Source of the DNA: an uncultured delta proteobacterium | GTDB lineage: Bacteria; Myxococcota_A; Polyangia; Fen-1088 | Direction: 5' to 3' | DNA: 64,000 bases | Assembly: GCA_963767925.1 (NCBI GenBank) | Contig: CAVYGB010000002.1 | Coordinates: forward strand, 1,216,001-1,280,000 | Shown: in pieces, positions 1-64,000 of the stretch | Layout of the letters: each line of letters opens with the position of its first letter | Numbering within the stretch: the stretch's first letter is position 1 | Made by a program: the position numbers and the translations under genes | The notes under the pieces: model-generated | Seen by the model: the letters and a program-made list of their open reading frames with translations, nothing else | What the model was told of the DNA's origin: nothing | Database searches by the model: none

Positions 1-1527
1 GGAACGGTGACCTGGTCTCGAGCGCGTGGGCCATGCTCGTCCGGTCGACCTTCACCAGCAGGTCCTGGGGCAGATAGGTGTGGAAGTTGTGATGCGAGCG
101 CCAGCGCCAACGCGGAGCGTCCCATCGCCCGCGGCGAAGAACTGTCGCTGGTACTGCAGGACGGACGCGGCAGCGACGCCCAGCTCCGGCCGCAGGATCT
201 CGTCCAGCGTCGAAGGCGAAGTAGGAGTTCCAGCGGACCAGGCGGTCGCCCAGCGGCCGCTCGACCGCCGTCAGCAGCCGGCGGGCGCGGCTGGCGAGAC
301 GTCCGGGAGCCCGTGCCTCGCCGGAATCAGGCGGGCCGCGCGGGCCCCCAGCCGCCGCAGCGGCGCGGGGAACCCGCTCGGTGACGGTGGCGGCCCAGAA
401 ACGCAGGTACCCGGCGAACAGCTCGTCGCCGCCGTCGCCGTTGAGGGCCACCGTGACCTTCTCGCGGGTCAGCTGCGAGACCATGTAGGTCGGAATGGCC
501 GACGAGTCCCCGAAGGGGCCGTCGTGCTGCCAGACCAGCTTCTCCACGAGGCTGAAAGTCGGCAGGGCGTGACCCGAAACTCGGTGTGGTCGGTGCCAAA
601 TCGCTCCGCGGCCGTGCGGGCAAAGGCGGTCTCGTCGTAGCGGGCGTCTCCGGAGAAGCCGATGCGAGAAGGTGCGCACCCGCGGCCCGAGCTGGGCCAT
701 CAGCCCGACCACGATGGTCGAATCGAGCCCGCCCGACAGGAACGCCCCGACCGGAACGTCCGCGACCAGGCGCTTGCGAACGGCCGTCGGTGAGCAGCTC
801 CGGACCGCGCCTGATCGCCTCCTCTTCGCTCGGGGGCGTCGCCGGGCGGCTGGAAGTCGACCGACCAGTAGCGGCTGACCTGGGGCGTCGCCCCCGGCGG
901 CGAGGCACCAGCCGATGCGCCGGGCGGAAGCTGCTGCGACGTCGCTGGTAGAGCGTCCCCGGCGGGGGCACGTAGCCGTAGGCCATCATTCCGGCCAGAC
1001 CGGTCGTGTCGACCTCGAGCGGCAGCCCGGCGGCAAACAGCGCCTTGATCTCGGAGGCAAACTGGAACCGTCCCTCCGAGCTCGCGTAGTAACAGCGGCT
1101 TCTTTCCCGATGCGGTCGCGGGCCAGCAGGAGCCGACGCGTCCGGGATGTCCCACAGCCCGAACGCGAACATCCCGTCGAGGCGGGTGGACAGCTCGTCG
1201 CCCCAGTCCTCGTAGCCGTGGACCAGGACCTCGGTGTCCGAGCGGAGCGGAAGCGGTGGCCCTGCCTCTCGAGCTCGCGCCGCAGCTCGCGGAAGTTGTA
1301 GATCTCGCCCGTTGAAGGTGACCCAGACCGTGCCGTCCTCGTTGCACATCGGCTGGGCCGCCGCCGGCGACAGGTCGATGACCCGCAACCGGGTATGGAC
1401 CAGGGTGGCACCCAGCCAGCTCCCGGGCCCCCTGACCATCGGGACCGCGGTGCAGGAGCGTGCCTTTCACCCGCGCAACCGCCTGCGCTCCGATCGGCTC
1501 TCCAACGCTTCCGAATATCCCGCACAT
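1..1527 (-). CDS. asnB: Asparagine synthase (glutamine-hydrolysing)-family amidotransferase, copy 1; multiply frameshifted, runs off the left edge
   Basis: N-terminal MCGIFG (ATG at 1527), HRGPD, HTRLRVIDL, PMCNEDG, GEIYN, SDTEV, LDGMFAF, ARDRIG and FASEIKAL motifs spread over three frames. Confidence 0.9.
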
Positions 1528-1859
1528 GTGGCAAGGCCTCCGCACACTGGCGGTGGGGCAAAGTCAGGGTGCTCAGTCCCGGTCAGCGCGCGTAGGTAAG
1601 TTCATCCAGACGGTCAAAACCGCAGCCGCAAGAGGCGCGCGCGGAGGGACGTGCCCATGGCACCAGCAGGCCCATCGCCACGCTTTGCGACCAGGGCGAG
1701 GAGCCGGTACGATGAGCTCGCACAGCGTGTCTGACCTGCCACAACGTCCCGGACCTGAGGCGCACCGGCTCGCAGGGACGTGCGAGCCGCGCACCGCTGC
1801 CCTCGACCGCGCCTTCGTCGGCGGCGACGGCCTCGGCCCCTGACGGCCGGATCACCGTC

Positions 1860-3041
1860 ATGCGCATCATCGATCGTCTGAACATCGGTGGCCCCGCCAT
1901 CCACGCCGTGGTGACCAGCAAGGGCCTGGATCGCACCCGCTTCCGCACGGTCCTGGTGATCGGTTCGATCGAGGCGAGCGAGGGTGACATGGCCTACCTC
2001 CTGGAGGAGGCGGGTGTCGAGGAGGTGGTTCGCATCCCCAGCCTGGGCCGGGAGATGCGGGTGCTGCGCGACCTCTCGACCCTCTGGCAGGTCGTGCGAC
2101 TCATGCTCCGGGAGCGCCCCCAGGTGGTGCACACCCACAAGGCCAAGGCCGGCGCCATCGGCCGGGCCGCGGCCCTGCTCTGCCGGGTCCCGGTGCGGGT
2201 GCACACCTTTCACGGCCACGTGCTGCGCGGCTACTTTGGCCCGGCCAAGACCCGCGTCTACCAGACGCTGGAGAAGCTCCTGGCCAGGCCATCGAGCCGC
2301 CTGGTGGTTCCCTCCCGCCGCCTCGCCGACGAGCTGGCGGGCGAGTTCCAGGTCGCCGACCGGGCGCACTTCGAGGTCATCCCCCTGGGCTTCGACCTCG
2401 AGCCCTTCGCCCGCGCCGATGGGCACCGGGGTCAGCTGCGCCGCGAGCTCGGCGGTCGGCCGCCGACGTGCCTCTGGTGGGAATCGTGGGCCGCATGGTG
2501 CCGGTCAAGGACCACCGCACCTTCGTCGCGGCCGCGGCCCTGCTGGCCGCGCGCCGCCCCGACGCCCAGCTCGTGTTCGTGGGGGCCGGCGAGCTCGAGG
2601 CGGAGGTGCGCGCCGACGTCGATCGCCGGGGCCTGACCGCGCGCGCGCACTTCCTGGGCTGGCGCCGCGACCTCGCCCGCATCTACGCCGACCTCGACGT
2701 GGTGGCGCTCTCTTCGCTGAACGAGGGGACACCGGTGTCGCTCATCGAGGCCATGGCCGCCGGTACGCCGGTGGTCTCCACCGCCGTGGGCGGCGTGCCG
2801 GACGTGCTCCGAGGTGGCGCGCGCGGCGGCCTGGTCCCCGTCGGCGACCCCGTCGCCCTGGCCGCCGCGCATCGAGCAGGCCCTGCTGCCCGAGGCCCGG
2901 GCCCGCGCCGTCGCCTTCCGCGCGCAGATCAGCGAGGAATACGGGGCCGCGCGGCTGTGCCGCCAGCTCGAGAACCTCTACGACGGCCTCCTGGTCGCTT
3001 CGGGACGGCTGGCCGGCCCGGTTCGCGCCCGGACCGGATGA
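1860..3041 (+). CDS. GT4-family glycosyltransferase (frameshifts near 2460 and 2870)
   Basis: RLNIGGPA, VHTHKAKAG, VHTFHGH, VGRMVPVKD, SSLNEGTPVSLIEAMAAG across ORFs 1860..2636, 2468..3184 and 2814..3041. Confidence 0.9.
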
Positions 3042-3108
3042 GGAGCCAGCTCGAGCGAAGCGCCAGCGCGCGAGCCGGCTGGGGGCCCGGGCAACGGTGC
3101 GGGACCGC

Positions 3109-5154
3109 TCATCGGTTGCGGGCGATCGTCTCCTGGAGCGCTTCGTTCGAGAGCGAGTGGACACCGAGGCGACGACCCAGCTGACCCACCAGGTCGGCCC
3201 GAACGTGGCTGCGATCGTCGGTCTCGAAGGGATCGGTAGGCAGATGGAAGAGCTCGCTGTAGGCGAGGTGGACGTGATGGATGAGTTTCCAGCCGTCGCG
3301 GACGATGGCCACCTGGGGATCGCTCGGGGGCCGCGTGTAGAGAATCACCTCATCCGAGGGCTTGAAGGGCGGCCCGCCCAGAAGGGAAGCGACAAAGGGA
3401 CGCATCTCGTGGGGCGAGCCAGGTAGCACCTCGGAGGTCAGAGTTCGCGCCCAGGCGCCTGGCGACCAGGCGATCAGCGGCACCCGGACGGCTGCTTCCC
3501 GCAGCGACGTTCCATGGCGCTCGTGACCGGCCTCGTCGAGCTCCTCACCATGGTCTGCCATGACCAGCAGCAAAACGTCGGCCGCCCGGGACAGAGCCTT
3601 CAAACCGGCGGCGAGGCGGGCGACCTCGGCATCGGCACGACGGACCTCCGCGGCGTAAGCTCGCATGTGGTCGAAGACGAACATCGCCCCGGGGTGAGAG
3701 ACGTAAGGAGCGTGGGGATCGTAGTAGTGGACCCACAAGAAGGCGCGCTCGGGCCGCTGGTCGGCGCCGCGCAGCCAATCGAGCGCCCGATCGGTCACCT
3801 CGTCCGCCGTGGCGGCATTGGGGAGCTCGGAACGCGGCGCGAGGCTTTCGTCCACGGTGGCGAACGAGGACCGGATGCGCTCATTCTGTAGCAGGTGGTG
3901 GTGGGTGGTGATGGCGTGCGTGCGATAGCCGGCTCTCCCGACCAGCTCGCCCAGCGAGGTCCTGGGCGCCTCCTCGCCGCCAAGGTGCAAGGCGGCCATC
4001 GCGAGCGAGGTGATGGGAGGCGTCCGCACGTCCAGGCGGGCAGCGCCTTCGGACGCCAGACGCGTGAGGTTGGGGCAGATGTCGCGGAGCTCGGGACGGT
4101 CATGACGGCCGAGGCCGCAGCGGAAGGCATCGATGGTGACGAGGACGACGACCGGCGGGCCCTTTCCCACGACCGCGCTCGGAACCAGCGCCGGCGGTTG
4201 CGCCGGGGCGAGCGGCACCCAGCCAAGGCAATCGCGTCCTTTCCGCGACAGGGGGCGAGCCCCCGGGTCGGCGTCGTCGCAATCGCCCCCCGCCAGGCTC
4301 GCGCTGAACCCATCGCGGTCGCGATCGGTGGCCCGCCGGCCGGCCTCGACGAGCTGCCAGCTCAGCCCCCGGCGCGTCCGGGCGGCGGACACGGCGCTCG
4401 GCTCGACCTGGTTGCGCAACCAGCCTGGCAGCAACAGAAGGACGCCGACCACCAGCGCCCCGAGGGACAGCAGCCCCACCCGGCGGGTGGCCCGCAACAG
4501 GATGGTGACGCCAGCGGCGAAGCAGAACACGCCGCTGAACAGCGCCGCCCGTTCCAGGGCGGGATACCCCGGCGGCACGCCCCAGGCGGCCGTGGCGAAG
4601 GCGAGGAATCCGAGGCCGCAGAAGGCCGCCGCCGGCGCAAGGGACGGGTGCCGCTCGAGCCGGTCCCGGACCGAGGGGCGCCGGACAAGGCGATGGATGA
4701 GCAACGCCGACAGGAGAGCGACGGTCATCCCCAGGCCATAAGCCATTGCCGTCTTGGCTCCGAAGGGCGTGTCGGTGAGGAAGCGATTGGCCCCGTATTC
4801 GGCCGCGATCAGGACGGTCAGGGCGGTCACGCTACCCGGCCAGACCGAGACCGGCAGGATCCGGGCCCCGGTCGCAACGATCCAGCGGGTTCCCGGAAGC
4901 GATCCGATCAGCTCGAGCAGGGCGCTCAGCCCCAGGTGCAGGGGCAGGATCAGACCCAGCGTCAAGGCCACCGATCCGAGCGGCCCCGTCGCCGCGGCCG
5001 CGAGCACCGACAGCTCCGCCCCCAGCACACCGCCGAGCGCGATCCGACTCAGCGCCAGCAGGGAGAGGCTGGCCAGCGCAGCCGCCCCGGTCGTGCGCCG
5101 CCGCCGGAGCGACTGCTCGGCGGCCTCTGCCAGTGTGGAGCTCCGAGAGGGCAT
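3109..5154 (-). CDS. Membrane-anchored sulfatase-fold (alkaline phosphatase superfamily) hydrolase/transferase
   Basis: N-terminal hydrophobic helices, DRDRDG...DCDD motif, VLVTIDAFR, WVHYYDPHAPY, ADHGEE, ELFHLPTDPFE; start uncertain (5154-5238). Confidence 0.85.
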   Translation of the reverse strand: MPSRSSTLAEAAEQSLRRRRTTGAAALASLSLLALSRIALGGVLGAELSVLAAAATGPLGSVALTLGLILPLHLGLSALLELIGSLPGTRWIVATGARILPVSVWPGSVTALTVLIAAEYGANRFLTDTPFGAKTAMAYGLGMTVALLSALLIHRLVRRPSVRDRLERHPSLAPAAAFCGLGFLAFATAAWGVPPGYPALERAALFSGVFCFAAGVTILLRATRRVGLLSLGALVVGVLLLLPGWLRNQVEPSAVSAARTRRGLSWQLVEAGRRATDRDRDGFSASLAGGDCDDADPGARPLSRKGRDCLGWVPLAPAQPPALVPSAVVGKGPPVVVLVTIDAFRCGLGRHDRPELRDICPNLTRLASEGAARLDVRTPPITSLAMAALHLGGEEAPRTSLGELVGRAGYRTHAITTHHHLLQNERIRSSFATVDESLAPRSELPNAATADEVTDRALDWLRGADQRPERAFLWVHYYDPHAPYVSHPGAMFVFDHMRAYAAEVRRADAEVARLAAGLKALSRAADVLLLVMADHGEELDEAGHERHGTSLREAAVRVPLIAWSPGAWARTLTSEVLPGSPHEMRPFVASLLGGPPFKPSDEVILYTRPPSDPQVAIVRDGWKLIHHVHLAYSELFHLPTDPFETDDRSHVRADLVGQLGRRLGVHSLSNEALQETIARNR

Positions 5155-5489
5155 CTGGTGGTCACTCCATGGCCGTGTCGCCGCGGCTATCATACGGCAA
5201 GGGCCCCACCGCCTGAAACAGGAAAGCGTTCGGCCCACTGCTGATCTGGCCGTTGAGCTAGCCGTTCATCTACTACCGGAGGTCGAGGGCGGGGAGGGTC
5301 GAGAGCGCCGATTGCTAAGCCACCTCCATCTGCGGATCGACGAACGCCAGCCGTTCAGCGCCCCTCGAGTCGGCCCGCGGGCCGAGTACGGAGACGGGAC
5401 GCCCGGCGTGAATGCTCGCCGAGAGCGCCCGAGCCTGACGTCTCGGGGTTGACGCTGACGACGCGAGCCTCTTATCTTGGTACGATCTC

Positions 5490-6536
5490 GTGGGCGTTCG
5501 GATTCTGGCGCGGCTGCTCCCTCTCTTGATCGGTGGAGGGTTTGCGCTGCTGGCCGGCGAAGGGGTCATGCGGCTGGTCAGCTACGCCCCCCGCACGTTC
5601 GACCCGCAGTTCGGGTGGGTGATCAAGGAAGGGATCACCACCCGCTGGGCGCTGGAGGGAAACGCCACCGGTCACTTCGGGCCGCACGGCATTCGCGGAC
5701 GGCGGGTGCCAGCGCGGGACACACGGCCGGTGCTCGTCACGGGGGACTCATTCACAGAGGCCCTGCACGTCGACGACGAGGAGACGTTCGTGGCGGTTGC
5801 CGAGCGGGCCCTCCAGGCAGGCGGACAACCGCTGGGCCTCGTCAACGTCGCCCAGGCCGGCCAGCGCCTTCCCCGTTACGTGGAGCAAGCGCCCGTGCAA
5901 GAGAGGATCTTCTCTCCGCGCTGGACGGTCGTCGTCCTCGGGGAGGACGATCTCGCGGATGACAGCTGGGTTCAGAACGCGACGCACTTCAGGGGAGGTC
6001 GAGAGGGACAGCCGCTCCGACTTGTCACCATGCCGCTGTCGGGGGCCGGGGGCCGACTGAGGGGGCGGGTACGTCGCTGGCGGGCCCAATCTGCCTTGCT
6101 TCAGCGGCTCGAGCGACAGCTCCGAAGCATGGTCGATGAGGCGGCGAATACCCCATTCTTCCGTCAGCCCGAAGGCCCCCCCGGCGAGCGCTCGTTCCGG
6201 CAGGCGGTCGCATTCCCGGTGCGGGCCGAGCTGGAGCTGCTGGCAGCTGCGTACCAGAACCGGGTCACGGTGTTGTTCCTGGTGCCGTTCGATGGGAGCA
6301 CCAGTCCCCCGCCGACCCCGTACGAGCGCGAGGTCCTCGCCGCGTGTGCGGCCAGGCAGCTGAGCTGCCTGAGCGTGAGGGAGGCCTGGGCCGAGCTGGC
6401 AGGCCGGGGGGGCACACCCTACGGATTCCCGAATACCTGCTGGAACTGCGGGCACCTGAACGAGGAGGGGCACCGCCTGGTGGGCGAGCTGCTGGCTCGG
6501 GAGCTGCTCCGCCTGAGGGCCCGTGGTCTTCTCTAG
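5490..6536 (+). CDS. SGNH/GDSL-like protein, probable periplasmic O-acetyltransferase partner of the MBOAT
   Basis: N-terminal TM, GDSFT motif, GHLNEEGH; overlaps the downstream MBOAT gene. Confidence 0.75.
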   Translation: MGVRILARLLPLLIGGGFALLAGEGVMRLVSYAPRTFDPQFGWVIKEGITTRWALEGNATGHFGPHGIRGRRVPARDTRPVLVTGDSFTEALHVDDEETFVAVAERALQAGGQPLGLVNVAQAGQRLPRYVEQAPVQERIFSPRWTVVVLGEDDLADDSWVQNATHFRGGREGQPLRLVTMPLSGAGGRLRGRVRRWRAQSALLQRLERQLRSMVDEAANTPFFRQPEGPPGERSFRQAVAFPVRAELELLAAAYQNRVTVLFLVPFDGSTSPPPTPYEREVLAACAARQLSCLSVREAWAELAGRGGTPYGFPNTCWNCGHLNEEGHRLVGELLARELLRLRARGLL

Positions 6537-8004
6537 CCCGTGGTTCTTTCTGTTCGTCATCGCCCTGCTGGCGGTGCTGGCCCTCCCGCTCGGCCTGGCC
6601 ACCAAGAAGCGCCTGCTGGCCCTGGCCTCCTGCTTCTTTTACGCCGTCTGGGACGTCCGCTACGTGGCGCTGCTCCTCGCCATCAGCGTGGTCGATTACA
6701 TCTGCGCCGCGCGCATCAGCGCCGCCCCCACCGGGGACCCGGCTCGTCGCCGCTGGCTGATCGCGAGCATGGTCAGCAATCTGCTGGTGCTCGCCTACTT
6801 CAAATACACCAACTTCTTCATCGACAACGTCAACGGGGTCCTGCGCGCGTCGGGTCTGGAGCCCTGGCCGTACCTCAACATCCTCCTGCCCGCAGGGGTC
6901 AGCTTCTACACCTTCAAGACGATGAGCTACGTCATCGACGTGTGGCGGCGAGAGATCCAGCCCTGCCGCTCGTGGCTCGACTACGCCACCTTCATCACGT
7001 TCTTTCCCGAGCTGATCGCCGGGCCGATCGTCCGGGCCTCGGTCTTCCTCCCTCAGATGGAGCGGCCCATCGGGCCCACCCGCCGGCAGCTCCGGGAGGC
7101 GGCGAGTCTGTTCCTCGTCGGGCTCACCAAGAAGCTGATGGCGGATCGCCTCGGCAGCATGGTCAGCCCGGTGTTTGCCAGTCCCGGGCTCTTCGAGAGC
7201 AGCACCTTATGGGCGGCTGCCCTCGGCTACTCATTGCAGATCTACTGCGACTTTTCGGGGTACTCCGACATGGCGATCGGGACCGCCAAGGCCATCGGAT
7301 ACGACCTGCCGGAAAATTTCCGGATGCCCTATTTGAGCCCCAACGTGAGCCAGTTCTGGCGACGATGGCACATGACCCTGAGCTCGTGGCTGCGCGACTA
7401 CCTCTACATCCCGCTGGGGGGCAACCGCCAGGGCTCGGCCTATCGGAACTTGCTCCTGACGATGATGCTCGGCGGTCTCTGGCATGGGGCCAGCTGGAAC
7501 TTCGTACTCTGGGGGACCTTGCACGGTCTGGCCCTCGGCGTTCATCGTCTCTACAAGCACCTGACCGGCGAACGTCAGCTGCTGCCGGAACCCCTGGCGG
7601 TAGCGGGGACATTCCTGTTCGTCACTCTGTGCTGGATCCCGTTTCGCTGTCAGACCTTCGGCGCCACCCGGGCCATGTTGCAGGGCCTCTTCGGAATGGG
7701 TTCCGGGACGGTCAGCTGGGTGTCGATCGATCTGGCCGTCATGACTACCGTGGTCGTGTTCGGTCATCTGATGGGCCTGGCGGTCGAACGCCAGCTGCAC
7801 CGCCCCGCGCAGGCCCCTCCCGGCCCCGTAGCGCGGCTGCTGGGCTGGTTCTCGGCGGAAATCCGGGAAAATCCCGTCTCGGGGCCTCAGATCGTCCTCG
7901 GCTTCCGCTCGGCGGCCGGCGCCAGTCTGGTGCTCACCTGGATCTTGCTGGCGTTCCTCCTGTCCGCCAAGGCGTCCAACCCCTTCATCTATTTTCAGTT
8001 CTAG
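6523..8004 (+). CDS. MBOAT-family O-acyltransferase (AlgI/PatA-like)
   Basis: LPAGVSFYTF, FFPELIAGPI, QIYCDFSGYSDMA, FWRRWHMTLSSWLRDYLYIPLGG, GLWHGA, FIYFQF end. Confidence 0.95.
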   Translation: MVFSSPWFFLFVIALLAVLALPLGLATKKRLLALASCFFYAVWDVRYVALLLAISVVDYICAARISAAPTGDPARRRWLIASMVSNLLVLAYFKYTNFFIDNVNGVLRASGLEPWPYLNILLPAGVSFYTFKTMSYVIDVWRREIQPCRSWLDYATFITFFPELIAGPIVRASVFLPQMERPIGPTRRQLREAASLFLVGLTKKLMADRLGSMVSPVFASPGLFESSTLWAAALGYSLQIYCDFSGYSDMAIGTAKAIGYDLPENFRMPYLSPNVSQFWRRWHMTLSSWLRDYLYIPLGGNRQGSAYRNLLLTMMLGGLWHGASWNFVLWGTLHGLALGVHRLYKHLTGERQLLPEPLAVAGTFLFVTLCWIPFRCQTFGATRAMLQGLFGMGSGTVSWVSIDLAVMTTVVVFGHLMGLAVERQLHRPAQAPPGPVARLLGWFSAEIRENPVSGPQIVLGFRSAAGASLVLTWILLAFLLSAKASNPFIYFQF

Positions 8005-8587
8005 CTAACCCGGGCCGCTGCCTGCCTCGAGATCCGATCGAATGCTCCCGAGGCTCGGGCGCGCCCGCGCTGTCGATGCAGTCTCGCTGCCCCCGCCCGG
8101 GGACACAGCCGTGCTGTCGGGGCCGGCGTGTCGGGTGCCCTGCTGATGCTTGGGCGGCGGTTCTCGTCCCACGCTGCTGAACGACGAGTCAGCTCGCTGA
8201 CGAACCGAGCATCGTACCTCGAGAAGGGGCGGCGGGGACTCGAGGCCCTCGAACTGGCGACGATTGCAAAAGATGGTGAACCTGGGTAACCTCTTCCGGA
8301 GTTTTCCGTGAACAGGCTCGACGTATCGGTCTCAGGCGAGACGATCACCAGAGAGTCGACTGCGGCTGTCCGTGCCGGCGCGAGCGTTAGCCCGGGGAAG
8401 CGAGCCTTGGCGGGCGAGCGCGACACCCCGTTTCGGTCGCCGGGGTTTCGCAGAAGGCAGGGTCTTCGTTGAAAGGGGCGCTTTTCGCGATCGTTGCCGA
8501 ATGGAAACCGACGCCCGTTATCATCATCGTTACCGTTATCGGGATTGAACGACCCGGATCCTGACTGCCCGACGGAACTAGCTTCAA

Positions 8588-10514
8588 ATGTGCGGCATTG
8601 CAGGAATCTACCGCTGGGGTCCGCGCTCGCGCGAAATGGCCGCTGACGACGCTCGCCGAGTGGCCGACATGAACCGGGCGCTGGCTCATCGAGGCCCCAA
8701 TGGCACCGGGTTGCTGGACGTCGGCGACGGGGCCGTGCTGGGGCACACCCGCCTTTCGATTCTAGATCTGTCCGAGGCCGCGACGCAGCCCATGCAGACG
8801 GAGGATCGGAGCGTATCGCTAGTCTTCAACGGAGAGATTTACAATTACCGGAGACTGCGGAGCCTCCTGGCTGCCGAGGGCGTCCGCTTCCGGTCGACGG
8901 GCGACACGGAGGTGCTCCTGCGCAGCCTTCAGCTGTACGCCGAGGGAGCATTGAGTCGGATCGACGGCATGTTCGCCTTTGCTGCTTTCGACGCTCGCCG
9001 GCGGAAATTACTGCTGGCTCGTGACCGCGTCGGCAAGAAGCCGCTCTTCGTCTACCAGGAACGCGAGGCCGTCGTATTTGCTTCCGAGCTCGGTGCGCTG
9101 CGGGCGGGGGCCGTCGAGCTGAGGCTGCGACAATCCGCCCTCTCGCAGTTCCTGGTTCGGGGATACGTGCCCGATCCGGAGACCCTGTGCGAAGACGTGG
9201 AACAGATTGCCCCGGGCGAGGCCGTGACCTTCGATGGCGGGGGTATCAAGCGGCGTTTTCACTACTGGCGCCACCCGTGGCTGCGCGAGGGTGGACCGGC
9301 TACCATCGAGGCAGAATCCTCGGAAAGCCGTCCATGGCATTCGAGAGCGTCTCCGGGCCGCGGTGGCCGTCCGCCTCGACAGCGACGTACCGGTAGGGAC
9401 CTTCCTCTCCGGCGGCGTGGATTCGGCGGCGGTGACGGCGGTGGCCAACGAGATAGCTGGCCGCAAGCTGGAGACCTTCACCATCGGGTTTGCGGGGACG
9501 ACCGGAGACGAGACCGCCGCGGCCCGCGAAACCGCCGCCTTCCTGGGCACCAACCACCGACAACAGGTGCTCTCGCCAGAGACGTTCGATCTCCTCGGCC
9601 CGCTGATCGCCAGGACCGGTGAGCCCCAGGGCGATCCATCGCTGATCCCCACCTACCTGGTATCCCGGCTGGCTCGCCAGCACGTGACCGTGGCTCTCAG
9701 CGGGGATGGTGGGGACGAGTTGTTCGCCGGCTATGGACGCTTCCTGCTGGCATTCGGCTCCGCGTTCGCCGGGAAGGCGGGCCTTCTCCGCTGGCCGCAA
9801 CGACTTCTGGAGCAGGTCAAGGAAGGTCCAGGGGCGCCGCGTTTCCTCCGACAGATCAAGCGCCTGATGCGGGCCTCGTCCAATGGACCAGCCGGCACAC
9901 TCGCGGAATGGTCCGGAGGCTCCCGCTGGCGCGACGTCGAGCTGATGCTGGGCCGTCGCCTGGACCTGGGAACCCTCAGCGCGCCCGAACAGGGCGCCTA
10001 CGACGGGGCACGCGCGAACGGTGCCGGCCACCTCCACGCTCTGCTCGTCGCAAATTTCCTTACCTACCTGCCCGGCGATATCCTCGTAAAGGTCGATCGG
10101 GCTTCGATGGCCAACGGGCTGGAGGTGCGTTCCCCCTTTCTGGACACCGCCATGATCGAATATGCGGCGTCGCTCGCACCCCTCCTGCTAGCCCGCGGTC
10201 TCAACCTCAAATGGATCCTGAAAAAGGCCCTCACGGGCCTGGTACCCGCGACCGTCCACGCTCGACGAAAACAAGGATTTCAGGCGCCCGTCAGCGATTG
10301 GTTCAGGGGCCCGGGCGGGCTCCTTCTGGCGGATCGTCTCACGACGTCTTCGGCTCACATCGGTTCGGCGCTCGATTCCGCCGCGGTAGCCACCCTGGTC
10401 CGTCAGCATCAGGCCGGCGCGGAAGATCATGGGTTCACTCTTTTTCGGTTGCTGGCCCTGGAAGAGTGGTTGAAGTGGCTCAACACCCCGGCAGCAGCGC
10501 AGCGGGCAGCCTGA
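8588..10514 (+). CDS. asnB: Asparagine synthase-family amidotransferase, copy 2 (one frameshift near 9310)
   Basis: MCGIAG, HRGP, FNGEIYN, ARDRVGKKPL in 8588..9622; LSGGVDS, LSGDGGDELFAGY, KVDRASMANGLEVRSPFLD in 9234..10514. Confidence 0.92.
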
Positions 10515-10531
10515 GTTCGTAGGGAGGAATC

Positions 10532-11575
10532 ATGGACAACACGAGCGTCAACGCACCCCTGCACATAGACGCCCCGCCCACCACCGCGCGCGAGCCGGCG
10601 CCCACCCATCTTCCCTGGGTCTGCCCTGCCCCGCACCAGTCACCCTTGCACCGATCGGGGGTCACGCTGAGGTGTCCCGACTGCAAAGCAGCGTTTCCGA
10701 TAGTTGATGGCATCCCACGCTTCGTAGACAGCGAAAGTTACGGGACCAACTTCGGCCTCGAATGGATGGCCCACGCGCGGACCCAACTCGACAGCTTCAC
10801 GGGCCTACCGCTATCGCGGGACCGATTCTTCGCGTCGACCGGCTGGAGTCCCGAGGCCCTGGCGGGCCGGCAGGTACTAGAGGCCGGCTGTGGCGCAGGA
10901 CGCTTTACCGAGGTCGTACTCAGCGCTGGCGCAAATCTTACAAGCGTGGACCTGTCTCGGGCCGTGGAGGCCAACTGGGCCAACAATCAGAATCACCCTG
11001 GCCTGCAGCTGGGCCAGGCCGACTTGCTCCGCCTTCCCCTGACCAGGGCCTCGTTTGATTTCGTATTCTGTTTCGGAGTCCTACAACATACGCCCGACCC
11101 CGAACGGAGCTTCCATACCCTACTGGAGTATCTTCGGCCAGGTGGTTATTTCTGCGTCGATGTCTACCCGAAGGACTGGCGCGCCTACCTGCACTGGAAA
11201 TATTACCTCCGCCCGCTGACCCGCCGCCTGCCACCGGAGAAACTGTACCGCGCAATAGAGTTCCTGGCTCCATTGCTGCTGAAGGTCAGCACGCCTCTTG
11301 GCAAGATCCCGAAGCTCGGTCGCCACCTTCAACGATCCATCCCTGTTGCGGATTCCTCCACGTGGCTGGCCCTTCCGCGGGAGCAACAGGAGCGGTGGGC
11401 GATCCTGGAAACGTACGACTGGTTTAGCCCGACCTATGACGAGCCTCAATCGATCGAGACTCTGCGCGAGTGGGTTGCCCGCGCTCGGTTGGACAGCGTG
11501 GAGATCTTTCAGCGTGGATTCTATATCGTACGCGGCCGCCGGTCGATGGCGGGCGTCTCGAACGCCGTTGGCTAA
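10532..11575 (+). CDS. Class I SAM-dependent methyltransferase with N-terminal Trm112-like Zn-ribbon
   Basis: CP..H..LRCPDC..FPIVDGIPRF, VLEAGCGAGRF, GVLQHTPDP; GGAGG RBS. Confidence 0.9.
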   Translation: MDNTSVNAPLHIDAPPTTAREPAPTHLPWVCPAPHQSPLHRSGVTLRCPDCKAAFPIVDGIPRFVDSESYGTNFGLEWMAHARTQLDSFTGLPLSRDRFFASTGWSPEALAGRQVLEAGCGAGRFTEVVLSAGANLTSVDLSRAVEANWANNQNHPGLQLGQADLLRLPLTRASFDFVFCFGVLQHTPDPERSFHTLLEYLRPGGYFCVDVYPKDWRAYLHWKYYLRPLTRRLPPEKLYRAIEFLAPLLLKVSTPLGKIPKLGRHLQRSIPVADSSTWLALPREQQERWAILETYDWFSPTYDEPQSIETLREWVARARLDSVEIFQRGFYIVRGRRSMAGVSNAVG

Positions 11576-11614
11576 CGCGCCCATAACGGCGTGGTCGTCT
11601 AGGAGAGGAACTCG

Positions 11615-12427
11615 ATGAATCCTGCTTTCCTGATTTCAGAATTGAGGTTTAGCGCGCTACACGGCGCCAATATTCGGGACTGCTGGCGCCTGGCGAAGAA
11701 CTCGGTTCGCGGCCGTCTCCAGCAATCTCAGGCGCCCGGAAGGATCGATCACGTCGTTCTGAAGTTTCCCAACAACAGCCTGAGCGTGGCCCTTCGCAGG
11801 GGCAACACCGATACCGCCGTGCTGATGCAGGTGTTTCACTACGGCGAGTACAACCCGGCTCAGATCGATTTTGGCTCCGTCCGGACGGTGGTCGACGCCG
11901 GCGCCAACATCGGCCTCTCCAGCCTGTATTTCTGGTCCCGGTGGCGTCCTCGGCGGATCCTGGCCATAGAGCCGGATGAATCGAATCTATGGATGCTCCG
12001 CCGGAACCTCACGGAGTTGAACGGTCCGGTCGCCGAGATCATCCCCGCAGCACTCTGGCGCGACCCGGTGCCGCTGGTTCTTCGCAGAGGCACCTCCGCG
12101 GTATCAGCGAGGGCCGAGACGTCGTCGGCCACTTCCCCGGGCGACATCCAGGTCGACACCATCACCCCGGCGATGCTCATCGAGAAGCTGGGAGGGACAG
12201 ACATCGATGTGTTCAAGATCGACATCGAGGGCGGAGAGCTCTCGCTGTTCTCTGCGAGCAACCTGGGGGAGTGGGTCCGAAGGGTCCGCTTCTTTCTGAT
12301 GGAGTGCCACAGTCACTTTGGATTTGGAGCGAGCCCCGCTGTCATCGCCAGGGCGCTGGAGCCGCATGGCTTCGAGGTGATCGTCTACAGCCCCGAGAAG
12401 GGCCTGGTTTGCGCCCGACGTCGATAG
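11615..12427 (+). CDS. FkbM-family methyltransferase
   Basis: VVDAGANIG, AIEPD, KIDIEGGE. Confidence 0.9.
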   Translation: MNPAFLISELRFSALHGANIRDCWRLAKNSVRGRLQQSQAPGRIDHVVLKFPNNSLSVALRRGNTDTAVLMQVFHYGEYNPAQIDFGSVRTVVDAGANIGLSSLYFWSRWRPRRILAIEPDESNLWMLRRNLTELNGPVAEIIPAALWRDPVPLVLRRGTSAVSARAETSSATSPGDIQVDTITPAMLIEKLGGTDIDVFKIDIEGGELSLFSASNLGEWVRRVRFFLMECHSHFGFGASPAVIARALEPHGFEVIVYSPEKGLVCARRR

Positions 12428-12747
12428 GGGCGCCCCAGACCGGCCGCGCCGGGTAGCGGCGATCACTGTTTTACGCCCGGTTCGGCCCGGGCTGGCCGAG
12501 CCGCCGGGCTTCGTCCACCTCTACGGACCTATCCAGAGTCGGGTTCGGCTATGAGCCGGCGATGGTCGCGTCGGGCCCCGCCAGCCTCCGTGAGCTCTGT
12601 GACCCTCGCTTCGCGCCCAGCCTCGATGTGGCGACGGAAGAGCAACGGGAGCGCAACGCAGTGGTGGACGGCAAAGCCCAAGAGGTGGTATGGTTCCGAG
12701 GCACTGTTCGTATCCCCAGCGGACGCGCCGTCCAATCGGAGCCAAGC

Positions 12748-13842
12748 GTGTACAGTATCAAGATCATCGGAGCGGGGTCGATCGGGAACCATCTGGCGAA
12801 TGCGGCTCGTAGCCGCAACTGGAAGGTGACCCTCACCGACATCGACCCGCAAGCGCTCAAGCGTGCCAGGGAGAGTATCTATCCGAGCCGCTACGGCTCG
12901 TGGGACGAGGCCATCGCGCTCAAAGACACCCGGGCAGCCATGTCGGATCCGGCAGACGTGGTGTTCGTGGGCACGCCGCCCGACAGCCACTTGCCCCTGG
13001 CCCTGGAGGTGCTGGAGGCGGCGCCACCTCGCGCGCTGGTCATCGAGAAGCCGCTGTGTGGCCCCGACCTGGAAGGCTGCGCGACGCTGTGGGAGCGGGC
13101 CCGCAGCCTGGGGCTGTTTGTCGGGGTCGGTTACAACCACGTGCTGGGAAGCAATACCGTGGCTGCCGAGAAGCTTCTGGCAGAGCGGCCGATTGGCCCC
13201 ATCGAGACCATCTCTTCGCGGACGCGCGAGCACTGGGGGGGCATCTTCAAGGCTCATCCCTGGCTCTCCGGTCCTGCCGATTCGTACCTGGGGCACATCC
13301 GGCGGGGCGGCGGGGCCATCGGGGAGCATTCCCATGCGCTCAATCTCTGGCAGCACTTCGCCCACCTGGTCGGGGCGGGGCGGGTGGCCGAGGTCTCGTG
13401 CGCCCTGGATGTGGTCAAGGACAAGACCGTTGAATACGACCGTGTCTGTCTGATGAGCCTCCGGACTGAGGAGGGGCTGGTGGGCGACGTCATTCAGGAC
13501 GTGGTGACCGCACCTACCGACAAATCGCTCCGTATTCAGGGCAAGGGGGGGTTCCTCGAGTGGTACGTCAACTACCAGCCGGGGGCGGACGCAGTGATCA
13601 TGGGCACCGGTGAACAGGCTCAGCCGCCAGTCCTGCTGCCCAAGACCCGCGCCGACGACTTCAAGGCCGAGGTGGACCACATTGCTGGTGTGCTCTCGGG
13701 GTCGGTGAAGGGCTCGCCCATCTCCCTGCAGCGTGGCCTTGACACCATGATGGTGATCGCGGCGGCGCTGAAGTCGCACCAGACGGGGCGACGGGTTTCC
13801 ATCGACTGGCAGCAAGGCTATCAACCGGCCGCGCTTCGTTAA
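12748..13842 (+). CDS. Gfo/Idh/MocA-family oxidoreductase
   Basis: IIGAGSIG Rossmann motif immediately after GTG at 12748, GTPPDSH, IEKPL, GGGAIGEHSH. Confidence 0.9.
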   Translation: MYSIKIIGAGSIGNHLANAARSRNWKVTLTDIDPQALKRARESIYPSRYGSWDEAIALKDTRAAMSDPADVVFVGTPPDSHLPLALEVLEAAPPRALVIEKPLCGPDLEGCATLWERARSLGLFVGVGYNHVLGSNTVAAEKLLAERPIGPIETISSRTREHWGGIFKAHPWLSGPADSYLGHIRRGGGAIGEHSHALNLWQHFAHLVGAGRVAEVSCALDVVKDKTVEYDRVCLMSLRTEEGLVGDVIQDVVTAPTDKSLRIQGKGGFLEWYVNYQPGADAVIMGTGEQAQPPVLLPKTRADDFKAEVDHIAGVLSGSVKGSPISLQRGLDTMMVIAAALKSHQTGRRVSIDWQQGYQPAALR

Positions 13843-13863
13843 CAACCACGTCGGTAACAAAAA

Positions 13864-15399
13864 ATGCGGAAGAAACCCTTCGATTTCTCGAACCTCTTCA
13901 TCTACGACCTGGCCAACAACCATCAGGGCGATGTCGAACACGCGGCGAACGTGATTCGAGGGATCGGCCGGGTGAATGCTGCCGCCGGCGTGCGCGGAGC
14001 TCTGAAGTTCCAGTTCCGGCAGCTCGAGACATTCATCCATCCCGACTTCCGAACTCGCACCGATCTCAAGTACATAAAGCGATTCATGGACACGCGATTG
14101 CCTCAGAAGGCTTTCGCCGACATGGCCGATCTCATCCGGGAATGCAAGATGTTGACCATGTGCACTCCTTTCGACGAGGAGTCGGTCGACATCATCTGTC
14201 AGATGGACCTGGATATCATCAAGGTCGCCAGCGCCTCGGCCGACGATCGCCCCCTGCTGGAGAAGATCGCCCGGGTGAACAAGCCCATCGTGGTCTCCAC
14301 CGCGGGCCTCCGCACCGAGGAGATTGACTGGCTGGTCAACTTTCTGGAGAGCAACCGGGCAGAGTTCGCAGTCATGCACTGCGTGGCGGAATATCCGACG
14401 CCCGACAACAAGCTGCAACTCAACCAGATTCAGTTCCTGTCCGAGCGCTACCGGGGGGTCCCGATCGGGTGGTCGACACATGAGAATCCAGACAACCTGG
14501 ATCCCATAAAGATTGCCTACGCAGCCGGAGCCCGTCTGTTCGAGCGTCATGTTGGCTTGCAGACCCCTCAGCACAAGCTGAACGAGTATTCGTCCACGCC
14601 CGAGCAGATCGAGCGCTGGCTGGGGGCCCACCAGCAGGTGAAGGCCATGATGGGCGCCTCCGAACGCGCGCCATCCTCGGTGGCCGAGCGCCAGACCCTG
14701 CGCGACCTGAAGCGGGGAGTCTTCGCCAAGAGGGACATCACCAAGGGAAACGAGATCTCACGGGATGACGTCTTTTTCGCCATGCCCGTGCAAGGTGAGC
14801 AACTCCTGAGCAGCCAGTGGCGCCCAGGCATGATCGCCAACGCCGACTACCGAGCCAAGGCCGCCCTGCCCAAGACTCTCGGGTTCCAGGAGGTCACCGA
14901 CGAGCAGTTGATCTACCAGATCATGCTGCAAGTGCGGGGCATGCTGAACAAGGCCAACATCCACATCAACGAGGATGCCAGCATCGAGATCTCGCATCAC
15001 TACGGCCTCCGCAGGTTCCGTGAATACGGGGCGGTGATCATTACCTGTGTCAACCGCGGCTACGCGAAAAAGCTCGTCATCCAGCTTCCCCGGCAGAAGC
15101 ACCCCTACCACTATCACGAGCAAAAGGAAGAGACCTTCCAGCTACTGGACGGCGACCTGGAGATCGTGAAAGAGGGCGAGCGGACCTCGTTGCGCGAGGG
15201 CGACACATTCCTTGTCGAACCGCGTGCCTGGCACAAGTTCCATACGCTGGCCGGAGCCATCGTCGAAGAAGTGTCCACTACCCATAGCAACAATGACTCG
15301 TTCTACGAGGATCCGGAGATAGCCAAGCTGAGTCGGGAGGAGCGCAAGACCAAGGCCGACGGCTGGCTGGCGTATTTCCGATCCAGACATGCGCTTTGA
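13864..15399 (+). CDS. NeuB/SpsE-family nonulosonate synthase with SAF domain and C-terminal cupin
   Basis: DLANNHQGD, KFQ, TPFD, KVASA, VSTAG, MHCVAEYPT, GWSTHE, FERH; C-terminal KKL...QKHPYHYH..KEETF...WHKF...EEVST cupin. Confidence 0.9.
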   Translation: MRKKPFDFSNLFIYDLANNHQGDVEHAANVIRGIGRVNAAAGVRGALKFQFRQLETFIHPDFRTRTDLKYIKRFMDTRLPQKAFADMADLIRECKMLTMCTPFDEESVDIICQMDLDIIKVASASADDRPLLEKIARVNKPIVVSTAGLRTEEIDWLVNFLESNRAEFAVMHCVAEYPTPDNKLQLNQIQFLSERYRGVPIGWSTHENPDNLDPIKIAYAAGARLFERHVGLQTPQHKLNEYSSTPEQIERWLGAHQQVKAMMGASERAPSSVAERQTLRDLKRGVFAKRDITKGNEISRDDVFFAMPVQGEQLLSSQWRPGMIANADYRAKAALPKTLGFQEVTDEQLIYQIMLQVRGMLNKANIHINEDASIEISHHYGLRRFREYGAVIITCVNRGYAKKLVIQLPRQKHPYHYHEQKEETFQLLDGDLEIVKEGERTSLREGDTFLVEPRAWHKFHTLAGAIVEEVSTTHSNNDSFYEDPEIAKLSREERKTKADGWLAYFRSRHAL

Positions 15400-16003
15400 A
15401 GTCGTCATCTTCGACTTCGACGGCACGCTGGTCGACTCGGCCCGGGCCAAGTGTCAGGCGTTCTTCTCACTATTTCCTTCTTCTGACGAACATCGCAGGG
15501 TGGTAGCCTCCGTGCTCGAACGAGATCCCGACGGTTCTCGCTACCGGGTCATACCGCTGATGTTCCAGGAGATGGTCGACCGAGGACTGAGCTTGCCCGC
15601 TCACCACAGCGCGAGCGAGCGGATCGAGGCTTACGGCGAGCTGGTCCTGGCGGCGGTCCGACAGGCGCAGGAAATTCGCGGCGCCGGCGAGTTGCTCCAG
15701 GGACTGCGCGGGCGCTGCACCGCCTACATAAGCTCGAACACTCCGGAGCCGGCGCTCCGCAGCTCGGTCGCCGCCCGGGGTTGGAACGGTTTGGTCGCGG
15801 GCGTGTTTGGCTATCCCCGCGACAAGGCCAGCACCGCTCGGGAGGTGATCCATCGCCACGGCTGCCCGCCCGCCAGAGTGGCCGTGGTGGGCGACGGCGA
15901 GAGCGACGCCCACTCGGCCCACAGTAACGGCTGCGCCTTCTTTCTCGTCCGGCAGGGCGAGGATCTGCGGGAAGTCACGAGAGCACTGGGAGACCAGGAT
16001 TGA
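15389..16003 (+). CDS. HAD-family phosphatase
   Basis: FDFDGTLVDS, SSN, K, VGDGESD motifs. Confidence 0.9.
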   Translation: MRFEVVIFDFDGTLVDSARAKCQAFFSLFPSSDEHRRVVASVLERDPDGSRYRVIPLMFQEMVDRGLSLPAHHSASERIEAYGELVLAAVRQAQEIRGAGELLQGLRGRCTAYISSNTPEPALRSSVAARGWNGLVAGVFGYPRDKASTAREVIHRHGCPPARVAVVGDGESDAHSAHSNGCAFFLVRQGEDLREVTRALGDQD

Positions 16004-17652
16004 TCAACGGCAGGCGGGTCTTGCTGGTAGTACCAGCCCGCGGCGGCAGTCAGGGCATCAAGCTCAAGAACCTGCAGACGGTGGCCGGAACTCCTCTCGT
16101 CAGTTTGGCGGGACGGGTGGCGCAGCAACTGGAGTTCGTGGATCGGGCCATCGTGTCTACCGACCATCCGGAGATTGCGCGGGTGGCGGCCAGCGCCGGC
16201 CTGGCGGCGCCGTTCGTGCGGCCCGAGGAGCTGTCCGGGCCGGTGATTAGCGACTGGCAGGTGCTCTCGCACGCGCTGGCCGAAGTGGAGCGGCTCGACA
16301 AGGTCTTCTACGACATCGTCCTCATGCTGCAGCCCACGTCTCCCGGTCGGACCGCAACGCATGTGCGGGATACAGTCGGCCGGTTGATCGAAGGCCAGTT
16401 CGACGCCGTCTGGACGGTCAGTCCAACCGATACCAAGGCACACCCGCTCAAGCAGCTTCTGGTCGAGGCGGACGGGCGCCTGGAATATTACGCCGCGGAG
16501 GGCGCCAAGATCGTCGCCCGGCAGCAGCTGAAGCCCGTCTATCACCGCAATGGCGTCTGTTACGCCTTCACCCGGAAGGCGCTGGTCGAGGAAAAGACGA
16601 TCAAGGCCACGCGCACGGGCGCGCTGATAATCGACACCACGCTGGTCAATATCGACACTCCTCAGGACCTGGAGCTAGCGAACCGCGTCGCAGCCGGGGC
16701 GGCTCCGATACCCGAGGCGACCGCATCGAAACCCGAGGGAGCGTCGCCCCCGGACCGCGCGGCAACCCTCTGCCCGGTGTGTTCGAGCGACCAGGCGGAG
16801 AACATCTATGCCGGCCCGGTACGGGCCGGGGTTTTCGGCACGTTCGTGCCAGGTCGAATTGCCCGCTGCGCGAGCTGTGACGTGGACCAGCTCCACGTGG
16901 CACAGGCCCTGGACGATGAGGTCTACCGGACCGGTGAATACCGAGAGATGGTAGGTGAAAAGAAGGAGGCTCGGGCATTTCTGGAGCTGCACGACCGCGA
17001 GCAGCTGGAGAAGCTGCCGTTCGTCAGCCCTTATCTTCGGCGCGGCTCGGTCGTGGCCGACATAGGGTGCGGCGGCGGCGCCTTCCTGGATCTGGTGAAA
17101 GGCGTGGCGGGCAGCACCATTGCCGTCGAGCTAACGGAGTCATTTCATGCGTCGCTGCGCAGTCGCGGGCACCACGTGTTCTCGCGGGCGGACGATTGCA
17201 TCGGGTCGCATGCCGCTTCTGTGGATCTGGCGGTCTCGTTCAGTGTGATCGAACACGTACCCGATCCCTTGCCGTTCTTGAGCACGATCCAAGCACTGCT
17301 CAAGCCTGGCGGCACGGTGGTCATTAGCACGCCCAACCGCAACGACGTGCTCATGAAGCACGGCCTTCCGGAGTACCGAGCCTTCTTTTATCGTTTGGTC
17401 CACCGCTTCTACTTCGATGCAGGGTCGCTCACGCGAATCTGCGAGCGAGCGGGCCTGGAGGTGCTGGAGGTCCGGTACCGTCAACGGTTCGGCTTCAGTA
17501 ACTTCGCGAACTGGCTAGCCCAGAGACGTCCAACCGGTCGCGGCGCCGAACTGCTGCTGAGCCCCGACTTCGACAAGATCTGGCGCTGCGAGCTGGAGCG
17601 CGACGGAATGGCTGACTACCTCTATGTGGTGGCTCGCAGGAAAGGCGCCTGA
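16000..17652 (+). CDS. NeuA-type acylneuraminate cytidylyltransferase fused to a class I SAM methyltransferase
   Basis: PARGGSQGIKLKN, VSTD, LQPTSP, NIDTPQD; then CPVC/CASC, DIGCGGG, VIEHVPDP, ISTPN in a single open frame. Confidence 0.9.
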   Translation: MINGRRVLLVVPARGGSQGIKLKNLQTVAGTPLVSLAGRVAQQLEFVDRAIVSTDHPEIARVAASAGLAAPFVRPEELSGPVISDWQVLSHALAEVERLDKVFYDIVLMLQPTSPGRTATHVRDTVGRLIEGQFDAVWTVSPTDTKAHPLKQLLVEADGRLEYYAAEGAKIVARQQLKPVYHRNGVCYAFTRKALVEEKTIKATRTGALIIDTTLVNIDTPQDLELANRVAAGAAPIPEATASKPEGASPPDRAATLCPVCSSDQAENIYAGPVRAGVFGTFVPGRIARCASCDVDQLHVAQALDDEVYRTGEYREMVGEKKEARAFLELHDREQLEKLPFVSPYLRRGSVVADIGCGGGAFLDLVKGVAGSTIAVELTESFHASLRSRGHHVFSRADDCIGSHAASVDLAVSFSVIEHVPDPLPFLSTIQALLKPGGTVVISTPNRNDVLMKHGLPEYRAFFYRLVHRFYFDAGSLTRICERAGLEVLEVRYRQRFGFSNFANWLAQRRPTGRGAELLLSPDFDKIWRCELERDGMADYLYVVARRKGA

Positions 17653-17677
17653 TAGGCGGCTGGCGGCGCCGCATTCG

Positions 17678-18634
17678 CTAGCGGGAGGCGGCCGGGGCGA
17701 AGCAGACGAACAGGGTGTCGGTGGTTCCGTTTGATTCGAGGTACTCGCGGTACTGAGGGTCCAGAGCTTTGGCCAGGTCCGCGAAGACCTCTCCCGCCCC
17801 CGGTCGCCTGGTTGCCAACCAGTTGAGATGGTTGGCCAGGCCATAGCGCTGCATGCCCTGCGATCCGAGAATGCGCTGACCAGCGCTCTCGAGCAGTCTG
17901 CGGATCGACGTAGCCGAGTAGATGAACGGGTGCTGTGCCTGGAAGTAGAAGTCCTTGAATTCTTCGATGGCGTACAGGGACAGGAGGGGATCGGACAGAG
18001 CGGGGATCTCGATGACCAAAACTCCGTCGCCCGTCAAGAGGCCAGCCAGCTTCTCCAACTCCGCGAAAGGATCTTCGAAATGCTCGAAGACGTGAAACAG
18101 GCAGATTAGGTCGAACTTTCGCGAGCCGAGATCTTCGACCCCTGCGGTCATGTTCAGACTTCGGGCGAGAGCCTCGGAACGGTGTGGGGCGCTAGGCTCC
18201 ACGCCCGAGCAAGCCGCTCCTGGCATCCCCTCGACCAGTTTGCCCAGGAATGTCCCGTCGGAAGCGCCGACCTCCAGCACCGTCGCTGGCGGTCGCTGGC
18301 AGTGGGTCGACACAAGCGTCTGCAGGCACTCGAAGCGACGGTTCAAATAGCGCTCCTGAACCTTGGGGTCCTTGACGCCTAGCTTCTTGCTCCGCGGTAC
18401 GTAGCTCCGGTAGTCCACCCGAGGACGCGGATGTATCACAGCAAAATCTCGGCCCTCGTTCAGGTAAACGGCGTGGGTGGCGTCCTCATAGATCCGGTTG
18501 TGGAAGCGGGTGAAGACCTCGTCCTCGAAAAAGGACAATCCCAGCGAGCGCCCGGTGAAGCTTCCCTCCAGGCTCGAAGGCGTTGGCAGGCCCTGGGCCT
18601 TGGCCGGCGCAAGGTGGTCAGAGAGGTCCATCAC
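17678..18634 (-). CDS. Class I SAM-dependent methyltransferase
   Basis: VLEVGASDG, GVEPS, FHVFEHFEDP, IEIP. Confidence 0.88.
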   Translation of the reverse strand: MMDLSDHLAPAKAQGLPTPSSLEGSFTGRSLGLSFFEDEVFTRFHNRIYEDATHAVYLNEGRDFAVIHPRPRVDYRSYVPRSKKLGVKDPKVQERYLNRRFECLQTLVSTHCQRPPATVLEVGASDGTFLGKLVEGMPGAACSGVEPSAPHRSEALARSLNMTAGVEDLGSRKFDLICLFHVFEHFEDPFAELEKLAGLLTGDGVLVIEIPALSDPLLSLYAIEEFKDFYFQAQHPFIYSATSIRRLLESAGQRILGSQGMQRYGLANHLNWLATRRPGAGEVFADLAKALDPQYREYLESNGTTDTLFVCFAPAASR

Positions 18635-18969
18635 CGATGATTATGACGAAACTCGTCGGCCTGTCTATCCCCGCGAATGGTCCTGCTGAGTCTTGAGCAT
18701 GCCGGCTGGCATCTCGGTTCCGCAGGGCAAAGCGTCGGTCAGCATCGGCGCAGACGGCTTCTCGGCGACCTCGGGACGCGGCACGGCCGCATCCCATCCC
18801 GAGAGGGCGGTATTTCCGCGCAGGTCGGACTCAAATTCGGCATCGCAGATTTGGCCACACCGATTGGGCCACGCAGCTTGGCCCAATGTTCGGCCCACCC
18901 CCGGGTACCAAAGCTTCACCAGGCTGCCCCAGTGGGCCGAAATAGTATAAGCTGGGGCGTGAGGTTCGC

Positions 18970-20361
18970 GTGAACAGGCTCAATCTGTTGTTCCCTGTCG
19001 AGACGATTAACCGAGAACTCGACTTTCGTTTGTTCCTGGCTGTGATGTGCGCTACGCCCCGGAACCAGATTTTCATCGGCCAGCACGACGCAGTCTTTGG
19101 CCTGTCCCGTTTCACCGAGGGCGGTGTCTACGTCGGAAAGCACATCTTTCGCGATCGATTCCCTATCGAAACCGGCGCCCGCTATCGCGAGATAAAGGGG
19201 CGGGGCTATTCGCTCGTACATCTGGACGAAGAAGGGGCCATCTACTACGGCGGACCTCGAGAGTGGGAGGCAGCCCTGAACGCTCGCGTGGACACGAGCC
19301 TCATGGACGAGGAAGACTACGTCTGCACCTGGGGCGATTTTCAACTCCAGCACTTCAAGCGGAAGAAGCCGAAAAACCTGGAGAACATCCGCAACACTGG
19401 TCACCCTCGGTTCGATCTCTTCAAACCGCTCTATCGCAGCTTCTTTCAGGGGGAGCTGCGCAAGCTCGCGGGATACGGGCGGTTCGTTTTGATAAACACG
19501 AAACTGGCACCCGTGAACCCGGGACTGGGAAGGGAAGATGCTTTCGCCCATTATCGCGGCTACGACCGTTCCAATCCGACTGTACGCATCGGGTTCATCG
19601 AGGCCTACGCCCACTACACCAAGATCCTCGTGAATTTTGTCAGTCTGATCAACCGGATGAGCATCGACTTTCCGGATTTCAACTTCGTCATCCGGCCCCA
19701 TCCATCCGAGGACTTGCAGTACTATCGGACCATATTTCAGGGAATCGGCAACGTGCACGTCGTTCATAGGGGAAGCATTCCGGCGTGGCTGTTCGCGTGC
19801 GAGGTGATGGTTCACGACGGCTGCACCACGGGTGTCGAGGCTCATCTCGCGGGGAACAACATCATCAACTTCAAGTCCCTGGAGAACGAGCGTTACGATT
19901 CGTTGCTTCCCAATGCGTTCGGGACCAAGTGCGCCAACCAGGAAGAGGTATTCGCGGCCCTACGCAGGCTGCGTGACGGAGAAAAGCTGCCCACATCGAT
20001 TCCGACCGACACCGCGCGATCATTGATCAGCAACCTGGATCAACCCTCCTTCCCTCGGCTGCTGTCCGTGATTGACGAAAGCCAGGAAAGAACGCTCACG
20101 CGACAACGCGGGCGCCTCGGGTTCCGCCGCAACGAATTCAAGCTCTACGCCCTAGGGCAGCGCGCTGAAAAGATCGGCCGTGCGGCTGTACGGGCGCTCT
20201 TCCCAAAGAAGATGCGTCGCCATCGCGCGTATAGCAGCATGTTTTACGGTCTAAACCGGGACGACCTGGATACCAAGCTCACCGAGGTCAGCCGAATCGT
20301 CAAGCGCCGGGTCGAATGGGAGCTCTTGAGCCCCGACCTCCTGACGGTCTGGCAAGCCTAG
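18970..20361 (+). CDS. Surface carbohydrate biosynthesis protein (possible nonulosonate transferase, GT-B-like)
   Basis: PVETINRELD, LDEEG, TGHPRFDL, RPHPSE, HDGCTTGVEA motifs typical of this family, which is often found beside neu genes. Confidence 0.75.
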   Translation: MNRLNLLFPVETINRELDFRLFLAVMCATPRNQIFIGQHDAVFGLSRFTEGGVYVGKHIFRDRFPIETGARYREIKGRGYSLVHLDEEGAIYYGGPREWEAALNARVDTSLMDEEDYVCTWGDFQLQHFKRKKPKNLENIRNTGHPRFDLFKPLYRSFFQGELRKLAGYGRFVLINTKLAPVNPGLGREDAFAHYRGYDRSNPTVRIGFIEAYAHYTKILVNFVSLINRMSIDFPDFNFVIRPHPSEDLQYYRTIFQGIGNVHVVHRGSIPAWLFACEVMVHDGCTTGVEAHLAGNNIINFKSLENERYDSLLPNAFGTKCANQEEVFAALRRLRDGEKLPTSIPTDTARSLISNLDQPSFPRLLSVIDESQERTLTRQRGRLGFRRNEFKLYALGQRAEKIGRAAVRALFPKKMRRHRAYSSMFYGLNRDDLDTKLTEVSRIVKRRVEWELLSPDLLTVWQA

Positions 20362-20435
20362 ATCCCCGGCGGGACAGAGGTCGGAGCCGAACAGGCCCGG
20401 TCGAGTCGAGCCCGAGCTTCGGCGCTCCCCGCTCT

Positions 20436-21851
20436 TCACTTCTTCGCCTCCTTCAGCATCAGCCCCAGGCCAGAACCGGGCAGCGTTCGATGCAGGATCC
20501 AGCTCGCACCGGTGTAGACGGCCAGGAACACGAGGCCGTAGCCCATCAGAGGCAGCCAGGTCGGGGGCGCGGCAGGTAGCAGCAGCACGATTGCCATCGC
20601 CAGGAGGGAAGCGACGGTGGGAGCGACGAAGGGGAGGACGAGGTCGCGCCAACGGAGGTCGAGAGCCGAACGAAGTGCCGCGGCCCAGGCGGGCATCGCC
20701 AGCGCGGCGGCGAGGACCACGGCCCAGGCGGCGCCCGCCGTGCCGTAGAGCCGCGTACCCGGATACAGCAGACCAAGAAGGGCGACCACCTGGATGAGCT
20801 TCAGCGCGAAGTCCGCGCGGGTGTGCCCCAGCGCGCGCAGCACGGGCGGCGCGGTGTCGATGATCGCCCGCAGCAGGGCGGCGACCGCCAAAATCTGCAA
20901 GGGCGGAACGGCCGGCGTCCACCCCGGGCCAAGCAGCAGCGGTAGCAAGATCGAACCGAACAGGATGAGCCCAACCGTGACCGGCAAGATGATGGTCGCA
21001 ACCAGCCCGAGCACGGCTCCCAGGTTGGCGACGACGCGGCTGCGGTCGTGCTGGATCTTCGCGAACGCGGGGAAGGCCACGCGAGCGACGATCCACTGCA
21101 GACTCAGAGGCCCCTCGGTGGCGAGCTGGTATGCCATCCGGTATTGTGCCAGGGGCTCGGTTCCCAGCACGCGGCCGGTCACCGCCTTGTCGCTGGTCTC
21201 GAGGACGAAGCTCGCGACGGTGTAGCCGGTCAGCCATTTGGTGTACTGGAACATCTCGCGCGCCTTGGCCAGATCGAAGCCCAGCCGGGCCCGCACAGGT
21301 GAGATCAGGTAGCTCACTGCGGTGCGGGTGGTGAACCCCGCCACCAGACCGAGCACCGGACCCCAGATGTTGCGCAGCCAGAACGAGAGGGCGATAGTCA
21401 CGCAGGCGTACACCAAGGCTTCCACCGCGTAGTTGTAAAACAGCCGATCGAAGCGCAGCTCGCGCGTGAGCACGGCGGTGCTGATGCTGTGAAAGCCCAT
21501 CACGACATAGGACAGGCCCAGCACCCGCAAGGCAGTGGTGGCCTCCGGGACCCGAAAGTAGGCGCACCAGTAGGGCGCGAGCGCGAACTCCACGCCGTAG
21601 ATCATAAGGGCGCGTACGATCTGGGCGGTCCAGGCGGTGTCGAGGTACGGCCTGGGATCCTGTTTCATCTGCACTAGGGCTGCGTTGAAGCCCAGCGCCG
21701 TGATCGCCTGCAGCCCGGCGTCGGCGATGAGGATGACACCGAAGGCGCCCAGCTCGGCTTGCGGCAGGAGGCGCGCGACGAACAGCGTTGCGATTACCCC
21801 GAGAGCGCGCGTGAACAGACGTAAAAATAGCGTCCATCGGGCCCCGGTCAT
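20436..21851 (-). CDS. wzx: Wzx flippase (MOP family polysaccharide biosynthesis protein)
   Basis: Polytopic; ARLL...G, ALVQ, DKAVTGRVLG, VAFPAFAKIQ pattern of WzxC-like flippases. Confidence 0.88.
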   Translation of the reverse strand: MTGARWTLFLRLFTRALGVIATLFVARLLPQAELGAFGVILIADAGLQAITALGFNAALVQMKQDPRPYLDTAWTAQIVRALMIYGVEFALAPYWCAYFRVPEATTALRVLGLSYVVMGFHSISTAVLTRELRFDRLFYNYAVEALVYACVTIALSFWLRNIWGPVLGLVAGFTTRTAVSYLISPVRARLGFDLAKAREMFQYTKWLTGYTVASFVLETSDKAVTGRVLGTEPLAQYRMAYQLATEGPLSLQWIVARVAFPAFAKIQHDRSRVVANLGAVLGLVATIILPVTVGLILFGSILLPLLLGPGWTPAVPPLQILAVAALLRAIIDTAPPVLRALGHTRADFALKLIQVVALLGLLYPGTRLYGTAGAAWAVVLAAALAMPAWAAALRSALDLRWRDLVLPFVAPTVASLLAMAIVLLLPAAPPTWLPLMGYGLVFLAVYTGASWILHRTLPGSGLGLMLKEAKK

Positions 21852-22199
21852 GATACGGGTCCACAGCTTGGGCTCGCGAGGCGTCGGTTGGCTCAGAGGT
21901 GCTCTCTTGCCAGGTCGCTAGTAAACCGGCCGAGGCCGGCCGGACAGATGTCTGCTCTCTCTGGACGGCGCGTTCAAGCCGGGCCCGTCAGCTGTTCTGG
22001 GATGCGGTCCAATGTGCCGCTCGCCAGCGGTCACTCGCTGAGAGAGGCGCTGAGTGGGGCTCGGCGTTTTTCCTGCCATCTCGCGCCGATTGGAGGGTAG
22101 CACAGCGCTGGCACCTGCCGGGATACCTCCTCGGTCGCTTTACACCAAGCTGATGTCTTGCAAAGATGGGGACCGGGCGACAGAGGGGACGCGTCCTCA

Positions 22200-24217
22200 T
22201 GCTGAAGGCGACAGCACAAACCGCCGAGTCGATCTCTAGCTCGGCCGGTGTTTCCGGAACCGACTCTCCGATCAGGGCCTCAAGCTCGGCGGCCGGTCGG
22301 TTGCTCGGGCGAGGAGCGGCTGCGACCGTCTTCAGTATGGTGGGGCTCGCCTTCGCGGTGTGGATCGATCATCTGCTATTCGGCTCCTTGCCGCTGAGGT
22401 CCGCCAGCGTTCACCTGTTTAGCAGCGCAGCCTTCGTCGGCCTTGTCGTCCTGCCGGTGCTGTTACCCCTGCAACTCGTTGGGCAGGCCGTGATGGATGC
22501 TTGCAGCGCCTCGGTCCGACGGTGGACCTGGTGCCTGGCGGCGGGCATGTTCGTGTTCGCGACGACCGAGCTGCTCTTCAGCTTGCTGATCTGGGCGGTC
22601 TACCCCGGGGCGCCCGTCGATCGGAGTCACAAGCTGGCCTACGCCAGCGGAATCCCCTTCTGCGCGCTGCTTGGATTCGTGGCGGGGCGGAGACTCTATT
22701 CCCGTCCGATTCCAGGAGGCGGCCCGTTCCTGGCAGGCGCGGGCTATTGTTTGATGTTTCATTGCATCATTGCCTGGCTCCCTCCGGTGTTTCCTTCGGG
22801 AACGAGCTCACATCTGTTTCACAACGGCGCCGCTGCCGGGCTGCTCGTCTCTGTCTTCACCCTCGCGGGACTGGTCGCCCATCGAACGCAGACCCCACTG
22901 CCGCGTCGTATGAGGCTGGTGGTCTTGCTGGTCGGGGTAGCGGTTCTGGTCCTGGGCGTCCGCTATCCTTTCGCTTTCCGTGATGAGTACGCTGTCCGCG
23001 ACGTCGCGGCCCGGGCGGGTCGCCTGTCCCGAAGCTTCGCCCGTCACACGCGTTACCTGCTCTATCCGCGTAGCCACGGCCTGCAGCACCTGGGCGCCCG
23101 GTCGGTTCCAGCAGGGCGCGAGGCGTTCGAAGCGGGTGGAATGGTCCCTGACGACCTGCTTCCTCGGCTAGCCGCCACCAAACCTCGCAACATCCTGCTG
23201 CTCACCGTGGACGCGCTGCGGATCGACGCCACGCAGGCGACACCAGGTGCTGGCTGGGGTCGGCTGGCCCGCGAGGGCGTCGCTTTCCTGGGCCATCAGT
23301 CGGCGGCGCCGGGGACCCGAGAATCCTTGGCCACGCTCTTCACCGGCCGCCCGCATTTCGCAGCCGAGGTTCGGACACAACCAAGCTTGGTCCGGACGCT
23401 CCGCGAGGTTGGCTTCTTCACCCTGGCCGTGGGGTACGCCGGCGATGACAAGCCCTATCTCGACAACGAGATCGTGGCCGCGAGCTTCGAGACCGTCGTC
23501 CCTCGCCCTGAACCGAGCGAGAAGCCGTTCGCGTCCGCCCTGACCGACGCACTGCTGGCCCACCTGCGACATCCCAGCGACCGGCCGTTCTTTGCCTGGG
23601 CCCACTATCTGGATCCCCACGCCCCTTACGAGGGAAAGGGATGGCCCCGGGACCGCTACCTGGCCGAGGTGGCCGCTACTGGGCGTGAAGTCGATCGACT
23701 CCTCGACGGTTTGAGCGGGCGGAGGATTCTCGATCAGACCCTGGTCGTGCTCACCGCCGACCATGGGGAGGAGTTCGGCGAGCACGCGGGCGCGCACCAC
23801 AACCTGACCCTCTATCAAGAGATCCTGCATGTCCCCCTGATTGTCCGGGCTCCCGGGGGCCGGGTCCGTGGGCAGGTCACGGGCCGAACGTCGGCGCAGG
23901 ATCTCTTCGGGGCCATCGAGCGGGTCGTGCGGGGGTCGCGAGCGCAACCTTCGGAACCCGCACCTTTCACGCGGGGGGACGTGTTTTCGTTCACAGCGAT
24001 CCAGGCCTCGGGGGCACACCCGGTTGGGATGGCCGCGGTGGTACGGGGTCGATTCAAGTTGATCTACGAGCTGCGGCTGCGCACGGCCGAGCTTTACGAT
24101 CTGGAGTCGGATCCGACGGAGACCACCAACCTGGTGGACGACCGTCCCGATGTCGCGGCTGCGCTGGCCCGGAGCTTGAGGGCTGAGATGGCCCGGCACG
24201 GAGCAATCGTCAGCTGA
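22200..24217 (+). CDS. Second membrane-anchored sulfatase-fold hydrolase/transferase
   Basis: N-terminal TMs; NILLLTVDALR, WAHYLDPHAPY, TADHGEEFGEH, HVPLIV, ELYDLESDPTE; start uncertain. Confidence 0.85.
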
Positions 24218-24242
24218 ACCGCGCCGGACCGGCCGGAGAAGA

Positions 24243-24983
24243 CTACTGGCGGCGGTAGGCGCAGATTCTCTCGCTCCCCAGGGAAGGCCAGCGCGGTCTT
24301 GTCGGCGATCCGTGGAGGAGCCCACTTAGGCGGTAGAGCCGGTCCTGGCGCACCACCTGCTGGAGCGGCCGAAGCAAGCCGTAGCGGTATTCGCGCTCGA
24401 GAAGCAGGCCCCTGTCCGCGAGTAGACGATCGATCTGGCCGGCGCTGAGCGCGTTCCAGGTGTAGCGATTCGTCCGCACCCGGCTGCGGAGCCAGGAGTA
24501 GAGAACCAGCCCGGAGCCGAGCGGATGTGCAAAGTTCGTGTGCTCGATGATGGCGAGTCCACCCGGGGCCAGGCGGGCGGCGATCCAGTCGAGGGCCTGG
24601 GAGGGCGATTCCACATGAGCCAGCACGCCAACGCAGAGGATGGTATCGAACCGCCGCCCGTCGTCGGGCAGCTCGATGAAGCTCGAATGGTGGAATTCGA
24701 CGTTGTCCAGACGGGAGGCCGGTGTTTGTCGGCGCGCCGCCTCTAACATCGCCTCGGACGTATCAACCAGGGTCAAACTTGCAGCCTCGCGGAGGAGAGG
24801 CAGCGACAGCGACCCGTCCCCGCACCCGATATCGAGGATCCGGTCGCCCCGCGCCGGCCCGGCAAAGAGGGCAACCGCCTCCCGGCGGAGCCGCAGCACA
24901 TACTGCTGGGAGAGATAACCCTCCGGATTTTCGAACTCCAGCTCCACCTCTTGCGACCGGGACTTCGAAGGAGTTGCTTGCAT
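24243..24983 (-). CDS. Class I SAM-dependent methyltransferase
   Basis: ILDIGCGDG, VDTSEAML, GVLAHV, LAPGG. Confidence 0.88.
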   Translation of the reverse strand: MQATPSKSRSQEVELEFENPEGYLSQQYVLRLRREAVALFAGPARGDRILDIGCGDGSLSLPLLREAASLTLVDTSEAMLEAARRQTPASRLDNVEFHHSSFIELPDDGRRFDTILCVGVLAHVESPSQALDWIAARLAPGGLAIIEHTNFAHPLGSGLVLYSWLRSRVRTNRYTWNALSAGQIDRLLADRGLLLEREYRYGLLRPLQQVVRQDRLYRLSGLLHGSPTRPRWPSLGSERICAYRRQ

Positions 24984-26083
24984 TAGGCCAACCTCGCCTG
25001 AGAGACAGCGGTGCGAATCGCCTGCGCGAATCGAGCGGCCGCCACGGGGGCGGCATAGTTGGCCTCGACGGTCCGGCGCGCCGCCGCCCCCATCCGCCGC
25101 CGCTTTTCTGGGTCGGCCCTGAGGGACTCAAAGGCGGTCACCCAGTCTTCCTCCGATCCGGCGACCAACCCGTTTTCCCCTGACTGGACGATCTCCCGGT
25201 TTACCCCCACCGGCGAGACCACCACGGGACGCCCGGTTGCCATGAACTGAAGAGCCTTGAGACCGCACTTGCCACGGGCAAACTCGTCGTCAGGCAGGGG
25301 CATCATGCCAACGTGGCAGCGCCCCACGTCCTCGGCCTCGCTCGCGGCTCGCCAGGGTATGAATTGCGTCTCCACACCTTGAAAAGGACGGGCCTGTGGC
25401 CGGTCGCAGATCACACGCAGGACGACCTTGTGTCGAGCACCGAGGCGCTCGATCGCCCGCCGGGCACCCTCGAGGTGGATCAGCGTGGAGTGCGACCCCG
25501 ACCAGGCAATGACGAAGGAGCCGTCCTCCGGCAGCTCGGGCTGCGCAGGGTAGTGGGCCAGCTCGATGCTGGTAGGAACCACGAAGACCTGTGGATTCTT
25601 CGGACGGGCCCAGTTGGCCAGATATTCGTTGCCCACCGTGACCACCGTGGAGTGGCGACAGATGGTCGCCGTCTTTCCTGAAAACTTCAGCTTCGCGAAG
25701 ACACCGTTCACACTTCCCGGACCCGTCATCCAGATGGCGTCGTCGAAGTCCACGATGATGGGAATCTTTGTCCGCGACAGCAGGCGTTCGTAGACCGCCG
25801 GACCCAGCGTCGCGATCTCACGGTAGATGACCACGCCGTCGTAGTCGCGGGCGCGCCCGAGGGCCCCCCGTCTGCGCCAGGTATCCGACATCAGCAAGGT
25901 CGCCTTTTCCAGGTGGTGGCCTGGTTGATAGACGACCTCGGTGAGCCGGGGTGATTCGAAGACGTCGAAGTCGAGCTGGATTTGATGGCCGCTACGCAGG
26001 TGCGGTTCCCATTGTTCCAGCCGGAACCTCTGGCCAGGAGAAATCCCAGCGGGCTTCGGCACGAGTGCAAGGAGCCTGATCAC
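24983..26083 (-). CDS. GT4-family glycosyltransferase
   Basis: QRFRLEQW, DFDDAIW, MPLPDDEFARGKCGLKALQFMATGRPVVVSPVG. Confidence 0.9.
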   Translation of the reverse strand: MIRLLALVPKPAGISPGQRFRLEQWEPHLRSGHQIQLDFDVFESPRLTEVVYQPGHHLEKATLLMSDTWRRRGALGRARDYDGVVIYREIATLGPAVYERLLSRTKIPIIVDFDDAIWMTGPGSVNGVFAKLKFSGKTATICRHSTVVTVGNEYLANWARPKNPQVFVVPTSIELAHYPAQPELPEDGSFVIAWSGSHSTLIHLEGARRAIERLGARHKVVLRVICDRPQARPFQGVETQFIPWRAASEAEDVGRCHVGMMPLPDDEFARGKCGLKALQFMATGRPVVVSPVGVNREIVQSGENGLVAGSEEDWVTAFESLRADPEKRRRMGAAARRTVEANYAAPVAAARFAQAIRTAVSQARLA

Positions 26084-26410
26084 GAGTCGTCGCTCAGGGG
26101 CCGGCTAGAAGAGGTTCCTGGTCCAGGTCTCGGGGCTGCCTGCCTTACGATACGGCCAGATGACTGGCCAGAGAGGCAGCGACTCCAGAGGCGGAGAGCC
26201 GCTTGTGGGATTTCGTCGCCTCACACGCGAGCGTCCCGCATCATTCACCTGATGATGTTACTACAGGCGCTCGACGCTCTACAAGGTGCGCGAAGAACAC
26301 GTCCAGATTGCCTCTCTGAGCGAGGCTCCGGCGCAAACCGGGTACTACTGTCCTGCAGGTGACGTTTCGTCAGGGGCCTCGTCCGGAGCGTCGGGGTAGC
26401 GCCCTCCCCA

Positions 26411-26452
26411 CGTTCGCCTCCCAGCGTTCGCCTCCCAACGTTCGCCTCCCAA
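26411..26452. repeat. 14-bp tandem repeat x3 (CGTTCGCCTCCCA[A/G]) in a divergent intergenic region
   Basis: Read directly from sequence. Confidence 0.85.
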
Positions 26453-26716
26453 CGAACGTTCAGATCGGCACCGCAGCCAGGCTTGTTTTTCTTCGCCATA
26501 GGAATTATTCTGCGGCGGTGCTGAGTCCGCACGAGCTCCACGGGCTGCCGGAGAGGCCCGTCGCTCTAAGCTTGCTGGGAGGCGGAGTCGCGGTGGCCGG
26601 GCTGATTGAACTCCACGGGGAGCTGACTTGGAAATAGCGTTTCCGTTCGTGATTTTTCTGGCCCTTGGCCTGCTGTCGTCCAGGTCTCGGCCCGGACGGT
26701 CCCCGAGACCGACCAG

Positions 26717-27977
26717 GTGTGGATGCGCAACCTGTTGCTGGCCGCGCTACTGATTCGCCTGGTCGTTGCGACTGCGTTTGCACTCTTTCCCAGCCTGCGG
26801 GTCTTCCACGAGGACGCAAACAGCTACGAGGCGCGAGGCATGGACCTCGCCGCCATGTGGCGAGGTGAGCTCCCGACCTATGAGATGGCGACCCGGAATG
26901 CCGGCTTACACCTACCTCGCCGGCGGCCTTGTACTTCCTCTTCGGTGGATTCCAGGTTGTACTGTCCTACTTCAACTGCCTGGTCGGGACGTTGCTGGTC
27001 GTTTCTGGTGTACCGGCTGGCCCTCCGCTTCTTTCATCCTCGGTTGGGCCGATTCGCTGGCTTGCTCGTCGGGCTCCTGCCGTCGATGATCCTCTGGAGC
27101 GCGGTGGCGCTCAAGGACGTGCTCATGACGCTCCTGCTGGTTGTCGCCCTCTCGTCGTGCGTGGCACTTAAGGAGCGGGTCAACCTCGTCAACGTCGTGG
27201 GTGTCGTACTTGCCGATGGCGGCGATCCAGAGCATTCGCTTTTACATGCTCTACTTCGTCGGATTCGCCGTCGTCGTGTCCTTGGTCCTCGACAGAGGTG
27301 GCCGGGTGCTCACCGGCGTCTACAAGCAGGTCTTTCTGGTGCTCGTGGCGGTAGGCCTGTTCGTGATGCTGGGCCTGGCTGATAGCACCGAAGTCCAGCA
27401 CCAGCTACTTCACTCTCGAACAGGCCTCTTCCTACCGGCGCGGCATGGCCGTTACGGCACGCTCCGGGTTCGACGCCGACGTCGACATCTCCACGCCGGG
27501 CGCCGCCCTCGCTTATCTGCCGGTCGGCGTCGCCTACCTGCTCTGGGCGCCCGTTCCCTTGGCAGCTCACCTCGTTGCGACCCGTTGCTCGCGGCTCCGG
27601 AGACCATCCTGTGGTGGTTCCTCTTCCCGGCTACCGTGCGCGGCATCCTGCTGGCGGTGCGGACGCGGTTCTCGGAGACCTCCGCCCTCCTCATCTTCTC
27701 CTTCACGCTCACGGGCGCCTACTCGTTGATCCACGGAAACGTCGGGATCGGCGTTCCGCCAGCGCACCCAGATCCTGGTGTTCTTGTTCATCTTCTGCGC
27801 GGCCGGGATCTACGCCAAACGACTCAAGAAGAGCCGGCTACGACCCGCGCTTCGTCCTCTCGCGGCCCGAGGCGAACCTGGGCGGCGTCCCGCTCGTCGT
27901 ACCGCCGGCAGTCCGCGGGCGCGGACCAGCCGGCCGACGCGCAGTCGAGAGTCAAGCCAAGTATGCCGACGACGTAG
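26717..27977 (+). CDS. Polytopic GT-C-like membrane protein, candidate Wzy polymerase (heavily frameshifted; ends approximate)
   Basis: Hydrophobic fragments join across frames: FHEDANSYE, PSMILWSAVALKD, IRFY, LLWAP.P, HGNVG; no other Wzy candidate in the window. Confidence 0.6.
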
Positions 27978-29192
27978 CGGAGCTCGGATGGGTTTGGGCG
28001 GACGACGCTCTCCCCAGCTGGCCCTCGGCCGTCTCGCTCTCCCAGTGTCCGGCCCGCAGGTTCGTCCCGGCCACCAGCTCTTCGAAGCAGGCGGCGTAAC
28101 GCCCGACGATGAGCGCTTCGCCCCATTGCCGGACGTCGGTCGAGGCCTGGGTGGCCAGGCGCCTGCCGCAGCGACTCGTCGCCGAGCACGCCGCAGCAGG
28201 GCGCCGCCAGCCGCTCGGGCTGACCCGACCGGGCGTCAGCAGGCCGTTGACGCCCGTCCCGGATGATCTCCGACGGCCCGGAAGGGCAGTCCGTGGAGAT
28301 CACGGCCGGACCCGCGGCCATGGCCTCGGCGAGCACGTTGGGGAAGCCCTCCCAGGCCGACGATAGGACGAAGACCGACGACCGGGCCATGAAGGCGTAC
28401 GGGTTGTTCTGAAACCCGAGGAAGGCGACGTCCTGCTCCAGGCCCAGCCGGCGGGTGAGGCTCTCGAGCTCCTGCCGAAGGGGCCCCTGCCCGAGGATCA
28501 CCAGGCGGGCAGGCAGGCGGTCCCGGACGAGGCGGAAGGCGGCGATCAGGTCCGCCTGGGCCTTGGCCACCTGCAACTTTCCGACGTTGAGAATCACCGG
28601 CCGGTCCGCGCCCGGCGCCAGCCAGGGATGGTCCACCGGCGCCGTCGCCTGGCGCGCGATGCCCGCCAGGTCGAGCGGGTTGTGGATGGCGCGCAGCCTG
28701 GCCCGGGGCACCCCGAAGTTCTCCGCCAGGTCGTCGCAGACGCCCTGGGCGACGCCGATGATCAGGTCGGCCTGCGGGTAGAGCGCGCGGACCGCGAGGG
28801 CCTTCAGCGGGGCATGCGAAGCCTCGGCCGGCAGCGACCGGCTGTAGTGGTTGCGGGCGCCCAGGACCAGCGGGAGCCTTGCCGGCCGCTCAGGGCCCGG
28901 GCGAGCACGGCCGCGAAGTTCATCGCCAGCATGGAGAAGCAGAGGTCGACCGACCCCGATCGGAGCAGCTTCGCCAGCCTGCCCGACGCACACGGTGGCG
29001 CTGCTGCGCGCGGAAGTCGATGACCTCGACGTCGGCGGGGATTAGCGGGAGGAAGGGTCCCTCCCGCCGGGTCAGGCCGAGCGTGAGCTGGAAGCGCTGC
29101 CGGTCGAGGCCCCGGAGCAGGTGGATCATCACCCGCTCGGCGCCCCCCCCGTTCATGTTCGTCAGGAGGCAAAGCAGGCGGGTCTTCCTCAT
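27952..29192 (-). CDS. GT4-family glycosyltransferase (frameshifted; 3' end approximate)
   Basis: NGGGAERV, IHNP, LGFQNNPY, LSSAWEGFPNVLAEAMAAG, TDCPSGPSEI. Confidence 0.88.
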
Positions 29193-31529
29193 CGGAGGGG
29201 CTCCCTTGCTGGTCGGCGCGGTCGCGCGCCGGCGCTGCCCGGCGGCGGCCGTCGGTCAGGCCGATGGGCGCGGGCGGCGGCCGGCTTCTCGTCCCGGGTG
29301 TAGTAGCCGTAGCGCGAGTAGTAGTAGTACGAGTAGTAGCCGTACTCCCGCTGCCGCGAGAGGTTGATGTCGTTGAGGATGCAGCCGAGGACGTTCACGG
29401 CGCCGTCCGTGCCGAGCTGCCGCCGGATGCGGGCCAGGGCGTACTTCGAGGTGCGGCCGGCCTTGGCCACCAGCAGGGTGCGCGTCGGTCATCCGCGCCA
29501 GGATGGCGGCGTCGGTGACCGCCCCCAGGGGCGGAGAGTCGAACATGACCAGGTCGAACGCGCCGGTCAGCTCACGCACGATTCCGCGGAACCGCTCGGT
29601 GTGCAGCAGCTCGGCCGGGTTGGGCGGGCGAGGCCCCGCAGGGCAGGAGGTAGAGGTTGGGGACCTCGGAGAGGGCGGACGAAGCTGAGGACGTTGCCCT
29701 TGCCGAGGATGGCCGCCGAGAGCCCGTCGGAGCTCGAGGGGATGCCGAACGCCTTGTGCACGCGCGGGCGCCGCATGTCGGTGTCGACGAGCAGGACGCG
29801 CAGGCCGGACAGCGCCATGGTGGTGGCCAGGCTGGCCGCCACCGTGGTCTTGCCCTCCTGGGGACCGGCCGAGGTGATCAGCAGGGTGCGGAAGGGCTTC
29901 TCCGGCGACATGAACAGGAGGTTGGTGCGGATGGCCCGGCAGCACTCGGCCACCTGGGAGGTGGGGTGGGCGAAGACGTGGAGCTCCCGGGAGTCCATGA
30001 TCGAGGGCTTCTCGCCTCTTTTCCGTTGCCGTTCTTGGCGTTCCCGTTCTTGCCGTTGCTCGTGGTCGTTCTTGCCGTTGTCGTTCTTCTCGATGCTGGG
30101 AATCAGGCCCAGGAAGGTGATGCCCGCCGTCTGCTCGATGTCCTCCTGGGTCTTGACCGTGCTGTCGAGGGCGTCGAGCAGCAGGGCCAGACCGATCGAG
30201 AGGAGCAGGCCGATGCCGATCGCGACGATGACGGCCCGGGGGACGTTGGGCGCAAACGGGAGCCGGCGGGACCGTCGCCTCGTCGAGCAGGCGGACGTTG
30301 TTGGTCTTCAGGTTCGAGGCCAGCGACGTCTCACGCTCGCGCCCGCCGACCTGGTCGGCCAGCTTGACCAGCCGATCGAGGTCGCGCTTGAGCCGGAAGT
30401 ACTCCGCGCTCTTGCCCTCCAGCTTGATGGCCTCGCGGGTGGCGGCGTTGAGGGCGGCCCGCAGGTCGGCCGCCTGCTTGGCCAGGGCGTCGTACTGCGA
30501 GTCGAAGTTCTTGCGGGACAGCTCCACCTCGCGCCCGAGGTCGGCCTTGATGAGCTTCAGCCGCTGCTCCTGGGCCGTCACCGCCGGGTGCTTCTCCAGG
30601 TACTTCCCCTGCAGGGCGATCAGCTTGCCGTACTCGTCGATGTAGAGCTCTTTCAGCTTCTGCGCGACCTGGTTGTTGGCCATGGCGGGGTTCATCTCCG
30701 CCACCGGGTCGTTGCCCCCGAACGACTGGAACTGCTCTCGCTCGGCGCGGAGGGCAATCAGCTTGACCTCGACCGAGTTCAGCTCTTCGCCCACCTTCTT
30801 GCGGCGGACCGAGAGCTCGTTCTGGTCGTCTTCCAGGGAGACGGCGACGATGTTGTTGGCCTGCTTGAACTCGACCAGGCCGTGTTCCGCCGCCCGCAGC
30901 TCGGTCAGGAGCTGGTGGTATTCATCGCCGAGCCAGGTGGTGGCGCCCGCCGAGTGCGACAGGCGGCGCTCCAGGCTCTCGCTGGCGTAGACCTGGGCTA
31001 CGGTGTTGGCCAGCAGGGCGGCGAACTGCGGGTTCGTCGACTGCGCCGAGAGCTCGACGACCCGCGAGTCCTTGACCGGGACCACCTTCAGCATCGCCTG
31101 GATGAGGGGCGCCGCCCGGGCGAGCTCCGCCGGATCCTTGCACTCGGCGTTCGGCAGGATCAGCTCGCAGGGCGGGCCCCCCCTGAGCTGGCGCTGGCAC
31201 AGGGCCTTGGCGACCGCCGTCGCGTGCGACCGGCTGCGGAGCGTGCGGAACTCCGTCTCCAGCGTCTCACGCGATTGCCACCAGGTCGGCTGCGCCTCGA
31301 CGACGTCGCGAAAGCCCGCCCCCAGGTACTGGGGAACCGAGAGGTCGACGATGACTGTGGCGGTGGCCTCGTAGCGCGGCTGCTGCTTCGACACGACGAA
31401 GCCGGTGACGAGGGCGCTGGCGATGGTCAGTCCGAGGATCAGCCACTTCCGCTTGCGGAGAAAGGTGATCGCCGGTCCGATCTGGAGTCCGCTGCGAGGC
31501 TGTTGCAGGCTCGCAAGAGGATCTTGCAT
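29189..31529 (-). CDS. wzc: Wzc polysaccharide co-polymerase / BY tyrosine kinase (frameshifted)
   Basis: N-terminal TM, long coiled coil, Walker A GPQEGKTT, VDTDMRRP, FDSPP, C-terminal Tyr cluster YGYYSYYYYSRYGYY. Confidence 0.92.
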
Positions 31530-31598
31530 GTCTAGTCCCCTCTGGTTGGGTGGTCGTGTGAACGTCGGCGAACCTCAGGTCCGCCCGGGAGCGCGCGC

Positions 31599-32215
31599 CT
31601 AGAACAGCCGCTCGTCGACGACGATGCACGTCCCCGGGAAGCATGGTCACGTTGGGCGAGCGGCCTTCGCTGATGTCGGCGACTCGATAGTTCCAGGTCT
31701 CGACCTTGCCGTTGTGCTCGCGCCGGAGCCGTACGGAGTTCTTGGCGGCGGCCCCCGTGAACCCCCCGGCGGCGGCGATGGCGTCGACGATGGTCATGCG
31801 CGGGAAATAGGCGAGCGGGCCGGGCTTGGTCACCTGACCCAGGACGGCGATCTTCCGGCTGTTCCACTCCGTGACCATCACGGCGATCTGGGGACTGCGG
31901 AAGTAGCCGTCCTTGAGCTTCTTGGTCAGGTCTTCTTGCAGCTCGCTCGGGCCGCATGCCCAGGACCTGCACCCGCCCGATGTAGGGATAGTCGATGGTG
32001 CCGTCGGCGCTGACCCGATAGTCCCCGGAGATCTCCGGCTCACCGACCACCCGCACCTGAAAGACGTCGTCCACGCCCAGCCGTTCATCGAAGCCGACGA
32101 CCGGCTCGAGGGCGTCGGCGGCCGGCGGTGGGGACGTGGCCGCACTATGACCGCAGCCCAGCGTCCCGAGGATCAAGGCGAGCGCAACGGAGAGGGAGGG
32201 TCGGGCGGGGATCAT
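31599..32215 (-). CDS. wza: Short OPX/Wza polysaccharide export lipoprotein (frameshifted)
   Basis: Lipobox TLGC, LGVDDVF.VRV, DGTIDYPYIG, VLGQVTKPG, AIAAAGGF, ending ...VDERLF* without a C-terminal outer-membrane helix. Confidence 0.88.
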
Positions 32216-32230
32216 GGAATGAATGCGCCG

Positions 32231-33542
32231 CTAGTAGGTGATGCCGAGGCGGCCGAGGATCACGTGTTTGGCGTAGTCCGCCTCCGGGATCGGCGACGGC
32301 CACCGCGGTGGTGTCCTCCGACCGGGAGATCAGGTTGGTGTAGCTGGCGCCCACGTAGAACCAGCGCTGGAACTGCAAGTCCGCCTGGACCCGCGTCTGG
32401 AAGACGTGGTCCGTCCGGTGGATGGGCGCCATCATCTGGAAGCCCTTGTAGCGGCGGTACTCGTAGCGGCCACCCGCCGTCAGCTGCACAGGCCCGATCC
32501 GCTGGCCGATGCCGAGATCGGCGGCGTCGAGGTCGTAGTAGTTGCCGAGCACCGGCGAATCGCGGAACTCGTGCGCGTACGAGGCAGCGAAGGTGGTCAT
32601 CTCCGTGGCGTTGAAGTTGAGACCGACCTGGGCAGCGACGTTGCTGGCGCCCGTCGGGTCGACTGCTGTCGTCGTCGTAGATGGCGTCCGCGTAGCCAAC
32701 GCCCGAGCGGCGAGCGCCAGCTTCGGCGTCACGAGACCGCGGAGACCGACCAGCGCCCGGTAGGGAATCGAGTTGAACTTTCCCTGCGGCCTCGGCGTCC
32801 TCGCTGAGGTATTGGATGTAGCCTGCACCGAGCTGGAGGAAGATCGAGGTCTTCGGCAACCACCGCCACGAGGTGTCGATGCAGTCCGTCGTGCCCCATC
32901 CGGTTGCCGAACGCGAAGTCGTCGCCTTCGAAGATGTCGAGCGTGTTGGTGTAGCGAGGCGTGATCTGGATGCGCCCGCCACCGGGCGCCAGGCCGGCCT
33001 GAAGGACCGCGACGTTGAAGTCGCGGGTGATGGGAGACAGGCCGGGCTCGTAGGGCGGATCCTGAAGGCGGGTGAACTGATCCGAGAGCGCAACGGACTG
33101 GCCGCCCGAGTTGTAGCCGAGCGAGGCCGAGAAGGTAGGATTGAAGGCCCGTCTGCGCCTTGACGTCCTCGTTCTTCGCTCAGGTACTCGCGGTAGAGCA
33201 GGCTGGCGCCGACGGAATACTGAAGGGCGGGCTGAGCTCTCCTCGCGGGCCGAGTTGGTGATCTCCGACGAACGGGCGTGACCTGAACGGTGCCCGAGTC
33301 GATCTTCTGAGCGTCGTTGTAAAAGACGTTGGTGTCGTAGCCCGCCTCGGCGGTGACGCCGACCTTCAGGTAGACGCCCTCGCCGATCATCATGCCGCCG
33401 GTACCAGCCGGCCGTGCTGATTCCGGTGTCGGCGACAGCCGAGCGCTGAACCGGGCTCGACGCCTGAGCGAGCGCCGCCGGCGCCTGCGAACACGAGGAA
33501 CAGACCTCCCGCCAGAACGGCAACGGCCGATTTCCTGAACAC
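32231..33542 (-). CDS. Outer-membrane beta-barrel porin partner of OPX (EpsX/Wzp-like; frameshifted)
   Basis: Signal peptide, GYDTNVFY, alternating beta-strands, WRWLPKT, C-terminal LGITY*; immediately upstream of wza. Confidence 0.78.
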
Positions 33543-33620
33543 CCCATCTCCTCGAGTCGCATTAGTAGATAGCAAGGCAATCCCCCAGCACGTCAGGTTG
33601 TGGCTCCGGACACCCACCAG

Positions 33621-34229
33621 CTAGTAAGGGCTGGCCTTGGGCGGGCGAAGGATCGTAGGAATTCGCGGCGCGGTCGGCTGCGTCGGGTCGCCCACCGGCA
33701 CGCCTTCCACGTTGACGTCCACCCGGGTGGCGCCGACGTAGGACATGTCCTCACCGACGCATGCCTCTGCCTCGTTGGCGAGGACCTGGACGTTCTGGTT
33801 CACGATGGTCAGCCGCGTGTACTCGTGGAAGGCGGTGCTCTCGTCCTGGCGGCCGATGGCCTCTTGCAGGGAGGTGAGCGCCTTCTCCGACACGTTCATG
33901 TTGGCTCGCACCTGCACCAGCTTGTCGGCCAGGCAGTTGAACCGGATGATGTCCTTTTGCTTGCGCGCGTTCTCGACCAGCGCCTGGATGCGCGCGCCCG
34001 CCTCCGAGATCCGTTTCTGGTATTCGGTGGCGTTGTTCAGCATGTCCTGCGGTGTCAGTGTGGGTCGCTGCTGAACGCGGAGGTCGACCGACGCGGGTGG
34101 CCCCTCACCCGGAGGGCCGGTCGGCGGGGCCGGATCGGCCGGAGGAGGTCCGGGATCGGACGGTGCAGGCTGAGCCATGACGGCTCCACTGAAGAATAGG
34201 GCTCCGAAGGCTAGATTCCGCAGGCGCAT
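33621..34229 (-). CDS. Secreted helical/coiled-coil protein of unknown function (about 202 aa)
   Basis: Signal peptide MRLRNLAFGALFFSGAVMA, Pro-rich linker, heptad region with two Cys (NCL..KL; EACVGE), ends PPKASPY. Confidence 0.75.
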   Translation of the reverse strand: MRLRNLAFGALFFSGAVMAQPAPSDPGPPPADPAPPTGPPGEGPPASVDLRVQQRPTLTPQDMLNNATEYQKRISEAGARIQALVENARKQKDIIRFNCLADKLVQVRANMNVSEKALTSLQEAIGRQDESTAFHEYTRLTIVNQNVQVLANEAEACVGEDMSYVGATRVDVNVEGVPVGDPTQPTAPRIPTILRPPKASPY

Positions 34230-34318
34230 GCTGGACCTCAGGGTGGCGGGGTGGGTTCTTGTAGCGACCGGGACTGCGAGGGCGTCTCGCAGAGGCAGTC
34301 GGTACGACGAACGGTCGA

Positions 34319-34348
34319 AGTATAACGGTTCTTGGAATATTTGGTCAA
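34319..34348 (-). promoter_or_regulatory. Putative sigma70-type promoter for the export operon
   Basis: TTGACC-N18-TATACT on the minus strand in an AT-rich patch about 90 bp upstream of ATG 34229. Confidence 0.5.
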
Positions 34349-34654
34349 TCAAAGAAATGGGGTCGTGAACGGACAGCAACGGGTCGGCGACGGACGTTTC
34401 GCGTGTCCCGCGCTGTTGGCTGCTCTCGACGTCTCTGTCGAGTTGCGCTCTCGAGTTTCGTCTCGACAGTCTCGGAAGCTTCACGCCCGGACTGGATCCG
34501 GGTTTTGCCTGGCCGAGCGTTTTCCAGGGCCCGGCCTCGACCCCCTCGCTGTCGGGAACGTCGACCGGCTTGGAGCCCCACAAGGGAAAGGTAGAGCGGC
34601 GGCCGGAGTGGGGGAGTCCCCAGGGGGCCTGTTTTCCCGGGGATCCGGGCAGGG

Positions 34655-35227
34655 TCAGGGCGAACCAGGGACCGGGAAGGGGGGCAGGTCCAGGCGGCCG
34701 AGGGTCAGCGGCTGGAGCTGCTGATCCTTGGGCGATACCAGGGGATGTGCGGAAGGCCACGTGATGGCCAGGCCGGGATCGTCCCAGCGAATACCCTTCT
34801 GGTCGGTGGGACCGGAGTAGTAGTCGCTGCACTTGTAGAGCACCTCGGCGCCCTCGGCCCCCTCTGGCACACAGAAGCCGTGGGCGAAGCCGGGGGGGAC
34901 GTAGAGCTGGAGGCGGTTGCCGGCGCTCAGCAGCTCGGCGGTCCAGCGGCCGAAGGTGGGCGATCCCCGGCGGATGTCCACCGCCACGTCGTAGATCGCC
35001 CCCCGCAGGACCCGCACCAGCTTGGCCTGCGGGCGGGCGAGCTGGTAGTGCAGGCCCCGCAGGGTGCCGGCGACCGAGAACGACTGGTTGTCCTGCACGA
35101 AGACCGGCAGGCCGGCCTCGGCGGCCCGGTCGGCCCGGAAGCTCTCGAACAGGTAGCCGCGGCTGTCCTCGTGGACGGCGGGGGCGAGGAGCAGGACACC
35201 GGGCAGCGACGTTTTGCGGATCTCCAC
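34655..35227 (-). CDS. rmlC: dTDP-4-dehydrorhamnose 3,5-epimerase
   Basis: DSRGYLFE, QDNQSFS, LRGLHYQ, QAKLVRV, VDIRRGSPTFG, PPGFAHGF. Confidence 0.96.
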   Translation of the reverse strand: MEIRKTSLPGVLLLAPAVHEDSRGYLFESFRADRAAEAGLPVFVQDNQSFSVAGTLRGLHYQLARPQAKLVRVLRGAIYDVAVDIRRGSPTFGRWTAELLSAGNRLQLYVPPGFAHGFCVPEGAEGAEVLYKCSDYYSGPTDQKGIRWDDPGLAITWPSAHPLVSPKDQQLQPLTLGRLDLPPFPVPGSP

Positions 35228-35307
35228 GTTGTTGTTCTCTCTGGTCCGTCCGATGGCCCATCCCCAACCCCTCCTTCCCCCCGCTCGGCTGTCGTCCCGC
35301 TAGCGCT

Positions 35308-36190
35308 TCAGGGCAGCTTCCCCGGCTCGTTGAGCAGGCCCCCGAGGTAGCTGCCGTAGTCGGAGCCTTTCAGCTCGGCGGCCAGGCGCTCCACCTCGGC
35401 GGCGCCGATGAACCCCATCCGGTAGGCCACCTCCTCCGGTACACCCACCCGCAAGCCTTGCCGCTGCTCCAGCGACCCCACGAACTGCGAGGCCTGCAGC
35501 AGAGAATCCGGCGTCCCCGTGTCGAGCCAGGCGAAGCCCCGTCCGAGCTGCTCGACCCGCAGGGTGCCCCGGCGCAGGTATTCGGCGTTCAGATCGGTGA
35601 TCTCCAGCTCGCCCCGGGCAGAAGGCCGCAGGGCCTGTGCAATACGCACGACCTCGGCGTCGTAGAAATACAGGCCGGTGACGGCGTAATTCGATTTGGG
35701 GCGGGTCGGCTTTTCTTCGATGCTGAGGGCATTGCCGCGGGCGTCGAATTCCACCACGCCGTACCGTTGCGGGATCTTTGACGTAATAGGCGAAGACCGT
35801 CGCCCCCTGGGCGCGGCCGGCCGCCTTCTGGACGGTCTGGGCCAGCCCATGCCCGTGAAAGATGTTGTCCCCCAGGACCAGGCTGGCCGGGCCACCGTCG
35901 AGGAACTGGCGGGCGATCAGGAAGGCCTGGGCGATCCCCTCGGGCTTCGGTTGCGGCTGGTAGGCGAAGCGCACCCCCCAGCGGTCGCCCGAGCCCAGCA
36001 GCTCCTCGAAGCGGGGCAGGTCCCGGGGGGTCGAGATGATGAGGATGTCGCGGATCCCCGCCAGCATGAGGGTGCTGAGCGGGTAGTAGATCATGGGCTT
36101 GTCGAACACCGGCAGGAGCTGCTTGCTGACAACGCGGGTGGCGGGATAAAGGCGACTGCCCGCGCCTCCCGCCAGGACGATGCCCTTCAT
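35308..36190 (-). CDS. rmlA: Glucose-1-phosphate thymidylyltransferase (frameshift near 35775)
   Basis: [61 protein letters not shown]. Confidence 0.95.
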
Positions 36191-36236
36191 GTCCGTCCCC
36201 TCGTCGTGGCCCTTGCCGGGCCCGCGCCGGCGCCGC

Positions 36237-37280
36237 TCACTGGGCCCGCTCCCGGCCAACGGCCCGCTGCAGGCGCTCCCGGTATTGTGAGTCGTAGTAG
36301 CTGGTGTACTCCCCGCTGGTCACCCGCCGCCACCAGGGCCGGTTGTCGAGGTACCACTTCACTGTCGCCTCCAGCCCCCCCTCGAAGGCGTGGCGGGGGC
36401 TCCAGCCGAGCTCGCCGCGCAGCTTGCTCGAGTCGATGGCGTAGCGCCGGTCGTGCCCGGGGCGATCTTGCACGTACCGGATCAGGCTCTCTGGCTTGCC
36501 GAGGATCTGCAAGATGCGACGGACGACGTGCAGATTGCCGAGCTCGTCGTTGCTGCCGATGTTGTAGACCTGGCCCGGGCGGCCGGCCGTCAGCAGCAGG
36601 GCCAGCGCCGCGCAGTGGTCCTCGACATGCAGCCACTCGCGCACGTTGAGGCCGTCGCCGTACACCGGCAACCCCTTGTCCTCGAGGGCGTTGAGGATCA
36701 TGAGCGGGATCAGCTTCTCCGGGAACTGATAGGGCCCGTAGTTGTTCGAGCAGCGGCTGACCACCACGTCCATGCCGAAGGTGTGATGATAGGCGAGCGC
36801 CAGCAGGTCGGCGCTGGCCTTCGAGGCCGAGTAGGGGCTCGAGGGGGCCAGGGGGGTCGTCTCGGTGAAGTGCCCGGTCGGCCCCAGCGAGCCGTACACC
36901 TCGTCGGTCGAGACTTGCAGGAAGCGCCGCACGCCCGCCCGGCGGGCCGCCTCGAGCAAGGTGGCGGTGCCCAGCACGTTGGTCCGGCAGAAAACCTCCG
37001 GCCCGAGGATCGAGCGATCGACGTGGCTCTCGGCGGCCAGGTGCAAGATGGCCTCGATGCCCTCGCCCTTGAGCAGCTCGCCGAGCAGCTCGCGGTCGCA
37101 GACGTCGCCGCGCACGAACCGGTGGCGCGGCTCGCCCTCGAGGTCGCTCAGGCTCTCGAGGTTGCCCGCGTAGGTGAGGCAGTCGAGGTTGACGACCTCC
37201 AGCTCGGGATGGTGCCGCAACAGATAGCGGACCAGGTTGGACCCGATGAACCCACAACCGCCTGTGACGAGAACCCGCAT
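36237..37280 (-). CDS. rmlB: dTDP-glucose 4,6-dehydratase
   Basis: [62 protein letters not shown]. Confidence 0.97.
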
Positions 37281-37308
37281 TCGCTTGCCTCTGTGCGGCC
37301 GCCGCGGC

Positions 37309-38736
37309 TCAGTTCGAAGCTTGGAAGACGAAGGGGAAGGAGACCTCGACCGCGCCACCCTTCGGTGCGGGGAAGCGCCAGCGGCCGACGAGGCTGCTTG
37401 ATGCAGCTCGCGACCTCGGAGTCGCCCATGGTGTCGGACTCGATGTCGACGCCCTGGACGGTGCCGGCCGCGGTGATGGTCCAGTGGAGCGACGATCTTG
37501 CCGGTCAGGCTTGGGGTTGCGCTTGAGGCGCCCGCTCGTAGCAGCCCTTGATGGCGCCCATGCGCGCCCGCACCTCCCTGGCCACGACGCCAGGGTCGAG
37601 CTCGCCGTCGACGGCGGGGGCCTCGCTCTTGACGACGGCGTTGACCCGTCGCTCCGGCCCCACGTTGCCGGTGCTGCCGCCGGCGATCTCCCCGCTGCCG
37701 CGCAGGCCGGTGATGCTCGCCACCTTGCCCGAGCCGCCGGTGCCCGTCTTGATCCCGCGCAGCGAGGCGTCGCCGGTGGCGACGGTGAGGCCGCCGACAC
37801 CCTGGAAGGCCTTCTCCTGGTCGCGATCGACGTCGCCCTTGCCGAGCACGTCGGCGATCGAGCCCTCGCCGTCGGCCTTGGCCCCCAGCAGCTTGAGGAT
37901 GCCGGTGTTCTTGACCGCCTCGGCCAGCCGGGCCCGCCGCTCGTCGGCCTGCCGCTGCTTCTCGGCGGCGGCCTGGGCCTTCTCCTCCTCGGTCGGCTCG
38001 CGCCGCTTGCCCTCGGACTTGGGCTGCTCCTTCTTCTCCGCCGCCTCTTCCTTCTTTCTTCTTCGACCTTCTCCTCGGCGACGACCTGGGGCGGTGGCTC
38101 GGGCTTCTTCACCACCATCTGCACGAAGCGGTCGGGGATCTCCTCGACGTCCAGCTCGCGGGGCCAGTCGACGTTGCGCAGGTAGACCACCATCGCCAGG
38201 TGGGCCACGAACGAGGTCACCGCGATGCGTGGTGAAGAACCAGTCGAGGTTGCTGGCGAAGCGTGCCCGCGCACCGAGGCGGGCAGCTGTGGCCGCGGCT
38301 GGGGCGGCGGCGGCGTGACGAACTGGAAGAGGACCGTGACGTCGCCGAAGGTGATCTTCCCGCGCGAGCGCTCGTCGAGCAGCATGACCCAGGCGGGGCC
38401 CTGCTTGCGGATCTTCTGGCTCTGCTTGAGCTGGGCCAGCGAGATGACCTCGTTGCCCACGGCGATGCGGGCGTCCATGGCGTCGGCGAAGTGGGCCACG
38501 TAACCCCGGGGCGTGGCGGTGAACAGCACCCACTGGCGCGGCAAGGCCTCGGACGGGACGACGAACATGTTCTTCGCCGACTGCCCGATGGTGATGTTCT
38601 CGCGCTGGCGGACCAGCCGCTCCTCGACGATGCGTCCACCCTGGACGATGCCGATGCGGAGGATCTTCGGCTTCTGGATGGTCGTGGGGGTACCGTACGC
38701 TGCTGCTCGCGCCGCCTGGCTGGCCATGGGGGACAT
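37309..38736 (-). CDS. GltG-like protein (FHA-like N-terminus, TM, linker, AgmX/PglI TonB_C-like C-terminus); frameshifted
   Basis: LRIGIVQGGRIVEERL, TM ...FVAHLAMVVYL, ...IKGCYER.LKRNP, ...WRFPAPKGGAVEVSFPFVF. Confidence 0.8.
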   Translation of the reverse strand: MSPMASQAARAAAYGTPTTIQKPKILRIGIVQGGRIVEERLVRQRENITIGQSAKNMFVVPSEALPRQWVLFTATPRGYVAHFADAMDARIAVGNEVISLAQLKQSQKIRKQGPAWVMLLDERSRGKITFGDVTVLFQFVTPPPPQPRPQLPASVRGHASPATSTGSSPRIAVTSFVAHLAMVVYLRNVDWPRELDVEEIPDRFVQMVVKKPEPPPQVVAEEKVEEERRKRRRRRRSSPSPRASGASRPRRRRPRPPPRSSGRPTSGGPGWPRRSRTPASSSCWGPRPTARARSPTCSARATSIATRRRPSRVSAASPSPPATPRCAGSRRAPAARARWRASPACAAAGRSPAAAPATWGRSDGSTPSSRARPPPSTASSTLASWPGRCGRAWAPSRAATSGRLKRNPKPDRQDRRSTGPSPRPAPSRASTSSPTPWATPRSRAASSSLVGRWRFPAPKGGAVEVSFPFVFQASN

Positions 38737-38746
38737 CTACTCCGGG

Positions 38747-39165
38747 CTAGAACGGGGCGGCTGCTACGCTCTCGACGATCTTGGGGACGAAGTCCTGCTT
38801 CAGGTCTTGCCAGTCGTAGTTGATGCTCGACTTCTGCAGGACGTAAAAGGCCTCTGGCTTCTGGATCTTGCCCTCGATGCGGAGGGCGTCGGTGATCCGG
38901 TAGACCTTCTTGCCGCCGGCCCCGCGCTCGACCGTCACCTTGGGGCTCTGGGTGGCCGTGCCGGTGGCGGCGGCGGTCGCGGTCTGGGCCGCCGTCTGCG
39001 CCGGCGGTTCGCCCGGCCGGCCGGTCGAGCGGGAGCCTCCGCCGGCGCCGGCTGCTGGGCCCACGCCGGCGCGGCCAGCAGCAGGACGGCGGCGTTTGCC
39101 ACCAGCCAGGACAGCGGGCGCGGCTTGCTGGAGAGATGAGCGGGGCTATTTCGCATGGCCTTCAT
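38747..39165 (-). CDS. GltF/CglF-like small secreted protein (frameshifted)
   Basis: Signal peptide; C-terminal IEGKIQKPEAFYVL...DFVPKIVESV..APF typical of CglF. Confidence 0.78.
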
Positions 39166-39209
39166 CGTATCGATCCTTGTGTGAGCCTTGTGTGAGCCTT
39201 GTGGTTGGT

Positions 39210-40312
39210 TCACGGTGTCGAGGGCGGCAGCGGCTTGTCCTCGGCCGGGTTCGGCGCGGGGGCGGGGGTCGGCGGCAGCGACGGCTCCGGTGAGCCGGCC
39301 GGAGCGCCCGGCCCGGCCTGGCCGGTCTGCCCCGCCTCTGCGGGCGTGGGCGTCGCGGTCTTCTGCGCGGCCCGGGCCCGATCCCGCTCGGCCTGCGCCT
39401 TCTGCCGCTCGATCCGCTTTTGTTCCTTGCCGATCTTGTCCTGGGCCTCGGCCACGTAGGTCTCGACCGGGTCACCGCCGCGGGCGAGCAGGTTGCCCAT
39501 CATCTGCTTGTACCGCTGGAAGTGTCCGAGCGCGGTGTTCAGCTTGGCGATGGTGTCCATGTTGGGCATCTTGTCGGCGTCCAGGTACAGGATTCCCAGG
39601 TGAAAGACTGCGTCGGCATAGTTGGGAAAGAGCTGTAGCGCCTTCTGGTAGGACCCCTCCGCCCTGTCGTAGTCCTTCAGCCCCCGGTAGGCGCTGCCCA
39701 GGTTGAGGAACGCCTTGGCGAAGGCCGGGTTGAGCTCGACCGCCTTCTCCAGGACCGGCGTCGCGTCGCGGTAGTTCTTCGCCTCCAGGTACTGCGCCCC
39801 GAGGTTGTTCCACAGGACGGGGTTCTCGGGCCGCGCCTCGGCGGCCTTCTTCAACATGTCGATGGCGCCGGGGACGTTCTTCTTCTCGATCTCCATCCAG
39901 GCCAGCAGGTGGTACATCTCGGCCTGCTCGGCCTGGGTGGCGCTGTTCGCCTGCATCATCTTCCACAGGTGGCGGACCCACTCGTGCTTGCGCAGCTTGT
40001 AGTAGGCCTTCGCCATCACCAGCATGGCCGGCGTGTACTTGTCGTTCTTGGTCAGGGCCAGCCTTGGCCTGGGCGACCGCCCCGTTGAAGTTGCCGGCCG
40101 TGTAGAGCTTCTGGGCCTCGGCCGTCTCCGCCACCGGGGTCACGGCCGCCGGCGGCGTGCGCCGGCGCCGCCCCTGCCCGGGGACCGCGCCATCACCGCT
40201 GGCCGGCGCCGCGGCCGGCGCCTCCGCGGGAGCCTGGGCCAGCGCGCTCGGACCCGGCGCCAGCAGCAGCGCCAGGGCCAGGGTCCGCGGATGCCGTCTT
40301 GCAGAGGGTCAT
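39210..40312 (-). CDS. GltE/AglT-like TPR protein (frameshifted)
   Basis: Tandem TPRs (NNLGAQYL, FLNLGSAYRG, FHLGILYLD), Pro/Ala tail; ATGA overlap with the upstream gene. Confidence 0.75.
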
Positions 40313-43300
40313 GGCTGCTCCAGTTGAGGACGTTCGTCCTTCACGAAGGGGAACTCGTCGGGGAGGTACTTCGACAGGTTCTCCCGGGCCTTCTTCACGT
40401 ATTCGTTGGTCACCCCGAACTCGGCGGCCCGCTCCAAGGTGGCCTTCCACTCGTTCTTGGCCACGTCCTCCACCTGGGTGACGTAGCTGCAGGATGCCGT
40501 CCTTGTATTCGGTCTCGGCCATCCCGCACAGGCTGGGGTCGGCCCGGCAGGCCTTCTTGCCGATTGCCACGACCTCCTTGGGGGGCTCGTCGGCGGCCTT
40601 GATCAGCTTCTGGCCGAACTCGTAGAAGATGTCGCCGCCGCGCAGCAGCGAGGCCAGGGTCCAGGTGGCGTCCTTGTAGTCCCAGACCCTCTTGTATTCG
40701 TCCTGCAGCTTCGGCGTCGGCGATGAAGTCCTCGATCACCTTGCCGGCCTTCTTGGCGTCGGTCAGGCGGAGGGCGCGGGCCTGGAAGGTGGCGAACTTC
40801 TCCTCGGCCAGCAGGAACTCGGCCTTGGCCGCCGCCGCCGCCGCCGGCGAGGGCGCCGGCAGCCTGCGCTGGACGAACTCGTCCCGGACCTTCTGGTAGG
40901 CGCGCATGGTGGCGTTGCGGTCCTTGCCCTGCTCGGCCAGGGCGGCCAGCTTCAGGTACGACCCGACGACGAACTCACCGGCCTCCGGCTGGTTGCCGTA
41001 TTGCGGTTCAGCTCGTTGAGGCACTGCCGCTGCTTGCTGCTGTCGCGCAGCTTCTCGTGGGCGTTGCAGGCGAAGAAGAAGGCCTCCGCCGAGTCCCGCG
41101 GCTTGTCGGCGACCGCGTCGGAGTAGCGCCGGTACAGGGTGGCCGCCCGCGCGTATTGCTGGTCGTTGTCCAGCAGGGTGGCCGCCAGGCCCAGCGCCTC
41201 CTTGCGGTGCTCGTGTCTGGGCGAACTTGGGGTCCTCGGCCATCTTGAGGTAGCCGGAGACCGCGGCGTCGAAGTTGAAGAAGCGCTCGTTGTTCTTGGC
41301 CGCGTTCCAGACCGCGTCCTTGCCCTCGGGCGTGTCGGGGTAGTCCCGGGCCAGGCGCTCGTAGCAGCGAGTGGCCTCGCCGTACTGGAAGATGCGCTCG
41401 TAGATGACGCAGACGTTGTTGAGGTTCTTGGGGGCGTCGGTGTCCTTGGGGTTCTGGTTGACCAGATCGACGAGGTCGAGGGCCAGACCCACGTCCATCT
41501 CGGTCGAGACCTTGCCACCCGCGCCGGGGCGCCGGCGGCCGCCGGGCCGCCGGGCACGCCGGGAGCGCCCGGGTCGGCGCCGCGCCCGGGCTGCCGGTGC
41601 GGGCCCCGCCGCCCGTCACCATGGCGATGCCGCCCGCCGCCCTCGCGGCAGACAGTCAGCTGGCGCTCGGTCCCCTTCTCTTCGTTCTCGATGGCCAGCT
41701 CGAGCCGCTTGGTGATGATCTTGGACTTGACCGAGGAGCGGATCTGGGTGATGCGCGCCACGTAGGGTCCGGCCGCCGGGTTCTTGCTGCAGGGGGATTC
41801 GGTGAACTGCTCGGAGATGGTGAGCAGGCGGCCCAGGGCGCAGTCCTGCTGCTCCTCGTCGGCCACCCCGTAGTCGATGAAGTAGGTCTTTAGCAGGGCG
41901 TCGTAGGCCTTGAACCCGATCTCCGGCTTGGTGCTGCAGTAGTTCTCGGTGATCTGCGAGAGGCGCCCGCGGGCCTCGGGCCAGTTGCGGTAGCGGAGCT
42001 GCAACACGGCGGCGGCGTAGCGCAGGTCGGCCGTTCGCTCGTCGTTGATGTGCTGGGTGTACCAGTCGATCGCCCCGACGTACTTCTGGTAGATCTCGGG
42101 CATGGCGAGGGGGGCGACCGGCGGCTTGGTGTTGCTCTCGTCGGGGATGGGCGGGATCTGTCGAGCTGGCGCGCCGGTCTTCATCCGCTCGATGATGTCC
42201 TCGTAGGCCTTGATGACGTAGTAGGCGGCGTCGCGCTGGAAGCGGTTGTCCAGCACCGAGTCGCGCACCGTCGTGTAGGCGGCGATGGCCCGGTCGAATT
42301 GCTCGGAGTAGTAGAGGGCGTCGGCGTGGAAGATGCTGAACTCGTAGGCCCGCTTGGCGTTGGGGTAGGCGTTCAGGTACTTCTCGTACAGCTCGGCCGA
42401 GGTCTGGTAGAGCGGCTTGCACTCGACCAGCTTGGTCAGGTCCTTCGCCTCGACCGCCCGGGAGCGGCAGGCCTGGGCCGCCGCGTGGACGTTGGTGGCG
42501 GCGTTCAGCAGCGCGTCCTCGGACAGCTGCTGGGCGGCGTTCAGGGCGTCCGGGTTGTTCCGGTTCTCCTGGTACCAGTCGGTGCCCTTGACGTACAGCC
42601 GCCCGAGCTGCTCACGCTCCTTGGCGGCGGCGACCATGTTGCGGTCCCGCTCGTAGGCCTGGACGATGCGATCCTGGATCTTGGGGGCCTCGGCGTAGAA
42701 GGGCCACTTGACCAGCAGGGCCTTGAAGACGGCGATCGCCTCGGGGTACTGGGTGGCGTCGAAGTAGATCTCGCCCAGCCGCTGGATAGACCTCCTTGAC
42801 GTGGGGCTCGTTCTCCCGGCCCCGGTAGAAGCCCTCGACCCGCTGCAGACCGGTCTCGGCGTCGGGCACGCTGTCGCCGTTCCAGTCGGGCTCGGAGAAG
42901 CTGACGCCGAGGTACTGGATGGCCTCCGGCCGCAGGTCGGAGCCGAACTTGTCGCCGGCCGACTTCTTGTCGTCGGCCCACTTGACCAGGCTGTCGAACT
43001 CGCGGACCGCCTCGGTGAAGTGGTTGTCGCGGTAGTAGGACCAGGCCAGCTTGTACAGCGCCTTGTCGTAGTAGCTCGAGTCGGTGAAGTCGAGCACCTG
43101 CTTGTAGGCCGAGATGGCCTGGGGGAGCTCGGCGTTGTCGAAGTGCATCTCGCCGATGCGGGTCCAGGCCTCGGGCAGGAACTTCGAGTCCTTGCGCACC
43201 GGCTCGCAGTCCTTGTAGAGGTCGACCGGCACGACCGGCCTGGGCGGCGGCGCCTTGGCCACCGCCTTGCGGGACTTGCTCGGCTTGCCCTCGGGCGCCG

Positions 43301-44005
43301 GCGGCTCGGGGGCCGGCACCACGTCGGGCGCGGGCGGATCGAGCGGCTTGTACTTGTTGGCGCAGGTGAGGGCCAGCAGGGCCTGCCGGCCCTCCGCCTC
43401 TTGCCCCATCTCGCCGAGGCAGAAGCCCAGCAGGTAGTAGGCCGCGTCCAGCAGGCGGTAGTTGGGGAAGTCGATCAGCATCCGCCGGTACAGCGAGACG
43501 GTGTTGGTGTATTCGGCCCGGGGCGGCTCGCCCTGGGGCGGGTTGGGCGAATCGAGCGCCTTCTGGTAGGCCTCCTGGGCGACCAGGAACTCGTCCGAGC
43601 GACTTCTCGTAGTAGAGCTCGGCCAGCCGGAACATGGCGTCCGGCGACCAGCGGGCGTCGAGCGGGTACTTGCGCAGGAAGGCCTCGAACATGGCGATGG
43701 CGTCCAGGCGCCGCTCCCGCTCTTCCTTCTCGTTGGCCGCGATCTGGGGCTCGTATTTGCCCTTGATCGCCCTTGAGCTTCTCGTAGTAGGCCCGGCGGA
43801 TGACGACGTTGGCGGCGCCGCGGTAGCCCCGCACCGCCTCCTGGTAGCGGATCAGATCCCGGGCCAGCTCGTCGAGCAGCTTGCCGTCGTTCGGGATCTG
43901 GGAGGGCTCGGCGGCCGCCGCGGGGGGCGGCGGCGGGCTGCCGAGGGCGAGGGCCAGCAGCGCGGGCCAGGCCAGGCGGCGGGCGCGGGCGCGTCCGGTG
44001 GTCAT
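40309..44005 (-). CDS. GltD/AgmU-like large TPR protein (multiply frameshifted)
   Basis: Signal peptide, PDAMFRLAELYYE, EAWTRIGEMHFD, YDKALYKLAWSYY, LRPEAIQYLG; ATGA overlaps at both ends. Confidence 0.78.
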
Positions 44006-46331
44006 CGATCGTCCTCCCGGAGCAGCGGCTGGAAGTCGTCGTCCACCGCCTGCAGCTCCAGCTTCTGCTGGTTGATGAGCTTGGAGACGTTCTGGGTCTT
44101 GGAGTCCTTGATGCCCCAGGAGACGTCGATCAGGCCGACGTCCGACTGGACGGTCAGATCGTAGAACCGGTGGCCGCCCGCGAGAGCATGGCCTCCGCCA
44201 GCCCGCCGCCGACGTCCTGGCTCTCGGTCAGCACGGTGTTGAGCTTGCCGCCTGCCGCCTCGAGGTTGCTCTTCTCGGTCGTGATCAGGCCCTTGACGTC
44301 GCCCAGGCGCCGGTCGGCGATGCCGTCGAGGCGCCCGTCGAACTCCAGCACCTGGGTCTGGACGGTGTCGGCGCGCGCGAGCACCTGCATGAGCTCCTCG
44401 AAGCTCGACCCTCCCTCGCCCGTGCCGGGCGGCACCTTGGCCCGCGAGAGGATCTCCCGCTCCCGGCGCAGCAGGTCCACCAGCCGGTTGGAGCTCACCC
44501 GATCCGAGCTGCCGGCGGCGCCCGCCAGGGTGGCCTCTTGCCCGGCCACCGCGATGTCACCCCGGATCTTGTCGAGCACCTGGCGGGTCTGCTTGATGTC
44601 GCCCTTCACCGGGTCGAGCTGCTGCTGCAGCGCCACCGGATCGACCCGCTTCTCCGCCCGCTCGTGGATGAAGTATTGCTCGATGGCGACAACCTCCGCC
44701 TCGAGCGACTGGATGAGGACGTTGACCTCGGAGGCCCGCGCGTCGACGACCGCGAAGGCCTCCCGCACCGAGCTGGCCCGCGAGCGCATGTTGTCCTGGG
44801 TGAGGGGCAGGTTGCGCAGGTCCTGCTCGAGCACCGCCCGCTCGCCGGCGATGCCGTCGAGGGCGGCCCGGTCCTCGGGCGAGAGGTAGCGGGCGGCGAT
44901 GGTGCGGGCGTCGTTCTGGAAACGCCGCCGGACCTCGATCGACTGGTTCATGATCTCGGTCGATCGGGTGCGGGCCGAGGCCAGGTCGGGGAACATGCCC
45001 ACGATGTGGCCGCTGGCCACCGCCCGCTCGAGGTGCTGCACCAGCCGCTCGGACTCCTGGATCCCCCGCTGCAGGCTCCCCACGTCCTCGGCCAGCACGA
45101 GCATCTTGGCCACGTCGGGCTCCTTGGCCACCAGGCGGATGGCGGCCTTGGGGATGATGGTGGCGAGGTCGAACTTCTCCAGGCCCTGGTTGACCAGCCG
45201 CTGGTAGAAGTTCGGGTCGGCCTTGGCCTGCTCCTGCCGGGTCTGCAGCTCTTTATAGATGGGCTCGTACTCGGCCAGGGTGGCGGTGAACTGCGACGAG
45301 GCCAGGTAGAAGTTGGCCAGCCGCAGGTGCAGGTTGCCGATCAGCAGGCGCAGCTCGGGGGCCCGCGTGCTCTCCGGATCCTGCAGCACCATCAGATCGA
45401 GCGCGCGGTAGGCCGCCCGGAAGTCGCCGGCCTTGATGGCGTTCCAGGCCGACTCGTACATGGCGTCGCCGAAGTACTTCGACTGCCGGGGGACCGACGC
45501 GTACCACTGCTTGGCCCGGTCGAACTGGCCCCGGTCGTAGAGCAGGCGGCCGATGGCCAGCCGGGCCAGGTCCTGGATGTCCTTCTCGTTGTCGTCCTTG
45601 GGCTGCAGCTTGAGGACCTCGTCGAACGAGCGGGCGGCGCTGGCGTAGTCCCCTTCCTTGACCTGCAAGGTGGCGAGGAAGTAGCGCGACTGCATGTAGT
45701 AGGGCTGGCCGGCGGCGATATTGTCGAAGGCCGTCTTGGCGTCGTTGGGCCGGTTGCGGAAGAAGTAATATTTGCCCCGCACGTAGGAGACGCCGGGGTC
45801 CTGGTCGACCGAGCGCACCCGCTCGAGCCGCTCGAGCTTGTCCTCGATGCCGGTGTAGTCCCCCGTGCGCAGCGAGATCTCGATGATCCGCTGCAGGGCC
45901 CGCTGCTCGCGGCGGGTGGTCTCGTTCTTCTTGGCCGCCTGCTCGAAGTAGCGACGCGAGGACAGCAGGTCGCCGTCCTTGAAGAGCGACTCGGCCAGCA
46001 GCAAGGTGGCGTCGTCGAAGGCCCGGCTCTGCGGATACCGTTCGATGACGTCGAGGCAGAGGGTGGCGGCGGCGCTGTAGTTCTTGATCGCGAACAGCTT
46101 CTCCGCCTCGATCACCCGGCGATCCGCGGCGTTGGGGTCGGGAGCGTAACTCTCGCGGAAGCTCGAGCTCAGCGATCGGGTCCGCCCCTCGAGCTCCCCC
46201 AGCTTGCGGTTGGCGTCCTGGATGGGTCCGGCCCGGCCCGGGCTCGCCGAAAGGAGCGTCCCCAGGCCAACCACCGCCAGACACCCGCCTCTCCACCGAG
46301 CGGCCTGCGTTCTATTCCTAACGTTTGGCAT
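44002..46331 (-). CDS. GltC-like TPR/coiled-coil protein (frameshift near 44165)
   Basis: Signal peptide, TPRs, DLARLAIGRLLYD, DAMYESAW, C-terminal ..SDVGLIDVSWGIK; first TPR gene of the gltC-G order. Confidence 0.72.
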
Positions 46332-46429
46332 CACAAACCCCTTGGCGCGCCGCGTTTCGCGGACCGGAAGAACCTGCTGCTGAGCTGCTCGTGACGTCTA
46401 CTTCGTTAAGTGGGTGCGGAACGGCTGGA

Positions 46430-47161
46430 TCACTTACCGGTCGCGGTGGGTGCGCCGCCGACCACGTTGCTCACGCGGAAGTCGACGGCCGGCTTGTCCT
46501 CCATGTTGGTGGTGGCGCCGCCCTTTTCGTACCCGGCGACCACAACGGACGTCGACCGGCCTTCCGCCGCAACGAACGTGTGGCTCGACCGTACATTGAA
46601 TTTGTAGCCCTTCAGATAGCTGAATACCCCGAATCCGTGGCCCTGGTAGAGGAGCTGGACCGACAGGGTGTGTGATCCCGGCTGGATCGCGCCCTTGTAG
46701 ACCTCGAACTCCTGGACCTCGCCGAGCTGTCCCGAGTCGTCTGCCTTGGAAAATATCTGCACCCCGTCGAGGGCGTAGACCGCTCTCACGAGGCGAAACG
46801 AAGCGCCCATCTCGTTGCGGTGCTTGATCAGGGCCTGCGAGGCGCCGATCACCCCGCCGAGCACGGTTTCTTTCAGGAGCTGCAGCCTGGCCTTCGTCCG
46901 GAAGACCTGTTCCTTTAGCTCACTCACGCTCCGCTCGAGGTGGCGCAACCGGACCGTGTAGCCACCCTCGGGGGGCGCCCCGGTGGGGGCGGCCGCCGCC
47001 GGGGGATTGTCCGCCGGCGGCTCGGCCGCGGGCTCCGCGCCGGCTCCGGTGGCGGGCGCCGGGGCGGCGGCGGAGGCGGTCTGGGTTTGCGCCTCACTCA
47101 CTCGCCCGGCGAGCAGGCAAAAGACACTGAGCACACCCGCTGCTGTTGGTCGCAGTCTCAT
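46430..47161 (-). CDS. Secreted protein of unknown function (signal peptide, Ala/Pro linker, coiled coil, beta-sandwich-like C-terminus)
   Basis: 243-aa ORF with LERSVSELKEQVFRTKARL and YQGHGFGVFSYLKGYKF; leads the glt-like operon. Confidence 0.75.
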   Translation of the reverse strand: MRLRPTAAGVLSVFCLLAGRVSEAQTQTASAAAPAPATGAGAEPAAEPPADNPPAAAAPTGAPPEGGYTVRLRHLERSVSELKEQVFRTKARLQLLKETVLGGVIGASQALIKHRNEMGASFRLVRAVYALDGVQIFSKADDSGQLGEVQEFEVYKGAIQPGSHTLSVQLLYQGHGFGVFSYLKGYKFNVRSSHTFVAAEGRSTSVVVAGYEKGGATTNMEDKPAVDFRVSNVVGGAPTATGK

Positions 47162-47417
47162 CGTGGTTCTCCCTGTGGTGCCGACGGCGGGGGGGTAGGG
47201 CCGCCTTGGCCCTGCGGCCTGGGAGGCACCCTGTATGGGTCGTTCGCTTTACTGGGAAGGTTCATTCTATACCAAGCAAGCCACTTCAGTCGCCTGCAAA
47301 ACAAGAGCGCGAGGGCACCTGCCTGGCCGGCGAGATTTTAACAGCTCTCCCTGGTCCCCGTGAATCGGATTGTCCGCCCCAACACTCGAGGACATTTCTC
47401 CGCTAGGCCTCCTACCT

Positions 47418-47449
47418 CCCTCCTCTCTCCCTCCTCTCTCCCTCCTCTC
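47418..47449. repeat. 11-bp tandem repeat, about 3 copies (CCCTCCTCTCT)
   Basis: Read directly from sequence. Confidence 0.7.
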
Positions 47450-47645
47450 GGGCCACCCGTCAGCCCCAGCTCCGTCCCCGTACGCGCCCCCGTCCCCGTC
47501 CCCGGGAAGCGTGGACCAACCTGCCACCAGCGACGCCGTCGGGCCGCCGCCGGGCACGAGACGGCATCGATCTGTCCCCCTCGGGTCCCTCCCCCGTCGG
47601 GGGCGACAAGCGCGGGGGGCTGGGCGGCTCCCGCCGCCCGCGGGA

Positions 47646-48785
47646 TCAGCGGGCCTTCGGCGAACGGATGCGCGGGCGGATCCCGGCAGCGTTGCGAGGA
47701 CGCCTGCTGGACTTCTTCACCGACGGGGTCTTCCCCTTCGGCAGAGCCTTGGGCTCGGCGCTGGCCGCAGCCTCGGCGCGGGCCTCCTTGCGGATCGCCT
47801 TCCACACGACCTCCAGGAGGTCCGGTATCCCTTCGCCCGTGACGGCGCTTACAGCCAGGAGCGGCAGACCGCGCTTGGCGAAGGCCTGCCGCATCTTCGG
47901 GAGCTGCTTTCGCGTCTGGGGCAGGTCGATCTTCGTGAGCACGACGATCTCGGGCCGCTCGGCCATCTTGGAATCGTAGAGCGCCAGCTCCTTGCGCAGG
48001 GTCTCGTAGTCCCGGGCCGGCGTCCGGTCGGGCGCGGGGCTGATCTCGATGAGGTGCACGAGCAGGCGGGTGCGCTCGAGGTGGCGCAGGAACCGATCGC
48101 CGAGGCCGGTCCCGGCGTGGGCCCCCTCGATCAACCCGGGGATGTCGGCCACCACGAACGACCGTTCGCCCGACAGGCCGACCACGCCGAGGTTGGGCAC
48201 CAGGGTGGTGAAGGGATAGTCGGCGATCTTCGGCCGCGCCGCCGAGATGCGAGAAATCAGCGACGACTTGCCGACGTTGGGAAAGCCGAGCAGGCCGACG
48301 TCGGCCAGCAGCTTGAGCTCGAGGCGGAGCGTTCGCTCGACGCCCGGCTGGCCCGCCTCGGACCGGCGGGGGGCCCGGTCGGTCGAGGTGGCAAAGTGTA
48401 TGTTCCCCCGGCCGCCTCGCCCGCCCCGGGCGGCAACGAACCGCTGGCCGTGGGTCTGCAGATCGACGAGCAGCTTGCCCAGCTCGTCGTCGTGGACCTG
48501 GGTGCCGGGCGGGACCTTGAGCACGAGGTCCGCGCCGCTGCGCCCGTACATGTCCTTGTTGCCGCCGTCCTCGCCGGACTGGGCCCGGTATTCGTGGCGG
48601 TAACGGAAGTCGAGCAGGGTGCCGAGGCCCTCGTCGACCTCCAGGATCACGCTGCCGCCGCTCCCGCCGTCGCCGCCCGAGGGTCCCCCCTTGGGCACGA
48701 ACTTCTCGCGACGGAAGGAGACCGCGCCCTTGCCGCCGTTGCCGGCGTGCACGTGGACGCGCGCCTGATCGATGAAGGCGGACAA
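47646..48785 (-). CDS. obgE: GTPase ObgE/CgtA
   Basis: [58 protein letters not shown]; follows rpmA. Confidence 0.98.
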
Positions 48786-48838
48786 GACCGGTGCCTACCT
48801 GCCGGGGCCCGAGCGCCCGCGGTGGGCGGGTCGAGCGT

Positions 48839-49114
48839 TCAGCCGGCGGCGGCCGCCTGGGCCGCCACGTGGTCGATGCTCACGGTCTGCCGGCCGCGCG
48901 ATTTGGCGAAGCGGACGGTCCCGGGGACGAGGGCGAACAGGGTGAAGTCTCGCCCCATGCCCACATTGATGCCGGGGTGGAAGACGGTCCCGACCTGGCG
49001 AACCAGGATGTTGCCAGCCTTGACGAGCTGGCCGCCGAACCGCTTGACCCCACGCCGCTGGCCGTGAGAATCGCGGCCGTTGCGCGAGCTGCCTTGACCC
49101 TTCTTGTGTGCCAT
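48839..49114 (-). CDS. rpmA: 50S ribosomal protein L27
   Basis: [16 protein letters not shown]. Confidence 0.99.
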
Positions 49115-49150
49115 GGTGCCTGCCTCGTGAATCTGCGGGCTGGAGCCCGG

Positions 49151-49480
49151 TTACTTCTTCTCCGCCTGCTCGCCGCCGATGGCGGTGATGCGCAGGGCGG
49201 TGTACGGCTGGCGGTGCCCGGCCTTGCGCCGGTACGACTTGCGCCGCTTGTACTTGAACAGAATGATCTTCTTGCCGCGGCCCTGCTCGAGAACCTCGGC
49301 CTCGACCTTGATACCGCTGACCAGGGGGTTTCCCACCCGGACCTTGCCGGCATCATCGGCAAACAGCAGGGAGTCGAACGTGAGCTTGTCCCCCGCAGAA
49401 GCGGGCAGCTTCTCGACCCGAAGGGTCTCCCCTTGGGCGACTCGGTACTGCTTTCCTCCGGTGCGTATGACGGCGTACAT
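49151..49480 (-). CDS. rplU: 50S ribosomal protein L21
   Basis: [14 protein letters not shown]...[19 protein letters not shown]. Confidence 0.99.
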
Positions 49481-49503
49481 GGGCGTCTCCAGGCGAGCGG
49501 GGT

Positions 49504-49531
49504 AATTTAGTTCAATCGCTGCCCCTGTCAA
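49504..49531 (-). promoter_or_regulatory. Putative sigma70 promoter of rplU-rpmA-obgE
   Basis: TTGACA-N16-TAAATT ending 24 bp upstream of the rplU ATG. Confidence 0.65.
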
Positions 49532-49617
49532 GAGCCCTGATCGGCGGCTCCCTGAAAAGAGGCGGGGCGGTTGGACTGGGTGGGTCTTCTGGTCGGGCTA
49601 TCGGTCGGGCTGTCTAT

Positions 49618-49666
49618 CAGGTTGTCGGTCGGGCAGGTTGTCGGTCGGGCAGGTTGTCGGTCGGGC
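49618..49666. repeat. 16-bp tandem repeat x3 (CAGGTTGTCGGTCGGG), with degenerate GGTCGGGC copies just upstream
   Basis: Read directly from sequence. Confidence 0.85.
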
Positions 49667-49706
49667 GATCCGGGTCTCTGGGCCAGCTTCGGCCGGGTCC
49701 TGGTGT

Positions 49707-49738
49707 TTTCTTGGGGGTTTCTTGGGGGTTTCTTGGGG
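49707..49738. repeat. 11-bp tandem repeat, about 3 copies (TTTCTTGGGGG)
   Basis: Read directly from sequence. Confidence 0.8.
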
Positions 49739-49752
49739 CGGTCGTGTCCCGG

Positions 49753-51033
49753 TCAGCAGGGGCGGCGCCGGGCCAGTACGGCCCGGCCGTGGCCGTGCAG
49801 CCCCTCCACGTCCGCAAGGCGGACGATGTCGTCTACCTGGTCTTCGAGGGCCTGTGCCGAATATTCGATGGTGGAGGTGCGCTTGACGAAGTCCCCCACC
49901 CCCAGGGGCGACGAGTAGCGGGCGCTGCCCCCGGTGGGCAACACGTGGCTGGGACCGGCGAAGTAGTCGCCGACCGCCTCCGAGGCGTGGTGTCCCACGA
50001 ACACCGCCCCCGCCACCACCCGGTCGGCCAGACGGCGGGCGTCGGCCACCGCCAGCCCCGCGTGTTCGGGGGCGATCAGATTGAGGGCGCGCAGGGCCTC
50101 CTCCCGGTCGGCCACCACGATGGCCACCCCGTGGTCGCGCAGGGCCTGTTCGGCGATCGCCCGCCGCGGCAGGCTGGCGACCTGGCGCGCGAGCTCGACC
50201 CCGATCCGCTCGGCCACCTCTGCTCCGACTGCGATGAGGATGGGGACCGCCAGGGCGTCGTGCTCGGCCTGGGCCAGCAGGTCGGCCGCCACCCAGGCCG
50301 GATCGGCGGCGCCGTCGGCGACGATGGCCACCTCGGTGGGACCCGCGACCATGTCTATGCCCACGTCGCCGCAGACCAGGCGCTTGGCTGCGGCCACGTA
50401 GGCGTTGCCCGGACCCACGATCTTGTCGACCCGGGGCACGCTCTCGGTGCCGTAGGCCAGGGCGGCGATCGCCTGGGCCCCCCCGATGACGAACACCCGA
50501 TCGACCCCGGCGATCTCGGCGGCGGCCAGCGCCTCGGGTGAAGGCCCCGGCGTCGTCATCACCACCTCCTTCACGCCCGCCACCCGGGCGACGATGGCGG
50601 TCATCAGCACCGTCGACGGGTAGAGCGCGGTCCCCCCCGGCACGTAGACCCCCACCCGCTCGAGCGGGGAGACCCGCGAGCCGAGGCGAATGCCCTCCTC
50701 TTCGTATTCGAAGGAGCGGGGCATGTTGGCCCGCTCGTGCTCGTGAAAGCGTCGGACTCGATCCGCGGCCCGTTGCAGGCTGGCCCGCAGGCGAGCGGTC
50801 ACCGTCGCGGCCTGGGCCTGCCAGTCGGGACGCGCGAGCTCGAGCGCGGTCAGCGCCCGCTTCTCGAAGCGGAGGGTGAACTCCCGGACCGCGGCGTCGC
50901 CCCGGGTCCGCACCTCCTGCAGCACGTGCCGGGCAGCCTGCTCGACCTCCGCGGGCACCTCGGACGCGCGGCGCGCAAGGGCCCGCAGCTCCGGTTCGTA
51001 GTCGGGACTGTCGGCGCTGATGCTGCGAAGCAT
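49753..51033 (-). CDS. hisD: Histidinol dehydrogenase
   Basis: [61 protein letters not shown]; start at MLRSIS (51033). Confidence 0.97.
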
Positions 51034-51084
51034 GGGGACCGGTGGTTTAGCACGCCCACGCAGCCCCCGTTTACACGCCGGAGT

Positions 51085-51777
51085 CCCCTCACCCCACCCT
51101 CTCCCCGCTACCGCGGGGCGAGGGCGAACGCACAGCGGGACGCGAAAATCTCGCCCCCTCCGCAAGCCACCCGCTCTGACGACTGGCGAGGCATCTCCCC
51201 AACTTTTCAACCCCGCCCGGACGAGCCTCGGACCATCTCTCCGTCGTTCAACCCCGCCCGGACGAGCCTCAGACCATCTCTCCGTCGTTCAACCCGCCCG
51301 GACGAGCCTCGGACCACCTCTCCGTCGCTCAACCCGCCCGGACGAGGCTCGGACCATCTCTCCGTCGTTCAACCCGCCCGGACGAGCCTCGGACCATCTC
51401 TCCGTCGTTCAACCCGCCCGGACGAGCCTCGGACCACCTCTCCGTCGCTCAACCCGCCCGGACGAGGCTCGGAGCACCTCTCCGTCGTTCAACCCGCCCG
51501 GACGAGACTCGGACCACCTCTCCGTCGTTCAACCCGCCCGGACGAGGCTCGGACCACCTCTCCGTCGCTCAACCCGCCCGGACGAGACTCGGACCACCTC
51601 TCCGTCGTTCAACCCGCCCGGACGAGACTCGGACCACCTCTCCGTCGTTCAACCCGCCCGGACGAGACTCGGAGCACCTCTCCGTCGTTCAACCCGCCCG
51701 GACGAGGCTCGGGGGCGCCTCTCCCATTGTTCGCCCTCGCCCCGCGGTCTGCCGCGGGGAGAGGGAGGGGTGAGGGG
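51085..51777. mobile_element. REPIN/MITE-like element: two inverted palindromic REP-like ends (51085-51129, 51729-51777) enclosing a tandem array
   Basis: CCCCTCACCCC(A/T)CCCTCTCCCCGC..GCGGGGCGAGGGCGAAC at the left and its reverse complement at the right; related shorter copy at 55342-55508. Confidence 0.65.
51206..51712. repeat. 40-bp tandem repeat array, 12 full units plus 1 partial, no spacers
   Basis: Unit AACCCGCCCGGACGAG(C/G/A)CTCGGA(C/G)CA(C/T)CTCTCCGTCG(T/C)TC repeated head-to-tail; the first two units are 41 bp. Confidence 0.97.
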
Positions 51778-51843
51778 CCTCCGGTGTTCGCCGGTCGGAG
51801 CGGGCCTGCTGGCAGCGCTGAGCGACGGGCGGTTCAGCGCGGG

Positions 51844-52242
51844 TTATTTGCCGTTTTTGCCGCCGGGAGCGGCCTTCTTTTGCGACTTGTCTTTCGGCCT
51901 GTCTTTGGCCGCTCGGCGTGCTTCCCGGTACTTCTTGATCGAAGCCTTCGACACGTCCTTGTGCTTGGCGCAAACCATCCCAAACACCGGTGCAGCGGGA
52001 TTGTTACATCCGGGAACTGGACATAGCTGTTTGGGTCGGCGGCGAACGGGGGTAGCCCCTAGAAACGCGGCGAACTTGGGCGGCCGCCCGCGGCGACGAG
52101 GAAGAGCACCACCACCGACGGCGGCGATCACCATCTGCCGGGCCCGACTGGCGGCGTCGGCCTCGACAGCGGAAACCAATCGCCCCACAAAGTCGTCTAC
52201 CAGAGAACGGATGTTGGATTCGGGAGGTGATGTCCTGGCCAT
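51844..52242 (-). CDS. Small basic putative DNA-binding protein (helical N-terminus, AT-hook, C-x4-C-x11-C-x2-H motif, Lys-rich tail)
   Basis: RRRGRPPK AT-hook; CPVPGCNNPAAPVFGMVCAKH; 132 aa from ATG 52242. Confidence 0.72.
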   Translation of the reverse strand: MARTSPPESNIRSLVDDFVGRLVSAVEADAASRARQMVIAAVGGGALPRRRGRPPKFAAFLGATPVRRRPKQLCPVPGCNNPAAPVFGMVCAKHKDVSKASIKKYREARRAAKDRPKDKSQKKAAPGGKNGK

Positions 52243-52327
52243 TTGTAACCCCACGGGAGATTGGTGTCTTTCTTGCGCAAAGTAAAGTCGAATCTCGCCC
52301 GCGCGGAACCGTAAGAGCGCGTGCAGG

Positions 52328-52749
52328 TCAGGATCGACAGTGCGTGATCGTCGGATCGCTGTTGGCGGCAACTTCGCCCGCTTCGACAGCGTCTCGCTGC
52401 TCGTCTTTTCTGGAGTGTCTTGCTCGCCTCGCGTGCGTGGCCTGTGTACGCACCTTGGTGTTCACCGCCGTACGGATGTCCGCATCGGGCGCGATCCTCT
52501 CCAGGTGCGCGCGAACATCCGCGCACCCATCGTCTTCGTCTTCGGGCATCGTCTCCCGGGCCCGCTCCGACGAGGATCTTTCCTGGTTTTCCGACGCTGG
52601 CGCCGATCCGGCCGGACGCCGGGACACGCGCGCGACGCCTCTGCCGACCGCTGCCTCGCCCGCAACGAACGCCCCGAAGCGGCGCAACCGGACCGCGCGG
52701 CCGCCGAGGTCGACGTACATCCCCCGAGTACCGCGCGAGTCTTAACCAT
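52328..52749 (-). CDS. Possible hypothetical protein (may need a frameshift in the G-run near 52722)
   Basis: ORF 52328..52720 plus an upstream ATG at 52749; no recognisable motif. Confidence 0.25.
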
Positions 52750-53160
52750 CCTCCCGCTATTTGGTTGCTGGTTTGTCGCTGCTTTTGTGGGTGGATTCTC
52801 CAGCCCGGTCGGTTCGGCGTGCGTTTCGCAATTGTTCCTTCTCGTTGCGGGCTCGCCGAACCACCACCTTCAACAACCGGCTTGTTGAGCCAAACTTCAG
52901 CGGAGCAACATCCGGCTTACCCCCGCGAGGTCCCCCGATGATTCGCCGGTCCAGCGCGCAACGTGGCGACTCGGGCGCGACACCGATCGGCGTCCGCTCG
53001 GAGCAGACCGGGTGATCGCCCGATCGGGCAGCGAGCGAGCCAGGCGAGCCGCGCCGGCTCCTCTCGGGCCTGTGATGCCGTTCCTGCCTACGGGCACCGT
53101 TCCCGGGCGGTGACGAAATAGGCTTGACGGGGAAGACGGGCCTCTCGATTATTCCGCGAC

Positions 53161-55317
53161 ATGGCGAGCCGACCAAACGCAGGAGGACCAGGACCCGGCT
53201 CCATGCTGCAGCAAGGTGACGTGCGCGGCCTCGTCCGCAAGTATTCCGACGTCGGGCTGGCGCTGGTGGTCGTGGCGATCGTCGGGATGATGATCATCCC
53301 GCTGCCGACCTTCATCCTCGACCTGCTCATCGCGATCAACATGACGGTGGCGGTGACCCTGCTGCTGGTCGCCATCTACGTGAGCGAGGCGCTGAAGATC
53401 GCCACCTTCCCCACGCTGCTTGCTGCTCACCACTCTGTTCCGGCTGGCGATCGAGGTGTCTGCCACCCGCCTCATCCTGCTGCAAGGCCGACGCCGGCCA
53501 CGTGATTCACGCCTTCGGCAACTTCGTCGTCGCCGGCAACCTGGTGGTGGGCGCCGTCATCTTCTTCATCCTCACCATCATCCAGTTCATCGTCATCTCG
53601 AAGGGCTCGGAGCGGGTGGCCGAGGTGGGGGCCCGCTTCACCCTGGACGCCATGCCCGGCAAGCAGATGTCGATCGACGCCGAGCTGCGCGCCGGCCACA
53701 TCGACCACAACGAGGCCCGCCGCCGCCGCAGCATGCTGTCCCGGGAGTCGCAGTTCTTCGGCTCGATGGACGGCGCCATGAAGTTCGTCAAGGGCGACGC
53801 CATCGCCGGCATCATCGTGCTGGTCACCAACATCGTCGGCGGCCTCATCATCGGCATCGTGCATGCGGGGGATGGAGGCCGGCGAAGCCGCCCGCACCTA
53901 CACCATCTTGACCATCGGCGAGGGGCTGGTGGCCCAGATCCCGGCCCTCATCATCTCCACCGCGGCCGGCATCATCGTCACGCGCGTCGCCTCGGAGGAG
54001 GAGGGCGGCAACCTCGGCGCCGACATCGGCAATCAGATCCTGGGCCAGCCGAAGGCCCTGATGGTCTCCGCCGCCATGTTGATCCTGCTGGCCCTCGTGC
54101 CAGGCATGCCCAAGATTCCCTTCCTCGTCCTCTCGGCGCTCATCGGGACGGTGGGCTACCGTCTGATGAAGGCGGAGAAGGCCAAGGCCGCCGCCCCCGC
54201 CGGACAGGCTGCAGGCGCTGCCGCTCCGGGCGCGCCCGCGGGGGCGCCGCCGCAGGGCAAGGAGAAGGCCCCCGGCGCCAAGGCCGATCCCCCCTCCCCC
54301 GTCCTCACCCCGATCGCGCTCGAGCTGTCGACCGCGCTCGGCAACGCCTTCAACTCCGACGGCAGCGGCGGGCGCTTCGTCAAGGAGCTGCTCCCCCTGC
54401 TGCGCGAGCGGGTGTTCAACGAGCTCGGCATCCCCCTGCCGGCGGTGCGCATCCGCCCCGGCATCCCCGGCCTGGCGGCCAACGCCTACGCCATCCGCCT
54501 GCAGGAGGTGGTGATGGGCAAGGGCGAGCTGACCGTGGGGGGCGGGCTGGCCGCCGAGACCCCCGAGCGCCTGGCGGAGATGGGCATCCGGGGGCAGCCC
54601 GGGCAACTCCCCGAGGGGGGCCCCGCCACCTGGATCGCGGCCGCCGACCTGCCGCGCGCCAAATCGGCCGGCGTGCAGGCGCTGGGGATCGAGGAGGTCG
54701 TGGTCCGGCACCTCATCCACCTGGTGCGCCGCTACGGCTACGAGTTCATCGGCATCCAGGAGACCCAGGTGCTGATCGACGGGCTCGAGCGCACCCACCC
54801 GGCGCTGGTCCGGGAGGTGGTGCCCAAGCTTGTCTCCCCCGTCCTGCTGACCGACGTGCTCAAGCGGCTGGCCGAGGAACAGGTCTCGATCCGGGGCCTG
54901 CGGGAGGTGCTGGGCGCGCTGGCGGAGTGGGCCCCGGTCGAGCGCGATCCGGTGGCCCTGACCGAACACGTGCGTTCCGCCCTGCGGCGGCAGATCACGT
55001 CGAAGTACGCCGGCCCCAGCGGGGCGCTGCCGGTCTACCTGCTCGACCCCATGATCGAGGAGACCATCCGGGAGTCGATCCACAAGACGCAGACCGGCAG
55101 CTACCTGGCGCTCGAGCCGGCCCTGTCGCGCGACATCCTCGCGGCGGTGGGCCGGACCGTGAGCGGCGGGAGCAGCGCGGTCATCCTCACCAGCGCCGAG
55201 ATCCGCCGCTACGTCCGCCGCCTTGTCGAGTCCGAGTACCCCCAGCTCGCCGTGCTGTCGTACCAGGAGCTGTCCCCCGAGACCCAGCTCCAGCCCCTCG
55301 GCCGGATCAAGGTCTAG
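53161..55317 (+). CDS. sctV: Type III secretion export-gate protein SctV (FHIPEP FlhA/LcrD family); frameshifts near 53420, 53490 and 53863
   Basis: [91 protein letters not shown]. Confidence 0.92.
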
Positions 55318-55341
55318 CACCCCGCACGAGGTGAGCGCAGA

Positions 55342-55508
55342 CCCCTCACCCCTCCCTCTCCCCGCTGCGCGGGGCGAGGGCGAACAATTTGCCAGGTGCC
55401 CCGATCATCTTCCGAGCAGCGAATCCATCTCGGACTTGCCGTGATTTCCGCGCCTCGTTGTCCGTTCGCCCTCGCCCCGCGGCAGCGGGGAGAGGGAGGG
55501 GTGAGGGG
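55342..55508. repeat. Short copy of the REPIN-like element, in opposite orientation to 51085-51777
   Basis: Same inverted REP-like ends (55342-55385, 55464-55508) with similar inner flanks and about 80 bp of interior. Confidence 0.8.
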
Positions 55509-55580
55509 TCTCCGGCGGGGTTCGGAGCCGGTGCAGGACGAGACTGCGCGAGGGTTCACGGTTCGGGGGCAAGGAGTGTC

Positions 55581-58391
55581 ATGATGACGGGAGTCATGCG
55601 TCCATTCGTGCGCGCTTCCTGGGTTTTCGGAACGTCGATCGCCCTGCTGGCCGGGCTGGGCTGTGCCTCGGCCGGGCTGCCGGATCAGCCGGTGCTCAAG
55701 GACTACAACCCCGACCAGTGGGTCGGCACGCCGAAGAGCGGGCTGCGGATCATCGTGCAAGAGGATCACAGCTCGCCGCTGGTCACGGTGGTCTCGACCT
55801 TCGGGGTGGGGGCCAAGAGCGATCCCAAAGGGGTCGAGGGGCTGGCCCACTTCGTCGAGCACCTGGTGTTCCGCTCGCGCCCGGGCGGCGGCGAGCAGAA
55901 GGTCTGGGACTACCTCAAGCAGATCGCCGTCGACTTCAACGCCACGACCTCCTGGGACTTCACGAACTATTACATCACCACCCACAAGGACAACTTCCCC
56001 CTGGTGATGCAACTCGAGGCCTGGCGGCTGGCCCGCACCATCGACGGCGTGACGCCCGAGGTGTTCGCCACCGAGAAGGAGGTGGTCCGCAACGAGCTCC
56101 GGCAGCGCTGGGAGACCACCGTCGGCAACAAGCTGTTCGACCTGATCTTCGAGCCGATCTTCCCGGTCGACCACCCCCTGCGCCGGCCGGTCGGCGGGAG
56201 CCACGACTCGCTCAACGCCGTCACGCTCGATCACGCCAAGGCCTTCGTGAAGGAGCACTACCGGCCCAACAACACCACCCTGGTGATCGCCGGGGACATC
56301 ACCCCCGAGGAGGTCCGCAAGCACCTCGGCATGTGGCCGGCGGAGGTGCTGTTCGGGCCGGGCGGGCCCGAGGGCCCCGAGGTGCAGCCCGCGCCCCGGA
56401 TCAGCCAGAGCCCCGCCCCTGCGGTGCCGCCGATCCAGAAGACGGAGCTGCAGCGGCACAAGGGGCCCATCGAGCAGCCCCTGCTGGTGCTGGCCTGGTC
56501 GCTCCCCGGCGGGCTGCGGGGCCAGGACACCATCGCCCAGTTCGCGGCCGGTCGCCTCAACCTGGCCATCGGCGGCCTCGACATGCGCGAGGAGGACGAC
56601 ATCCTCTCGGCCAGCGCGGGGGTCCAGAGCTTCGCCGACGCCTCGATCATGACGTTGTTCGCCGAGCTGCGCCCGGGCGCCGATCCGGAGAAGGCCCGCA
56701 AACGCTTGCTCGACGTGCTGGTCAACGCCTGGTCGACCGAGCTGGGGCGGCTGCAGACCGAGGCCACCCGCTGGGGGACCGCCACCAGCTTCCTGCGCCG
56801 CTCGGCCAGCCCGCTGGCCAGCGCGACCCAGGTCGGGTTCCACATGGCCGCGACCGGCAAGACCGCCTACTTCAAGGATCACCTGGAGGAGCTGGCCAAC
56901 GTCCAGTCGGGCGCGGTCATGCAGTTCGCCTACAAGTGGCTCACCCGCGAGCGCGCGGGCGCGGTCTACTTCGAGCCGGAGAGCGAGCAGATGCCCCAGG
57001 TGGTCGGGGGCGGCGGGCAGGCGGGCGGCGTGGCCTCGGCGGGCGCGCCCAAGAGCCACGACATGAGCCGGGGCATGACCCGCAACGCGGCCGAGCTGAC
57101 CTCCGACAAGCTCAAGAAGATGCTGCAGGCGCCGGGGATCGCCGGGGTCCCGAGCTTCAAGCTGGCCAACGGGCTGCAGGTGTTCGTCATCGAGCAGAAG
57201 TCGACGCCGATGGCCCAGATCCTCCTCGACCTGCGCGGCGGCGACGCCAGCACCAAGCCGGTGGGCGCGGCCAGCATGGCCGCCCGGCTGGCCCAGCCGA
57301 GCTGCCCCGAGCACCGCGGGCTCAGCGAGGTGGGCGGCTCGCTCGGCGCCAGCTTCGGCCTCACCAACTCGAGCCTGGGGGTGAGCGTGCTGTCGGGCAA
57401 CCTGGCCAACGGGCTGGCCGCCCTGCGCGACCGGGTGAGCTGCATGCAGGTCAGCGAGGAGATGTTCCTGCACGTCCCGCGCATGTTGCAGCAGTCGGGG
57501 CGGGTGTTCGAGCGCTCGGCGGTGCGGCCCGAGTTCATCGCCTCGAAGCGCTTTTACGGAGAGCTCTACCCCGGGCACCCCTTCGGGGAGGCCTCGTTCG
57601 TCAACCCGGCCAGCCTGAAGGACGTGCGCCACCAGGACGCCCAGGCCTTCGTGTCGAGCCACTTCCGGCCGGACAACGGGGTCGCCGTGGTGTACGGCGA
57701 CGTCTCGCTCAGTGACGTCAAGGCGCTGGGCGAACGCTACCTGGTCAACTGGCAGGGCGGCGGCGGCATCGCCATGAACACGCCGCCGGTGCCGGCCGGC
57801 CCCAGCGAGCGCAAGCTCCACCTGGTCAACCGGCCCAAGGCCACCCAGGCCACGGTGATGCTGGGCTGCCGCCTGGCGACCGTCCAGCCCGACCGGGTGC
57901 CCGCCTACGACGTCCTGCGCACGCTGGCCAGCGAGAGCGCCTGGGCGCTGCGCGAGGAGTGGGGCGCCACCTACGGCATCGGAGCGGGCGTGAGCCGGCG
58001 GCCGGACAACTCGGCCGAGCTGGTGCTGCAAGGGGCGGTGGAGAACGCCCAGGTCGGCAAGGCGGTGAGCCGGCTGCTGGGGGTGGTCAAGGAGCTGGGG
58101 ACCGCCACCGTGGACGAGCCGTTCTTCCTGAGCACCCGCTGGGACGTGGGGCGGACCTTCATGAGCTCGCTGGCCACCTCGGGGGCCAAGGCCAGCGCCA
58201 TCCTCAGCGCCATCGAACACGGCTGGCCGCTCGACGTCTGGGACAAGTACCCGGAGAACCTGGCCAGCACCACCCGGGACACGATCAAGGAGATCATGGC
58301 TCCCTGCGTGGGCAAGGAGGTGGTGGCCATCGTGGGCGACGCCGCCGTGCTGGGCCCCCAGCTCGAAAAAGAGGGGCTCAAGCTCCAGTAG
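55581..58391 (+). CDS. M16 (pitrilysin/insulinase) zinc metallopeptidase, probable lipoprotein
   Basis: LAGLGC lipobox, GLAHFVEHLVF inverted zinc motif, NATT, EKEVVRNELRQR, second degenerate M16 half. Confidence 0.92.
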   Translation: MMTGVMRPFVRASWVFGTSIALLAGLGCASAGLPDQPVLKDYNPDQWVGTPKSGLRIIVQEDHSSPLVTVVSTFGVGAKSDPKGVEGLAHFVEHLVFRSRPGGGEQKVWDYLKQIAVDFNATTSWDFTNYYITTHKDNFPLVMQLEAWRLARTIDGVTPEVFATEKEVVRNELRQRWETTVGNKLFDLIFEPIFPVDHPLRRPVGGSHDSLNAVTLDHAKAFVKEHYRPNNTTLVIAGDITPEEVRKHLGMWPAEVLFGPGGPEGPEVQPAPRISQSPAPAVPPIQKTELQRHKGPIEQPLLVLAWSLPGGLRGQDTIAQFAAGRLNLAIGGLDMREEDDILSASAGVQSFADASIMTLFAELRPGADPEKARKRLLDVLVNAWSTELGRLQTEATRWGTATSFLRRSASPLASATQVGFHMAATGKTAYFKDHLEELANVQSGAVMQFAYKWLTRERAGAVYFEPESEQMPQVVGGGGQAGGVASAGAPKSHDMSRGMTRNAAELTSDKLKKMLQAPGIAGVPSFKLANGLQVFVIEQKSTPMAQILLDLRGGDASTKPVGAASMAARLAQPSCPEHRGLSEVGGSLGASFGLTNSSLGVSVLSGNLANGLAALRDRVSCMQVSEEMFLHVPRMLQQSGRVFERSAVRPEFIASKRFYGELYPGHPFGEASFVNPASLKDVRHQDAQAFVSSHFRPDNGVAVVYGDVSLSDVKALGERYLVNWQGGGGIAMNTPPVPAGPSERKLHLVNRPKATQATVMLGCRLATVQPDRVPAYDVLRTLASESAWALREEWGATYGIGAGVSRRPDNSAELVLQGAVENAQVGKAVSRLLGVVKELGTATVDEPFFLSTRWDVGRTFMSSLATSGAKASAILSAIEHGWPLDVWDKYPENLASTTRDTIKEIMAPCVGKEVVAIVGDAAVLGPQLEKEGLKLQ

Positions 58392-58409
58392 CCGGCGCTC
58401 GTAGCAAGC

Positions 58410-59669
58410 ATGATCACGAAGACCCGCGCCGGCGCCGTGAACCTGGCGGTCCTGGTGGCCGCCCTCGGCTACTTCGTCGACATCTACGACCTCATCCTGT
58501 TCAGCGTGGTGCGGGTCAAGAGCCTGCAGGGGCTGGGGGTCGAGGGCGGGGCCCTGCTCGAAAAGGGCCTGTTCATCCTCAACATGCAGATGCTCGGCAT
58601 GCTGGTGGGCGGGATCTTGTGGGGCGTGCTGGGCGACCGGCGGGGGCGGCTCTCGGTGCTGTTCGGGTCGATCATCCTCTATTCGCTGGCCAACCTGGCC
58701 AACGGCATCCCGGACAAGCTGGCGGTCTGGACCGGCGGGGGGCTCGACGCCATCCAGATGTACGCGCTGATCCGCTTCGTGGCCGGGGTGGGCCTGGCGG
58801 GGGAGCTGGGCGCCGGGATCACCCTGGTCAGCGAGTCGATGCGCAAGGAGACGCGCGGCTACGGGACCACCATCGTCGCCACCGTGGGGATCTGCGGGGG
58901 CCTGGTGGCGGTGTTCGTGGGCAAGACCGCCGACTGGCGGGTGGCCTATTTCATCGGCGGCGGGATGGGGCTGGCCCTGCTGGTGCTGCGCCTCGGGGTG
59001 ATGGAGTCGGGGCTGTTCCAGAGCGTGCGGGCCACGGCCGTGTCGCGCGGGAACTTCCTGCACCTGTTCCGCAGCGCCGCCCGGGCCCGCCGCTACCTCT
59101 CGGTGATCCTGGTCGGCGTCCCAATCTGGTACGTGGTGGGGATCCTCATCACCTTCGCGCCCGAGCTGGGGCGGGCGATGGGCATGACCCGGCTGCCCAC
59201 CGGGCCCGACGCAGTCGTCTCGGTGTATGCCGGCCTGGTGGTCGGAGACCTGGCCAGCGGCCTGCTGAGCCAGGTGCTGCGCACGCGCAAGAAGGTGCTG
59301 GGCGGGTTCATCGTCATGACCGCCCTGTTCGTCGCCTTGTATTTCACCCTGGCCTCCCGCTCGCTGCCCATCTTCTACGGGGTGTGCGTCGGGCTGGGCC
59401 TGGCCATCGGCTACTGGGCGGTCTTCGTCAGCATGGCCAGCGAGCAGTTCGGCACCAACCTGCGGGCCACCGTCACCACCACCGCCCCCAACTTCGTGCG
59501 CGGCGCCGTGGTGGCGGTGACCTTCGCCTTCGAGCACCTGCGCGGGTCCCTCGGCGTCACCGGCGCCGCCCTGGCGGTGGGCGCCGCCACCCTGGTGCTG
59601 GCGCTGATCGCCCTGGCCAGCCTGCCCGAGACCTTCGGCCGCGACCTCGACTTCGTCGAGCCGGACTGA
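58410..59669 (+). CDS. MFS transporter
   Basis: ALGYFVDIYDL, GVLGDRRGR motif A, RFVAGVGLAGE, EQFGTNLRAT, LPET. Confidence 0.95.
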   Translation: MITKTRAGAVNLAVLVAALGYFVDIYDLILFSVVRVKSLQGLGVEGGALLEKGLFILNMQMLGMLVGGILWGVLGDRRGRLSVLFGSIILYSLANLANGIPDKLAVWTGGGLDAIQMYALIRFVAGVGLAGELGAGITLVSESMRKETRGYGTTIVATVGICGGLVAVFVGKTADWRVAYFIGGGMGLALLVLRLGVMESGLFQSVRATAVSRGNFLHLFRSAARARRYLSVILVGVPIWYVVGILITFAPELGRAMGMTRLPTGPDAVVSVYAGLVVGDLASGLLSQVLRTRKKVLGGFIVMTALFVALYFTLASRSLPIFYGVCVGLGLAIGYWAVFVSMASEQFGTNLRATVTTTAPNFVRGAVVAVTFAFEHLRGSLGVTGAALAVGAATLVLALIALASLPETFGRDLDFVEPD

Positions 59670-59687
59670 CCGGCGCCCTCAGACGCC
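59616..59687 (+). repeat. 72-bp direct repeat, left copy (island boundary)
   Basis: GCCAGCCTGCCCGAGACC...CCCTCAGACGCC identical to 62243-62314. Confidence 0.95.
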
Positions 59688-59751
59688 AAACGTCCCTCGA
59701 TGGGGGCGAGAGCTCGGACGAGGAGGACTACCTCGGTCCGCAGGCCGGCGT

Positions 59752-60402
59752 TCACGGAACTACAACGGGAGGTCGCCAGTCGCCCTCGGTCCCCACATTC
59801 ATTCCGAGCTCGACGTCTCCTTCGTACGCCGGAAGTGGGCGGCCAACTTGGCTGTCGAGGGAGAGCTCCGGACCCAGCACTTTCATGAAGCAATCGTGTA
59901 CCTCCTCGGGTACCCCACCGCCATCTTTCATACTGAGCACGGGGTCGGAGAGGACGGCCCCCTCAGGCCGCATTCGCGCCTTCCAAACCACTTTCATTTG
60001 GAGGGGCGATTCGTTGACCGAGGAGCATTGCTGCCGGGTTCCGGCCGCAACGCGGACGATCAGCGATTGGTGGAGGTTGTCCACGCTACGATGACGGAAG
60101 CGGAGCTTCTGATAGGGAGTCATCGTGCGCGGGATTGCATCCACCGAGGGCGCCGGGGGGAGCGCCTGTGCCTGCGCCAGCGCGCGCAAAGCCTGGGCGA
60201 CCTGGGGAGGCCCGATCGTCGCACCCGGGTACGAGCCCGGACCCCCCGCCTCAAAGGTGCTCGGCCCGCCAACGGTTGTTCTCGCGACGCCCGCTTCCGG
60301 CCTTCCTTGGGACAGCTGGAAGGCGACCGCACCGGAGACCAAGAATACGGTTGCCACGGCGATCCGAAACGTCGAGCGGCGCGAAGGAGTCGAAGTTCGC
60401 AC
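59752..60402 (-). CDS. Single-pass/secreted hypothetical protein (216 aa)
   Basis: GGGAG RBS before GTG, N-terminal hydrophobic segment FRIAVATVFLVSGAVAF, two Cys in the C-terminal domain. Confidence 0.7.
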   Translation of the reverse strand: MRTSTPSRRSTFRIAVATVFLVSGAVAFQLSQGRPEAGVARTTVGGPSTFEAGGPGSYPGATIGPPQVAQALRALAQAQALPPAPSVDAIPRTMTPYQKLRFRHRSVDNLHQSLIVRVAAGTRQQCSSVNESPLQMKVVWKARMRPEGAVLSDPVLSMKDGGGVPEEVHDCFMKVLGPELSLDSQVGRPLPAYEGDVELGMNVGTEGDWRPPVVVP

Positions 60403-60413
60403 GTGTCGGCTCC

Positions 60414-61148
60414 CTATTCTGGAAGGTTAACCTTGCCGAGCGTCTTCGATAGCTGGGCCTGCCCCGAGCGTACTTTTGCGAAGAACGAACGGCGAGCGGC
60501 CCGGTTCTGGTGCTGAAAGCTCGCGGGATCGCTGACGTCGTACTTGTCCGCCAACCGCCTCTCCTCGACCGCGTACCCCTCCTTCGGAGGGTATACGAGG
60601 TACACACTCGGTTTCCCGTCTACGCTCGTCGTTTTGAGCGTGGATGCGACCCGGATCGCGGCAAGGGCGGCGTTCACCTTTCGGTCCAGATCGCCCCCCA
60701 GCGTGGGCCAGGTGACAAGGCAAGTGCGCGTTCGGCACTCGACCTTTAAATCTCGCGCCTCCGGCACCAGAACTAGAAGATCGGCGAGACCGTCGGCGAG
60801 AGCACCCGTCTCCATCGCAGAGGCCCAGGGCCCATTGCGCGGTTCTCGGTCGAACAACTCGCTGGCGCTCGCCCCGAGCCTCATGAGAACGCGAGGATCG
60901 TAACCCGGCTTGACCGGATCCTTCTCCATGTCGGCGGGGAGCTCCGCCAGGCGAGGGCCGCAATCCCGGATGGGTCCATGTAGCCCACCAGTCTGTGGCC
61001 CGGTCGCGCTGCCGGCGGCCAGTGGAGCTGACCGCGGGAGTACCTCGGACCTATCACTAGTTAACCGTCGCGCCAACATCCCGCCGGCCGTGCCAGTAAT
61101 CGCGGCCAAAACCAGCCATGCCGAAGTGGAACGCCAGCTTGAGCTCAT
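60414..61148 (-). CDS. Single-pass/secreted hypothetical protein (244 aa)
   Basis: ATGA overlap with the upstream peptide gene; AWLVLAAITGTAGGML anchor; EPRNGPWASAME...VECRTRTCLV motif. Confidence 0.72.
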   Translation of the reverse strand: MSSSWRSTSAWLVLAAITGTAGGMLARRLTSDRSEVLPRSAPLAAGSATGPQTGGLHGPIRDCGPRLAELPADMEKDPVKPGYDPRVLMRLGASASELFDREPRNGPWASAMETGALADGLADLLVLVPEARDLKVECRTRTCLVTWPTLGGDLDRKVNAALAAIRVASTLKTTSVDGKPSVYLVYPPKEGYAVEERRLADKYDVSDPASFQHQNRAARRSFFAKVRSGQAQLSKTLGKVNLPE

Positions 61149-61417
61149 GAGCAGCACACAATTTGACAGGTGCTGTCGCAGTGACAACGGAAATACCCTT
61201 CTGGCTCGCCCTCGGGGCCACACTCCGGATATTCAGTCTCACTGGTAAAGCAGTCGCAGCCGCTGCCGCCACAACTGCTCACGCAGTCGTGATCCGAACA
61301 CATATCGCCACCAGAGTCCCCTGAGCATGCCAGGGTCTCGGGAGTAGACCCTAGGTAAACCCCAGTTCCAGCGGCGATCGCGATACCCAGCGGCAGGAGA
61401 AGTTTCGAAAGCATCAT
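61145..61417 (-). CDS. Secreted cysteine-rich peptide (90 aa; 12 Cys in the last 60 residues)
   Basis: GGAGGT RBS 5 nt before ATG; signal-like MMLSKLLLPLGIAIAAGTGVYLG...TLA; CSGDSGGDMCSDHDCVSSCGGSGCDCFTSETEYPECGPEGEPEGYFRCHCDSTCQIVCCS. Confidence 0.8.
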   Translation of the reverse strand: MMLSKLLLPLGIAIAAGTGVYLGSTPETLACSGDSGGDMCSDHDCVSSCGGSGCDCFTSETEYPECGPEGEPEGYFRCHCDSTCQIVCCS

Positions 61418-61661
61418 GGTGTGACCTCCGTCTTTGGATCGCGATTCCGACTGCGGTCCGCGGTCCAGGTTCGAGAGAGACCATCGTCGTCGCTTGCTGA
61501 TCTCACAATCCTCCAAAGCGCTGTCAGCCGGACGCCGTCAGCTTGCTGGGGTGCTACCACCACTAAGTACCTCACCAGTATTTTACGTCGTCATGCTTCA
61601 TTTCCTTTGACGTGCGAATGTCTCGACGAGACAATAATTTACGTCATGCGAAACCTTCGCC

Positions 61662-62024
61662 GTGCCGCCCCTGATGCAAGCGTCCCAACGTTCACCCAGG
61701 GGCAAACGACTCGAACCGACCTCGCCCACGGACGCCACATGCCCGCCCCACTTTGCATCGGCGCTGACCGTAGAAAACGCGGCCGTGGAGATGGGCCGGC
61801 GCTATGGGTTGAGCAAGAGACAAATTGAGATCGTGGCTCGGATCGGATTGGGCCTTCGAATCAAGAGCATCGCCGTGGAGCTCGACCTGGACCGCCGGAC
61901 GGTCACAGAACAGGTCTTCCGCGCCTGCGCCCGAACCGGCTCTAAAGATCGCGAGGCTCTTGCCGGTCGGCTGGTCGAGATTCTGCTGGACCTGGCAAAC
62001 CGAATGCGCGGCAACGATTTGTAG
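61662..62024 (+). CDS. Stand-alone LuxR/GerE-type HTH transcriptional regulator
   Basis: YGLSKRQIEIVARIGLGLRIKSIAVELDLDRRTVTEQVFRACARTG; start uncertain. Confidence 0.78.
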   Translation: MPPLMQASQRSPRGKRLEPTSPTDATCPPHFASALTVENAAVEMGRRYGLSKRQIEIVARIGLGLRIKSIAVELDLDRRTVTEQVFRACARTGSKDREALAGRLVEILLDLANRMRGNDL

Positions 62025-62242
62025 GGGCTCACATCTGGCCGGGGATCACCTGGTAGCATTGTTCGTGAGCGAGACGGAGGACTGGTGGGTGGCTTGCTTC
62101 AGTCGGCGGTGGGATTGGGGCTGGCCCCTGCTGGTGCTCCGGCCAAGAGGTGAAGCCGGGGCTGTTCCAGGAGTGCACACCACGACGGTGTTGCGGGGAC
62201 CTTCCTGCGCCTTTCCACAGCGCCGCTCGGGCCCCGGCGACC

Positions 62243-62314
62243 GCCAGCCTGCCCGAGACCTTCGGCCGCGACCTCGACTTCGTCGAGCCGGACTGACCGG
62301 CGCCCTCAGACGCC
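62243..62314 (+). repeat. 72-bp direct repeat, right copy (island boundary)
   Basis: Identical to 59616-59687. Confidence 0.95.
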
Positions 62315-63262
62315 CTTGCGCACCAGCTCGCTGAACAGCGGGGTCGACAGGTAGCGCTCGCCGCTGTCGGGCAGGACGGTGACGATGTAGCGCCCTTCGT
62401 TCTCCGGGCGGGCGGCCAGGGCCAGGGCCGCCGCCAGCGCGGCTCCGCTGGAGATGCCGCACAGGATGCCCTCCTCGCGGGCCAGGCGGCGGGCGCAGGT
62501 GAAGGTCTCGTCTTCGGTCACGGTGAGGACCTCGTCGATCACGCGGCGGTCGAGGATGGGGGGCACGAAGCCGGCCCCGATGCCCTGGATGAGGTGGTTG
62601 CCCACCGGGCCGCCGGAGAGCACCGCCGCCTTGGCCGGCTCGACCGCGACGATGCGCACGCCCGGCTTGCGGGCCTTGAGCACGTCGCCCACCCCGGTGA
62701 TGGTGCCGCCGGTGCCGACCCCCGCCACGAAGATGTCGACGGCGCCGCCGCTGTCGCGCCAGATCTCCTCGGCGGTCGTGCGGCGGTGCACCTCGGGGTT
62801 GGCCGGGTTGGTGAACTGCCCCAGGGTGACCGAGCCCGGGATCTCCTCGCGCAGCTTGTGGGCCCGGGCCACCGCGTCCCGCATCAGGGTCCCGGGGGTC
62901 GTGACCACCTCGGCCCCGAAGTAGCGCAGCAGCGCCGCCCGCTCGGTCGACATGCGCTCGGGCATGGTGACGATCAGCCGGTAGCCGCGGGCGGCCGCCA
63001 CGAACGCCAGGGCGATGCCGGTGTTGCCCGAGGAGGGCTCGATGATGGTCGCGCCCGGCAGCAGCTCGCCCCGGCGCTCGGCCTCGGTGATCATGGCGAT
63101 GCCGATGCGGTCCTTGACGCTGCCGCAGGGGTTGCGCGCCTCGAGCTTGCCGAACAGCCGCGCCCGCAGGCCGCGCCCCACCCGCGACAGCTCGACCAGC
63201 GGCGTCCCTCCGGCCGTGTCGACCACGCTGCTCAGCGTTTTTCCCGATTGGTTGTCGTCCAT
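62306..63262 (-). CDS. cysK: Cysteine synthase A
   Basis: [56 protein letters not shown]. Confidence 0.96.
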
Positions 63263-63281
63263 GGTGACCTCGGCGCGTCGC

Positions 63282-64000
63282 TCAGATCGTGTAGTCGCCC
63301 AGGAAGATACGTGCCTCCTGCAGGTCGGCCAGCACCCGATCCCCTTCCCGGATGCTCAGGGCGTCGAGCTCGGCCTTGCTCAGCTCGACGTTCATGGTAC
63401 CGCCCTCGGGCAGGCGCAAGGTGACCTTTACGTAGGCTCCCACGAAGGCCAGCCGCTCGACCTGGGCCATCGACACCGGCTCGCGCTCGGGCTGCGGGTC
63501 GGGCGCCTTGCTCAGCTTCACCTCGTGGGGGCGGACGAAGGCCCGCAGCTCCGCGCCGTCGGAGGCGCCGGGCGGCGCGGCCATGGCTCCGGCCAGCGCG
63601 CCCACCGTGGTCCGGCCGTTTTCGACCCGCCCCTGCAGCAAATTGGCCCCGCCGACGAAGCGGGCCACGAAGGGGGAGACCGGGTGGTCGTAGATCGCGC
63701 TGGGGTCGCCGAGCTGCTCGACCCGCCCCTCGTTCATGACGACCAGGGTGTCGGCCAGCTCCATCGCTTCCTCTTGATCGTGGGTCACCAGCACGGTGGT
63801 GACCGGCGGATGTTCCGTGCTGCGCGCGCGCTCCTCGTGGAACCGGCGCAGCCAGGCCCGCAGCGAGACGCGCACCTGGGCGTCGAGGGCCCCGAACGGC
63901 TCGTCGAGCAGCAGCAGGCGCGGCTCGGTGGCCAGCGCCCGGGCGAACGCCACCCGCTGGCGCTGCCCGCCCGACAGCTCGCGGGGCATGCGCGCGCCCA
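63282..64000 (-). CDS. cysA: Sulfate ABC transporter ATP-binding subunit with TOBE domains (5' part outside the window)
   Basis: [48 protein letters not shown]; directly upstream of cysK. Confidence 0.88.

Follow-up and report, generated by a model that had tools for sequence, protein, structure and literature searches.

A foreign islet of 2.6 kb lies between an MFS transporter gene and convergent cysK in the window (the whole 64,000-nt stretch of DNA analysed here), and two identical 72-nt copies of the MFS-cysK junction enclose it. The insert sits between collinear direct copies of its target, with the full MFS gene plus 18 nt on the left and MFS nt 481-688 and 1207-1278 on the right. Here and at a second island in the same genome, each target copy is continuous with the chromosome outwards, which is the arrangement that defines a Campbell insertion. 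We put about even weight on the reading that host recombination, and not an enzyme of the islet's own, inserted it through homology (a Campbell-type duplicative insertion), and that recombination between the repeats can remove it again.

On this reading, the islet is a variant of already known recombinase-free islands. Most genomic islands are recognised by an integrase and a tRNA target, and small islets without either are usually left unexplained. The flanks of this islet keep a readable history: a long duplication arose earlier and decayed, and a short block of it was kept identical. Should host recombination by itself suffice to put such islets in place, keep them and take them out, gene flow among close relatives would require no dedicated mobility genes and would escape island-finding tools.

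Direct repeat, flanking genes and foreign core

The repeat search returned one two-copy family, whose members are 72 nt long, 100% identical and 2627 nt apart from start to start. Each comprises the last 54 nt of the MFS gene and, after a 9-nt spacer, the 9 nt that end cysK. According to the ORF list, the MFS gene stops at 59669 and cysK at 62306, and both are intact (Table 1). The MFS orthologue of a same-genus relative (G001) shares 81% DNA identity with the gene in the window. The genome itself (G000) is a metagenome-type assembly of 13 contigs with 5.03% contamination, and no third copy of the 72-nt repeat was found in it (9.34 Mb, 83.8% complete). The 38-nt core of the repeat had no match in metagenome contigs or in viral contigs, and its only match among 185,579 species genomes is the empty site of the same-genus relative. 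Exact direct repeats of at least 30 nt, 0.3-60 kb apart, form 444 pairs in this genome, including 42 of at least 72 nt to which the islet pair belongs; long direct repeats are not rare here, yet few enclose low-GC DNA. The 72 nt fold no better than shuffled sequences (z +0.69 to -1.20), so nothing points to a structural constraint on the repeat.

The site also occurs without the islet. In G001:C519 the islet is absent, the overlap between the MFS match and the cysK match is the repeat, and the alignment runs across the junction; in G012:C541 the two genes lie 31 nt apart, again without it. Within the islet core, GC3 is 0.61-0.73 in the islet genes vs 0.97-0.98 in MFS and cysK, and the cargo is foreign by composition. 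The matches listed in the genomes of 40 relatives include none to the core, and further MFS or cysK relics were not found in it. Searches of the islet gave no transposase or recombinase domain; three of its four ORFs have no Pfam family, and the fourth has a weak LuxR-type HTH. Contig C2 holds 25 matches to the tyrosine recombinase family PF00589, the nearest at 1,691,129, about 415 kb off (serine recombinases were outside the genome-wide search). There are no tRNA or tmRNA genes in 55000-64000 and no Rfam matches at gathering level in 59000-63000. When the first 163 nt were compared in inverted orientation with each candidate right end, the top match scored 14-15, vs a shuffle mean of 16-17.

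Altogether, these results agree with the sequence-only reading, which had described a cassette in a perfect 72-bp repeat made of 54 nt of MFS, 9 nt and 9 nt of cysK, with both host genes intact and no recombinase or tRNA target. The foreign composition and the lack of transposon ends support it as well. The empty MFS-cysK allele that it proposed to look for in relatives is present in both G001 and G012.

Transposon target-site duplications are 2-15 bp long and go with terminal inverted repeats and the need for a transposase. The islet is like a transposon insertion in its direct target duplication on both sides of the insert. We rejected a transposon or insertion sequence on three grounds: no terminal inverted repeats, no transposase, and a duplication that was once at least 798 nt long. 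An integrase-borne island or prophage was also rejected, as the islet has no recombinase gene and its target no tRNA or tmRNA.

Table 1. Features of the islet and its flanks (positions in the window)
Feature	Position	Strand	Remarks
MFS transporter gene, intact	58410..59669	+	ORF; PF07690 66.6 bits vs cut-off 33.4; last 54 nt inside left repeat
Left 72-nt direct repeat	59616..59687	.	MFS nt 1207-1260, 9-nt spacer, 9-nt relic of the cysK end
Islet core, foreign composition	59688..62032	.	2345 nt; GC 0.627
Third operon gene, 216-aa protein	59752..60402	-	N-terminal membrane anchor; two conserved Cys (alignment)
Second operon gene, 244-aa membrane-anchored protein, unnamed family	60414..61148	-	ATG overlaps the stop of the peptide gene as ATGA
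First operon gene, 90-aa precursor	61148..61417	-	Hydrophobic leader; 13 Cys within the C-terminal ~60 residues
Divergent intergenic region	61418..61661	.	Lowest GC of the islet, 0.545; one promoter-like site, 61607-61635 (+)
Small LuxR/GerE-type HTH gene	61662..62024	+	120 aa; 77 aa if started at ATG 61791
Decayed MFS pseudogene fragment	62033..62242	+	Homologous to MFS nt 481-688; fused to right repeat
Right 72-nt direct repeat	62243..62314	.	Last 9 nt are the true cysK end
cysK (cysteine synthase A), intact	62306..63262	-	TIGR01139 410.3 bits vs cut-off 350.95

Decayed MFS fragment and second island

The 210 nt to the left of the right repeat are derived from MFS, a feature missed in the first reading. 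This fragment corresponds collinearly to MFS nt 481-688, has the orientation of the gene and joins the right repeat directly, MFS nt 689-1206 being missing through a 518-nt deletion. The alignment has 169 of 217 columns identical, with 32 mismatches and 11 indel events, and frameshifts and an in-frame stop interrupt the fragment. Compared with the MFS genes of G000, G001 and G019, it has identities of 0.779, 0.673 and 0.681, respectively. It shares states private to the G000 gene (vs G001, G012, G019 and G028), and no closer MFS paralogue was found in its own genome. The mismatches are distributed 9/10/13 over codon positions 1/2/3 and lean from GC to AT, 14 of the 32 being G>A or C>T. Judged from these changes, the fragment is evidently a true pseudogene in neutral decay, derived from the MFS gene of its own lineage.

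Because this collinear, decayed fragment abuts the right repeat, the 72 nt are the one end that is still identical in an older duplication (0.8 kb or more) and thus not a one-step target duplication. The earlier claim of a single recent insertion with a 72-bp duplication is overturned by the fragment, which reveals the older duplication of at least 798 nt. At the substitution rate of the pseudogene, 72 identical bases would have a probability of about 4e-6, and the step from 78% to 100% identity coincides exactly with the deletion joint. Such perfection beside a decayed fragment means that recombination between the repeat copies is needed, and the perfect identity points to probable homogenisation or re-integration, not simply to youth.

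The second island lies on the same contig, where C2:588778-589270 and 602806-603298 are copies of a 493-nt repeat with 3 mismatches (99.4%), enclosing 13.5 kb at GC 0.66 with another Cys-peptide operon. This repeat comes from the interior of a UvrD-like helicase gene, which the island splits and which is contiguous in G001; PF00580 positions 1-270 fall in the left ORF, and positions 168-270 plus UvrD_C in the right one. Such a layout is what one crossover with an internal fragment of a gene classically produces. All 3 mismatches lie at most 36 nt from a repeat end ((72/493)^3 = 0.003), which would be the expectation for conversion of the core. The right joint carries a 107-nt filler, including 33 nt copied from 2.8 kb upstream (E=1.8e-8), and the island has an inner 96-nt repeat pair of 95% identity; filler and inner pair point to repair or template switching more readily than to a clean crossover.

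The 72-nt and 493-nt repeats have no common motif above shuffles, which argues against one site-specific system for both islands. Flanking duplications are absent at four other cassette loci of this genome (C1, C12, C2b and C2c), and none is clear at 15 loci around the cassette copies of relatives, so the repeat layout is not general to the cassette family. The proposal that cassettes are bounded by duplications of their own insertion sites thus holds at the second island and fails at those four loci.

Possible routes of insertion

In the Campbell-type reading, foreign DNA would have been placed between two direct copies of the target after the split from the same-genus relative, the duplicated target starting no later than MFS nt 481, ending 9 nt within cysK and measuring 798 nt or more. 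Exactly such a layout would result if a circle with a piece of the target recombined with the chromosome by one crossover. MFS is completed by the left copy and cysK by the right one, so that nothing would be lost. The redundant right MFS copy would then decay and lose 518 nt, leaving the last 72 nt as the only uninterrupted homology whose recombination could yield a viable product. Exchange between the 72-nt copies, either by conversion or by loop-out and re-entry of a 2627-nt circle, would keep them identical while the adjoining fragment decays, and recombination from repeat to repeat would remove the islet, leaving the tight MFS-cysK junction of the relatives. We infer the crossover mechanism, the homogenisation and any present-day mobility from this arrangement. 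Several points count against the model: reads gave no circle junction, empty site or strain polymorphism, the other cassette loci examined have no clear flanking duplication, the second island has its filler and inner repeat pair, and the assembly is of metagenome type. Gene conversion of a generic kind would also be expected to act on the longer 208-nt block no less easily than on the 72-nt block, and the model needs the extra assumption that only exchange within the 72 nt gives a viable product. It also leaves the circle's first gain of a target piece without account.

A one-off repair accident is an unlikely but serious alternative. A fork or double-strand break would have been mended by end joining or template switching, with capture of foreign DNA and re-copying of about 0.8 kb of MFS; the right copy would have decayed, and a later break there would have been repaired from the left copy, deleting 518 nt and rewriting the last 72 nt, with the islet now fixed. 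The sharp joints, the lack of visible microhomology at the deletion joint, and the absence of a recombinase and of element ends suit this account, as does an identity boundary at the deletion joint, the outcome to be expected if a break was repaired with conversion on one side only. Templated filler is characteristic of end-joining or template-switch repair, and the 33-nt patch in the filler of the second island may speak for it as well. However, the accident would require two separate rare events at one site, it would leave it to coincidence that one genome has two independent islands sharing cargo family and layout, and the near-identity of the 493-nt repeat, with mismatches only near its ends, suggests continuing exchange. 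Less probable again is a reading in which the 72 nt are att sites of a recombinase encoded elsewhere and the islet is a stripped, CIME-like integrative element mobilised in trans or in cis, its attP holding the 3' ends of both convergent genes and making integration harmless. Direct repeats around foreign DNA that rebuild gene ends do look like attL/attR, a uniform att core would be expected, and the 25 tyrosine recombinase matches might act in trans; CIMEs are defined by the loss of integration and transfer genes, with attL and attR retained (PMC6323972). Against this reading stand a repeat without a third copy in its own genome, in viral or in metagenome contigs and matched among species genomes only at the relative's empty site, a target that is not a tRNA, and a contig whose nearest tyrosine recombinase match is about 415 kb away. 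Neither the collinear MFS fragment nor the motif-unrelated 493-nt repeat is expected of a short att core.

We consider it very improbable that one repeat copy, or the perfect identity, is an assembly or polishing artefact from a mixed population. The genome is metagenome-like (see the completeness, contamination and contig number above) and read support is thin: one 151-nt contig joins the repeat to the left end of the islet (59619-59769) and two span the LuxR/pseudo-MFS joint (61908-62058 and 62031-62181), all with 0 mismatches. No contig crosses the right junction (62242/62243) in three runs holding 7-8% of the sampled words, and the same runs gave no circle junction, empty-site read or strain polymorphism. 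The expectation of reads over both junctions was therefore realised on the left and not on the right. Yet the 151-nt contigs over the left junction and the LuxR/pseudo-MFS joint come from two different runs, the window sits within a 2.26-Mb contig, the collinear decayed fragment with intact flanking ORFs is unlike a mis-join, and the second island has a matching layout.

The Campbell-type reading has a laboratory counterpart. Insertion-duplication of this kind, by a single crossover of a non-replicating circle with a target fragment, is used for gene disruption in myxobacteria. The islet is like it in having its insert between direct target copies, with expected loss by recombination between them; a 3'-terminal fragment keeps the genes whole, as at the islet, and an internal fragment leaves two truncated copies, as at the UvrD-like island. 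Unlike a laboratory insertion, the layout is natural, holds natural genes and has one copy that has since decayed. In IS26-type translocatable units, a circle of cargo plus one repeat integrates at or next to a resident copy, and host RecA suffices. Their cargo also ends between two direct copies, but the IS26 repeat is an insertion sequence with its own transposase, whereas the islet repeat is an ordinary piece of host genes.

Among natural islands, the microcin H47 island of Escherichia coli spans 13 kb, has no recombinase and has long imperfect direct repeats, and it excises as a circle and re-integrates via host functions (PMC5426353). The islet is likewise a small chromosomal secreted-peptide island with long direct repeats, no recombinase and a precise empty site. 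The H47 repeats are imperfect and form four homology blocks, the cargo is unrelated, and excision was shown by PCR and is RecA-independent, whereas the islet is known from sequence alone (PMC5426353). Unlike the H47 repeats, those of the islet are copies of two host-gene 3' ends and, per the decayed relic, once measured at least 0.8 kb. The CIMEs of streptococcal ICEs also lack integration and transfer genes (PMC6323972), and the direct repeats of the islet could be attL/attR. CIMEs are, however, ICE-derived, and their att site, recognised by the integrase of a known ICE, mostly lies where a single gene ends (3'). For the islet repeat, the searches above found no cognate element or third site, and the 493-nt internal-gene repeat of the second island is not att-like.

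A wider proposal, which we regard as doubtful, is that in this Myxococcota lineage such islands form a recombinase-free class, each with a portable piece of its own chromosomal target as homology. They would enter, leave and move among conspecifics by nothing but host recombination and shuttle fast-evolving secreted Cys-rich peptide operons (possibly bacteriocin-like or for kin recognition), their repeats evolving in concert while older, longer homology relics decay.

Cargo of the islet

The cargo is a three-gene operon next to a small LuxR-type gene; the operon encodes a secreted 13-Cys peptide and two proteins with membrane anchors. The 90-aa peptide has no second copy in its own genome and shares 45% identity with a peptide on metagenome contig L050, with 12 of the 13 query Cys in identical columns. 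The gene at the same position as that of the 216-aa protein on L050 has a product 32% identical to it; the 216-aa protein has no Pfam or NCBIfam family. Our guess, at low confidence, is that the cargo may be a bacteriocin-like or kin-recognition peptide with membrane partners.

The LuxR-type ORF stops 8 nt before the MFS-derived fragment. It matches GerE PF00196 at E=7.3e-4 (19.5 bits, below the cut-off of 23.5), the PedR model at E=8.8e-6 (below cut-off) and six NCBIfam LuxR-type models at E of about 9e-6 to 1e-2, all below their own cut-offs. The gene has no paralogue in its own genome. Of the family of LuxR plus Cys-peptide cassettes that had been suspected, the Cys-peptide operons are indeed multi-copy, but LuxR has no paralogue at the other cassettes.

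The three-gene module is unnamed, and its central, 244-aa protein belongs to a family that is present in public data yet has no Pfam or NCBIfam model. An AlphaFold model of this protein (mean pLDDT 80.1) gave no clear fold match to solved structures. Residues Y83, E102, R104, W108, E113, C138, T140 and C143 are invariant in the family. A single-protein search found 8 matches in its own genome, where the family totals 11, and the family is expanded in the genus, with 10-11 matches in each of two genomes. In public data, it comprises 1165 cluster representatives at E<=1e-3.

The MFS-cysK junction and its 72-nt repeat

The islet, a stretch of foreign DNA at the junction of an MFS gene and cysK, is flanked by a 72-nt direct repeat present in two copies that are 100% identical and spaced 2627 nt apart. 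The MFS stop codon lies in the left copy and that of cysK in the right; each copy therefore joins the last 54 nt of MFS, through a 9-nt spacer, to the last 9 nt of cysK, and neither gene is truncated. The repeat search and the ORF list thus bear out the sequence-only reading, which had described a perfect 72-bp duplication with both host genes intact. The gene identities are firm (MFS against PF07690, 66.6 bits, cut-off 33.4; cysK against TIGR01139, 410 bits, cut-off 351).

Coordinates of features at the islet (window positions)
Feature	Position	Strand	Remarks
MFS gene	58410-59669	+	ORF list; 3' end within left repeat copy
Left repeat copy	59616-59687		72 nt
Operon gene 3	59752-60402	-	216-aa membrane-anchored protein; start 11 nt past stop of gene 2
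Operon gene 2 (central)	60414-61148	-	244-aa membrane-anchored protein; ATG overlaps peptide stop as ATGA
Operon gene 1	61148-61417	-	90-aa precursor, hydrophobic leader, 13 Cys
LuxR-type helix-turn-helix gene, small	61662-62024	divergent from operon	scores under family cut-offs
Right repeat copy	62243-62314		72 nt
cysK	62306-63262	-	ORF list; 3' end within right repeat copy

The source genome (9.34 Mb in 13 contigs, 83.8% complete), in which the window occupies C2:1216001-1280000, contains no third copy of the repeat. A 38-nt repeat core matched nothing in metagenome or viral contigs; among species genomes, its sole match was the empty site of the same-genus relative. The repeat folds no better than shuffles, and every part of it is free of constraint in one copy, if not in both. 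Local alignments for an extra cysK relic downstream of the left repeat, and for a relic of MFS nt 1-480 inside the islet, fell within the shuffle range, and both candidates were rejected.

The empty MFS-cysK allele that had been proposed for relatives was found. In the same-genus relative (contig C519), MFS matches at 81% and cysK at 84%, the two matches overlap by one repeat length, and an islet-free junction made from the window sequence aligns there without interruption; in a second relative (G012) the two genes are 31 nt apart. Two others (G019 and G005) carry an additional cysK-like gene between them. No match among those listed for 40 relatives covers the islet part of the query. The islet core has a GC content of 0.627, and GC3 is 0.61-0.73 in its genes versus 0.97-0.98 in MFS and cysK. 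Domain, tRNA/tmRNA, and Rfam searches upheld the further claim of no recombinase and a non-tRNA site: the islet encodes no recombinase or transposase domain, and neither a tRNA or tmRNA gene nor an Rfam match at gathering level lies around it. It also has no terminal inverted repeats beyond those of shuffles.

A decayed MFS fragment beside the right repeat

A search of the source genome with the islet matched 62049-62234 to the middle of the MFS gene (80%), and local alignment pairs 62033-62242 with MFS nt 481-688, stopping exactly where the right repeat starts. Since this fragment adjoins the repeat, MFS nt 689-1206 are absent between them, and the left edge of the perfect block is the joint of a 518-nt deletion. 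Of the 217 alignment columns, 169 are identical; the differences comprise 32 mismatches and 11 indel events, and the fragment contains frameshifts as well as an in-frame stop. Mismatches are spread over codon positions 1/2/3 as 9/10/13, and 14 of the 32 are G>A or C>T, a pattern of neutral decay in a GC-rich genome. Diversity-generating (adenine-directed) mutagenesis was rejected because the mismatch spectrum is not adenine-specific.

In a multiple alignment with four relatives, the fragment has states unique to the MFS gene of the source genome, to which it is also most similar (identity 0.779, versus 0.673 for G001, the same-genus relative, and 0.681 for G019); the source genome holds no nearer paralogue. 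Thus, the fragment is an old copy of the lineage's own MFS gene. The comparison indicates that it was copied after the split from the same-genus relative, and the original duplication, at least 798 nt long, began at MFS nt 481 or upstream of it and reached 9 nt into cysK. Given the rate of substitution in the fragment, a run of 72 identical bases has a probability of ~4e-6. Together with the absence of constraint and of a fold, this means that the 72-nt block is either younger than the duplication or kept identical by exchange. Perfect identity had earlier been taken to imply a recent event; the identity of the block stands, but a single-step age does not, since the decayed fragment records an older duplication of at least 798 nt. 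A 48-aa chimeric ORF (62150-62296) begins in the fragment and continues into the intact MFS end within the right repeat; it is probably not a gene.

A second island and the origin of the flanking duplications

A genome-wide scan of the source genome for exact direct repeats yielded a second island, outside the window (C2:588778-603298), in which C2:588778-589270 recurs as C2:602806-603298 (493 nt, 3 mismatches). These repeats flank 13.5 kb of DNA (GC 0.66) with another Cys-peptide operon, an HTTM gene, a double thioredoxin/DsbA gene, and three GT87-like membrane proteins; its transposase content is an ISL3 transposase fragment only. The 493-nt repeat comes from the interior of a UvrD-like helicase gene, which is contiguous in the same-genus relative and here is split into two overlapping truncated ORFs (left, PF00580 1-270; right, 168-270 plus the C-terminal domain). 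Around the cassette of this island (C2a), 78%-identical segments 7.7 kb apart were rejected as a site duplication, because both are intact GT87-like membrane-protein genes, paralogous to each other, within the island; the true flanking repeat is found outside them. Between the 72-nt and 493-nt repeats there is no common motif beyond shuffles, and we take their common left boundary (CCTG/GC, the slash marking the boundary) as chance.

We give about an even chance to a homology-driven, Campbell-type duplicative insertion of the islet, with the surviving 72-nt homology kept identical by inter-copy exchange. A single crossover-type insertion would duplicate the MFS-cysK target around the islet, exchange between the two 72-nt copies would maintain their identity, and a recombination event between these copies would excise the islet exactly. 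The layout of the second island is, from its sequence, what one crossover with a fragment from inside a gene would be expected to give. All 3 mismatches between its repeat copies fall no more than 36 nt from a repeat end (probability 0.003 by our arithmetic), a clustering that seems unlikely by chance and such as conversion of the core would give. A one-off repair accident with conversion afterwards is an unlikely but serious competitor, and the second island also has features of this kind. An inner pair of 96-nt direct repeats (C2:589271-589366 and 602603-602698, ~95% identical, 2 indels) has one copy right after the left helicase copy, and the other is separated from the right helicase copy by a 107-nt filler (602699-602805). 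The final 33 nt of this filler, which looks like templated filler at a joint, match C2:585990-586022 at 97%, in a large gene 2.8 kb upstream. The pair and the filler resemble the traces of repair or template switching more than those of a clean crossover.

Less probable still, the 72 nt may be attachment sites for a recombinase acting in trans, as in CIMEs, the nearest named class for the islet (PMC6323972); contig C2 has 25 tyrosine-recombinase matches, the nearest ~415 kb from the islet. The nearest described case is the microcin H47 island, likewise without a recombinase and with long flanking repeats (PMC5426353). An assembly artefact is very improbable. Parts of the stretch are present in three soil-metagenome runs only, all of one study, and read contigs of 151 nt match without mismatch at 59619-59769 (repeat into islet) and 61908-62181 (LuxR-type gene into MFS fragment). 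The reads support two of the three joints; at a coverage of 7-8% of sampled words, no contig spans 62242/62243. No empty-site or circle joint appeared among the reads, whose depth is far too low for this to weigh either way.

The sequence-only reading had also envisaged LuxR plus Cys-peptide cassettes bounded by duplications of their own sites. The second island agrees with this for the duplication, but no flanking duplication was found at the four other cassette loci of the source genome (C1, C12, C2b, and C2c), and the LuxR-type gene has no paralogous counterpart there, being unique to the islet. When empty sites for the C1 and C2b cassettes were sought in the same-genus relative, synteny proved broken and its contigs too short to tell. 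The surroundings of 15 family members in six other genomes gave three weak flanking-repeat matches and no clear target duplication. Together, the four loci, the unique LuxR-type gene, and the 15 loci argue against flanking duplication as a general rule for cassettes.

Several other repeats were observed. In one relative (G024 C5:104428-115322), a non-coding direct repeat of 191 nt (91%) surrounds 10.5 kb of lower-GC DNA that holds a family member and a Cys-containing ORF; it may be a target duplication or paired paralogous upstream regions. Of the remaining low-GC segments with flanking repeats, the scan placed some at integrase genes (C9, C8); the others amount to an insertion sequence flanked by tandem-repeat arrays. 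In this last case, 1.7 kb of low-GC DNA (C2:283860-285660) is bounded by a 45-nt repeat, which was rejected as it consists of 18-nt tandem-repeat arrays (unit GGCACTACTTGAAGAGCG) around an IS5-like transposase gene. A short element (27-50 nt, 84-100% identity, direct and inverted) occurs at 55333-55508, upstream of an M16 peptidase gene, and again 10 and 23 kb downstream, beyond the window (C2:1281320-1281475 and C2:1294491-1294643). Its copies thereby enclose the entire region; it is possibly a REP-like intergenic repeat.

The cargo operon and its central protein family

The three minus-strand genes of the islet form an operon. A metagenome contig (L050, 1.35 kb) has all three in the same order (protein identity 45%, 48%, and 32%), and 12 of the 13 Cys of the peptide fall in identical columns; by this comparison, the three are evidently real genes under selection. 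The ATGA overlap of the Cys-peptide stop and the next start (61145-61148, minus strand) suggests translational coupling of the two genes. In the low-GC divergent intergenic region, two direct copies of TTTACGTC (within 61579-61649, by eye), both with TCATGC in the next few bases, bracket the sole promoter-like site (61607-61635), and could be an operator for the LuxR-type protein. Our guess is that the cargo is a secreted disulfide-rich peptide with membrane partners. A literature search on cysteine-rich peptide clusters in myxobacteria gave nothing pertinent among 10 of 64 matching papers, and a protein atlas returned unnamed clusters only (score 0.80 for the peptide, 0.91 for the central protein, the product of the second operon gene).

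The central protein family has invariant Y, E, R, W, E, C, T, and C positions, matches no Pfam or NCBIfam model, and comprises 1165 cluster representatives (E<=1e-3). It is present in 11 of 61 genomes of the taxonomic family, with 11 matches in the source genome and 10 in the same-genus relative. A pattern scan of species genomes found no close relatives of the central protein, and viral contigs held none; L050 was the one metagenome contig with a relative, and a set of 5.8 billion proteins gave four matches, three of them non-self (51%, 48%, and 30% identity). The AlphaFold-type model is a confident prediction (mean pLDDT 80.1). Foldseek against the PDB found no solved fold at E<=0.001, and in a wide VIA search the best hits, in a range rated common, were small alpha/beta periplasmic domains (PulL, PilO, EpsM; best Z 4.7).

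At least four other loci in the source genome have the order Cys-rich peptide, family member, further gene. The third place is taken by the second anchored protein, as in the islet, at three of these and by a DsbA-like gene at the fourth (C2c), and one of the four has HTTM and DsbA-like genes alongside. At C12:52799-56710 the central gene has a further copy, in a low-GC island and ~3 kb away from a partial tyrosine-recombinase match (C12:56468-56710); no ORF for a Cys-rich peptide was seen there. Beside two cassettes (C2:591487-593124; C12, 554-aa ORF) there is a ~550-aa membrane protein without a Pfam family, with the motif LP.QDLPQHL near its start.

Follow-up and report, generated by a model that had tools for sequence, protein, structure and literature searches.

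What does a short gene for a peptide with 12 cysteines make, together with two genes for membrane-anchored proteins of no recognized family, and why does this trio lie beside cysK in the 64,000-nt stretch of DNA analyzed here (the window)? An earlier note had described the trio as a candidate for a new system, either a disulfide-rich mini-protein or an exported metal-binding peptide with dedicated partners. The features of the region are as follows.

59616-59687, no strand: left copy of a perfect 72-bp direct repeat (repeat search, 100% identity, spacing 2627)
59688-62242, no strand: insert of 2555 bp with four genes, the trio and a LuxR-like ORF (composition; empty site in genome G001)
59752-60402, minus strand: family B protein P0003, 216 aa, GTG start, 11-nt gap after the end of the 244-aa gene (60414)
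60414-61148, minus strand: family A protein P0002, 244 aa, ATGA overlap with the peptide gene
61145-61417, minus strand: Cys-rich peptide precursor P0001, 90 aa (translation)
61424-61429, minus strand: Shine-Dalgarno GGAGGT (plus-strand ACCTCC), 6 nt 5' of the peptide ATG (sequence reading)
61662-62024, plus strand: divergent small LuxR/GerE-type HTH ORF, 120 aa (longest frame), GC3 of 0.73
62049-62242, plus strand: degraded MFS gene fragment (local alignment)
62243-62314, no strand: second (right-hand) copy of the 72-bp repeat, directly next to the true cysK 3' end

The peptide gene and the insert that carries it

The three-gene layout on the minus strand is present in the sequence as the earlier note had read it, including the GGAGGT, the ATGA (61145-61148) in which the P0001 stop overlaps the start codon of the 244-aa gene, and the 11-nt gap. 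Translation likewise confirms a 90-aa precursor with a signal-like leader and a 60-aa core that has 12 Cys, two CxC motifs, and a single Arg. The N terminus of P0001 is hydrophobic (MMLSKLLLPLGIAIAAGTGVYLG...), with an n-h-c signal layout and a hydrophobic stretch at residues 6 to 23. All 12 Cys are found within the last 60 aa at a spacing of 8-4-3-4-1-9-11-1-3-3-0, and therefore CxC occurs twice and CC stands next to last; the core is acidic (Asp plus Glu, 12; Arg, 1). A Sec-type signal of ~30 aa is likely, with cleavage after TLA and directly before Cys31, and in appearance the leader is of the Sec type rather than the RiPP type. The lipobox is [LVI][ASTVI][GAS]C with uncharged preceding residues; P0001 (...PETLAC) has Glu at -4, an orthologue on metagenome contig L033 (...QPVSVAC) fits the pattern, and the peptides of other cassettes (AEAGC, AEAGPC, and GSPAC) fall outside it.

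Two metagenomic orthologues of P0001, P0161 (72% identity) and L033:2-250 (about 45 to 50% identity), keep all 12 Cys, which are invariant across the three orthologous peptides, window copy included. Because of this conservation, and because L033 has the peptide-A-B order and the ATGA overlap seen in the window, the peptide gene is real and beyond a chance ORF. A PDB sequence search with P0001 gave no match at an E value of ≤10, and Pfam and NCBIfam (E ≤ 1) gave no match to metallothionein or any other family. A word-indexed protein search returned, besides each query's own entry, one relative for the peptide, three for A, and one for B. The earlier claims that the trio belongs to no known family and that it lacks a RiPP maturase or transporter both hold, as the trio has no Pfam, NCBIfam, or PADLOC match, and the insert contains no ABC transporter gene and no gene with a family match apart from a weak HTH.

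The insert differs from its surroundings in composition, with a GC3 of 0.60 to 0.73 in its genes versus 0.95 to 0.98 in the flanking genes. The left copy of the 72-bp repeat is made up of the 3'-terminal 54 nt of the MFS gene and the 3'-terminal 9 nt of cysK, with a 9-nt spacer between them. In G001, a genome of the same genus, the insert is absent, and just 1 nt separates the stop codon of the MFS gene from that of cysK, which converges on it. The MFS transporter gene beside the insert belongs to the resident genome and lies outside the insert, while the degraded fragment is ~78% identical to segment 58901-59098 of that intact gene, carries frameshifting indels, and is joined straight onto the right repeat. 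The suggested link to cysteine metabolism through cysK and cysA is rejected in view of the empty G001 site and of the placement of other copies elsewhere: four other checked copies have transposase or integrase remnants, or else unrelated genes, as neighbors, and such remnants lie beside two paralogous cassettes. The cysK neighborhood is thus incidental to an insertion that is low in GC3, is flanked by the 72-bp duplication, and has an empty counterpart in G001.

The three-gene block stands, but the insert also holds a fourth gene, the divergent LuxR-type HTH ORF. Its HTH is at residues 50 to 100, and translation could instead begin at Met44, farther into the frame. The matches to Pfam GerE (E = 7e-4) and NCBIfam PedR (8.8e-6) are both below the cutoff, and no homologue of this ORF was found at the other cassette loci. 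Within the region, a sigma-70-like promoter was matched at a single place (61607-61635, plus strand), 5' of this ORF. Among sequencing runs, no RNA run was found to contain the insert, and three soil-metagenome DNA runs yielded four short contigs with 100% identity (59896-60219 and 61908-62181), which may stem from the assembly's own sample and are therefore uninformative on expression or habitat.

Recurrence of the cassette and its association with DsbA

The cassette recurs in this genome and in related soil bacteria and is unlike a one-off. Eleven A-domain genes are found in this genome; a B gene follows six of them, and all six B genes of the genome come after an A gene. Among the 42 distinct A genes at the loci examined, 19 have a B gene directly 3', and an all-ORF search added two more. 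Pairwise identities of A and B are correlated (Mantel r of 0.27, a value reached by 1 of 2000 permutations).

The earlier note had suggested looking for small Cys-rich ORFs beside homologues of the partner genes, and these are indeed found. A signal-peptide Cys-rich ORF lies upstream on the same strand at 14 of the 21 A/B loci, and in this genome, unrelated ORFs of this kind precede 5 of the 11 A genes. Within the sequence covered, no upstream peptide ORF was found at six of the 21 pairs (L046, L007, L004, L013, L039, and L041), with 642 nt of upstream sequence examined at L046. In a six-frame scan of the 9.3-Mb genome, 17 ORFs pass a strict filter (signal peptide plus ≥6 Cys), of which 5 lie directly 5' of an A gene. 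The density of peptide ORFs upstream of A/B is ~0.5/kb, a value that includes two upstream peptides reassigned by hand from the “rest” bin, versus ~0.05/kb elsewhere in the loci and 0.020/kb genome-wide; directly 5' on the A strand, signal-peptide Cys-rich ORFs are ~10- to 25-fold enriched.

The paralogous peptides share no common sequence, acidity, or Cys pattern, as seen in the L038 peptide (9 acidic and 10 basic residues) and the L018 peptide (2 acidic and 4 basic), and the number of Cys is even (6, 8, 10, or 12) in 13 of 15 cassette peptides. Profile searches with the smaller alignment A4 recovered the distant locus L032 among genome contigs and L033 among metagenome contigs. In a phylum-wide sample, at least 4 of 301 genomes, all from the window's class, gave a match at an E value of ≤1e-10, which is a lower bound since nine candidates were scored per genome. 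Some cassettes include a lipoprotein gene; the intervening lipoprotein genes, as well as a 453-aa, 24-Cys protein of other cassettes, have no Pfam family. A full-text search of the literature returned no description of this cassette.

Family A is repeatedly associated with DsbA-like domains. At L009, a DsbA-family gene (PF01323, 3.7e-12) comes after A, and at L006, the peptide-A-B order is followed, through overlapping junctions, by genes for a membrane protein of 169 aa, for an HTTM protein, and for a protein with two DsbA domains and a CPPC site. At L068 and L069, an open frame with the order ECF sigma-TM-DsbA-A ends in A as its C-terminal domain and has three or two copies of the DsbA-like domain, and L052 holds a degraded DsbA+A frame. 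The window cassette itself contains no DsbA gene. In this genome, which has 17 DsbA-like frames in its 9.3 Mb, a DsbA-like domain is fused to A or nearby at 4 of the 11 A loci. The disulfide reading is strengthened by this fusion and adjacency to DsbA-like thioredoxins, and the association suggests that the peptide is oxidatively folded or handled in the periplasm.

The partner proteins A and B

The anchors described for the two larger proteins reappear in AlphaFold2 models, each of which has a single N-terminal hydrophobic helix (residues 8 to 28 in P0002 and 16 to 31 in P0003). In the P0002 model (pLDDT of 89), the helix is followed by a low-confidence linker and then by an alpha/beta domain at ~76 to 244 that is predicted to be periplasmic. 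A profile search places 1246 clusters at 50% identity in family A, and in a cluster look-up, all of the names given by the sources were “hypothetical protein.” In an alignment of 134 sequences, Y83 and both Cys of a C-x4-C motif (C138 and C143) are invariant, and the motif E102-P-R...W108-A...E113 is nearly so. The 134 members have no Pfam match, thioredoxin-type families included, and family A also lacks an NCBIfam model.

The C138-x4-C143 motif sits within a modeled beta-hairpin, where its role could be redox or purely structural, and A differs from the DsbA/thioredoxin oxidoreductases in having neither a thioredoxin fold nor CxxC. The topology of the modeled core is alpha-beta-beta, present twice. 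VIA-align over residues ~106 to 190 gives weak structural matches to PulL (Z = 4.8), PilO (4.2), EpsL (4.1), and EpsM (3.5); Foldseek with the A model against the PDB returned nothing at an E value of ≤0.001, and a PDB sequence search with the family A alignment A3 returned nothing meaningful. At L005, L025, and L015, an A orthologue with high GC3 is accompanied by neither a peptide gene nor a B gene.

In the B protein, P0003, a Pro/Gly-rich linker joins the anchor to a C-terminal domain at ~95 to 205. The P0003 orthologue P0163 (70% identity) has an identical start, and C126 and C171 are invariant in the family B alignment A6. For the predicted fold, VIA-align ranks 1 to 7 are all TolA/TonB C-terminal domains (Z = 6.8, 6.8, 5.7, 5.4, 5.1, 4.8, and 4.5), including 2x9a_B (Z = 6.8, rmsd of 3.0, 88 of 90 residues); the first unrelated match has a Z of 4.3, and the highest value, 6.8, is below Z 8, the safe level for a fold match. 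The top Foldseek matches, HasB (E = 0.14) and TonB, are weak, and TonB_C is the top named family in ESM Atlas features, being present in 21 of 30 matches. Sequence comparison does not recover this similarity: P0003 has no Pfam match at an E value of ≤1, PF03544 (TonB_C) included, 19 family B members have no TonB/AgmX-type NCBIfam model, hhalign of A6 against eight TonB_C domains from the same genome gives a probability of 1.7%, and a PDB sequence search with A6 gave nothing meaningful. The model of B resembles TolA/TonB C-terminal domains in fold alone and not in sequence. In energized TonB/TolA transducers, a Ser-x3-His motif in the TM segment couples to ExbB/TolQ; the P0003 TM segment, FRIAVATVFLVSGAVAFQL, contains no His, and A6 also lacks a conserved polar TM residue.

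A proposed role, its alternatives, and known systems

The reading that we favor, while stopping short of calling it probable, is that of a mobile cassette in which a Sec-exported, disulfide-knotted, variable effector is accompanied by a membrane-tethered pair, with A for folding or holding and B for tethering or immunity. It builds on the conservation of the peptide and of A and B, the association of the peptide with A and of A with DsbA, and the insertion, each of which is established here, and on the fold predicted for B. Sec would export the 90-aa precursor, signal peptidase I would cut it directly before Cys31, and periplasmic oxidation of the 60-aa core could then form up to six disulfides. 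With an anchor in the inner membrane and the conserved domain on the periplasmic side, A may be a DsbA-linked folding or holding factor for its cognate peptide, a role suggested by the gene fusions and the neighborhood. The TolA/TonB C-terminal fold binds partners by strand addition, and B, membrane-tethered via its Pro/Gly-rich linker and predicted to have a domain of this type, might hand the peptide toward the outer membrane or else retain and neutralize it in the producer. The folded peptide would be a variable extracellular effector, most likely directed against competitors; the argument for this use is circumstantial, since it draws on the hypervariability of the peptides and on cassettes that are multi-copy, low in GC3, and beside mobile-element remnants. 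A counterpoint is that the cassette encodes no outer-membrane export component.

We put forward more doubtfully a wider view in which Myxococcota-type bacteria would antagonize other bacteria, or discriminate kin, by means of mobile “disulfide-knot peptide” cassettes of a class that has so far gone unrecognized. Each cassette would have its own hypervariable Sec-exported effector, the DsbA-coupled A and the TolA-like B would form an inner-membrane complex with B as a tether or decoy immunity protein, and A might also have been put to use in the ECF sigma-TM-DsbA-A frame as a periplasmic sensor of such peptides or of disulfide stress.

It is also conceivable, but in our view unlikely, that the cassette encodes a bacteriocin, i.e., that the peptide is a toxin of the envelope or periplasm, that A and B are both anchored immunity proteins with no role in folding, and that B is a decoy for the toxin's TolA/TonB entry domain. 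Multiple copies, low GC3, an insertion missing from a same-genus genome, and IS remnants all resemble the behavior of toxin-immunity genes, and the peptides are hypervariable whereas their partners keep their fold. In addition, A and B covary, and the solved structures 2x9a, 1tol, and 4g7x, which are among the matches to the TolA/TonB-CTD-like fold of B, show phage g3p bound. However, immunity proteins normally diversify alongside their toxin, and residues that are invariant or nearly invariant over 134 sequences, in a family of 1246 clusters, would be unusual for an immunity protein. A also occurs by itself in an orthologue of high GC3 and forms the sensor end of the sigma-DsbA fusion, and a bacteriocin would leave the repeated association with DsbA unexplained.

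The same fusion, in which A forms the extracytoplasmic end of an ECF sigma frame in two genomes, a position typical of sensors, raises the question of whether the peptide is a diffusible or periplasmic signal with the A domain as its ligand sensor, A and B as modulators, and the divergent LuxR/GerE-type HTH protein from the insert as the output. We consider this quite unlikely. The A and B proteins of the trio have at most ~7 to 15 cytoplasmic residues and so cannot signal independently, and the LuxR-like ORF has only subthreshold family matches and no homologue at other cassettes. Furthermore, up to 11 A-domain genes per genome, together with unrelated peptides, would require many parallel signals.

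The mini-protein part of the earlier proposal is retained here as a conserved Cys-rich peptide, predicted to be exported by Sec, with dedicated partners, whereas the metal-binding option is weakened because the paralogous peptides differ in sequence, acidity, and Cys pattern. An exported metal-binding or redox-buffering peptide (metallothionein- or chalkophore-like) with B as a TonB-type re-uptake partner would account for the two CxC motifs, the CC, and the strongly acidic core of the window peptide, and HasB, the top weak Foldseek match of B, is a paralogue of TonB that works specifically with a secreted binding protein. Yet this idea is improbable: acidity and Cys motifs are not shared by the L038 and L018 peptides, Cys counts are mostly even, the neighbors are DsbA oxidases rather than metal transporters, no cassette seen contains a TonB-dependent receptor gene, and the B TM helix has no His. 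Least credible is that A and B form a general structural envelope pair, bitopic like PilN/PilO or GspL/GspM, with the Cys-rich ORFs as uncoupled, co-located cargo; the alpha-beta-beta repeat of A, like that of the PulL, EpsL, PilO, and EpsM periplasmic domains (Z = 3.5 to 4.8), and the several A loci that lack a peptide would fit such a pair, but the matches are weak, the fold is common, Cys-rich ORFs are ~10- to 25-fold enriched upstream on the same strand, and the ATGA translational coupling is kept between the window and L033.

If the preferred reading of an exported effector with a folding and tethering pair is correct, it would provide the first functional context for the unannotated family A, with its 1246 clusters, and for the partner family B, and it would mean that many diverse disulfide-rich mini-proteins of predatory soil bacteria share a single recognizable genomic context. 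The conserved A/B pair would then be a search handle for such peptides, which are easily missed by gene callers. A new type of DsbA-linked, substrate-dedicated periplasmic folding or holding factor would be suggested, as would a TolA-like protein outside any Tol/Ton system. The cassettes are small (three to six genes), which makes them amenable to heterologous expression.

Among known systems, RiPP clusters differ in that no maturase (radical SAM, YcaO, or LanM) or leader-dependent exporter is recognizable in the insert, and class II microcins and double-glycine bacteriocins differ in that the insert has no ABC transporter gene and the leader is a classical n-h-c signal. The myxobacterial cis-defensins, such as xanthusin-1, are likewise small, Cys-rich Myxococcota peptides with a Sec signal (PMC11561630). 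Their Cys pattern, C-x(2,18)-C-x3-C-x(2,12)-C-x(4,17)-C-x-C, is matched by none of the 15 cassette peptides compared (P0001 and 14 others), and the available text of that source contains no occurrence of operon, neighboring, or immunity genes (PMC11561630). The L068 and L069 frames share with the ECF52-type sigma factors, as far as these are described in the available text, a single-polypeptide layout with a TM segment and an extracytoplasmic extension, which at L068 and L069 consists of DsbA-like domains and the A domain (PMC5826349); the term DsbA was not found in the accessible portions of the literature on ECF sigma factors with such extensions.

PilN/PilO and GspL/GspM are similar in being adjacent bitopic inner-membrane pairs with very short cytoplasmic N termini and alpha-beta-beta-type domains, but the matches of A (Z = 3.5 to 4.8) are below any safe threshold, the cassette has no pilin, ATPase, secretin, or platform genes, and B is nearer to TolA than to PilO. 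The colicin M immunity protein Cmi is a membrane-anchored periplasmic immunity protein of a Gram-negative bacteriocin. It is comparable in its N-terminal anchor, its small disulfide-stabilized periplasmic domain, and the position of its gene next to the toxin gene; in contrast, there are two partners here rather than one, and A belongs to a large conserved family with invariant residues. With TolA domain III and the C-terminal domains of TonB and HasB, B shares an overall architecture in which a Pro/Gly-rich linker connects an N-terminal anchor to the C-terminal domain, but it lacks sequence or profile homology and the TM His, it has two invariant Cys, and the cassette includes no ExbBD/TolQR or TonB-dependent receptor genes. 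Substrate-dedicated periplasmic folding factors encoded beside their substrate are found in DsbL/DsbI with arylsulfate sulfotransferase and in SrgA with PefA fimbriae. The likeness lies in an exported Cys-containing substrate beside periplasmic or membrane-tethered proteins that are implied in oxidative folding. However, A has no thioredoxin fold and has C-x4-C instead of CxxC, the window cassette lacks a DsbA gene, and the substrates here are hypervariable mini-proteins in mobile, multi-copy cassettes.

The peptide gene trio and its insertion

The three genes described as an operon in the earlier note are tightly packed on the minus strand of the window. The details given there were borne out, in that the GGAGGT ribosome-binding site lies 6 nt ahead of the peptide ATG, the peptide stop and the A start overlap as ATGA, and 11 nt separate A from B. 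The features of the inserted block are as follows.

61145-61417, minus strand: peptide precursor P0001, 90 aa (from translation)
60414-61148, minus strand: protein A (P0002), 244 aa (from translation)
59752-60402, minus strand: protein B (P0003), 216 aa, GTG start (from translation)
61662-62024, plus strand: small divergent LuxR/GerE-type HTH ORF (family matches under curated cut-offs)
62049-62242, plus strand: degraded MFS gene fragment at the right end of the insert (~78% identity to 58901-59098, with indels and frameshifts)

P0001 begins with a classical n-h-c signal (MMLSK / LLLPLGIAIAAGTGVYLG / STPETLA) that is probably cut after TLA, directly before Cys31. All 12 Cys previously claimed for the core lie within the last 60 residues, spaced 8-4-3-4-1-9-11-1-3-3-0, and this core holds 12 acidic residues and a single basic one. 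Pfam, NCBIfam, and PADLOC gave no match to any of the three proteins. The peptide gene is genuine. A metagenomic protein of 90 aa (P0161) is 72% identical to P0001, and a metagenome contig (L033) carries a 45%-identical peptide whose stop overlaps, again as ATGA, the start of an A orthologue (P0006; 48% identity); the beginning of a B orthologue comes next. All 12 Cys are kept across these three peptides, while many other positions vary. Furthermore, the start of a full-length B orthologue (P0163; 70% identity) coincides with the GTG chosen for P0003.

The four-gene block with peptide, A, and B is an insertion of 2,555 bp between two identical 72-bp direct repeats (59616-59687 and 62243-62314). 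Each repeat joins the 3'-terminal 54 nt of the resident MFS gene, across a 9-nt spacer, to the 3'-terminal 9 nt of cysK, which runs convergently. GC3 is 0.60 to 0.73 for genes within the insert and 0.95 to 0.98 for the neighboring genes (MFS, cysK, and M16 peptidase), and in a genome of the same genus (G001) the site is empty, with the MFS and cysK stops 1 nt apart. The degraded MFS fragment abuts the right repeat directly, and the segment it matches is an internal part of the MFS gene. Its 78% identity equals that between the MFS genes of the window's genome (G000) and G001, which hints that the insert was acquired through recombination involving a related organism's DNA. No integrase or transposase is encoded within the 2,555 bp. 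Other copies in G000 (L003, L004, L006, and L008) lie elsewhere, not by cysK/cysA; L008 adjoins a DDE transposase fragment, L004 an rve_3 remnant, and L003 an APH-family gene. Because the block is an insertion, with an empty site in G001 and copies elsewhere, the suggested link of cysK/cysA to a Cys-costly product does not hold, and this neighborhood is incidental.

Recurrence of families A and B and of Cys-rich ORFs

A profile of family A found 11 A-domain genes in G000, 11 in G001, and matches in 12 of 41 relatives' genomes, G000 counted. At an E value of ≤1e-10, it matched at least 14 of 301 genomes of the class and at least 4 of 301 genomes of a phylum sample, all 4 within the window's class. 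Among 1.84 billion representative proteins, it matched 1,246 clusters at ≤0.001, 479 at ≤1e-10, and 56 at ≤1e-30, with members mostly 220 to 260 aa long. The 134 members scanned gave no credible Pfam match, and ESM Atlas neighbors are hypothetical proteins, most often from Myxococcota (by ESM Atlas taxonomy alone).

Family B was too divergent for a single-sequence search to recover relatives within G000, and these were found with an HMM built from genes downstream of A. A B gene lies directly 3' of 19 of the 42 distinct A genes in the fetched loci; an all-ORF search adds two more downstream B genes and a second B upstream of A in L013. All six B genes in G000 come after an A gene. Across 18 pairs, pairwise identity among A proteins correlates with that among B proteins (Mantel r of 0.27, reached by 1 of 2,000 permutations), which shows co-inheritance and falls short of proof of interaction because the genes are adjacent and share a history. 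The window trio is one copy of a recurrent module.

Some arrangements differ. L013 (G001:C390) has a tandem B-A-B (273-899, 740-1630, and 1637-2188) and no Cys-rich ORF in the stretch examined. In three genomes, the same pair of conserved ORFs is followed by a stand-alone A orthologue of ~200 aa with a GC3 of 0.80 to 0.95 (L005, 1402-2010; L025, 1342-1962; L015, 1492-2091, minus strand), with no peptide or B gene; in L005 a DUF3160 protein comes next. This form may represent the housekeeping ancestor of family A.

Homologues of the partners do neighbor Cys-rich small ORFs, a check proposed earlier, with such an ORF upstream in 14 of 21 A/B loci from several genomes. None was found within the upstream DNA covered for six (L007, L004, L013, L039, L041, and L046, the last with only 642 nt upstream). 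A strict filter (ORF of 45 to 130 aa with a hydrophobic N terminus, followed by ≥6 Cys and ≥10% Cys) retained 17 ORFs in the six frames of the 9.3-Mb G000. Five of them immediately precede an A gene on the same strand, each a different one of the 11, and the majority of the remaining 12 appear to be off-frame artifacts. With a looser filter, density is ~0.5/kb upstream on the same strand versus ~0.05/kb elsewhere in the loci and 0.020/kb genome-wide. For this count, the window and L008 peptides were moved by hand from the "rest" to the "upstream" bin, since calling A from its longest-ORF start made it overlap them.

The cassette peptides have unrelated sequences with 6 to 12 Cys each, an even number in 13 of 15. 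The mature part of many opens with CxxC, and charge ranges from strongly acidic to slightly basic. A 6-Cys subfamily from three genomes (L044, 701-961; L034; L018) shares the pattern C-x2-C-x(4-5)-C-x(10-11)-C-x7-C-x5-C and, following the signal, a Gly-rich spacer. Upstream of A/B in L016, the small peptide gives way to a 24-Cys protein of 453 aa that belongs to no Pfam family (2182-3540, minus strand). Several cassettes have, between peptide gene and A, lipoprotein-like genes with lipobox-type N termini, no Pfam family, and 6 to 10 Cys in the listed frames.

L026, 464-1471: lipoprotein-like gene
L031, 462-1496: lipoprotein-like gene
L038, 542-1477: lipoprotein-like gene
L044, 965-1492: lipoprotein-like gene
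L034, 2172-2753, minus strand: lipoprotein-like gene

DsbA association and predicted structures

Gene order and fusions repeatedly link the A domain to oxidoreductases of the DsbA type. In L009, a DsbA-family gene (PF01323; 3.7e-12) replaces B downstream of a Cys-rich peptide gene and A. In the L006 cassette (L071; G000:C2:594601-599200, minus strand), peptide-A-B continues in the same direction, through overlapping or abutting junctions, into genes for a 169-aa membrane protein, an HTTM-domain protein (PF05090; 1.2e-7), and a double-DsbA protein with a CPPC site. Two open frames combine DsbA-like and A domains with a sigma factor.

L068:1831-6435 (G000:C2:216659-221431): sigma-TM-DsbA-A open frame with ECF sigma regions 2 and 4
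L069:3764-6517 (G001:C496), minus strand: counterpart in the equivalent place

The G000 fusion has three DsbA-like domains (CPFC, CPFC, and CRGC) and a C-terminal family-A domain; in that of G001, the DsbA-like domains number two and are degenerate, the active-site Cys having been lost. The N-terminal part of the A profile even matches the TM helix, and the whole appears to be a sigma factor that spans the membrane as a single polypeptide, with a DsbA/A sensor portion in the periplasm. L052 holds a degraded DsbA+A frame. Overall, a DsbA-like domain is fused or nearby in 4 of the 11 A loci of G000, a genome with only 17 DsbA-like frames.

The AF2 model of A (134 sequences; pLDDT 89, pTM 0.73) places a membrane helix at residues 8-28; beyond a linker of low confidence, a well-defined domain extends from ~76 to the C terminus, and its core is alpha-beta-beta twice. 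Y83, C138, and C143 are invariant in the alignment, and P78, E102, P103, R104, W108, A109, E113, and R219 nearly so. Foldseek found no match in the PDB. VIA-align gave weak matches only (Z of 3.5 to 4.8), led by PulL, PilO, EpsL, and EpsM, bitopic proteins of secretion systems and pili, and we read these as a common fold and not as evidence of kinship.

The B model (19 sequences; pLDDT 77, >90 across most of residues 67-205) comprises a membrane helix, a Pro/Gly-rich linker, and a C-terminal domain, with C126 and C171 invariant. VIA-align ranks 1 to 7 are TolA or TonB C-terminal domains (Z of 6.8 to 4.5), with 88 of 90 residues of the TolA domain aligned; additional TonB, FusB, and HasB domains rank next, and the best unrelated chain scores a Z of 4.3. 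The top Foldseek matches, HasB and TonB, are weak. Independently, ESM features gave TonB_C in 21 of 30 matches. Profile-profile comparison with eight TonB_C domains of G000 detected no homology (probability, 1.7%), and the TM helix lacks the His that energized TonB and TolA carry there. B thus resembles a TolA/TonB-type tether in architecture and predicted fold but lies outside the Pfam family.

Possible role and relation to known systems

We tentatively propose, at somewhat less than an even chance, a mobile cassette for an exported, disulfide-knotted peptide handled by A and B. This builds on the conservation, associations, folds, and insertion found here. The precursor would be exported by Sec and cleaved ahead of Cys31, and periplasmic oxidation would turn the core into a multidisulfide knot. 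A, tethered to the inner membrane, could be a DsbA-coupled folding or holding factor for its cognate peptide. The TolA/TonB-like domain of B, on its long linker, may bind the peptide or an outer membrane partner, either passing the peptide outward or keeping it harmless in the producer. The peptide would be a variable extracellular effector, probably antagonistic. Against this, A is no thioredoxin, the window cassette has no DsbA gene, the peptide gene is absent from some A/B pairs, the high-GC3 A orthologue stands alone, and no outer membrane exporter is encoded in the cassette.

It is unlikely, though conceivable, that the peptide is a bacteriocin and that A and B are purely immunity proteins, B serving as a TolA/TonB decoy. 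The sigma-TM-DsbA-A fusion would favor the peptide as a signal and A as its sensor, but A and B have almost no cytoplasmic residues and the LuxR-like gene was found at the window copy alone, which leaves this rather improbable. A metal-binding peptide fits poorly with how diverse the paralogous peptides are and with the link to DsbA, and we give it little credence. That the three genes lack functional coupling is very improbable, given that Cys-rich ORFs are enriched ~10- to 25-fold upstream of A and that the ATGA coupling is conserved.

As the earlier note anticipated, the trio matches no characterized family or system. Tests of membership among RiPPs, microcins, metallothioneins, thioredoxins, and TonB_C proteins failed. 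None of the 15 cassette peptides has the defensin Cys pattern of PMC11561630. Full-text literature searches yielded no description of the peptide-A-B cassette. Precedents exist for Cys-rich peptides that are exported and for substrate-dedicated folding factors or immunity proteins; the new elements are both partner families and the architecture of the cassette.
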